Assembly (NCBI GenBank): GCA_900321335.1
Contig: ONVR01000231.1
Location: 1-26,140, forward strand
Reading direction: 5' to 3'
Origin: an uncultured Eubacteriales bacterium
GTDB taxonomy: Bacteria; Bacillota; Clostridia; Oscillospirales; Oscillospiraceae
Length of the DNA: 26,140 bases
The position numbers and the translations under genes were made by a program. How positions within the stretch are numbered: position 1 is the first letter of the stretch; each line of letters opens with the position of its first letter. The notes under the pieces were generated by a model that worked only from the letters and a program-made list of their open reading frames with translations, ran no database searches and was not told where the DNA came from. This document shows, piece by piece, positions 1 to 26,140 of this stretch.

Positions 1-336
1 ACTTTGGAAAAATTTCAAGAGCAAAGATATCAATTTGATAATACTGTTTATGTGACCATGTTTATGCAACTGTGTGTTGTGAATAAAACAGATAAAGAAA
101 TAGCTTATAGGATTGATAGCAGCTCCATTAATGATGAAATGGTTTCAATTTTTGCTGTTTCAACTGCAACAAAGCCTGGCAAGATTAATAGAAGTGATTG
201 TTTAATAGGTAATGGCAACTTAAGCATAGATTCTATTGAACAAATTAAAAGTGTTGTTCTTGACTTGGAAGTTTACGACGCAGAAACATACGAAACGCTC
301 GAAAGTATTAAGAATATTGAGATAAATATACACTAA
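1..336 (+). CDS. 3' end of a hypothetical protein (possibly the beta-sandwich domain of a lipoprotein or secreted protein), 5'-truncated by the window
   Basis: Open frame from the window edge to TAA at 334-336. GC is about 32% over bases 1-300 (hand count). Alternating hydrophobic/polar pattern suggests beta strands. Confidence 0.55.
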   Translation, partial: TLEKFQEQRYQFDNTVYVTMFMQLCVVNKTDKEIAYRIDSSSINDEMVSIFAVSTATKPGKINRSDCLIGNGNLSIDSIEQIKSVVLDLEVYDAETYETLESIKNIEINIH

Positions 337-501
337 ATAACTGTATATTCCGCATGGTTGCCGAGTCAAAAGGGTTTTAGCGTCATGAAACCGGTGATGC
401 AATAAAAGACAAATCTTTTCTCCATGTGCTATGCAGGAGCGGGTCGCCGATTGCTGCAGACGCCGGGGCGACCCTGTTTATATCTACGTCGAGCCGCTGT
501 A

Positions 502-547
502 ACAGACATGCGCCCGGATTCCCTTGGGAATCCGGGCGCATGTCTGT
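502..547. terminator. Perfect 22-bp inverted repeat between convergent genes, likely terminator
   Basis: ACAGACATGCGCCCGGATTCCC-TT-GGGAATCCGGGCGCATGTCTGT, 37 nt beyond the stop of the minus-strand regulator. Confidence 0.7.
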
Positions 548-584
548 ACTTTTCACATGTTGAGACGGTTGCCGTGTAAACCGT

Positions 585-2129
585 TCATCCCTGTGCCTCG
601 TCGAGCATTTTGAAGGACAGCAGCAGATACAGCCGCAGGGCCTCGTCCTCCAGATCCAGATGCACCAGGCTTTGAATCTTCTCCAGCCGGTATTCCAGCG
701 TGGTCCGGTGGATGATCAGCGCTGCAGAGGCCCGGGGAATGCTGCGCTCGCACTGGAGATAACAGCGCAGCGTCCTGTAGTATTCCGTACCCTTTTCCCG
801 GTCGTGATCCCGCAGAAACTGCAGAGCGGGGGAGGCGATCATATCCGTGGCGAACTGCTGGTTTGCCGAGCTGAGCATATAGGGCAGCGCGCAGTCCTCA
901 AAGGTGAGGAACCAGCGGCTCTGCCGATAGCGGAACGCCTGCTCCAGAGCGTAGAGCGCCTGGGAAAAGGCGGTGGGCAGCTCATAGATCCCTGCAATGG
1001 GGAAGGAGGAGCCGCCGTACATGAGACTGTCCCGGAGGATGGGGGCAAATTTTGAGCGGATGGTGGGAAAGCTCATGGCGGAGCGGGTCAGGTTGACCAC
1101 GGTGCAAAGCCGCTGCTCATAAAAAAAGCTGAAGGAGTTGGGCAGGGTGGTCTGGAGCTGGTTCTGCACGGAGGTCTCGCCGGTGATGGCGGGACGGGGG
1201 TCCTGGCTCTGCAGGACCGAGAGCACGTAGCGGTCGCTCTCTTTCCATCCCATGACGGACAGCAGCATCTGCATGTCTGTGTAATCCACGGCCTTGCCGG
1301 CTATGAGCGTTTTGAAGGTGTCTTCAAAGTCCCGGTAGTGGCGGTTGACGTTCTGCTCGTCCCGGCGGATGATCTGCAGGGCGTAGTCGGCCACCAGCTC
1401 CGCCAGACGGAACTGCCCCTTTGTCAGACAGGTGTGCAGCTCGTTGATCAGAAGCCTGCCCCGGTAGTGGTCTTCGTCCCAGATGTTCACGTACAGGGTG
1501 CGCAGGTTATAAGGGTACTGATCCGTGCCCCAGATGGCCGCCTCCCGCTTCTGCAGCGTAGCGATGTAGTCGTCGCTGAGCTTGAAATCCTCCACCAGCC
1601 ACAGGGGAATGTAATGCCGGTCCGAGTGAGGGTTGTAATCCATGCCCATCATGCCGAAGACGTGGCAGGGCAGAGCGAGCACGGTAAAGCCGCTGTCGTG
1701 GATGTACATGGGGTTTTTCAGAAAATCGCACCCCACCCGGCACAGGTCGTCCAGATCGCCGCCGCCGCTGACGATCCGGTTCATCTCCGCCACAAAATCC
1801 AGGTAGCGCTGGAAAATGGTCATCAGGGTGTTGATGAGCTCCGGTTTGGGCTGGCCGGAGACGCAGATGTGGGGCGCCTTGCCGTGGATCTCACCGGAGA
1901 CGATATAGGGCCGACTGTCCACGGGGAACCCGTTTGCCGTCTCGTCAAGAATGTAGAGAATATCGTCCTTGAGGACCGGCTGGCCCACGTAGATCTGAAA
2001 GCTGCGGAAGCCCGGTGCGTCGCTGCCGCAGACAAGGGTGAACTCCCAGTTCCGCTCGTCCAGCTCATCTGCGATCATCTGCAGATCCGGCAGCAGCTGC
2101 AGGTGGTTGGGGACGTAGTTTTGGATCAT
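585..2129 (-). CDS. PucR/CdaR-family transcriptional regulator with C-terminal HTH
   Basis: C-terminus has the PucR HTH signature (LRDHDREKGTEYYRTLRCYLQCERSIPRASAALIIHRTTLEYRLEKIQSL...LYLLLS). Start placed at ATG 2129 (MIQNY) behind GGGAGG. Confidence 0.85.
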   Translation of the reverse strand: MIQNYVPNHLQLLPDLQMIADELDERNWEFTLVCGSDAPGFRSFQIYVGQPVLKDDILYILDETANGFPVDSRPYIVSGEIHGKAPHICVSGQPKPELINTLMTIFQRYLDFVAEMNRIVSGGGDLDDLCRVGCDFLKNPMYIHDSGFTVLALPCHVFGMMGMDYNPHSDRHYIPLWLVEDFKLSDDYIATLQKREAAIWGTDQYPYNLRTLYVNIWDEDHYRGRLLINELHTCLTKGQFRLAELVADYALQIIRRDEQNVNRHYRDFEDTFKTLIAGKAVDYTDMQMLLSVMGWKESDRYVLSVLQSQDPRPAITGETSVQNQLQTTLPNSFSFFYEQRLCTVVNLTRSAMSFPTIRSKFAPILRDSLMYGGSSFPIAGIYELPTAFSQALYALEQAFRYRQSRWFLTFEDCALPYMLSSANQQFATDMIASPALQFLRDHDREKGTEYYRTLRCYLQCERSIPRASAALIIHRTTLEYRLEKIQSLVHLDLEDEALRLYLLLSFKMLDEAQG

Positions 2130-2174
2130 GGATTCTGACCTCCCGCATCGGTTTGTCATTGAGACGTTTTCTTT

Positions 2175-2203
2175 ATTATATCCTTAGAAATGCGGAATTG
2201 GAA
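2175..2203 (-). promoter_or_regulatory. Candidate sigma-A promoter of the PucR-family gene
   Basis: Minus strand TTCCAA-17 nt-TATAAT. Confidence 0.45.
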
Positions 2204-2254
2204 GAGGATTCCATAGATAAAAAGCGGAAAATATGAAGTAGAGATTTATTATAA

Positions 2255-2283
2255 TTGACGAAAGATGGCCAGAGTGATAAATT
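2255..2283 (+). promoter_or_regulatory. Candidate sigma-A promoter of the transporter-enzyme unit
   Basis: TTGACG-17 nt-TAAATT with TG extended -10, in the AT-rich divergent intergenic region. Confidence 0.4.
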
Positions 2284-2497
2284 GTATATGATCATATCAT
2301 CTAAATAATAATTTAGAAATGTGGTCAATATGTGAAAATATGACGGAAAGCAATCTTATACATTCAAATTTTGTAATGTAGTCCTTAATTTTGCGAATTC
2401 CATGGTAAAGAGGGAAGGGGGAAAGCGTCAAAAAGGGTTGAAATTGCCGGACGTCCATATTTTTAAGGAAGAGAGATTTTAAGGAGGAAAAATACTT

Positions 2498-3931
2498 ATG
2501 GATCAGAATGTATCCGAAACCAGAACCCAGAAAAAGGGCTTGAGCTTTGCGCTGAAGTACCTGTTCGGCGTCGGCGACGCCGGATTCGTTCTCATGAGTA
2601 ACGTGGAGACCTTCTACTTCATGAGATTCCTGACGACCCTTGCAAACTTTACCGCTCCCGTTGCCGCGCTGATCAACTCGGTGTTCTCCATCATCGACGC
2701 GGCGCTGTCCTGGATCTACGGCGCGATTATCAACGGCGGCAAGGCCAAAAAGTGGGGCCGCTACCGCTCCTGGCTGGTGCTGACGCCCTGGATCGTACCG
2801 TTCATCTTTGCCTGCCAGTTTATCCGTTTCAGTGAGAACGTGACCCTTTCGGCCGTCATCATCGTTGTGGCCGCCGTTGTCTCACACTTTATCTGGAACC
2901 TGGGCTACGTTGCCAACTCCGCCATGGTAGCCGTTGTGGGCAAGACCCCTGATGAGAAGGCGATCCTGGCCTCCTCCCGTGCTACCTGGAACAACATCGG
3001 CTCTCTGGCCTTCTCTTACCTGGGCCTGCCCTTCGCGGCCGTCCTGGCCGGCATCGTCGGTGAGAAGAATCAGTTTGCCGCCGTTGCTTTCGTACTCGGC
3101 ATCGTCATGGTGCTGACCTACTTTGCCCACTTCAAGATGACCGACGGCTACGAGGACATTGAGACCGAGCAGACCGTCAAGCTCACCAAGAAGAACAAGA
3201 TGAAGTTCGGCGAGATGCTCAGAGCGCTCGTCCGGAACCCCCACCTGATCTGCCTGATCATTGCCGACCTTGCCAAGTGGTGCGTCAACTTTGTCGTTAA
3301 GGCCTCTGCCGCGTACTATTTCCTGGACGCCCTCAACGGCAACACCGCTATGCAGAAGATCTACGTTCTGACTTCCGCGCTGGGCGCCATGGTTGGCGCT
3401 TACCTGGTTCGTTATCTGGCCAAGAAGCTGTCCTCCAGAACGTCCATGATCATCTCTTACATCGGTATGGCAGTATTCCTGTTCCTGGTGTACCTGTTCT
3501 ACGCGGTACCCACTGCCGTTATCATCTTCATCTCTCTGGCCTTTGTCTGCTACGGCATGGCGCTGGCCTCCGCCCCCGCTCTGTATGCTGACGCTGTGAC
3601 CTACTCCACCTGGAAGGACGGCAAGGACGCCTCCGGCTGGATCATGGGTCTGCAGAACGTGCCTCTGAAGGTCGCCATCTTCCTGCGCGGCGTTATCATC
3701 GGCGCGGTGCTCACCAGCATCAACTACGACACCGAGGTCAAGGCGGCCGTTGCCGCGGGCGAGCAGCTTTCCGCTCACGTCCGTCAGGCGCTGACCATTC
3801 CCTTTGCCCTTGTGCCCGCTATCTTCTGCGCTGTCGGCGTGATCCTGCTGATCTGCGGCTTCCGTATCACCCGTGATAAGGTCCTCGAGTATCAGAAGGA
3901 GATCGACGCCAGAATGGCTGCCGAGGAGTAA
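2498..3931 (+). CDS. MFS transporter, glycoside-pentoside-hexuronide (MelB/GPH) family
   Basis: About 12 hydrophobic segments, GPH-like loop KKWGRYRSWL, strong RBS AAGGAGG. Confidence 0.85.
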   Translation: MDQNVSETRTQKKGLSFALKYLFGVGDAGFVLMSNVETFYFMRFLTTLANFTAPVAALINSVFSIIDAALSWIYGAIINGGKAKKWGRYRSWLVLTPWIVPFIFACQFIRFSENVTLSAVIIVVAAVVSHFIWNLGYVANSAMVAVVGKTPDEKAILASSRATWNNIGSLAFSYLGLPFAAVLAGIVGEKNQFAAVAFVLGIVMVLTYFAHFKMTDGYEDIETEQTVKLTKKNKMKFGEMLRALVRNPHLICLIIADLAKWCVNFVVKASAAYYFLDALNGNTAMQKIYVLTSALGAMVGAYLVRYLAKKLSSRTSMIISYIGMAVFLFLVYLFYAVPTAVIIFISLAFVCYGMALASAPALYADAVTYSTWKDGKDASGWIMGLQNVPLKVAIFLRGVIIGAVLTSINYDTEVKAAVAAGEQLSAHVRQALTIPFALVPAIFCAVGVILLICGFRITRDKVLEYQKEIDARMAAEE

Positions 3932-3949
3932 TCGGCAAAACTGCATATT

Positions 3950-3980
3950 ACAGCACAGGCGGTTTGTCCGCCTGTGCTGT
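3950..3980 (+). other. Intercistronic 13-bp hairpin without U-tract (possible mRNA stabiliser or processing site)
   Basis: ACAGCACAGGCGG-TTTGT-CCGCCTGTGCTGT between the transporter and enzyme genes. Confidence 0.5.
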
Positions 3981-4015
3981 CAATCTTGCAAACAGTAATA
4001 GGGAGGTAATCACAC

Positions 4016-5005
4016 ATGCTCACGAAAAGACAGAATCTCATGGAGACCATGAAGGGCGGTCACCCCGACCGCTTCGTCAACCAGTACGAGGCTTTCGCCA
4101 TCCTCATGGGCTCACCCTTCGGCAACCGCAACCCCAACCCCAAGTTGGGAGAGCACAACGTTGTCAACGCCTGGGGCGTTACCAAGTCCTGGCCCGTCGG
4201 CACCCCCGGCGCCTTCCCCGTACACACGGCGGACAAGATCGTCATCAAAGACATCGAAAACTGGCGCGACTACGTCAAGGTGCCCCGCGTCGTCTACGAC
4301 GCCCAGGAGTGGGAGCCGTTCATCGAGGCTGCCGAGAAGGTGGACCGGAACGAGCAGTTTGTCACCCCGTTCTTTGCCCCCGGTGTGTTTGAGCAGTGCC
4401 ATTATCTCATGGAGATCCAGAACTGCCTGATCGCCTTTTACGAAAATCCTGACGAGATGCACGAGCTGATCGACTGCATCACCCAGTTTGAGCTGGACTA
4501 CGCCGCAGAGCTGTGCAAGTACATCAAGCCCGACGCCCTGTTCCATCACGACGACTGGGGCTCTCAGGTGTCCACGTTCCTGTCCCCGGATATGTTCCGG
4601 GAGTTCATCAAGCCCGCTTACATGAAGATCTACGGCTACTACAAGGACCACGGCGTGCAGGTCATCGTCCACCACTCCGACTCCTACGCCGCGACCCTGG
4701 TGCCCGATATGATCGACATGGGCATCGACATCTGGCAGGGTGTCATGAACACCAACAACATCCCCGAGCTGATCCGTCAGTACGGCGGTCAGATCACCTT
4801 TATGGGCGGCATCGACAGCGCCACTGTGGACTTCCCTCAGTGGACGGAGGAGATCGTGGCCGAGCAGGTCCGGAAGGCCTGCGAGTCCTGCGGCAAGCTC
4901 TACTTCATCCCCAACGCCTCCCAGGGCTTACCCATGAGCACCTATCCCGGTGTCTATGAGGCCCTGTCCCGGGAAATCGACAACATGAGCAAAGAGATGT
5001 TCTGA
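4016..5005 (+). CDS. Uroporphyrinogen decarboxylase / MtaA-CmuA methyltransferase-like (URO-D superfamily) protein
   Basis: Family-typical segments FHHDDWGSQ...FLSPDMFREFIKPAYMKI, IVHHSDS, DMGIDIWQ, ITFMGGID. RBS GGGAGG. Confidence 0.8.
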   Translation: MLTKRQNLMETMKGGHPDRFVNQYEAFAILMGSPFGNRNPNPKLGEHNVVNAWGVTKSWPVGTPGAFPVHTADKIVIKDIENWRDYVKVPRVVYDAQEWEPFIEAAEKVDRNEQFVTPFFAPGVFEQCHYLMEIQNCLIAFYENPDEMHELIDCITQFELDYAAELCKYIKPDALFHHDDWGSQVSTFLSPDMFREFIKPAYMKIYGYYKDHGVQVIVHHSDSYAATLVPDMIDMGIDIWQGVMNTNNIPELIRQYGGQITFMGGIDSATVDFPQWTEEIVAEQVRKACESCGKLYFIPNASQGLPMSTYPGVYEALSREIDNMSKEMF

Positions 5006-5014
5006 TTTTTTTCC

Positions 5015-5067
5015 AGCAAGAAGGCGGACGCCTTGGGTGGGATCACCCTTGCGCCCGCCTTTTTGCT
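5015..5067 (+). terminator. Intrinsic terminator-like hairpin
   Basis: AGCAAGAAGGCGGACGC...GCGCCCGCCTTTTTGCT stem directly after the stop at 5005. Confidence 0.65.
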
Positions 5068-5160
5068 GCCAATTTTTCGGAAGTGCTTTCCTCTCCCGGG
5101 AAACTGTGGTATACTGATCTGGCCTTTTTCCCGAATTAACAACAAACGGAGTGCAAAACC

Positions 5161-6765
5161 ATGCAGACAAGACCCATTTTGAAAAGCAAGCTGTACCTGT
5201 ATCTGACGGAGTTCTTCTCCGGCGTGTCCGTCATGGCGGTGGAGCTGGGCGCCAGTCGGCTGCTGGCCCCGTATTTCAGCTCCTCCCAGATCGTGTGGAC
5301 CATTATCATCGGCACCATCATGATCGCCATGGCCCTGGGCAACCTCTACGGCGGCCGGAGCGCAGACAAAAACCCGGACCCGGACCGGCTCTACCGCCGG
5401 ATCATCATTGCCGCCGTCTGGATCGCGGTGATCCCCGTTCTGGGCAAATATATCATCCTGGGCATCTCGGGCCTGCTCATTGTCACCGTCAGCCACAACC
5501 TGCTGATCTGGGCAGCCTTTATCGCCTGCATGATCCTCTTTGTTTTTCCCCTGTTCCTGTTGGGCACCGTGACGCCAAGCCTTGCCAAGTTCACCGTGGA
5601 CGATCTGGGGGACAGCGGCAAGATCGTGGGACGCCTGGGGGCTGCCAACACCATCGGCAGCATCATCGGCACCTTTTTGCCCACCTTTGTGACCATTCCC
5701 GCTGTGGGCACCGCCGTTACGTTCCTGCTGTTCTCCGGGGTGTTGCTGGTGCTGGCCCTGATCTATTTCATCAGCGCCGGGGCCAAACGCATCCTGTGCC
5801 TGGTGGGGGCGATCCTGTTTATCCTCTGCGCCCTGTTCGGCGCCTCAGATAGCTTTGCCTTCTGGGAGGAGGACCTGACCTACGAGGGGGAGTCCGTGTA
5901 TAACTATCTCCAGGTCAAGGAGGACGACAGCCGGGTGATCCTGTCCACCAACGTCCTGTTCGGCGTGCAGTCCGTCAAGATGAAAACCGACGGCCTGACG
6001 GGCATGTACTACGACTACGCCATGGCGGCGCCTCTCATGTCCGGCTGCCTGGACCGGGAGCGGACCGACCTGCTGATCCTGGGCATGGGCACCGGCACCT
6101 ACGCCACCCAGTGCGGCAAATACTTTACGGGCTTTTCCATGGAGGGAGTGGAGATCGACGACCGGATCACGGCCCTGGCGGGCAAATACTTCGACCTGTC
6201 CGAAGAGATCCCCGTCACGACCTATGACGGCCGGGCGTATCTGCAGGCCGCACAGGGGACCTACGACGTGATCATGGTCGACGCCTATCAGGACATCACC
6301 ATTCCCTTCCAGATGTCCAGCACAGAGTTTTTCACCCTGGTCCGGGACCACCTCAATGAGGGCGGGGTCATGGTGGTCAATATGAATATGCGCTCTGAGG
6401 CGCCGGGCAATATCAACGAGTACCTGTCCGACACCATTGCCGGCATCTTCCCTTACGTCTACACGGTGGACGTGCCCGGCAACACCAACCGGGAACTGTT
6501 CGCCGCCACGGATCCCCAGGCCATCACCAGACTGCGGGAGAGCGCGGAGCGGATCGAACAGGAGGATCTGGGGCAGCTCATGCAGGCCGTTGGCCAGAGC
6601 CTTGTGCAATACGAGGGGGGAGACCGGATCCTCACCGACGACAAGGCACCGGTGGAGCTGCTGGGAATGAGCGCCATTGACGGCCTGATCACAGGGGAGG
6701 TCGGCTACTACCGGGAGCTGTTCAAACAGGAGGGGATCACTGGGATCCTGGACGAGTTCTCCTGA
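5161..6765 (+). CDS. Fused membrane domain / spermidine-synthase-like (class I SAM-binding) protein
   Basis: N-terminal hydrophobic helices (FFSGVSVMAVELGASRLLAPYFSSSQIVW) then Rossmann motifs LILGMGTG, GVEID, DGRAYL, YDVIMVDAY. Extended -10 TGGTATACT at 5107-5115. Confidence 0.8.
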   Translation: MQTRPILKSKLYLYLTEFFSGVSVMAVELGASRLLAPYFSSSQIVWTIIIGTIMIAMALGNLYGGRSADKNPDPDRLYRRIIIAAVWIAVIPVLGKYIILGISGLLIVTVSHNLLIWAAFIACMILFVFPLFLLGTVTPSLAKFTVDDLGDSGKIVGRLGAANTIGSIIGTFLPTFVTIPAVGTAVTFLLFSGVLLVLALIYFISAGAKRILCLVGAILFILCALFGASDSFAFWEEDLTYEGESVYNYLQVKEDDSRVILSTNVLFGVQSVKMKTDGLTGMYYDYAMAAPLMSGCLDRERTDLLILGMGTGTYATQCGKYFTGFSMEGVEIDDRITALAGKYFDLSEEIPVTTYDGRAYLQAAQGTYDVIMVDAYQDITIPFQMSSTEFFTLVRDHLNEGGVMVVNMNMRSEAPGNINEYLSDTIAGIFPYVYTVDVPGNTNRELFAATDPQAITRLRESAERIEQEDLGQLMQAVGQSLVQYEGGDRILTDDKAPVELLGMSAIDGLITGEVGYYRELFKQEGITGILDEFS

Positions 6766-6771
6766 AACAAA

Positions 6772-6801
6772 ACCGCGGCACGTGAAAACACGTGCCGCGG
6801 T
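6772..6801. terminator. Terminator hairpin between convergent genes, possibly bidirectional
   Basis: ACCGCGGCACGTG-AAAA-CACGTGCCGCGGT, a perfect 13-bp stem flanked by A and T runs. Confidence 0.8.
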
Positions 6802-6816
6802 CTTTCTATGCTGTTT

Positions 6817-7266
6817 TTATTCCTGGGGAGGATCCTTCTCCTCCGGGTTGGGCTTGCGCTCGGCCACGGCGTCAAACTTGCCGTCCCGGTCGCTGTCCAC
6901 CAGAGCGGTGTCCAGTTCGCCGTCGCCCGTGGTGTCTGTGAGAACGGTGTCGATCTGACCGTCCCCGTCGGTGTCGATGCACACGGTGTCGGCCTTGCCG
7001 TCGCCCGTGGTGTCATAGGCCACGGCTCCGTCGTTTACAGCTGTGGGCTCATTGAATTTCTTTTCGCCGCAGCAGCATTCCTTTTCGTCGATCTCCGTGG
7101 TGCCCTCGCAGCAGTTCTTGCCGGAGACCTCGTCTTCAAAATCCTCCGCCACGGAGCGGAGCTCTTTTTTCATCTGCCCGTAGATCACGGCCGCAACAGC
7201 AGCGGCAGCGGCAACGGCAGCGCCGGCGCCCAGCAGAAGCGCACGGCCGAGAGTGGAATGAAACAT
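6817..7266 (-). CDS. Small membrane-anchored acidic protein with Cys clusters and four DxxxDG calcium-loop-like repeats
   Basis: RBS GGAGG 8 nt before ATG 7266. Ala-rich hydrophobic anchor, CC...CCC, and 13-aa periodic repeats. Confidence 0.7.
   Translation of the reverse strand: MFHSTLGRALLLGAGAAVAAAAAVAAVIYGQMKKELRSVAEDFEDEVSGKNCCEGTTEIDEKECCCGEKKFNEPTAVNDGAVAYDTTGDGKADTVCIDTDGDGQIDTVLTDTTGDGELDTALVDSDRDGKFDAVAERKPNPEEKDPPQE
6859..7014 (-). repeat. Four tandem 39-bp (13-aa) coding repeats
   Basis: DTTGDGKADTVCI / DTDGDGQIDTVLT / DTTGDGELDTALV / DSDRDGKFDAVAE. The DNA word GCCGTCGCCCGTGGTGTC occurs twice. Confidence 0.8.
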
Positions 7267-7303
7267 GGTAATCAACCTCCGATAAAAGTATTAAAATAAA
7301 GCC

Positions 7304-7705
7304 TTACGCCCATTTTTCACAGGTTCCGTCCATGGTGTTGTAGTCGGCGTCCATCTCCTCCAGATAAAACGCCGCGTGAGTCAGGTCGCTGTCGGGACCG
7401 TACTTTTGCTTGAGGAAGGGACTCTGGGCAAACAGAGCCTCCTCCGTTTCCTTGCTCCAGTCAAACACGGCCCTGCCCCGGACCCGGACCCACTCGCCGC
7501 CCTTGCAGGCGCAGATCTCCACGTAGGGATTCTTCTCCGTCTCGGCATAGCTGCGTTTGTGTTTGCCCATGCCGAAATACAGTCTGTCGTTGAGCAGGAA
7601 GATGGCGCCGAAGGGGCGGACGCGGCCTTTGCCCTCGTCGCTGGTGGCGTAGAAGAATACGCCGCAGTCCTTGATGAAATTGTAAATTTTCTCGTTGGCA
7701 GTCAA
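7304..7705 (-). CDS. Pyridoxamine 5'-phosphate oxidase-like (flavin-binding split-barrel) protein
   Basis: Motifs FFYAT..GKGRVRPFG, LYFGMGKHK, KNPYVEIC, WVRVRGRAVF. TTG start at 7705 follows a GAGGTG RBS; the ORF-track GTG at 7714 lies inside that RBS. Confidence 0.8.
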   Translation of the reverse strand: MTANEKIYNFIKDCGVFFYATSDEGKGRVRPFGAIFLLNDRLYFGMGKHKRSYAETEKNPYVEICACKGGEWVRVRGRAVFDWSKETEEALFAQSPFLKQKYGPDSDLTHAAFYLEEMDADYNTMDGTCEKWA

Positions 7706-7733
7706 GGAAATCACCTCATTTTTAGTTTTTCAA

Positions 7734-7761
7734 ATTATAGCAACTTTTCCCGGCTTTTTCA
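7734..7761 (-). promoter_or_regulatory. Candidate sigma-A promoter for the split-barrel / repeat-protein unit
   Basis: Minus strand TTGAAA-16 nt-TATAAT with TG extended -10. Confidence 0.55.
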
Positions 7762-7821
7762 ATACCCGCCGGGGAAAAAGCGTCGACTGACTGTATTTTT
7801 TAAAAACTACCCTGCATCGTA

Positions 7822-7850
7822 TTGACAAGCGCAAAAAACGTGCATATTAT
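7822..7850 (+). promoter_or_regulatory. Near-consensus sigma-A promoter of the holin-endolysin cassette
   Basis: TTGACA (7822-7827), 17 nt, TATTAT (7845-7850). Confidence 0.75.
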
Positions 7851-7933
7851 GAGATTAGAGGTAGACGCGGCCTGAAACCTCTTCGGAATGCGGCGAGGGG
7901 GAAGAAGCGCGAAAGCCTCGGTATACAAAGGAG

Positions 7934-7972
7934 CGGCAAGCTGTGCGTCGTCGGCGCGGCTTGCTGATTTTT
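7934..7972 (+). terminator. Terminator-like hairpin inside the 5' leader of the holin gene (putative attenuator)
   Basis: GCAAGCTGTGC pairs with GCGCGGCTTGC (11 bp, two G-U), followed by TGATTTTT, immediately before the RBS GGAGG (7975-7979). Confidence 0.55.
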
Positions 7973-7985
7973 ATGGAGGGATAAC

Positions 7986-8192
7986 ATGACAAAAGCGTTT
8001 TTCAAAGCGGCCGGGATCCGCGCCCTGCGGACCGTCTGCCAGACGGCGGCGGCCACCATCGGCACGACGGCGCTGCTGCACCAGGTGGATTGGCTGGCAG
8101 TGGCGTCAGCGTCTGTGCTGGCGGGGATCCTGAGCCTGCTCAACAGCGTTGCGACCGGACTGCCGGAGGTGAAAAATGGCAACAGCAAGTGA
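7986..8192 (+). CDS. Phage-type holin (r1t-like family)
   Basis: 68 aa, two hydrophobic segments, signature AAGIRALRTVCQTAAATIG...VDWLAVASASVLAGILSLLNSVATGLPEV. Overlaps the lysin start. Confidence 0.85.
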   Translation: MTKAFFKAAGIRALRTVCQTAAATIGTTALLHQVDWLAVASASVLAGILSLLNSVATGLPEVKNGNSK

Positions 8193-8907
8193 GATCCTGT
8201 CTATCGCCCGTTCCCAGATCGGGTACACGGAGTACCCGCCGGACAGCAACAACACCAAGTACGGCGCGGCTTACGGGATGAACTACAATCCCTGGTGCAT
8301 GATGTTTGTCTGGTGGTGCTTCCGGCAGGCTGGGGCCTCCGGCCTGTTTTACGGCGGCGGCAAGACGGCCTCCTGTCCCACCTTTGAGCGGTGGGCAAAG
8401 GCCCAACGCGGCAGATGGATCACCCGGTCCTTTGCGCCGGGAGATGTGGTCCTTTACGATTTTGACGGCGACGGGGCCGACCACTGCGGTATCGTGGAGT
8501 CGGCAACTGCCGCCACCGTGACGGCCATTGAGGGCAACACCTCGGCCAACGGCTCCCAGGACAACGGGGGCGCCGTGCTGCGCAAGACCAGATCGCTGGA
8601 TCTTGTCGTCGGCGCGTACCGACCGGGATATCAGGCGGCGTCGGCGTCGCCGGGAACAGACAGCGAAAAGGGGGGAGTGTTTCGGGTGGCAACCCTGGAG
8701 ATGATCAGCAAGGGCTCTCAGGGCGCCCAGGTCCGGGCCATGCAGACCCTTCTGATCGGCTACGGCTACAGCTGCGGCGTCTGGGGCGCCGACGGAGACT
8801 GCGGCAGCGGCACCGTGGCGGCGATCAGGAAATACCAGAAAGCTCATGACCTGACGGCAGACGGCATCTGCGGTCCGCTGACCTGGGCGTCCCTCTTGGG
8901 GGCGTAA
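8176..8907 (+). CDS. Endolysin-like cell wall hydrolase: CHAP domain plus C-terminal peptidoglycan-binding domain
   Basis: CHAP catalytic motifs PWCMMFV and DHCGIVE...IEGNT. PG-binding motif KGSQGAQVRAMQTLL...DGDCGSGTVAAIRKYQ...ADGICGPLTW. No signal peptide. Confidence 0.9.
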   Translation: MATASEILSIARSQIGYTEYPPDSNNTKYGAAYGMNYNPWCMMFVWWCFRQAGASGLFYGGGKTASCPTFERWAKAQRGRWITRSFAPGDVVLYDFDGDGADHCGIVESATAATVTAIEGNTSANGSQDNGGAVLRKTRSLDLVVGAYRPGYQAASASPGTDSEKGGVFRVATLEMISKGSQGAQVRAMQTLLIGYGYSCGVWGADGDCGSGTVAAIRKYQKAHDLTADGICGPLTWASLLGA

Positions 8908-8913
8908 AGAGCA

Positions 8914-8943
8914 TTGCGCCCGGAGAGGATTCTCCGGGCGCAA
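8914..8943 (+). terminator. Hairpin after the endolysin gene
   Basis: TTGCGCCCGGAGA-GGAT-TCTCCGGGCGCAA, a perfect 13-bp stem with no clean U-tract on the plus strand. Confidence 0.6.
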
Positions 8944-8983
8944 AACAATTTGAAAAAAAGTTAAAATATTTCAAAATTAACTA

Positions 8984-9012
8984 TTGCATTTTGAAAAATA
9001 GTGTGCTATTAT
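8984..9012 (+). promoter_or_regulatory. tRNA operon promoter
   Basis: TTGCAT-17 nt-TATTAT with TG extended -10 and an AT-rich upstream tract. Confidence 0.65.
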
Positions 9013-9037
9013 AATCAGGCTTTGAGGCAAAGCCTAT

Positions 9038-9113
9038 CCGGGTGTAGCGCAGATGGTAGCGCGCTTGAATGGGGTTCAAGAGGCCGCTGGTTCAAATCCA
9101 GTCACTCGGACCA
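9038..9113 (+). tRNA. tRNA-Pro (anticodon GGG)
   Basis: Cloverleaf with acceptor CCGGGTG/CACTCGG, anticodon arm CTTGA-ATGGGGT-TCAAG, T-loop TTCAAAT, A73 and encoded CCA. Confidence 0.95.
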
Positions 9114-9162
9114 AAGTTCGCCGCGGACCCAATCGTTCGCGGCGGCTTTGAAAAATCAATAT

Positions 9163-9237
<75 letters not shown>

Positions 9238-9238
<1 letters not shown>

Positions 9239-9279
9239 AAGGAAAAATCCTGTCACTTTTGTGACGGGATTTTTCCTTT
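9238..9279 (+). terminator. Terminator after the tRNA pair
   Basis: AAAGGAAAAATCCTGTCAC-TTTT-GTGACGGGATTTTTCCTTT. Confidence 0.8.
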
Positions 9280-9351
9280 AGCTTCTTCCTTCTTCAGCAT
9301 CCCGTGACAGGTATCTCGAAATGCATACTGCATCTTCCCTGCGGGAATTTG

Positions 9352-9380
9352 TTGCGATTCCGGGCCGGATCCGGTATACT
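9352..9380 (+). promoter_or_regulatory. Candidate sigma-A promoter of sfsA-cupin
   Basis: TTGCGA-17 nt-TATACT. Confidence 0.55.
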
Positions 9381-9419
9381 GTAAAAAGAGGGCAGAAATC
9401 GCTGAAACCGAGGAGAACT

Positions 9420-10154
9420 ATGTTTACTTTTTGTCAGAGACTGGTTGAGGGAATAATAGAGAAGAGAAAGAGTCAGTTTACTATGCTTGTTACCGCAGAG
9501 GGACAGACGGGGGTGCCCTGTCACTGTCCCACTACGGGGCGTATCGGAAACATCGACGTGAGCGGCAGGCCGTGCCTGCTGTCAAGAAGCGCCGATCCCA
9601 ACCGCAAAACGGCATTTACGGTTGAGGCCATTTCCCTGGACAGGCCCGAAGATGAGCGGAAAACCTGGATCGGAATCAATCAGAACGCGGCGAACCGCTA
9701 CGTAGAATACTTTCTGAAAAACGGGGACTTTGCCGATATGGTGGGCCAGGTGAGTGAGGTCCGCCGGGAGGTTTTTCTGGGAAAGTCCAAGCTGGATTTT
9801 CTGGTCGGAAACACCTATCTTGAGGTCAAAACACCTCTTCAGCATTTGCAGGTGGAGGTTCCTGCCTGGGTCAGAACAAAAAAAGTCACACCGTTTTCCG
9901 CGACGGGACGCATGACAAAGCATTTTGAAGAGCTTGGGGGCAGCCTGCGGGAGCATGAACGGGCAATCATGCTGGTGTGTTTTCTCTATGACAATCCCGG
10001 ATTCAGGATCGTAGAGCGCAGTACAAACTACGAACAGGTCCGGGAACTGGTTGACCGCAATGTGACAAAGGGCGTAGAGACCTGGCAGGCCAACTTTGAG
10101 ATAACACCTGCGGGGGTTGCACTGAAAAAATACTTTCCGATCCATATTGCGTGA
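9420..10154 (+). CDS. sfsA: SfsA-family DNA/RNA nuclease (sugar fermentation stimulation protein A)
   Basis: N-terminal OB-like segment (HCPTTGRI, LLSRSADPNRKTAFT) and PD-(D/E)XK-like KLDFL...YLEVK. RBS GAGGAG before ATG 9420. Confidence 0.8.
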   Translation: MFTFCQRLVEGIIEKRKSQFTMLVTAEGQTGVPCHCPTTGRIGNIDVSGRPCLLSRSADPNRKTAFTVEAISLDRPEDERKTWIGINQNAANRYVEYFLKNGDFADMVGQVSEVRREVFLGKSKLDFLVGNTYLEVKTPLQHLQVEVPAWVRTKKVTPFSATGRMTKHFEELGGSLREHERAIMLVCFLYDNPGFRIVERSTNYEQVRELVDRNVTKGVETWQANFEITPAGVALKKYFPIHIA

Positions 10155-10164
10155 GGGCTGTGAG

Positions 10165-10500
10165 ATGATCATCGATTTCAAGGAAATAAACGAAGTGACG
10201 ATTCCCGGGATGAACGACGGTACGGGAACCATGGCGGTGCGGATGTACCATGACGAACGCTATCGCATCGTGTTTACGACCCTTCATCCCGGCGGCAGCA
10301 TTGGCCTGCACACGCAGACCAATGGGGATGACATGAATTACGTCATTTCCGGAAGCGGAAAAGCGTTCTGCGACGGCAAAGAGGAAATCCTACGGGCGGG
10401 GGTGATGCACATCTGTCCCAAGGGCTCGGCGCACAGCATCGTCAACACGGGCGAAGAAGATCTCGTTCTGCTGACGGTGGTTGCGGCGCGTGACGATTAG
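10165..10500 (+). CDS. Cupin domain protein
   Basis: Cupin motifs LHPGGSIGLHTQ...YVISGSG and HICPKGSAHSIVN. Confidence 0.85.
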   Translation: MIIDFKEINEVTIPGMNDGTGTMAVRMYHDERYRIVFTTLHPGGSIGLHTQTNGDDMNYVISGSGKAFCDGKEEILRAGVMHICPKGSAHSIVNTGEEDLVLLTVVAARDD

Positions 10501-10567
10501 AACCTCGGCAGATCCGATACATTGCTGCTTTGTGCCGCGCTTTTCAAAAGAAGTGAAGATGTCGCTG

Positions 10568-10596
10568 AAAACCTGCCGCAGCTGCGGCAGGTTTTT
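10568..10596 (+). terminator. Terminator after sfsA-cupin (perfect 28-bp palindrome)
   Basis: AAAACCTGCCGCAG|CTGCGGCAGGTTTT, ending in a T5 run. Confidence 0.65.
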
Positions 10597-10717
10597 CGTT
10601 CTGCGCATCCGCCTTCAGGATCCGTGACCCGCCGCAGGGCCATTCCGGGGAAGGAAAATCGTTCCAGACACCGATTCGACACCTTGCAGCAAAAAATATG
10701 AAAAATCAGGAATACTA

Positions 10718-10746
10718 TGGACTTTGGAAAAAAACTGTGTTAGTAT
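10718..10746 (+). promoter_or_regulatory. Candidate promoter of the YARHG protein gene
   Basis: TGGACT-17 nt-TAGTAT with TG extended -10. Confidence 0.4.
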
Positions 10747-10797
10747 ATTTTATGTTAACTGAAAAAACAAACTTCTTGGAAACGGAGAGATGAGAAG

Positions 10798-12147
10798 ATG
10801 AAGTGTCCGTACTGCGGTAAAGAAGTATCTGATAAAGCCTCGTCCTGCGAGTTTTGCGGCAAGTCCTTTGACGTAAATTCCCTCGTGTCCGATCTGCTCA
10901 ACGGCAGCGGCAAGAGCGACGCCGTCAACCTCTCGCCGGAGGTCACGGCGGGCGCCGCCGTGGCAGCGCAGGAGATCAAAAAGGAGGCGGGGAAGGCCAA
11001 GGCGGAGAAGGCCGTCAAGGAGCCGAAAAAGCCTGCCAAACGGGAAAAGGATTTCCAGGTCAATCAGGGGGCGGTAAAGCCCGCCGATCAGGATAAAAAA
11101 TCCAAGGCCCCGGCGATCATCGCCGCCATTTGCCTGATTCTGGCGGCCGCGGCTGTTGTGGTTTTCGTCCTGCCGAAGCTGAAGGGTGATGCCAACCGGA
11201 ACAAAACCCCTGAAACCGAGAGCCAGGATACCCAGCAGGTGGAGACGGTAACGCCGTCCACCGAGCCGGAAGACACCCAGACCACACCCACAGAGCCCGC
11301 TGAGCCCACCCAGACCCAGCAGCAGACCACCCCGGAAGAAACCCAGCCCGCCGAGCCAGCCGGTCAGGATTCGGAAACCAAACCGGCGGATACCCAGCAG
11401 GAAACGAAACCGGAACAGACCCAGGAACCGCAGACGTCACAGGACAACACAAACACGGCCACGGAGCAGGCGCCCACGACGGAGTCCACGGACACGTCCC
11501 AGACCCAGTCTACGGACCCGGATTCCTCCATGCTGTTTATGCTGCCCTTCAGCAACCGCTATTACTACAGCTACAGCGATATGACGGGCTTCAACGAATA
11601 TCAGCTCAACGTGGCGGAAAATGAGATCTACGCCCGTCACGGCATGATCTTCTCTGATCAGAGCCTGATCAATTACTTCTCCGCCTGCCCCTGGTATTCC
11701 GGGACTGTCTCCGCCGGGAGCTTTGACTACTCCGTGCTCAACGATTACGAGCGGTCCAATCTGGCCCTCATCGAGCAGCGGCAGATCGACCTGGGCTATA
11801 AGGCCGGGACCCCCAGTTCCTCCGGCAGCTCTGACAGCTCCTCCGACAGCAGCGCCACGGAGAGCCCGGATTCCTCCATGCTCTTCATGCTGCCCTACAG
11901 CAACTCCTATTACTACAAGTACGATGATCTGCTCGGCTTTAACGAGTACCAGCTCATGATCGCCCGCAACGAGATCTACGCCCGCCACGGCTGGATCTTC
12001 AGCGACGAGACGCTGCGCAAGTACTTCGAGTCCATGCCCTGGTACACGGGCACCACTCCGGGAGCGTCCTTTGACTACTCCGTTATGAATGACTATGAGA
12101 TCGCCAACGTGAAGCTCATCGTCCAGCGGGAAAATGATATCGGATAA
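10798..12147 (+). CDS. Zinc-ribbon, single-TM, T/Q/E/P-rich linker and double YARHG domain protein
   Basis: N-terminal CPYC...CEFC, one TM (IIAAICLILAAAAVVVFVL), low-complexity stalk, two NEIYARHG motifs. Confidence 0.88.
   Translation: MKCPYCGKEVSDKASSCEFCGKSFDVNSLVSDLLNGSGKSDAVNLSPEVTAGAAVAAQEIKKEAGKAKAEKAVKEPKKPAKREKDFQVNQGAVKPADQDKKSKAPAIIAAICLILAAAAVVVFVLPKLKGDANRNKTPETESQDTQQVETVTPSTEPEDTQTTPTEPAEPTQTQQQTTPEETQPAEPAGQDSETKPADTQQETKPEQTQEPQTSQDNTNTATEQAPTTESTDTSQTQSTDPDSSMLFMLPFSNRYYYSYSDMTGFNEYQLNVAENEIYARHGMIFSDQSLINYFSACPWYSGTVSAGSFDYSVLNDYERSNLALIEQRQIDLGYKAGTPSSSGSSDSSSDSSATESPDSSMLFMLPYSNSYYYKYDDLLGFNEYQLMIARNEIYARHGWIFSDETLRKYFESMPWYTGTTPGASFDYSVMNDYEIANVKLIVQRENDIG
11517..12138 (+). 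repeat. Internal tandem duplication of the YARHG domain
   Basis: CCGGATTCCTCCATGCT at 11518 and 11866. Two copies of PDSSMLFMLP(F/Y)SN...FNEYQL...NEIYARHG...PWY...SFDYSV(L/M)NDYE. Confidence 0.85.
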
Positions 12148-12155
12148 AGAGAATC

Positions 12156-12188
12156 AAAACACAGCGCCTGAAAAGGCGCTGTGTTTTT
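12156..12188 (+). terminator. Intrinsic terminator
   Basis: AAAACACAGCGCCT-GAAA-AGGCGCTGTGTTTTT. Confidence 0.85.
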
Positions 12189-12238
12189 GTATAAACAGCG
12201 AAAATTCCGGGTATCGTTCTCTTAAAGGAGGTATTCAG

Positions 12239-12406
12239 ATGAAAAAACGAAAAGCGGGCAGACTGACCGGCGCCCTGGCTGCCGGGATGCGGCACGTGAG
12301 CCCGGCTCTGAGTGTGCGGATCGACAGCAATGGTCAGATTGTAGAGGCATGGGACGGAGAACCGGAACCGCCTCAAAGGGGTGTACAGCAGACGCCCGGC
12401 GGGTAA
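12239..12406 (+). CDS. Small hypothetical protein (55 aa)
   Basis: Perfect RBS AAAGGAGGT 6 nt before ATG 12239. Fills the gap between two terminators. Confidence 0.5.
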   Translation: MKKRKAGRLTGALAAGMRHVSPALSVRIDSNGQIVEAWDGEPEPPQRGVQQTPGG

Positions 12407-12441
12407 AAAAGACCCCTGTGCAGTTTCTCTGCACAGGGGTC
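12405..12441 (-). terminator. Terminator of the minus-strand permease gene
   Basis: GACCCCTGTGCAG-loop-CTGCACAGGGGTC, followed by T6 on the minus strand. Confidence 0.8.
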
Positions 12442-12459
12442 GGCCTGTTTTCCACAGAT

Positions 12460-13530
12460 TCAGCTGAGCTTCAGATCCCCTTCCCGGATCCAGCCGATCC
12501 GGCGCAGGATCAGCCCGAACAGCCAGGACAGAACGCCCGGCAGGATAAAGCAGATCAGGATCAGACCCAGCCAGTCGACGCCTGTGGGGGAGATGGGGGC
12601 CGCGCCCATGCTCAGCGCCTGTTCCGAGGGGCTGAACCAGCCGGTGATCACACCGATCTGGCCCACCAGACCGCAGGTGCCCATGCCGGAGGAGACAGGA
12701 GCGCCGTTCATCTGCATTTTGAACACACAGGTGGCGATGGGCCCCGTGATGGCGGAGGCCAGGATGGGCGGGATCCAGATGCGGGGATTCTTTACGATGT
12801 TGCCCATCTGGAGCATGGAGGTACCGATTCCCTGTGACACCAGACCGCCCCAGCGGTTTTCCCGGAAAGAAAGGATGGCAAAGCCAACCATCTGGGCGCA
12901 GCAGCCGGCAACGGCGGCGCCCCCGGCAAGTCCCGTCAGCCCGAAGGCCGCGCAGATCGCCGCCGAGGAGATGGGGAGCGTAAGGGCGACGCCCACCAGC
13001 ACGGAGACAAGAATGCCCATGAGGAAGGGACGCAGGTTGGTTGCCCACATGATCAGATTGCCCACATAACTGGCGGCTCTGCCGATGGGCGGCGCGATGA
13101 GAATGGACAGGCTCACGCCCACCAGAATGGTCACCAGCGGCGTTACGAGAATGTCCACACGGGTCTCCTTGGAAACGGCCTTGCCGAACTCACAGGCTAT
13201 GATGGCCACAACCAGAACGGCCAGAGGACCGCCTGCGCCGCCCTCGGCGTTGGCGGACCAACCCACCACGGACAGGGAGAACAGCACCAGGGGATCGGCC
13301 TTCAGGGCGTAGCCGATGGCAATAGCCATGGCCGGTCCGGCCATCTCCGAGGCGTACTGGCCGACACGGACGAGAAAATCGATCCCGGCCTGCTGGCCGA
13401 TGGTTTTGATGATGGTGCCGATGAGCAGGGAGCAGAAAAGTCCCTGCGCCATGGCCCCCAGGGCGTCCACGCCGTAGCGCCTGCCGGAGATCACGATGTT
13501 TTTCCGTTTGAGAAATTCTTTGAACTTCAT
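12460..13530 (-). CDS. Stand-alone PTS EIIC-like permease (PfoR / PTS_EIIC_2 family), candidate niacin transporter
   Basis: Polytopic membrane protein with family-typical DALGAMAQGLFCSLLIG, TLPISSAAI, GGLVSQGIGTSMLQ, SGMGTCGLVG. No EIIA/EIIB gene in the window. Start 13530 follows GGGTGA. Confidence 0.75.
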   Translation of the reverse strand: MKFKEFLKRKNIVISGRRYGVDALGAMAQGLFCSLLIGTIIKTIGQQAGIDFLVRVGQYASEMAGPAMAIAIGYALKADPLVLFSLSVVGWSANAEGGAGGPLAVLVVAIIACEFGKAVSKETRVDILVTPLVTILVGVSLSILIAPPIGRAASYVGNLIMWATNLRPFLMGILVSVLVGVALTLPISSAAICAAFGLTGLAGGAAVAGCCAQMVGFAILSFRENRWGGLVSQGIGTSMLQMGNIVKNPRIWIPPILASAITGPIATCVFKMQMNGAPVSSGMGTCGLVGQIGVITGWFSPSEQALSMGAAPISPTGVDWLGLILICFILPGVLSWLFGLILRRIGWIREGDLKLS

Positions 13531-13568
13531 ACACATCACCCGTTTCATAAAATGAGTGCATAGGCTTG

Positions 13569-13588
13569 ACAGGTGTCAAGACAGCTAT
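13569..13588. promoter_or_regulatory. NiaR (YrxA/NadR)-type operator
   Basis: ACAGGTGTC-AA-GACAGCTAT is an imperfect palindrome (7 of 9 pairs). It resembles the Firmicute NiaR box as recalled, overlaps the predicted start site of the permease promoter, and lies next to niaR. Confidence 0.7.
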
Positions 13589-13594
13589 GCACTC

Positions 13595-13622
13595 ATTATA
13601 CTGCTTCTCAATCGAATGTCAA
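13595..13622 (-). promoter_or_regulatory. Consensus sigma-A promoter of the permease gene
   Basis: Minus strand TTGACA (13622-13617), 16 nt, TATAAT (13600-13595). Confidence 0.75.
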
Positions 13623-13631
13623 GGAAAACCG

Positions 13632-14162
13632 TCAGTCGTTTTTGGTGTAGAGAAAACCGGCCTGTTCCAGCTGGCGCAGGACCCGGTCGTAGGAGGCCAG
13701 ATCGGGACAGCTCAACGTGTGAATATGGATTCCGCCGGTGAGACTGGACAGGGGAGGGGCCTGCTTGCCTGCCACGTCACAGACGAATTTTTCCACATCG
13801 GAGCGGGTGGACAGGAGCAGCCGACCGGAGAGCTGACCGTAAATGGGGTGATCCACCACCACGTCCAGCACCTGACAGCCGTTGTCCACCATGATGTTCA
13901 GCTCTTTTTCCATGTCCTCGCCCCGGTGCAGGCAAACCACGGTTTTGATCAGACCCGCGGAGGGGCGCTCCATCAGATACCCCCGGGGTGTGGAGAGAAT
14001 GTTCTCGCCCCCTGCCCGGAGCAGAGAGATGTCGCCCACGATGATCTGGCGGCTGACAGACAGCTTCTCCGCCAGCACCGCGGCGCTGACGGGCCCGCTG
14101 GCGGCGGACAGAAGCTTCAGGATCTCACCGCGGCGCTTTTCGCCGCTGATTCCGGCTTTCAT
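13632..14162 (-). CDS. niaR: Niacin-responsive transcription repressor NiaR/NadR (HTH plus 3H domain)
   Basis: HTH RRGEILKLL...LAEKLSVSRQIIVGDISLLR. 3H-domain histidines in VVCLH, VDHPIYG, GIHIH. Coupled to the pncB stop (TGATG overlap). Confidence 0.9.
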   Translation of the reverse strand: MKAGISGEKRRGEILKLLSAASGPVSAAVLAEKLSVSRQIIVGDISLLRAGGENILSTPRGYLMERPSAGLIKTVVCLHRGEDMEKELNIMVDNGCQVLDVVVDHPIYGQLSGRLLLSTRSDVEKFVCDVAGKQAPPLSSLTGGIHIHTLSCPDLASYDRVLRQLEQAGFLYTKND

Positions 14163-15610
14163 CAGCGCGTCTCGCGGGTAAGCAGCTCCTGCTTGATATC
14201 CCAGAGCTTCTGGCTCAGATCCACGTAGTAGGTCTGGGGATTCTCAAAGCGCTTGATCTCGTCCCACAGGGTGTCCACCTGCTGGGTGCAGTAGGCCTGG
14301 ATCTCCGGCAGAGCGGGCTTGTCATAGACCAGCTTGCCATCCTTGAAGATGGGCACCAGCAGTTCTTTGGCGGTGTAGTTGTACACGGTCTTCCGCTTCC
14401 AGGTGGCCTCGGGGTCGAAGATGGTGATGTCCTGGGAGTCGTCCACCGTCTCGTCCCGGAGACAGATGTAATCGGCCAGGGCTTTGCCCGTGTCGTTGGC
14501 AAAGAAGCGATAGACCTTTTTGAAGTGGGGGTTGGTGATCTTGGAGACGTTTTCGCTGATCTTGATTTTGGGGACCACGTTGCCGTCCTTATCCTCCACG
14601 GCGGCCAGCTTGTACACGCCGCCGAAGACGGGCTCGGACTTGGCGGTGATCATGCGCTCACCCACGCCGAAGGTGTCGATGCAGGCGCCCTGGCTGAGCA
14701 GGTCGCTGATGATGTACTCGTCCAGGGAGTTGCTCACGGTGATCTTGCAGTCCGTCCAGCCGGCGGCGTCGAGCATCTTCCGGGCCTCTCTTGTCAGATA
14801 GGTCAGGTCGCCGGAGTCCAGCCGGATCCCGCACTTGGTGATGCCCATGGGCTTGAGCACGTCGTTAAAGGCACGGATGGCGTCGGGAATGCCGCTTTTC
14901 AGGGTGTTGTAGGTGTCCACCAGCAAAGTGGCGTTGGTGGGATAGATCTGGCAGTAGGTCTTAAAGGCCTCATACTGGCTGTCAAACATCTGGACCCAGG
15001 CATGAGCCATGGTGCCACCGGCCACAACGCCGTACTGCTGATCCGTCAGGGTGCAGGCGGTACCGGCACAGCCGCCGATATAGGCCGCTCTGGCGCCGAG
15101 CACGGCGCCATCCACGCCCTGGGCGCGGCGGGAGCCGAATTCCAGAACGGTCCGGCCTTTGGCGGCCCGGACCACCCGGTTGGCCTTGGTGGCGATCAGG
15201 CTCTGATGATTCAGGGACAGCAGCACGAAGGTCTCGATCAGCTGCGCCTGGATAGCGGGGGCCCGGACCGTCATGATGGGTTCCTTGGGGAAGATAGGCG
15301 TGCCCTCGGGCACGGCGTAGATGTCGCCGGTGAAGCGAAAATCCCGGAGATAAGCGAGGAATTCCTCGTCAAAAATGCCCCGGCCCCGGAGGTAGGCGAT
15401 ATCCTCGTCGCTGAAATGGAGGTTTTCGATGTAGTCGATCACCTGCTCCAGACCGGCGGCGATGGCAAAGCCGCCCTTATCCGGTACGTTCCGGAAAAAC
15501 ACGTCGAAGATGGTGATCCGGTCTTTATACTCGCTCTGGAAATACCCGTTGCCCATGGTCAGCTCGTAAAAGTCACAGAGCATGGTGTAGTTGCGTTCTG
15601 CGTTGGTCAT
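14162..15610 (-). CDS. pncB: Nicotinate phosphoribosyltransferase
   Basis: MLCDFYELTM, EFGSRRAQG, GTMAHAWVQ, LLVDTYNTL, GIRLDSGDL, FGGVYKL. Real start ATG 15610 follows AAGAAGG; the longer ORF-track extension is spurious. Confidence 0.93.
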   Translation of the reverse strand: MTNAERNYTMLCDFYELTMGNGYFQSEYKDRITIFDVFFRNVPDKGGFAIAAGLEQVIDYIENLHFSDEDIAYLRGRGIFDEEFLAYLRDFRFTGDIYAVPEGTPIFPKEPIMTVRAPAIQAQLIETFVLLSLNHQSLIATKANRVVRAAKGRTVLEFGSRRAQGVDGAVLGARAAYIGGCAGTACTLTDQQYGVVAGGTMAHAWVQMFDSQYEAFKTYCQIYPTNATLLVDTYNTLKSGIPDAIRAFNDVLKPMGITKCGIRLDSGDLTYLTREARKMLDAAGWTDCKITVSNSLDEYIISDLLSQGACIDTFGVGERMITAKSEPVFGGVYKLAAVEDKDGNVVPKIKISENVSKITNPHFKKVYRFFANDTGKALADYICLRDETVDDSQDITIFDPEATWKRKTVYNYTAKELLVPIFKDGKLVYDKPALPEIQAYCTQQVDTLWDEIKRFENPQTYYVDLSQKLWDIKQELLTRETR

Positions 15611-15668
15611 GGTGACATACCTTCTTTGCGTAAAAGATCGCTGCTGACAGCGTGAAAGATTAATCATC

Positions 15669-15697
15669 ATTATACCAAAGCACGGGAGAATAATCAA
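15669..15697 (-). promoter_or_regulatory. Promoter of pncB-niaR
   Basis: Minus strand TTGATT-17 nt-TATAAT with TG extended -10. Confidence 0.6.
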
Positions 15698-15722
15698 TCC
15701 AAATATTTTTTGGAGATTGCCA

Positions 15723-15751
15723 TTGTGCTCAGCGCGGTAAAGTGGTAAAAT
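15723..15751 (+). promoter_or_regulatory. Candidate promoter of glyA
   Basis: TTGTGC-17 nt-TAAAAT with TG extended -10. Confidence 0.5.
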
Positions 15752-15815
15752 AAAATATCTGTAAACAAAAACGCACGCAACCAACTGCAAAAGAAAAGAC
15801 ACCGGAGGGGATAAT

Positions 15816-17060
15816 ATGATCAATGAAAACATCAGCATCGTCGAGCAGAAGGACCCCAAGATCGCGCGGGTACTGGCCCTGGAGCTCAAGCGCCAGCAGA
15901 ACAACCTGGAGCTGATCGCCTCGGAAAACCTGGTCAGCCCGGAGGTAATGGCAACCATGGGCAGCGTTCTGACCAACAAATACGCCGAGGGCTATCCCGG
16001 CAAGCGCTACTACGGCGGCTGTGAGTACGTGGATATGGCCGAGCGGATCTGCATCGACCGGGCCAAGGAGATCTTCGGGGCCAAGTTTGCAAACGTTCAG
16101 GCCCACAGCGGCTCTCAGGCCAACTTCTGTGTATACCTGGCCCTGTGCAAGCCCGGTGACACGGTCATGGGCATGGATCTGAAGATGGGCGGCCACCTGA
16201 CCCACGGCAGCAAGGCCAGCTTCTCCGGCAAGATGTACAACTCCGTTTTCTACGGCGTAGACCCGGAGACGGGGCTGATCGACTATGAGCAGGTCCGTCA
16301 GATGGCCCTGGAGCACAAGCCGAGAATGATCATCGCCGGCGCCTCCGCCTATCCCCGGATTATCGACTTCAAGAAGTTCTCCGAGATCGCCAAGGAGGTG
16401 GGCGCTTACCTGATGGTGGATATGGCCCACATCGCCGGCCTCGTGGCGGCGGGGGAGCATCCCAATCCCGTGCCCTACGCCGACGTGGTGACCACCACGA
16501 CCCATAAGACCATGCGCGGGCCTCGTGGCGGCATTATCCTGACCAATGACGAGCAGATTGCCAAAAAGATCGACAGCGCCATGTTCCCGGGCACCCAGGG
16601 TGGGCCGTTGATGCACATCATCGCCGCCAAGGCCGTGGCCATGGGGGAGGCGCTGCGCCCCGAGTTCAAGAAATACCAGGCCCAGATCGTGAAAAACGCC
16701 AAGGTCCTTGCCGAGACTTTGATGGAGGGCGGCGTGGATCTGGTCTCCGGCGGCACGGACAACCACCTGATGCTCATGGATCTGCGGAAGCTGAACATGA
16801 GCGGCCAGGAGCTGGAGGACCGGCTGGACCGGGTGCACATCACCGTCAACAAGAACACCGTCCCCGGCGACACCCGCCCCGCCTCCGAGACCTCCGGCGT
16901 CCGGCTTGGCACCCCCGCCGTGACTACCCGCGGCTTTAAGGAGAAGGAGATGAAGATCGTGGGCGATCTGATTCTCAAGGCCATCTTTGATTTTGATATG
17001 AGCCGCGGCGAGATCCTCTCCACCGTCGATGAGCTCTGCACCGAGTTCCCGCTGTATTGA
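15816..17060 (+). CDS. glyA: Serine hydroxymethyltransferase
   Basis: [34 protein letters not shown]-lysine motif [28 protein letters not shown]. Confidence 0.97.
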
Positions 17061-17089
17061 TTGGATGAAAAATCCGGAAAGGTTTTCTA

Positions 17090-18217
17090 ATGAAAAGTTG
17101 TGAAAAATGCGGCATGATCTATGATGAGATCACAGGCGGCTGTCCCAACTGTGCCCGGCTGGACAGCCAGAGCAGTTTTGGCGGCACCTCCTGGCCTCTG
17201 CTCAAAACGTGGTTTTCTTCGCCGCTGACCCTGACCCTGGCGATCCTTGTCACCGTCGTTGCCGTGCTCAGCGCCATCGGCGGCGGTATCCCGCTGTTTC
17301 AGGTGCTCATCGCCATCGGACTGTGGATCGCCTATGCCGCGGCAAAAGCGTCCGACACGCGGATGTCTCCCACGGGTCTGAAGATGATCAGCGGCACCCT
17401 GAAGGCTGTGAAGATCATCCTCTGGGTGGCCGTCGGCCTGTGCGCCGTTTCGGCTGTGGTTATACTGGCATCTGCATCGTCCATTCCCGCCATTTCCGCG
17501 TATGACCTGTTTAACAGCCCCTACTTTTCCGTTGTACCGGAGGAGTATGCGTATTTGATCTACAACTTGCTGTCCGTCGTCACCGTTTCAGCCATGTTTA
17601 CGGTGCTGGGACTGATTGTGCTGGCGATTGCCGTGGTGTTGGCGCTGTTCAACGTCTTTTTCTACCGCAACGCCCACAAGCTGGCAAAGTCCGTCAGCGT
17701 CAGCTGTGAGACGGGGCTGTTGCGCCTTGCCAAACACTCCACGGTAAAGGCCTGGATGATCGTCTTCGCCGTGATCCAGTTTCTGACGGGCGCCTCGGGA
17801 ATCGTCAATTCCGACGGCATCACCGTGATCCAGTGGCTCTGCACCATCGCGCTGTATGTCATCGGCTTTATCTGGATGCGCAAGTATCTCGATCCCATTG
17901 CGGCGGGAGGGGCCCCGGCGCAGCCTGCAGCGGAGCAGGGGCCTGTGTACAATCCACCTGCGGCGGAGCAGCCGGCCGCGCCCCAGAACCCGCCGGAGGC
18001 CTTCGGGCAGGTACATACGCCCTTTGAGGCGGCGGGCCTGCAGCTGGGGGACGTGGCCGACCAGGCCGCGGAGCAGTTTACCGCCCCTGCAGAGCAGACT
18101 CCCGATACGATTCCGGATGCCCTTGACGCCCTCGACCAGGTGAAAGACGTGCTTGCGGACGACGGGGAGTCCGCCCCGGCGGAAGCCGCCGACGACAGCG
18201 AGCCGGAAGATCCGTAA
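17090..18217 (+). CDS. Hypothetical membrane protein with N-terminal CxxC-CxxC and acidic Pro/Ala-rich tail
   Basis: CEKC...CPNC, about six hydrophobic segments, low-complexity C-terminus. Starts 29 nt after glyA. Confidence 0.75.
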   Translation: MKSCEKCGMIYDEITGGCPNCARLDSQSSFGGTSWPLLKTWFSSPLTLTLAILVTVVAVLSAIGGGIPLFQVLIAIGLWIAYAAAKASDTRMSPTGLKMISGTLKAVKIILWVAVGLCAVSAVVILASASSIPAISAYDLFNSPYFSVVPEEYAYLIYNLLSVVTVSAMFTVLGLIVLAIAVVLALFNVFFYRNAHKLAKSVSVSCETGLLRLAKHSTVKAWMIVFAVIQFLTGASGIVNSDGITVIQWLCTIALYVIGFIWMRKYLDPIAAGGAPAQPAAEQGPVYNPPAAEQPAAPQNPPEAFGQVHTPFEAAGLQLGDVADQAAEQFTAPAEQTPDTIPDALDALDQVKDVLADDGESAPAEAADDSEPEDP

Positions 18218-18227
18218 AACATTTGAA

Positions 18228-18259
18228 AAAAAACGCCGTGCGCCTGCGCGGCGTTTTTT
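18228..18259 (+). terminator. Intrinsic terminator
   Basis: AAAAAACGCCGTGC-GCCT-GCGCGGCGTTTTTT. Confidence 0.8.
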
Positions 18260-18312
18260 CTGTATCCCGGGCTCCTGAAATCCTTTATTAATAAAGTGTT
18301 TACAAAAGACCG

Positions 18313-18341
18313 TTGCTATTTTTCGCCTTGTGCGGTATAAT
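18313..18341 (+). promoter_or_regulatory. sigma-A promoter of the cdaA-led gene run
   Basis: TTGCTA-17 nt-TATAAT. Confidence 0.65.
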
Positions 18342-18393
18342 ATAATTCCGAAAATTGGGCAGTTATGCCCGTGGGCAAGGAGATGATCATTTT

Positions 18394-19275
18394 ATGGCAA
18401 GTATTATTGACAAACTGCAGTCCATGAACGTTCTGCAATATGTCAGCAATGTTGTCTCCACCATGGTCATATGGGATTATATCGATATTCTCGTCATCAC
18501 CTACGTGATCTACAAGGTCATTACCTTTATGCGCAAGTCAAGCTCCGCGGCCACCGTCAAGGGAATCATCTTCCTGGTCGTGGTGCTTTGGCTTTCCAAT
18601 CTGCTGAACCTGAACATGGTCAACTATCTTCTGGGGAAGACCATGGACTGGGGCATCATCGCGCTGATCATCATATTCCACCCCGAGCTTCGCAAATTCC
18701 TGAGCAATTTCGGCAACAACAGGCTGCTGTCCACCATGTTCGGCAAGCAGGTCAGCCAGGAGCAGATGGAAAAAGCCATCAACAACGTGATCCTGGCCTG
18801 CGAGGGCATGTCTGAGGCCAAGACCGGCGCGCTGATCGTCTTTGAGCGGTACACCATGCTGGACGATTACTGCCGTCACGGTACGGAGATCGACGCCAAC
18901 ATCACGCCGGAGCTGATCAAAAACATTTTCTTCCACAATTCGCCGCTGCATGACGGCGCCATGATCATCCGCAACGGGCGGATCGTGGCGGCGGGGTGCA
19001 TGCTTCCCATGTCCTCCAATCCCAATATCAGCAAGGATCTGGGCATGCGCCACCGGGCCGGTATCGGCATGAGCGAGCAGACGGACGCCGTGGTGGTCAT
19101 CGTCTCAGAGGAGACGGGGGCAATCTCCGTGGCCATTGATGGCATGCTCAAGCGGAAGATGGACGCGGATACGGCGGCAAAGCTCCTGCGGGTGGAACTG
19201 CTGCCCGATACGGAGAAAAAGTCCATCCGCACGAAAGTGAAAGACAGACTGAGGGTAAACAAAAATGGGGAATAA
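18394..19275 (+). CDS. cdaA: Diadenylate cyclase CdaA (DacA)
   Basis: N-terminal TM segments and intact DAC motifs SPLHDGAMII and LGMRHRA, plus VVIVSEETG. Confidence 0.93.
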   Translation: MASIIDKLQSMNVLQYVSNVVSTMVIWDYIDILVITYVIYKVITFMRKSSSAATVKGIIFLVVVLWLSNLLNLNMVNYLLGKTMDWGIIALIIIFHPELRKFLSNFGNNRLLSTMFGKQVSQEQMEKAINNVILACEGMSEAKTGALIVFERYTMLDDYCRHGTEIDANITPELIKNIFFHNSPLHDGAMIIRNGRIVAAGCMLPMSSNPNISKDLGMRHRAGIGMSEQTDAVVVIVSEETGAISVAIDGMLKRKMDADTAAKLLRVELLPDTEKKSIRTKVKDRLRVNKNGE

Positions 19276-20563
19276 GCAGGAGAAACGATTTACGGGACAA
19301 AAGCTGCTTTACATGCTCTTTGCCCTTCTCACAGCCATTGTGCTTTGGCTGTATGTGTCCATCGCGGATATGCCGGATATCACCCGGACCGTCAGCGGCA
19401 TTAAAGTTGAGACCATCGGCGCCGAGACCCTTACCGAGCGCAATCTTGTGGCCACAAAGCTCAGCCGGGAGACCGTGTCCATCACCTTCAAGGGGTCACG
19501 GGAGCAGATCTACGAGCTGGACAACACCAACGTCAAGGTGGTCATCGACCTGTCCAACATCACCACCAGCGGCCAGCAGGGTATCCGCGCCTATCCGGAG
19601 TATGACCAGAAGCTCAAGACCTCCTCTCTGAGTGTGGTGAGCATATCCTCGGACTACATCGAGGTCACCGTTGAAAACGTGGTGCCCAAAAACGTGGTCG
19701 TCCGGGGCGTGAACGAGGGCAGCGTGGCGGACGGCTACATCGCCAACCGCATGACGGTTGCGCCGGAAACCATTGACATCGTCGGCCCGGAGTCCGTGAT
19801 CAAGCAGGTGGCCTATGCCCAGGCCGTATTCAGCGAGACGAATCTGACGGGCTCCACCAGTGTGGATACCCCGGTGGTCCTGATGGATACCAACGACGAG
19901 CCGGTGAGTATGGACAACATCACCCTGAGCAGTGAGACCGTTACCCTGTCCATGCAGGTCAATATGCTCAAGAACATCCCCCTTACCGTCAATTTCGTCT
20001 ACGGAGCGGGAACAACAGCGGACAACAACACCGTCTCGTATAAGATCGAGCCCGCGTCGGTGGAACTCAGCGGCGACACGGCTGTTCTGCAGGAGCTGGA
20101 GTCCATCGTCACGACGACCGTGGATCTGAATCAGTTTGAATCCACCACGGAACTGACCGTTCCCATCATGATCCCCAACGATTGCGAGAACCTGACCGGC
20201 ACCGCGGAGGCGACCATCACCGTGGAGATTTCCAACCTGGAGACGGCCAAGCTCTCGGTGAAAAACATCAGCATCACAAACGACGACACCTCTCTGAGCA
20301 CCGAGGTGATCACCCAGAGCCTTGACGTCACCCTTCGGGGCACCGCGGAGGACCTGGCCAAGGTCACCGCGGACAACGTGCGCATCGTGGCCGATCTGAC
20401 CGACGTGAAGAGCACCATCGGCACCCACGCCGTTCCCGCCAAGATTAACGTGGACGGAGTCAGCGGCGTCGGCGCCATCGGCAACAACACCGTCACCGTG
20501 CGTATTGCGGAAAAGAGCGCCGCCACAGCGGATACCGCTGACGAGACGGCCGACGGAACGTAA
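19265..20563 (+). CDS. cdaR: CdaR (YbbR-like repeat) regulator of CdaA
   Basis: One N-terminal TM (LFALLTAIVLWLYVS), repeated beta-rich YbbR-type segments (V.I.G, P..V.I.G). Overlaps cdaA. Confidence 0.88.
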   Translation: MGNKQEKRFTGQKLLYMLFALLTAIVLWLYVSIADMPDITRTVSGIKVETIGAETLTERNLVATKLSRETVSITFKGSREQIYELDNTNVKVVIDLSNITTSGQQGIRAYPEYDQKLKTSSLSVVSISSDYIEVTVENVVPKNVVVRGVNEGSVADGYIANRMTVAPETIDIVGPESVIKQVAYAQAVFSETNLTGSTSVDTPVVLMDTNDEPVSMDNITLSSETVTLSMQVNMLKNIPLTVNFVYGAGTTADNNTVSYKIEPASVELSGDTAVLQELESIVTTTVDLNQFESTTELTVPIMIPNDCENLTGTAEATITVEISNLETAKLSVKNISITNDDTSLSTEVITQSLDVTLRGTAEDLAKVTADNVRIVADLTDVKSTIGTHAVPAKINVDGVSGVGAIGNNTVTVRIAEKSAATADTADETADGT

Positions 20564-20564
20564 G

Positions 20565-21452
20565 ATGTTCGGGTACATACGTCCGGCCTATCCGGAGCTG
20601 AAGCTTCGGGAATACGAGGCGTACCGGGCCTGTTACTGCGGCCTTTGCCGCGCTTTGGGCAGTCGGTACGGTCTGGCGGCCAGGATGATCCTCAACTACG
20701 ATTTTGTCCTTCTGGTGATGCTCTTGTGGCAGCCTGACGAGCCGGTGCGTTTTGCAAACGCCCGATGTCCCGTCAAGCTCTGCCGGAAGCGGCCCTATTG
20801 CCGCAGCTGCGCCGCCATGGAGAAAAGCGCCGCCATGAGTGTGATCCTGGCCTACCACAAGCTTCGGGACGACGTGCGGGACGGCGGCCTCTGGAAGCGC
20901 CTGGGCGCCCGTGCCGCTTCCCGTCTGCTCCGGCGGGCCTACCGGAAGGCGGCGGGGGAGGAGCCGGACTTTGACCGCCGGGTGCGGCAGAGCCTGGACG
21001 CCCTTACCGCCCTGGAGACGGCGGGGGAGACCTCCCTGGACAGGACGGCGGATACCTTTGCCGGCCTGCTGTCGGCTGCCGCTGCTGACCAGACCCCGGA
21101 CAGCCGGCGCCGCGCCATGGAGCAGACCCTGTATCACGTGGGACGCTTTATCTACATCCTGGATGCCTGGGACGATCTGACGGAGGATCTGGCCGGGGGT
21201 GGGTACAATCCCGTGGCCGCCCGGTACGGACTGACCCGTCCGCCCCTGCCGGAAACGGCGGCGGGCGAGCTGGAAACGACGCTGACCCACTCACGAAACC
21301 TTGCCGGGGCCGCCTTTGAGCTGCTGCCGGACAACCCGTGGACGGGAACGGTGCGGAATATCATCGCCTGGGGCATGCCCGCGATCTGCGGCGAGGTGCG
21401 CTCCGGCCGTTACAAAAAATCAAAAAACAGACGAGGGAACAAGAGCCAATGA
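20565..21452 (+). CDS. DUF5685-family protein
   Basis: N-terminus MFGYIRP...[18 protein letters not shown]...LNYD recognised as DUF5685-like. Two Asp-rich motifs. Confidence 0.75.
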
Positions 21453-22054
21453 CAAATCCTTACAGCGTGCTTGGGGTATCTCCCAGCGCCACGGACGACG
21501 AGATCAAAAAAGCCTATCGGGAGCTTGCCCGGAAATACCACCCGGACAACTATCACGACAATCCCCTGGCGGATCTGGCGTCGGAAAAAATGAAAGAGAT
21601 CAACGAGGCCTATGACGAGATCACCCGTCAGCGCGCCGACGGCGGGTCTGCCGGAGCCGGCAGTACGGGCTACGGCGGCTACAGCGGCGGCTACGGTTCC
21701 GGCGCCGGTACGACGCCGGAACTCCAGCGGGTGCGCGCCGCCATCAACGCGGGCAATCTGGATCTGGCCGAGCAGCTGCTCAACAGCCAGTCCACCCGCA
21801 GCGCGGAGTGGTACTTTCTCATGGGCAGCGTCTATTATCGCCGGGGCTGGCTGGACGAGGCCAGACGGTACTTCCAGTCCGCCGCGCAGATGGACCCCGC
21901 CAACGGGGAGTATGCCCAGGCCCTGTCCATGATGAACAGCGCCGGCCGGGCCTACCGGCCCTACGGCACCACGGATATGACCAGCGGCGGCTGTGATATG
22001 TGCGACGTCTGCTCCGCGCTTATGTGCATGAACATGTGCTGTAACTGCAGGTGA
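21449..22054 (+). CDS. J-domain (DnaJ-like) protein with TPR-like helices and a Cys-rich tail
   Basis: NPYSVLGV...[15 protein letters not shown] (intact HPD), Gly-rich linker, AEWYFLMG...DPANGEY, C-terminal [24 protein letters not shown] overlap with the upstream gene. Confidence 0.88.
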
Positions 22055-22057
22055 GCC

Positions 22058-22573
22058 ATGACCCGCCGAACAAAGTCGCTTACCGTAACCGCCGTTGCCG
22101 CCGCTTTGAGCGTCGTGCTTCTGTATCTGGGCAGTCTGTTTCCCACGGGACAGGCCGGGTTTGCCGCGGTCGCCTGTCTGCTGGGCATTGCCGTGGTCAT
22201 CGCCTGCGGCCTGGGGTGGGGCGTCCTGCATTACGTGGCGGCAGGGGCGCTGGCCCTTCTGCTGCTGCCGGACAAGACCGTCGCCCTGCTCTACGCGGTT
22301 TTCTTCGGGTACTATCCGGTGATCAAAAGCCTTGCCGAAAGGTGCCATGGCCGCCCGTTGGAGTGGGGGATCAAGCTGGCCGTGTTCAATGCCGCACTGA
22401 CGGTGCTTCTTTTTGCGCTTCGGGCCGCATTTCTGCCGGAGCGGGCCGCGGACCTTCCCACAGCGGCGGTCTATCTCCTTTTGAACGTTGTTTTTGTTGT
22501 CTTCGATATTGGGCTTTCCCGCCTGATCGTCTTTTATGAAAACCGTATCGCAAAGTATTTGAAAAAGAGGTAA
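22058..22573 (+). CDS. Hypothetical integral membrane protein
   Basis: About five hydrophobic segments, FFGYYPVIK motif, tight spacing within the gene run. Confidence 0.75.
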   Translation: MTRRTKSLTVTAVAAALSVVLLYLGSLFPTGQAGFAAVACLLGIAVVIACGLGWGVLHYVAAGALALLLLPDKTVALLYAVFFGYYPVIKSLAERCHGRPLEWGIKLAVFNAALTVLLFALRAAFLPERAADLPTAAVYLLLNVVFVVFDIGLSRLIVFYENRIAKYLKKR

Positions 22574-22579
22574 TTTCGT

Positions 22580-23458
22580 ATGATCAAAAGCATGACCGGA
22601 TACGGCAGCGCCTCCGGCACCTCCGATAAGCTGGGGATCAAAATCGAGCTTCGCAGCGTGAACAACCGCTACCTGGACTGCAGCATCCGGATCCCGCGGG
22701 TCTACACGGCACTGGAGGACGGCATGAAGGCGCTGATCCAGAAAACCGTCACCCGTGGCAAAGTGGACGTCTACGTGACCCTGGACGCCTCCCGGGCGGA
22801 CGACACGGTGATCTCCGTCAACAAGCCCCTGGCTCAGGCCTATGTCGACGCTATCGGGGAGCTTGCCCAGTTCATTGAGATGAAAAACGATCTGACCGCT
22901 TACGCCCTGTCCCGCCTGCCCGACGTGCTGACAGTGGAGAAAAAGCAGGCCGACACGGATCAGCTTGCCCGGGACGTCAACGGGATCCTCGCCGAGGCCC
23001 TTGCGGACTACGACCGGATGCGCGCCGCGGAAGGGGAGAAGATGCACGACGATATCAGCGCCCGGCTGGACAGCATCGAGGGCTTTGTCAGTCAGGTGGA
23101 GCAGCGCTCCCCCCAGACCGTCCGGGAGTACCGGGAGCGGCTGCTGGCGAAGATGCGGGACGTGCTGGGCAACAGCAGCCTGGACGAGAACCGGATCCTG
23201 CTGGAGGCCGCCATCTACGCCGACAAGGTCGCCGTGGATGAGGAGACCGTCCGCCTGCGCAGTCACATCAGCCAGATGCGGACCATGATTGAATCCTGCG
23301 AGCCCATCGGCAGAAAGCTGGACTTTCTGGTGCAGGAGATGAACCGGGAGGCCAACACCATCGGCTCCAAGTGTACCGATCTTGCCATCACCGGGATCGT
23401 GGTGGAGATCAAGGGCGAGATCGAAAAGATCCGCGAGCAGATCCAGAACGTGGAATGA
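22580..23458 (+). CDS. yloC: YicC/YloC-family endoribonuclease
   Basis: [61 protein letters not shown]. Confidence 0.93.
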
Positions 23459-23471
23459 GAGGGGACGGAAG

Positions 23472-23744
23472 ATGAAGCTCATCAACATCGGGTTCGGCAA
23501 CATGGTGGCCGCCGGCAGGATCGTCGCCGTGGTCGCCCCGGACTCCGCGCCCATCAAGCGTCTGATCTCCGACTCCCGGGACAAGGACTCGCTCATCGAC
23601 GCCACTTACGGCAGAAGGACCCGGGCCGTGATCGTCACGGACTGCGGCTTCGTGATTCTCTCCGCACTGCAGCCGGAAACCGTTGCCGGCAGAATGACGG
23701 GCAAAGCGGAAACGCCCGCGCAGGAGGAATTGGAAGATGAATAA
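23472..23744 (+). CDS. remA: RemA / DUF370 family protein
   Basis: [12 protein letters not shown]...SAPIKRLI...[14 protein letters not shown]...LSALQPETV. Confidence 0.9.
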
Positions 23745-24297
23745 AAAGGGTAAGCTGTATATCATATCCGCCCCTTCGGGAACGGGGAAAAGCACGGTGA
23801 TCCGGGAGCTTCTCAAGAAAAAGGACAACGCCTTTTTCTCCGTCTCCGCCACTACCCGGGAGCCCCGGGAGGGAGAGGTCAACGGCGTCAACTACTGGTT
23901 TTTGACCCGGCCGGAATTTGAGCGCATGGTGGAGGAAGGCGCCTTTCTGGAGCACGCCCAGTACGTGGGAAATTATTACGGCACGCCCCTGCAGCCCATT
24001 TTGGACAGTATGGCGGCGGGCAACGATGCCATACTGGACATTGAGGTCCAGGGCTTCCGGCAGATCAAGCAGAAGATGCCCGAAGCCGTCTCCATTTTTA
24101 TCGTGCCGCCCAGCATGGAAGAGCTGGAGCGCCGGCTGCGCAGCCGGGGCACCGACTCGGAGGAGCGGATCCGCCAGCGGCTTGCCCAGGCGGAGCGGGA
24201 ACTGGAAATGGCGCCCTTTTATGACAAGGTCGTGACCAACGACGTTGTGCAGCGAGTGACCGACGAGATCCTCGCTTTTATGGATCAATCCCGATAA
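23737..24297 (+). CDS. gmk: Guanylate kinase
   Basis: P-loop [48 protein letters not shown]. Confidence 0.95.
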
Positions 24298-24333
24298 TTC
24301 GGTTTTTGAAATTTTTATTCGAGGTGTTTTGTT

Positions 24334-24534
24334 ATGATGTTATATCCTTCTCTTCCTGAACTGTTAAAGCATGTCAACAGCCGTTACATGCTGGTCAACG
24401 CCATCGCCCACAGAGCCCGTGAACTGGAGGCGGAGGCGGAGCGCACGGAGACGCCCATGGAGAAAAAGGCCGTTTCCTGCGCCATTGATGAGATCGCAAG
24501 CGGCAAGTATGAGGTACACTACACCGAGCAGTGA
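24334..24534 (+). CDS. rpoZ: RNA polymerase omega subunit
   Basis: MLYPS...NSRYMLVNAIAHRAREL...KAVSCAIDEI, in the usual position after gmk. Confidence 0.88.
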   Translation: MMLYPSLPELLKHVNSRYMLVNAIAHRARELEAEAERTETPMEKKAVSCAIDEIASGKYEVHYTEQ

Positions 24535-24554
24535 GCGCGGACCTGGGGGATATC

Positions 24555-26140
24555 ATGGAACAGGTGCAGACAGCAAAAATCGCGGTTTCGGCCGCTGTAT
24601 ATGCCATTGACAAGCCCTATTCCTATCGGATCACCCCGGCTTTTGCGGAGAAGATCCGGCCCGGTATGCGGGTCACGGTGCCTTTCGGACGGGGCAACCG
24701 CCACGTGGAAGGAGTCGTGCTGGCAACGGGCTGGGAGCCGGAGGGGGAAAAGCTCAAATCCATTGAGGCCCTTCTCGACCAGACGCCTGTCATCGAGCCC
24801 TGGCAGCTCAAGCTCGCTCTGTGGATGCGGGACCGCTTTTTCTGCACGGTCTACGAGGCCGTCAAGGCCATGCTGCCCGCCGGTATGTGGTTTAAGGACG
24901 GCAAGCGCCGGGTAAACGACAAAACGGTGGACATGGTCTCCCTGCTCATTCCGGGGGAGGAGGCCCTTTCTCTTGCGGAGAAAAAAGCAGGGCGTGCCCC
25001 CGCCCAGGCGGAGATCCTCCGCCTGCTGGCCCAGATCGGGGAGGGGAGCATCCCGGAGATCGCCTACTTTACCGGAGCATCCCGGCCCAGCTTCAACGCG
25101 CTGGTGAAAAGCGGCGTTCTGGAGCTGACCCGGCGGGAGGTTTTTCGCAGACCCGAGATCCGGGTGAGCGACGTCCCCGCGCCCATCGTCCTCAACAGCC
25201 AGCAGCAGGCGGTCTACGACGATCTGCTCCCGGTGCTGCAGGGCGGCAGGCCGGAGGCGGCGCTGCTGTACGGCGTGACGGGAAGCGGCAAGACCTCCAT
25301 CTATATCCGACTGGTGGAGCAGGTGCTGAGGATGGGCCGCTCGGCGATCATCCTCGTGCCGGAAATTGCTCTGACGCCACAGCTGATGAGCCTTTTTGCC
25401 TCCTATTTCTCCGATAACGTGGCCGTCCTGCACAGCAGTCTCGGCATCGGAGAGCGGTACGATGAGTTCAAGCGCATCCGGGAGGGAAAAGTACACGTGG
25501 TGGTGGGCACCCGGTCAGCCGTGTTCGCTCCGGTCCGGGATCTGGGCCTTCTGATCATGGACGAGGAACACGAGCGGACCTATAAATCGGAAAACGCCCC
25601 CCGGTATCACGCCCGGGATATTGCGAAATACCGCTGTGCCCACGAAAACGCTCTGCTGCTGCTGGGCTCTGCCACGCCCTCGGTGGACAGCATGGCTGCC
25701 GCCAGGAGCGGGCGCTACCGGCTGTACAGTCTCAGCACCCGCTTTAACGAGCGGGCCATGCCATCCGTCCTCATCGCCGATATGCGGGAGGATCTGAAGG
25801 CGGGCCTGGACGGCACCGTCGGCACTGTCCTGCGCCAGGAGCTGGAGAAAAACCTCGCCGCCGGGGAGCAGAGCATTCTGTTTCTCAACCGCCGGGGAGC
25901 AAACTCCCTTGTGGCCTGCGGCGTATGCGGCTATACCTACACCTGCCCCAAGTGCAGCGTGTCTCTTACGTATCACTCCGCCAACCGGCGGCTGATGTGC
26001 CACTACTGCGGCTACTCCAGACCTGTGGACGAGCACTGTCCCGAATGCGGCGGCGCTCTGCGCTTCCTCGGCAGCGGCACCCAGAAGGTGCAGCAGGAGC
26101 TGGAGGAGCTGTTCCCCGGGGTTGGTGTGGTGCGGATGGA
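24555..26140 (+). CDS. priA: Primosomal protein N' (replication restart helicase), 3'-truncated by the window
   Basis: My own translation from ATG 24555: VPFGRGN, Walker A LYGVTGSGKT, LVPEIALTPQ, DEEH, GSATPS, LNRRG and Zn-finger CxxC pairs. Absent from the ORF track because no stop falls in the window. Confidence 0.95.
   Translation, partial: MEQVQTAKIAVSAAVYAIDKPYSYRITPAFAEKIRPGMRVTVPFGRGNRHVEGVVLATGWEPEGEKLKSIEALLDQTPVIEPWQLKLALWMRDRFFCTVYEAVKAMLPAGMWFKDGKRRVNDKTVDMVSLLIPGEEALSLAEKKAGRAPAQAEILRLLAQIGEGSIPEIAYFTGASRPSFNALVKSGVLELTRREVFRRPEIRVSDVPAPIVLNSQQQAVYDDLLPVLQGGRPEAALLYGVTGSGKTSIYIRLVEQVLRMGRSAIILVPEIALTPQLMSLFASYFSDNVAVLHSSLGIGERYDEFKRIREGKVHVVVGTRSAVFAPVRDLGLLIMDEEHERTYKSENAPRYHARDIAKYRCAHENALLLLGSATPSVDSMAAARSGRYRLYSLSTRFNERAMPSVLIADMREDLKAGLDGTVGTVLRQELEKNLAAGEQSILFLNRRGANSLVACGVCGYTYTCPKCSVSLTYHSANRRLMCHYCGYSRPVDEHCPECGGALRFLGSGTQKVQQELEELFPGVGVVRM

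Follow-up and report, generated by a model that had tools for sequence, protein, structure and literature searches.

An orphan phage-derived holin-endolysin cassette behind a leader terminator in an uncultured Oscillospiraceae bacterium

The lysis cassette and its host neighbourhood

A two-gene cassette encoding a holin and an endolysin occupies positions 7986-8907 (plus strand) of a 26-kb contig from an uncultured Oscillospiraceae bacterium of the gut or rumen. The window is the whole stretch of DNA that was analysed (26,140 nucleotides), and the MAG to which it belongs is 93% complete and fragmented. The cassette genes and the features flanking them are:

7304..7714, minus strand: gene for a PNPOx-like flavoprotein (Pfam PNPOx_N, 6.1e-09), the left neighbour, divergent from the cassette
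7986..8192, plus strand: holin of the r1t family, 68 aa (Pfam PF16945 and phrog_443)
8176..8907, plus strand: endolysin, 243 aa, with CHAP domain, disordered linker and PG_binding_1 domain (Pfam, phrogs, alignment, AlphaFold model)
8914..8943, plus strand: perfect 13-bp hairpin past the lysin stop, with no U-run on the plus strand
8984..9012, plus strand: promoter of the tRNA pair, TTGCAT-17-TATTAT (read from the sequence)
9038..9113, plus strand: tRNA-Pro(GGG) (ARAGORN, Rfam)
9163..9238, plus strand: tRNA-Ala(GGC) (ARAGORN, Rfam), followed by sfsA (SfsA Pfam hits)

The product of the first gene matched the Phage_r1t_holin profile (PF16945) with 48.9 bits (cut-off 26.9, E 6.8e-13, Pfam) and the holin family phrog_443 with 1.7e-14, and is the sole r1t holin in the genome. 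Its hydrophobicity profile showed one clear transmembrane segment (about residues 36-58) and a weaker one (about residues 12-32), and the C-terminus is polar (PEVKNGNSK). The protein thus has the features of an r1t holin, being small, with hydrophobic segments, a polar C-terminus and an adjoining endolysin, and is predicted to open the membrane and free the endolysin.

The endolysin gene overlaps the end of the holin gene by 17 nt and has its own ribosome-binding site (GGAGGTG). The protein consists of an N-terminal CHAP cysteine peptidase/amidase domain (45.3 bits, cut-off 26), a linker (residues 156-170) and a C-terminal PG_binding_1 domain (55.5 bits), and it matched endolysin phrogs, the best of them with 6e-40. 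In a 25-sequence family alignment, Cys41, His103 and Asn121 were invariant and Glu119 was conserved in at least 90% of the sequences. The N-terminus is not hydrophobic (maximum Kyte-Doolittle 15-residue mean of 0.67 for windows starting within the first 25 residues), and the lysin, being cytoplasmic and without a signal peptide or signal-anchor-release sequence, is therefore expected to be holin-dependent. These results bear out a preliminary description, made from the sequence alone, of an intact holin overlapping an intact CHAP/PG-binding lysin that has its catalytic Cys and His and lacks a signal peptide.

The AlphaFold model of the lysin had a pLDDT of 90.6, and the nearest solved folds to its N-terminal domain were those of the CHAP endolysins Ly7917 (5d74), LysIME-EF1 (6ist) and PlyPy (5udn), as well as NlpC/P60 peptidases. 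The three endolysins share the fold and the Cys-His core with the lysin (Foldseek E about 1e-4, probability 1.0), but the sequence identity is just 18-23%. The wall-binding domain also differs, being PG_binding_1 (nearest structures 5tv7, the SleB N-domain and phiKZ gp144) rather than the SH3b or other domains of the solved endolysins. The lysin, an intact enzyme, is apparently catalytic and likely to act on the walls of this hard-to-culture group.

The cassette lies, as had been described, between host genes and a tRNA promoter, with PNPOx on the left and the promoter of the tRNA pair on the right. The left flank contains PucR, MFS, URO-D, spermidine-synthase-like and PNPOx genes, and the right flank the tRNAs, SfsA, cupin, YARHG, NAPRTase, SHMT and CdaA/CdaR; no phage-family matches were found among the flanking genes tested. 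The earlier statement that there is no prophage is true of the 26-kb contig, but elsewhere the MAG holds a 2.7-kb contig (C154) with a phage head module (terminase C-terminus, portal and protease) and four tyrosine recombinases, all on contigs other than that of the cassette. The absence of a duplicated tRNA 3' end was likewise confirmed for the window, where no partial tRNA-Pro copy or att-type duplication was found; a second full tRNA-Pro(GGG) with a homologous promoter does exist, however, at the end of contig C105 (84% identity over 143 nt including the tRNA). As a complete paralogue with its own promoter, it was rejected as an att-type partial repeat.

The composition of the cassette (GC 0.64, GC3 0.81) resembles that of the host genes (median GC3 0.74), in agreement with the preliminary description. 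This resemblance was rejected as a sign of long residence, since the phage fragment in the bin has a GC3 of 0.70-0.82 and a phage of this host would therefore look host-like anyway.

Promoter, leader and terminator

Upstream of the holin, the following features were found:

7793..7810, no strand assigned: AT-rich imperfect palindrome (inverted repeat) between two divergent promoters
7822..7850, plus strand: sigma-A-type promoter-like site, TTGACA-17-TATTAT (11/12 consensus matches)
7858..7919, plus strand: 5' domain of the leader, a long irregular hairpin (19 predicted pairs, about -25.6 kcal/mol)
7888..7989, plus strand: 33-codon upstream ORF without a Shine-Dalgarno sequence (read from the sequence; speculative, of little statistical weight)
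7934..7972, plus strand: intrinsic terminator in the leader, a 13-pair GC-rich stem (7934-7966) followed by A-TTTTT (terminator scan)
7975..7980, plus strand: GGAGGG, ribosome-binding site of the holin, spaced 5 nt from the ATG (read from the sequence)

The near-consensus sigma-A promoter that had been noted earlier is indeed present, with no second promoter-like site before the holin; in the scanned region, four such sites were found against 0.9 expected from shuffles. Its description as the cassette's own host promoter was incomplete, however, as it omitted the terminator that separates this promoter from the holin. Expression of the cassette therefore needs read-through. The closing hairpin past the lysin stop was also found as described, but it is not a canonical terminator because the plus-strand U-run is absent.

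Transcription from the promoter would cross a 70-nt hairpin domain and then the terminator, a strong one, before it reaches the ribosome-binding site of the holin. The terminator hairpin folds alone at about -25 kcal/mol, independently of the 5' domain, and the fold of the whole leader had a z-score of -3.06. No antiterminator pairing competing with the terminator was evident in the leader folds. The upstream ORF runs through the terminator and ends in a TGA that shares bases with the holin ATG (ATGA). From its position, the palindrome between the divergent promoters is a possible operator or UP element; its other copies in the genome at up to three mismatches were at chance level only, and no LexA (Cheo) box was found near the promoter.

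No homologue of the leader was found elsewhere. Against Rfam 15, no match in the window other than the tRNAs reached the gathering threshold, and in a permissive search of 7780-8020 the only match up to E = 10 was a chance one. Neither the leader nor the promoter was found a second time in the bacterium's own genome (blastn-short and a covariance model), and no leader homologue was found among 37 lysin loci (blastn and nhmmer). In 300 genomes of the family, blastn returned just short chance matches on the GC-rich stem, and a single-sequence covariance model searched against 150 family genomes gave two hits, both inside ORFs and attributable to chance. An exact 30-mer of the leader was absent from the viral and genome collections searched.

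In the lambda late unit (pR'-tR'-S-R), Q antitermination must override termination before the lysis genes are expressed. The order of parts is the same in the cassette, namely a strong promoter, a short structured transcript running to an intrinsic terminator, a holin and an endolysin. The likeness is in logic only: the two are not homologous, late structural genes are absent downstream of the cassette, and the Q-family antiterminator profiles PF06530 and PF03589 had no match in the MAG, at 93% completeness.

The leader (7858-7972) might act as a lineage-specific sensor that triggers a host-owned lysis cassette in a fraction of the population, whether as a novel riboswitch, as a site on which a protein or processive antiterminator acts, or as an attenuator coupled to translation of the upstream ORF; we put this forward tentatively and with considerable doubt. 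If true, a commensal Gram-positive anaerobe would possess a switch for programmed altruistic lysis. Silencing of a toxic remnant is an equally plausible role for the leader terminator.

Phage relatives and probable retention in the species

Nucleotide homology of the cassette to two phage-type loci (L021 and L046) begins at the holin ATG and ends at the lysin stop, with 76.7% identity over 7986-8582 and 66% over 8726-8908, and tape-measure, Dit, Tal and tail genes lie directly upstream of the lysis pair in these loci. A rumen siphophage (ONNS01000049.1, bin RUG467, also an IMG/VR viral contig) carries an r1t holin (74% amino acid identity) overlapping a CHAP and PG_binding_1 lysin (about 70% amino acid and 77% nucleotide identity), with the same GGAGGTG site inside the holin end, and the same module type occurs in the JGI contigs Ga0256869_1075600 and Ga0256404_1098585. 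In the siphophage, the pair comes straight after tail genes and two small ORFs, lacks a promoter-leader-terminator unit and has a GC3 of 0.60-0.68, whereas the cassette, with its higher GC3, stands alone among host genes. The dN/dS against the phage relative was 0.20-0.25, with about 0.2 for the lysin. Among GenBank phages, there was no nucleotide match for 7715-9037, and protein matches reached at most 32.5% identity (endolysins of Bifidobacterium, Actinomyces and Streptomyces phages).

The preliminary description had asked whether the closest homologues are phage or chromosomal, and the closest ones with readable surroundings are phage. On this sequence evidence, the cassette is a phage-derived lysis pair that is an orphan among housekeeping genes. 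Phage relatives would also be expected of an inert prophage remnant, in which all but the last two genes have been deleted, too little time has passed for decay and the terminator silences what is left; we regard this explanation as unlikely, although it is favoured by the position of the terminator between the genes and their sole promoter. In two loci (L049 and L073), tRNA-Pro(GGG) is bordered by prophages that carry related lysins, and the cassette also neighbours a tRNA-Pro(GGG). These prophages, however, are convergent with the tRNA at its 3' end, while the cassette points the same way as the tRNA and precedes its 5' end, where 3'-end integration would not place it; integration in the manner of L049 and L073 was rejected on this difference in geometry. 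Furthermore, the window contains neither another phage gene nor an integrase or partial att repeat, and the cassette retains good ribosome-binding sites along with a promoter close to the consensus, all of which argues against a remnant.

The presence of the cassette at the same site in other assemblies was judged from protein alleles and equal contig sizes. In at least eight further assemblies, lysin alleles of 97.5% identity or more were thereby located next to the same host genes. "Longest contig" values of 52343 and 23288 were shared by lysin alleles and flank proteins on both sides, and values of 32733, 23317, 9919, 11522 and 5471 by lysin alleles and the left flank. The value 4966 was shared by PNPOx, lysin and SfsA, which would put all three within less than 5 kb, and exact or near-exact PNPOx copies occur on contigs of 52343, 32733, 23317, 9919 and 4966, values also found for the lysin. 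We infer from these matches that the pair is fixed at the same site across assemblies of the species.

The holin protein was identical on 51 contigs. Eleven lysin alleles were compared position by position; all were full length, and none of the 12 variable sites fell at the 35 family-invariant columns. A twelfth allele has an in-frame insertion of two amino acids in the linker, and all others listed are full length. This state of preservation tells against an inert remnant, and a strain-specific, decaying pair, which the preliminary description had said would contradict its reading, was not what was found.

Divergence of the lysin protein was 28/1944 residues (1.44%), against 35/6136 (0.57%) for the flanks. 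The neighbouring host genes ranged from 0 to 1.35% (pooled per gene), with PNPOx, SfsA and cupin at 1.0-1.35%, so that the rate of the lysin is about 2.5 times that of the average flank and close to that of the faster-evolving neighbours. As the pair is intact and about as slow as these neighbours, the data point to purifying selection on it in the host, where the neutral expectation takes strain-level dS to be about 2-5%. The small strain divergence seen in the flanks would, on the other hand, fit a remnant with little time to decay.

Beyond the species, the arrangement was not detected: PNPOx homologues of at most 81% identity shared no contig size with any lysin homologue. Acquisition of the cassette may therefore be recent, and confinement to the species-level cluster would also suit a remnant. 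A cross-genus synteny test was uninformative because the best PNPOx orthologue (genome G008, 62%) is not syntenic. In summary of the site itself, the holin and endolysin lie outside a prophage and, by equal contig sizes, are conserved in the lineage, as is typical of host-kept cassettes; neither the adjacent phage genes, integrase or att site of a cryptic remnant nor, again by equal contig sizes, its sporadic and disrupted occurrence was observed.

Possible host use and alternative explanations

The explanation that we favour, with modest confidence, is that a phage lysis cassette was captured by an Oscillospiraceae chromosome and has since been retained under attenuator-like control. Counting against it are the faster divergence of the lysin than of the average flank, the failure to detect the arrangement beyond the species, and the absence of a competing antiterminator pairing, of leader homologues and of a nearby cargo gene. 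The arrangement suggests a tightly gated device for self-lysis or release, which may serve subpopulation lysis, release of cell contents or use of the lysin as a weapon. The sigma-A promoter, which is strong, would fire, and most transcripts would end at the leader terminator, just 5' of the holin ribosome-binding site, until a signal permits RNA polymerase to read through. The 5' hairpin domain might respond to a ligand or a protein; alternatively, a processive antiterminator or the translation of the upstream ORF, if coupled, might provide the signal. Holin and lysin would then be made together, the accumulating holin would open the membrane, and the signal-less lysin would reach the wall and cut peptidoglycan cross-links, so that the cell lyses or leaks. 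Because the outcome is lethal, lysis would most plausibly be confined to a fraction of cells, with release of cytoplasmic contents, DNA or lysin.

Holin-lysin genes kept in the chromosome to release particles or cell contents are found in Bacillus subtilis (xhlA-xhlB-xlyA of PBSX and SPbeta) and in the Rhodobacter GTA (555/556). The cassette resembles these and other GTA lysis genes, including the Faecalibacterium GTA II operon (bioRxiv 10.1101/2024.11.15.623857), in being a chromosomally retained holin-lysin pair. They are, however, part of a recognisable defective prophage or GTA, whereas no fixed particle-forming cluster was found for the cassette in the MAG.

Host-kept cassettes of type 10 secretion include Serratia ChiWXYZ, the Yersinia entomophaga Yen cassette and the Salmonella chitinase system (PMC10847048 and PMC10109510; reviewed in PMC9527704), and release in Yersinia is reported to occur by lysis of a specialised subpopulation (PMC10847048 and PMC10109510). 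Like the cassette, these systems consist of a phage-derived holin and endolysin kept by the host outside a prophage, and theirs are tightly regulated. They differ in holin and lysin families, and they are Gram-negative, possess spanins and lie beside signal-less cargo (chitinase or Tc toxin), whereas the cassette has a Gram-positive host, no spanin and no linked cargo. No signal-less toxin or enzyme of the type 10 kind was found beside it, the neighbours being the PNPOx-like enzyme, a small acidic membrane protein, the two tRNAs, SfsA and cupin. The domesticated module proposed in the preliminary description is upheld in part, as regards phage origin, orphan status and a pair that is neither strain-specific nor decaying; eDNA release, cargo export and subpopulation lysis are candidate functions. 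Another parallel is the TcdE/TcdL pair of the Clostridioides difficile PaLoc, a domesticated phage lysis pair with dedicated regulation (PMC10516005 and PMC12485765; PMC9527704), which is likewise phage-derived and found in a clostridial-class Gram-positive. TcdE belongs to another holin family and TcdL is a degraded fragment, both within a toxin locus; the cassette has a complete lysin and no toxin locus.

If the host uses the cassette, a self-lysis or release switch would be present in an abundant lineage of uncultured Oscillospiraceae from the gut or rumen, with consequences for cross-feeding in the community and for its release of DNA, vesicles or proteins. The compact order of promoter, hairpin, terminator and holin would offer a direct handle on the triggering signal. 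Host-kept lysis cassettes are known as a class, and the present one adds a well-documented Gram-positive case rather than a new principle.

The pair could alternatively be a lysis module acting in trans for a particle encoded elsewhere, such as a defective prophage, tailocin or GTA-like element, which we consider improbable. Split GTA loci are known. GTA-like packaging is reported to be common in Oscillospiraceae/Ruminococcaceae, and in the Faecalibacterium GTA the holin and endolysin are in a second operon apart from the head genes (bioRxiv 10.1101/2024.11.15.623857); both observations, together with the head-module fragment C154 in the MAG, would fit such a division of labour. The C154 portal, however, is rare and sporadic (two contigs only, and 4 of 41 related genomes, with its best match from another family) compared with the 51 contigs of the holin, and as judged from these distributions the cassette is not tied to C154, the sole phage fragment in the bin. 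No Pfam hit to HK97 capsid, tape-measure or TerL_ATPase was obtained in the MAG, and searches with donor-type phage proteins returned only the lysin family itself and one weak match on contig C307, with no structural homologues; as the MAG is 93% complete and fragmented, this absence of particle genes is weak evidence. The lack of a second leader or promoter copy in the genome also speaks against this explanation.

Capture and retention by the host would also accommodate a weapon as the specific use, but as an explanation in its own right, in which the holin frees the CHAP lysin against the walls of competitors or siblings (bacteriolysin or fratricide), this is improbable, since holin release normally kills the producer, the producer's own wall should be open to attack by a lysin whose phage infected this lineage, and neither an immunity gene nor another means of self-protection is evident. 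In its favour, prophage lysins of Lactococcus are described as bacteriocin-like agents (PMC10377672), and the lysin described here keeps its wall-binding domain and full catalytic triad. Two other Oscillospiraceae species also have related solitary CHAP lysins, in host surroundings that are conserved.

The lysis genes and their phage relatives

Predicted elements of the cassette (coordinates, strand, description)
7822-7850, +, promoter-like site TTGACA-17-TATTAT, matching 11 of 12 consensus positions (promoter scan)
7858-7919, +, long irregular hairpin, about -25.6 kcal/mol (fold)
7934-7966, +, 13-pair GC-rich stem followed by A-TTTTT, a canonical intrinsic terminator ending 3 bases before the RBS GGAGGG
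7986-8192, +, holin ORF, 68 aa; Phage_r1t_holin, 48.9 bits (profile cut-off 26.9 bits); phrog_443 holin
8176-8907, +, endolysin (lysin) ORF, 243 aa; N-terminal CHAP and C-terminal PG_binding_1; endolysin phrogs down to 6e-40
8914-8943, +, perfect hairpin after the lysin; no U-run on the + strand

Profile matches, full-length ORFs and a 17-nt overlap between the holin end and the lysin start agree with the preliminary description of an intact holin overlapping an intact CHAP/PG-binding lysin. The catalytic Cys and His recognised there correspond to Cys41 and His103, which are invariant together with Asn121 in an alignment with 25 relatives; Glu119 is nearly so, and the window lysin has all four residues. 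Its N-terminus contains no hydrophobic stretch, consistent with the absence of a signal peptide noted earlier. The holin contains two hydrophobic segments, one strong and one weak, and its tail is polar. In a confident AlphaFold model of the lysin built from the 25-relative alignment (pLDDT 90.6), a disordered linker (aa 156-170) connects two domains. Among solved structures, the N-terminal domain came closest in fold to the CHAP endolysins Ly7917, LysIME-EF1 and PlyPy, with NlpC/P60 peptidases next, and the C-terminal domain to PG_binding_1 modules. Judging by family membership, the two proteins probably act as a holin and a holin-dependent CHAP endolysin.

As to whether the closest homologues are phage or chromosomal, the lysin relatives that could be read with their surroundings are phage tail-lysis loci. 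There are two of these: one is a rumen contig from bin RUG467, listed in IMG/VR as viral too, with 79% amino acid identity over the first 103 residues, where the contig ends; the other is a further IMG/VR contig (63%, full length). In both, genes for major tail, tape-measure, Dit, Tal and tail proteins lie directly upstream of holin and lysin. Nucleotide identity to the RUG467-type phage (an uncultured rumen siphophage, contig ONNS01000049.1) and to two JGI contigs from this phage was 76.7% over 7986-8582 and 66% over 8726-8908, so that the homology extends from the start codon of the holin to the stop codon of the lysin. Between the holins, identity is 74%, and the two genes overlap in the same way. 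The phage has nothing corresponding to the cassette promoter and the leader (the RNA between promoter and holin); there, small ORFs adjoin the holin. The dN/dS estimates between window and phage copies (holin 0.25, lysin 0.20; dS 0.7-1.3) show constraint along the combined path, within which the host branch is not separable. In five related loci (L074, L075, L086, L087 and L089) an r1t-type holin 55-72% identical to that of the window lies downstream of the lysin, so the gene order of this family of lysis modules is not fixed.

Host surroundings and conservation

The window is the longest contig of the MAG (2.09 Mb, 392 contigs, 93% complete). To the left of the cassette lie genes for a PucR-type regulator, an MFS transporter, a URO-D-family enzyme, a spermidine-synthase-like membrane protein, a small acidic membrane protein and a PNPOx-like protein. 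To the right are tRNA-Pro(GGG), tRNA-Ala(GGC), SfsA, a cupin and a YARHG protein, and further on an EIIC-like permease, NAPRTase, SHMT and CdaA/CdaR. Gene callers place the SfsA start at 9420 (244 aa), a version found exactly in the collection; a longer reading (277 aa, 9321-10154) appears solely in some JGI records. At 0.59, GC3 is far lower in this gene than in its neighbours.

No phage-family matches were found among the flanking genes tested within the window, nor any partial tRNA-Pro repeat, as the preliminary description had stated for a duplicated tRNA 3' end. Its wider claim of an orphan cassette without a prophage holds for the contig but not for the MAG, which carries four tyrosine recombinases on other contigs and a 2.7-kb contig (C154, L060:1-2746) encoding a terminase large subunit C-terminus, a small ORF, a portal and a ClpP-type head protease. 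This portal occurred on 2 contigs in a collection of 15 billion proteins and in 4/41 related genomes, the best match being in another family; C154 is thus taken to belong to an ordinary sporadic phage and not to a fixed partner of the cassette. HK97 capsid, tape-measure and TerL_ATPase profiles had no match in the MAG, and no homologues of donor-type phage structural proteins were found there.

Other assemblies were compared by exact-protein look-up, not by DNA. The 90% cluster of the lysin has 29 members (NCBI, JGI, ENA, Logan). Apart from that of the window, the 15 listed include 12 lysins, of which 11 have 243 aa and one has 245 aa owing to two extra in-frame residues in the linker. Compared by position, the 11 alleles of 243 aa varied at 12 positions, none of them among the 35 family-invariant columns. 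The 68-aa holin was recorded in identical form on 51 contigs. These intact alleles are at odds with a strain-specific and decaying pair. Linkage was assessed by matching the 'longest contig' values of the lysin alleles to those of exact or near-exact copies of window host proteins.

Proteins sharing a 'longest contig' value with a lysin allele
52343 bp: lysin, holin, PNPOx, SfsA, cupin, YARHG
23288 bp: lysin, spermidine-synthase-like, cupin, YARHG
4966 bp: lysin, PNPOx, SfsA
32733 bp: lysin, PNPOx, spermidine-synthase-like, URO-D
23317 bp: lysin, PNPOx, spermidine-synthase-like, URO-D
9919 bp: lysin, PNPOx, spermidine-synthase-like
11522 bp: lysin, spermidine-synthase-like
5471 bp: lysin, spermidine-synthase-like

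Since these values are specific enough to act as fingerprints, it is probable that eight or more further assemblies, each having a lysin allele of its own, contain the cassette next to the same host genes. The 4966-bp contig is too small to hold a prophage, and no value was common to left and right flanks without the lysin. Counted per contig, protein differences from the window amounted to 28/1944 (1.44%) for the lysin vs 35/6136 (0.57%) for the flanks; those of PNPOx, SfsA and cupin were 1.0-1.35%. Typical housekeeping constraint was assumed, giving a strain-level synonymous divergence of a few per cent. At that divergence, a 0.94-kb pair free of constraint should carry several times more protein change, and frameshifts should be frequent; neither was seen, suggesting constraint within the species that depends on this assumed divergence and not on a measured dN/dS. 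The arrangement was not found beyond the species, as the contig values of PNPOx homologues (at most 81% identical) matched no lysin homologue; the genus has no second species in the GTDB set.

The leader and its terminator

The near-consensus sigma-A promoter proposed earlier was recovered at 7822-7850, and no further promoter-like site was found ahead of the holin by the promoter scan. The closing hairpin also proposed is present as a perfect stem, but lacks the U-run on the + strand. The leader of about 130 nt contains two units that fold independently (whole-leader z = -3.06), and no pairing alternative to and competing with the terminator was found in its folds. The roles of sigma-A promoter and intrinsic terminator are putative, being assigned from the type of element. 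Because the PNPOx-like gene (7304-7714, -) points away from the cassette and is preceded by a promoter-like site of its own (7762-7734), no upstream gene transcribes into the leader terminator, which must therefore act on transcripts of the cassette promoter.

The most economical reading of this order of parts is default termination in the leader with conditional read-through. Transcription would normally stop in the leader; read-through would yield holin and lysin from one transcript, the holin would permeabilise the membrane and the lysin cleave the wall, leading to lysis or leakage. The order resembles that of the lambda late unit (pR'-tR'-S-R), but no Q-family antiterminator was found in the MAG. 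An upstream ORF of 33 codons (7888-7989) spans the terminator, and its TGA overlaps the holin ATG (ATGA), a geometry that would allow translation-coupled attenuation; this ORF lacks a Shine-Dalgarno sequence and is statistically unremarkable. The leader matched no Rfam family. Blastn in 300 family genomes and a covariance model in 150 detected no homologue of it, and none was detected among the other lysin loci. The distinctive point of the cassette is this lineage-specific leader bearing a terminator.

Known systems and alternative explanations

The cassette is best filed as a host-retained phage lysis cassette, a kind already known. Host-kept holin-endolysin cases include the lysis genes of PBSX and of the Rhodobacter GTA; unlike PBSX, the window cassette does not lie within any recognisable defective prophage. 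Such cassettes are established as type 10 secretion systems in Serratia, Yersinia and Salmonella (PMC10847048, PMC10109510, PMC9527704), and a host-kept lysis pair, TcdE/TcdL, occurs in C. difficile (PMC10516005, PMC12485765, PMC9527704). Type 10 systems are characterised by linked cargo, and no such cargo is evident beside the window cassette.

That the cassette is a recent, silenced phage remnant appears unlikely: its relatives are phage, its distribution is limited to the species and a terminator stands ahead of the holin, but the alleles are intact and conserved, and a strong promoter and ribosome-binding sites have been kept. GTA lysis genes are retained by the host in Faecalibacterium GTA operons (bioRxiv 10.1101/2024.11.15.623857), a precedent for a lysis module acting in trans for a particle-forming element; without a fixed partner found in the MAG, this role is quite improbable here. 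Equally doubtful is a released bacteriolysin, a reading that would be favoured by the solitary CHAP lysins, of 59% identity, which two other Oscillospiraceae species have in a conserved host setting.

These solitary lysins (L076:7417-8678 and L078:788-1462) have neither signal peptide nor holin, are 59% identical to the window CHAP domain and 90% identical to each other. They share a histidyl-tRNA-synthetase-like gene, two tRNA-Ser, the lysin, an unknown gene, an amt-glnB fusion and an FtsX/MacB-type ABC transporter. Their conserved context shows that the lysin family has entered host chromosomes more than once.

Two unrelated prophages with related lysins adjoin tRNA-Pro(GGG) at its 3' end, their lysin gene being convergent with the tRNA (L049:9998-11272, where the tRNA is followed by host coaBC, a permease and a P-type ATPase, and L073:7978-9123). 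The window cassette adjoins tRNA-Pro(GGG) on its 5' side and is co-directional, a layout not produced by integration at a tRNA 3' end. A second tRNA-Pro(GGG), 97% identical to that of the window, lies on contig C105 (12-87, -), 11 bases before the contig break and behind a 617-aa ORF; its promoter region is homologous as well (84% over 143 nt including the tRNA, against window 8973-9113). This copy may be the reason why many assemblies break near the locus, and could mark a variable or prophage junction. Within the window, tRNA-Pro(GGG) and tRNA-Ala(GGC) are 78% identical over 59 nt (9035-9218), with almost identical anticodon arms. The closest lysin among the family genomes searched (50% identical; L067, 1016-4477, contig C48 of family genome G001) likewise stands without recognisable phage genes next to it: upstream are two small unannotatable ORFs and, at a distance of 1.2 kb, a tRNA-Gly, and downstream are genes for dockerin-domain proteins.

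Follow-up and report, generated by a model that had tools for sequence, protein, structure and literature searches.

We analyzed a 26,140-nt stretch of DNA (hereafter, the window) that constitutes contig C84 of a metagenome-assembled genome (MAG) of an uncultured Oscillospiraceae bacterium (2.09 Mb, 93% complete). The window carries a two-gene lysis cassette on the forward strand, consisting of a 68-amino acid (aa) holin (positions 7986..8192; Phage_r1t_holin, Pfam PF16945, E = 6.8e-13) and a 243-aa peptidoglycan hydrolase with the Pfam domains CHAP and PG_binding_1 (8176..8907; hereafter, the lysin), which overlaps the holin stop. The two-gene unit ends in a hairpin (8914..8943, no strand assigned) that was detected as a terminator-like site in a consensus scan, and the genome encodes a single copy of the PF16945-type holin. 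A PNPOx-like gene (7304-7714, reverse strand) lies upstream in divergent orientation, and the 271-nt intergenic gap between this gene and the holin (7715-7985) contains, in this order, a promoter, a structured stretch, a terminator, a Shine-Dalgarno (SD) sequence, and the holin ATG, with promoter, hairpin, and terminator packed within 170 bp.

The neighbors of the cassette are ordinary chromosomal genes, encoding a PucR regulator, an MFS transporter, URO-D-like and spermidine-synthase-like proteins, tRNA-Pro, tRNA-Ala, and SfsA, and no phage genes were found around the holin locus among the annotated neighbors in the window. Mobile elements occur in the bin, with none at the holin locus itself; a 2.7-kb contig (C154, locus L145) carries a phage portal gene, indicating the presence of phage DNA in the bin. 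Another gene on the reverse strand, ORF149 (6817-7266), encodes a protein with an N-terminal hydrophobic segment and Asp/Gly-rich repeats of the DTDGDG type that belongs to no Pfam family, and is paired with the PNPOx-like gene in a two-gene unit whose conservation extends to distant relatives (L129-L136).

The lysin belongs to a 90% cluster with 29 members, and the identical holin was found on at least 51 contigs. The species of the window is represented by 18 syntenic loci from ruminant gut metagenomes and MAGs, which share the spermidine-synthase-like gene, ORF149, PNPOx, holin, and lysin and have leaders that differ by few single-nucleotide polymorphisms (SNPs); a locus reached via the neighbor genes (P0136) proved to come from the same species. 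A second lineage (L071, L072, L080, and L081; hereafter, L071) corresponds to the Oscillospiraceae MAG GCA_017460685.1 and encodes a lysin with 69% identity to that of the window. In this lineage, the cassette occupies the corresponding place, adjoining the ORF149 ortholog, and the gap is 330 nt long; ORF146 is kept and PNPOx is absent at the corresponding place. Identity at 4-fold sites between the window and L071 is 37-43% for the holin, the lysin, and ORF149, indicating that neutral sites are saturated. Both cassette genes are under purifying selection, with a dN/dS between the window and L071 of ~0.20 for the holin and ~0.11 for the lysin, and with 13-14 synonymous vs 0-1 non-synonymous changes in the holin within the species. 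Some strains of the window's species (L064, L067, and L068; lysin at 1391-2128) encode a 245-aa lysin with two additional residues, the indel being located near window positions 8640-8660.

Architecture and conservation of the leader

A consensus scan identified a sigma-A-type promoter, TTGACA-17-TATTAT (7822..7850, forward strand), with an 11/12 match to the consensus and a predicted transcription start site (TSS) at ~7857-7858; the orthologous promoter of L071 matches the consensus at 12 of 12 positions. Upstream of the -35 element lies a conserved G+C-rich block, CTACCCTGCATCGTA (7807..7821, forward strand), a candidate protein-binding site that is 14/15 identical to its L071 counterpart, occurs only once in the genome, and was not found in 400 genomes of the family. 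The conserved segment extends over the -35 element (CTACCCTGCrTCGTATTGACAAGC) and, together with most of the promoter, is kept between the window's species and L071. Within the species of the window, the promoter spacer is polymorphic. The conserved promoter block could serve as an antiterminator loading site or as an operator. A short dyad flanks the -35 element and the spacer (TGCA...TGCA at 7813-7846 in the window vs TGCG...CGCA at 1916-1949 in L071), with both arms altered together, which might reflect an operator or be a coincidence.

The 140-nt leader has a predicted folding energy of -51.7 kcal/mol (z = -3.2), and only 1 of 200 shuffled sequences was equally stable; for the L071 leader, z = -4.5, and none of 200 shuffles was as stable. 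Minimum free energy and centroid folds agree on a 5'-terminal interrupted hairpin (7858..7919, forward strand). The conserved fold is one long hairpin with three segments, P1, P2, and P3; its distance from the predicted TSS is 0-1 nt in each of the two lineages. In P1, positions 7858-62 pair with 7915-19 (GAGG/CCUC in the window vs GGGG/CCCC in L071); in P2, 7866-69 pair with 7908-11 (CGCG/CGCG vs CAGUA/UACUG); and in P3, 7878-85 pair with 7894-7901 (CCUCUUCG/CGAGGGGG vs CCGUGUCC/GGACACGG). The 8-nt apical loop (7886-93) is GAAUGCGG in the window and AUAUGCGG in L071, with AUGCGG common to both, and its predicted unpaired probability in the window RNA is 0.98-1.0. Neither the size nor the sequence of the internal loops is shared by the window and L071. 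An A/U-rich single-stranded linker with a conserved UAUACnAA motif (7920..7933, forward strand), apparent from the L071 alignment and the folds, connects the hairpin to the terminator.

The letters of the ~60-nt hairpin stretch are rewritten between the two lineages, and the three-segment shape is kept. In P3, both sides changed in 4 of the 8 pairs, yet pairing is 100%, compared with 50-67% in slid controls. The observed value was reached in 37 of 500 shuffling trials, the floor for two distinct sequences being ~1 in 16, so that the covariation statistics are weak with two lineages and the compensatory changes in P3 are suggestive of a shared fold. Within the species, only 1 of the 66 sites in the hairpin region (7855-7920, that is, the hairpin with 3 nt on its 5' side and 1 nt on its 3' side) is polymorphic, compared with 13 of the 68 third positions of the holin (Fisher p = 0.001). 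The sole SNP in the hairpin, A7876C, was found in 9 of 16 loci of the species and is located in an internal loop. Judged by this conservation, the leader element is functional.

An initial, sequence-only reading of this DNA had described a structured leader of ~130 nt with a premature terminator before the holin, and the fold, the terminator scan, and the compensatory changes in L071 all bear this out. The individual helices that it proposed are a different matter: AGAGGT (7857-7862) and ACCTCT (7877-7882), CCTCTTC (7878-7884) opposite GAGGGGG (7895-7901), and CGAGG (7894-7898) and CCTCG (7916-7920) flanking GCGAAAGC are all present, and both the alternative AGAGGT:ACCTCT and CCTCTTC:GAGGGGG pairings and the CGAGG/CCTCG stem around a GAAA loop are possible in the window, but none of these is kept in L071.

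The stem followed by T5 just before the ribosome-binding site (RBS), also noted in that reading, is an intrinsic terminator identified by the consensus scan (7934..7972, forward strand), with a 13-bp stem that includes 8 G-C pairs and a 7-nt loop (7934-7966), followed by A-TTTTT (7967-7972); the SD sequence of the holin, GGAGGG (7975..7980, forward strand), begins 2 nt past the terminator tail. A G+C-rich stem-loop directly before a U tract, the defining feature of intrinsic terminators, is present, and L071 has a 12-bp stem followed by GATTTTT. The terminator arms, GCAAGCTGTG ... CGGCTTG.TGATTTTT, are letter-identical in the window and L071, and the two terminator SNPs within the species, 7955 C>T and 7956 G>A, change U-G to U-A and G-C to G-U, so that pairing is kept. 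We found no antiterminator helix in either lineage: when folded without the 3' arm, the 5' arm finds no conserved partner.

Because the terminator ends 2 nt before the SD sequence and the upstream gene is divergent, transcription of the holin can occur only via terminator read-through, and there is no room for a second promoter between the terminator tail and the SD sequence. For the same reasons, the unit is cis-regulatory, whatever else the short RNA might do, and the purifying selection on the holin and the lysin implies that read-through must occur. We observe the parts of this unit, their order, and their conservation, and a strong promoter and an intrinsic terminator precede the first lysis gene, as in gates of the Q or AlpA type. 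As judged from this architecture, the leader is a real default-off gate on self-lysis genes, in agreement with the suggestion of the sequence-only reading that the lysis genes are held off by default, the efficiency of termination being what we infer. Additionally, the 3' strand of P1 (CCUC in the window and CCCCCGG in L071) is complementary to the SD region (GGAGG and CCGGAGG, respectively). Masking of the SD sequence by this strand is predicted in the read-through RNA of both lineages and could provide a second lock, but the prediction depends on only 4-6 bp and on long-range pairs differing between the lineages.

Distribution of the leader and comparison with known RNA families

Phage-borne homologs of the holin-lysin pair (L010, L014, L069, L070, and L082-84) have other open reading frames (ORFs) upstream and no leader; the gate is thus a feature of the chromosomal copy. 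Among more distant relatives, the chromosome retains a PNPOx-ORF142 operon, with neither the cassette nor the leader. In a BLASTN search of 400 same-family genomes, the leader yielded only short G+C-rich chance matches, two of which were inspected and fall in a coding sequence. A covariance model (R1) built from 6 window-type leaders recovers the L071 leader at 24.6 bits; over 150 family genomes, this model detected only a plain terminator in one genome (G118), and on the BLAST loci, only terminator-like matches. Similarly, the promoter-block pattern with 3 mismatches had no match in 400 family genomes, the exact promoter pattern had 4 chance matches in JGI metagenomes, and the terminator and promoter patterns followed by R1 retrieved nothing from IMG/VR. 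On this evidence, the element seems to be confined to two sister rumen lineages and to have arisen with the chromosomal capture of the cassette.

Two further arrangements were noticed among the relatives. The pair in phage context (L010 1680-1925, reverse strand, and L014 2030-2300, forward strand) follows a small membrane/coiled-coil ORF that looks XhlA-like and is absent from the chromosomal holin-lysin copies. In another genome (G017), a stand-alone r1t-type holin (L011 1680-1860, reverse strand) with a divergent neighbor has a different leader of ~170 nt with hairpins, which may be an independent example of a leader dedicated to a chromosomal holin.

In the sequence-only reading, the leader could not be matched by eye to c-di-AMP, c-di-GMP, T-box, lysine, SAM, or THF leaders, and searches with Rfam 15 agree that it matches no known riboswitch class: at the gathering score, only two tRNAs were found in the window; at E<=10, nothing meaningful was found in 7700-8050; and the scan of the L071 leader was blank, also at E<=10. 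The c-di-GMP-I riboswitch model (RF01051) has three matches genome-wide, with scores of at most 14.8 bits (cut-off 35), none of which is at this locus, and the segment that resembles it, GCGCGAAAGCCUCGG, is absent in L071. Other classes were considered and rejected. ANTAR targets consist of two tandem hairpins with AxxGxx hexaloops, the second of which overlaps the terminator; the leader contains a single long hairpin, whose loop measures 8 nt, and its terminator is not overlapped by another hairpin, and the only ANTAR regulator in the genome adjoins glnA. At that locus (L138, G000:C269, 67-1668), the glutamine synthetase gene precedes that of a receiver-ANTAR response regulator, and the two are probably a nitrogen-control antitermination pair. 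Tandem Repeats Finder returned 0 rows for a type III toxin-antitoxin array. Hairpins with a NNAUGCGG loop, as would be expected of a regulon, are not enriched in the genome (12 matches vs 2-18 for permuted loops), and candidate pseudoknot partners or targets of the loop within the transcript are limited to 5-bp matches, with a G-U pair, at non-homologous positions.

We also searched the genome for proteins that might act on such a leader; because it is 93% complete, a missing factor proves little either way. PF02357 has a single match in the genome, corresponding to one NusG and hence no LoaP paralog. For a CAT_RBD protein of the kind that acts in BglG/LicT-RAT systems, there was no PF03123 match in the genome, and no hairpin in the leader overlaps the terminator. 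A Q-like match is below the Pfam threshold. Two small HTH_17/AlpA-like ORFs are located on mobilizable elements (L143 on C156 and L142 on C139) and have no link to the holin locus; the former adjoins a MobA/VirD2 relaxase, and the latter an HTH_36/LexA-like DNA-binding ORF.

Model for the control of the lysis cassette

Taken together, the conserved features of the leader favor read-through that is either set by a trans factor or constitutively low, and make a small-molecule aptamer an unlikely means of read-through control. With moderate confidence, we interpret the leader as a promoter-proximal terminator gate that controls a domesticated phage lysis cassette, with read-through set by a trans factor; conditional read-through and the existence of such a factor are what we infer from these features. 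According to this model, the near-consensus housekeeping-type promoter would fire and the first ~60 nt of the RNA would fold into the long 5'-terminal hairpin; most polymerases would stop at the terminator 2 nt before the holin RBS, releasing an RNA of ~115 nt, and the holin and the lysin would be made solely from read-through transcripts. Read-through would be governed by a trans factor that modifies RNA polymerase and loads at the promoter in the manner of lambda Q or Pseudomonas AlpA or, alternatively, binds the nascent hairpin, as with N/nut, put, or LoaP targets. A trans factor is favored over a ligand because the shape and the AUGCGG loop are kept and the internal loops are not, no helix competes with the terminator, and conservation of the promoter block and the terminator arms extends to the individual letters. 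The within-species variation in the promoter spacer is at odds with a strict Q- or AlpA-type site located between -35 and -10. It is conceivable, and in our estimation rather improbable, that the AUGCGG hairpin is a new cis RNA element that recruits a host or prophage factor, or itself acts on RNA polymerase, to switch the module on. In a variant of this improbable reading, the ~115-nt RNA might also be an antidote-like regulator of the holin message, via the complementarity of CCUC/CCCCCGG to the SD sequence in both lineages.

Among the known systems, lambda Q releases the PR'-tR' late gate ahead of the lysis genes, and RNA-element-dependent processive antitermination is exemplified by lambda N/nut boxB, HK022 put, leader hairpins bound by LoaP, and EAR. 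In the Pseudomonas chromosomal self-lysis operon alpBCDE, with its promoter PalpB, the terminator tB is located just upstream of the holin gene alpB, and AlpA binds between -35 and -10 and lets the polymerase bypass tB (PMC7969949). In both the lambda and the Alp gates, transcripts from a constitutive promoter thus end shortly before the lysis genes unless a processive antiterminator has been loaded (PMC7547250; PMC7969949). In both the P. aeruginosa Alp system and the locus described here, a prophage-like lysis cassette on the chromosome starts with a holin, an intrinsic terminator lies just before the first lysis gene such that expression needs bypass, and sequence is conserved in the promoter region. 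Unlike Alp, the present locus has no linked regulator of the AlpA type, its promoter spacer is polymorphic, the host is a Gram-positive anaerobe, and a conserved 60-nt hairpin, unneeded in the Alp model, separates the promoter from the terminator. As proposed for our locus, the lambdoid PR'-6S/StxS-tR' gate features a constitutive strong promoter and an abundant short terminated RNA, PR' being always active and terminated immediately downstream (PMC7547250). As in the lambdoid gate, the lysis genes lie directly behind the terminator, and the short RNA may act in trans. However, our locus is not in a phage, there is no Q gene at the Pfam threshold, no -10-like pause element common to the window and L071 is evident, and the phage relatives of the cassette lack the leader. 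The RNA-dependent antitermination systems resemble the leader in having a nascent hairpin with a conserved apical loop before the first terminator and in needing no competing helix, but here there is neither a boxA-like element 5' of the hairpin nor a NusG paralog, and, in contrast to put, there is one long hairpin rather than two stems, with no Rfam match to EAR.

The promoter, non-coding RNA, and terminator that precede a self-toxic protein gene are also reminiscent of type III toxin-antitoxin loci, in which a promoter, antitoxin RNA repeats, and a terminator precede the toxin gene and the terminator sets the RNA-to-protein ratio. However, the leader contains no tandem RNA repeats, and the protein encoded downstream is a holin, not an endoribonuclease. 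Like our locus, riboswitches with terminator platforms have a structured 5' leader and, behind it, an intrinsic terminator ahead of lysis or cell-wall genes, and a c-di-GMP-I riboswitch has reportedly been found in a Clostridioides phage lysis module; the leader described here, however, has no aptamer-like conserved core, no switching helix, and no covariance-model match.

The strongest rival to a gate operated by a trans factor, and in our view an unlikely one, is a constitutive dimmer, in which the terminator passes a fixed small fraction of the transcripts from a very strong promoter, the hairpin only protects the 5' end of the RNA, and any real control is exerted at initiation by a repressor at the promoter block. 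Stem-loops at the 5' end are known to protect RNA from degradation in Firmicutes, and a stabilizer of this kind would need conservation of structure only, with free internal loops, as is indeed seen, in a hairpin located right at the predicted TSS (0-1 nt away) in either lineage. The conserved block upstream of and over the -35 element would suit a repressor, and the lack of a competing helix in either lineage and of an identifiable antiterminator in the 93%-complete genome are in line with a passive leak. Nevertheless, the identical AUGCGG loop, the UAUACnAA linker, and the letter-level conservation of the terminator arms exceed the needs of a stabilizer and a generic terminator, and a 12/12 promoter on a lethal cassette with passive leak alone would seem risky. 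Somewhat less probable still, we believe, is the alternative, also raised in the sequence-only reading, that the unit serves chiefly as the gene of a small RNA (~115 nt) that acts in trans, with holin-lysin expression a by-product of terminator leak. Such a gene would have its own strong promoter and strong terminator ~115 nt apart, a conserved accessible apical loop, and sequence conservation within the species, all of which are found here, and there is a precedent in StxS, which is made by termination at PR' (PMC7547250). However, no target was found, given that complementarity of the loop within the transcript amounts to just 5 bp with G-U at non-homologous positions, the genome shows no enrichment of the hairpin-with-loop motif, and the terminator abuts the SD sequence in both lineages, tying the unit to the cassette. 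A small-RNA role and a cis gate do not exclude each other.

The main idea of the sequence-only reading, a metabolite or second-messenger riboswitch with a terminator expression platform, now appears very unlikely. A structured leader with a terminator ahead of cell-wall-active genes, the significant folding z-scores in both lineages, and the resemblance by eye of GCGCGAAAGCCUCGG to part of c-di-GMP-I speak in its favor, but the leader has neither the conserved pocket nor the switching helix that a riboswitch would require: the internal loops are conserved in neither size nor letters, the A>C polymorphism A7876C occurs in 9 of 16 loci, and no antiterminator helix exists to compete with the terminator. 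Moreover, no Rfam family matches either lineage at E<=10, the c-di-GMP-I model misses the leader and the look-alike segment is absent in L071, and the element was detected in two lineages only among >400 family genomes searched. Ribosome-mediated attenuation, whereby the AUG of the apical loop would start a leader ORF running into the terminator and translating ribosomes would block the terminator hairpin, strikes us as highly improbable. In both lineages, an ORF does extend from the loop AUG into the terminator, that of the window (7888-7989, forward strand) comprising 33 codons and ending in ATGA on the holin start and that of L071 comprising 21 codons and ending in the terminator loop; however, no SD sequence precedes the loop AUG in either lineage, the peptides share Met-Arg only, the stop positions differ, and the estimated probability of ORFs this long arising by chance in both lineages is ~0.15.

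Biological implications

The gating principle of the proposed terminator gate is known from lambda and Pseudomonas Alp, whereas the leader RNA itself is new and unclassified. The reach of the finding is limited to two closely related uncultured rumen lineages. That purifying selection maintains chromosomal holin-lysin pairs outside prophages points to programmed lysis or to holin-assisted export in gut anaerobes. Little is known about how such lethal genes are silenced in Firmicutes, and this locus provides a compact, testable example. If the AUGCGG element did switch the module on, rumen Oscillospiraceae would have a Gram-positive equivalent of the Alp programmed-lysis switch that depends on RNA.
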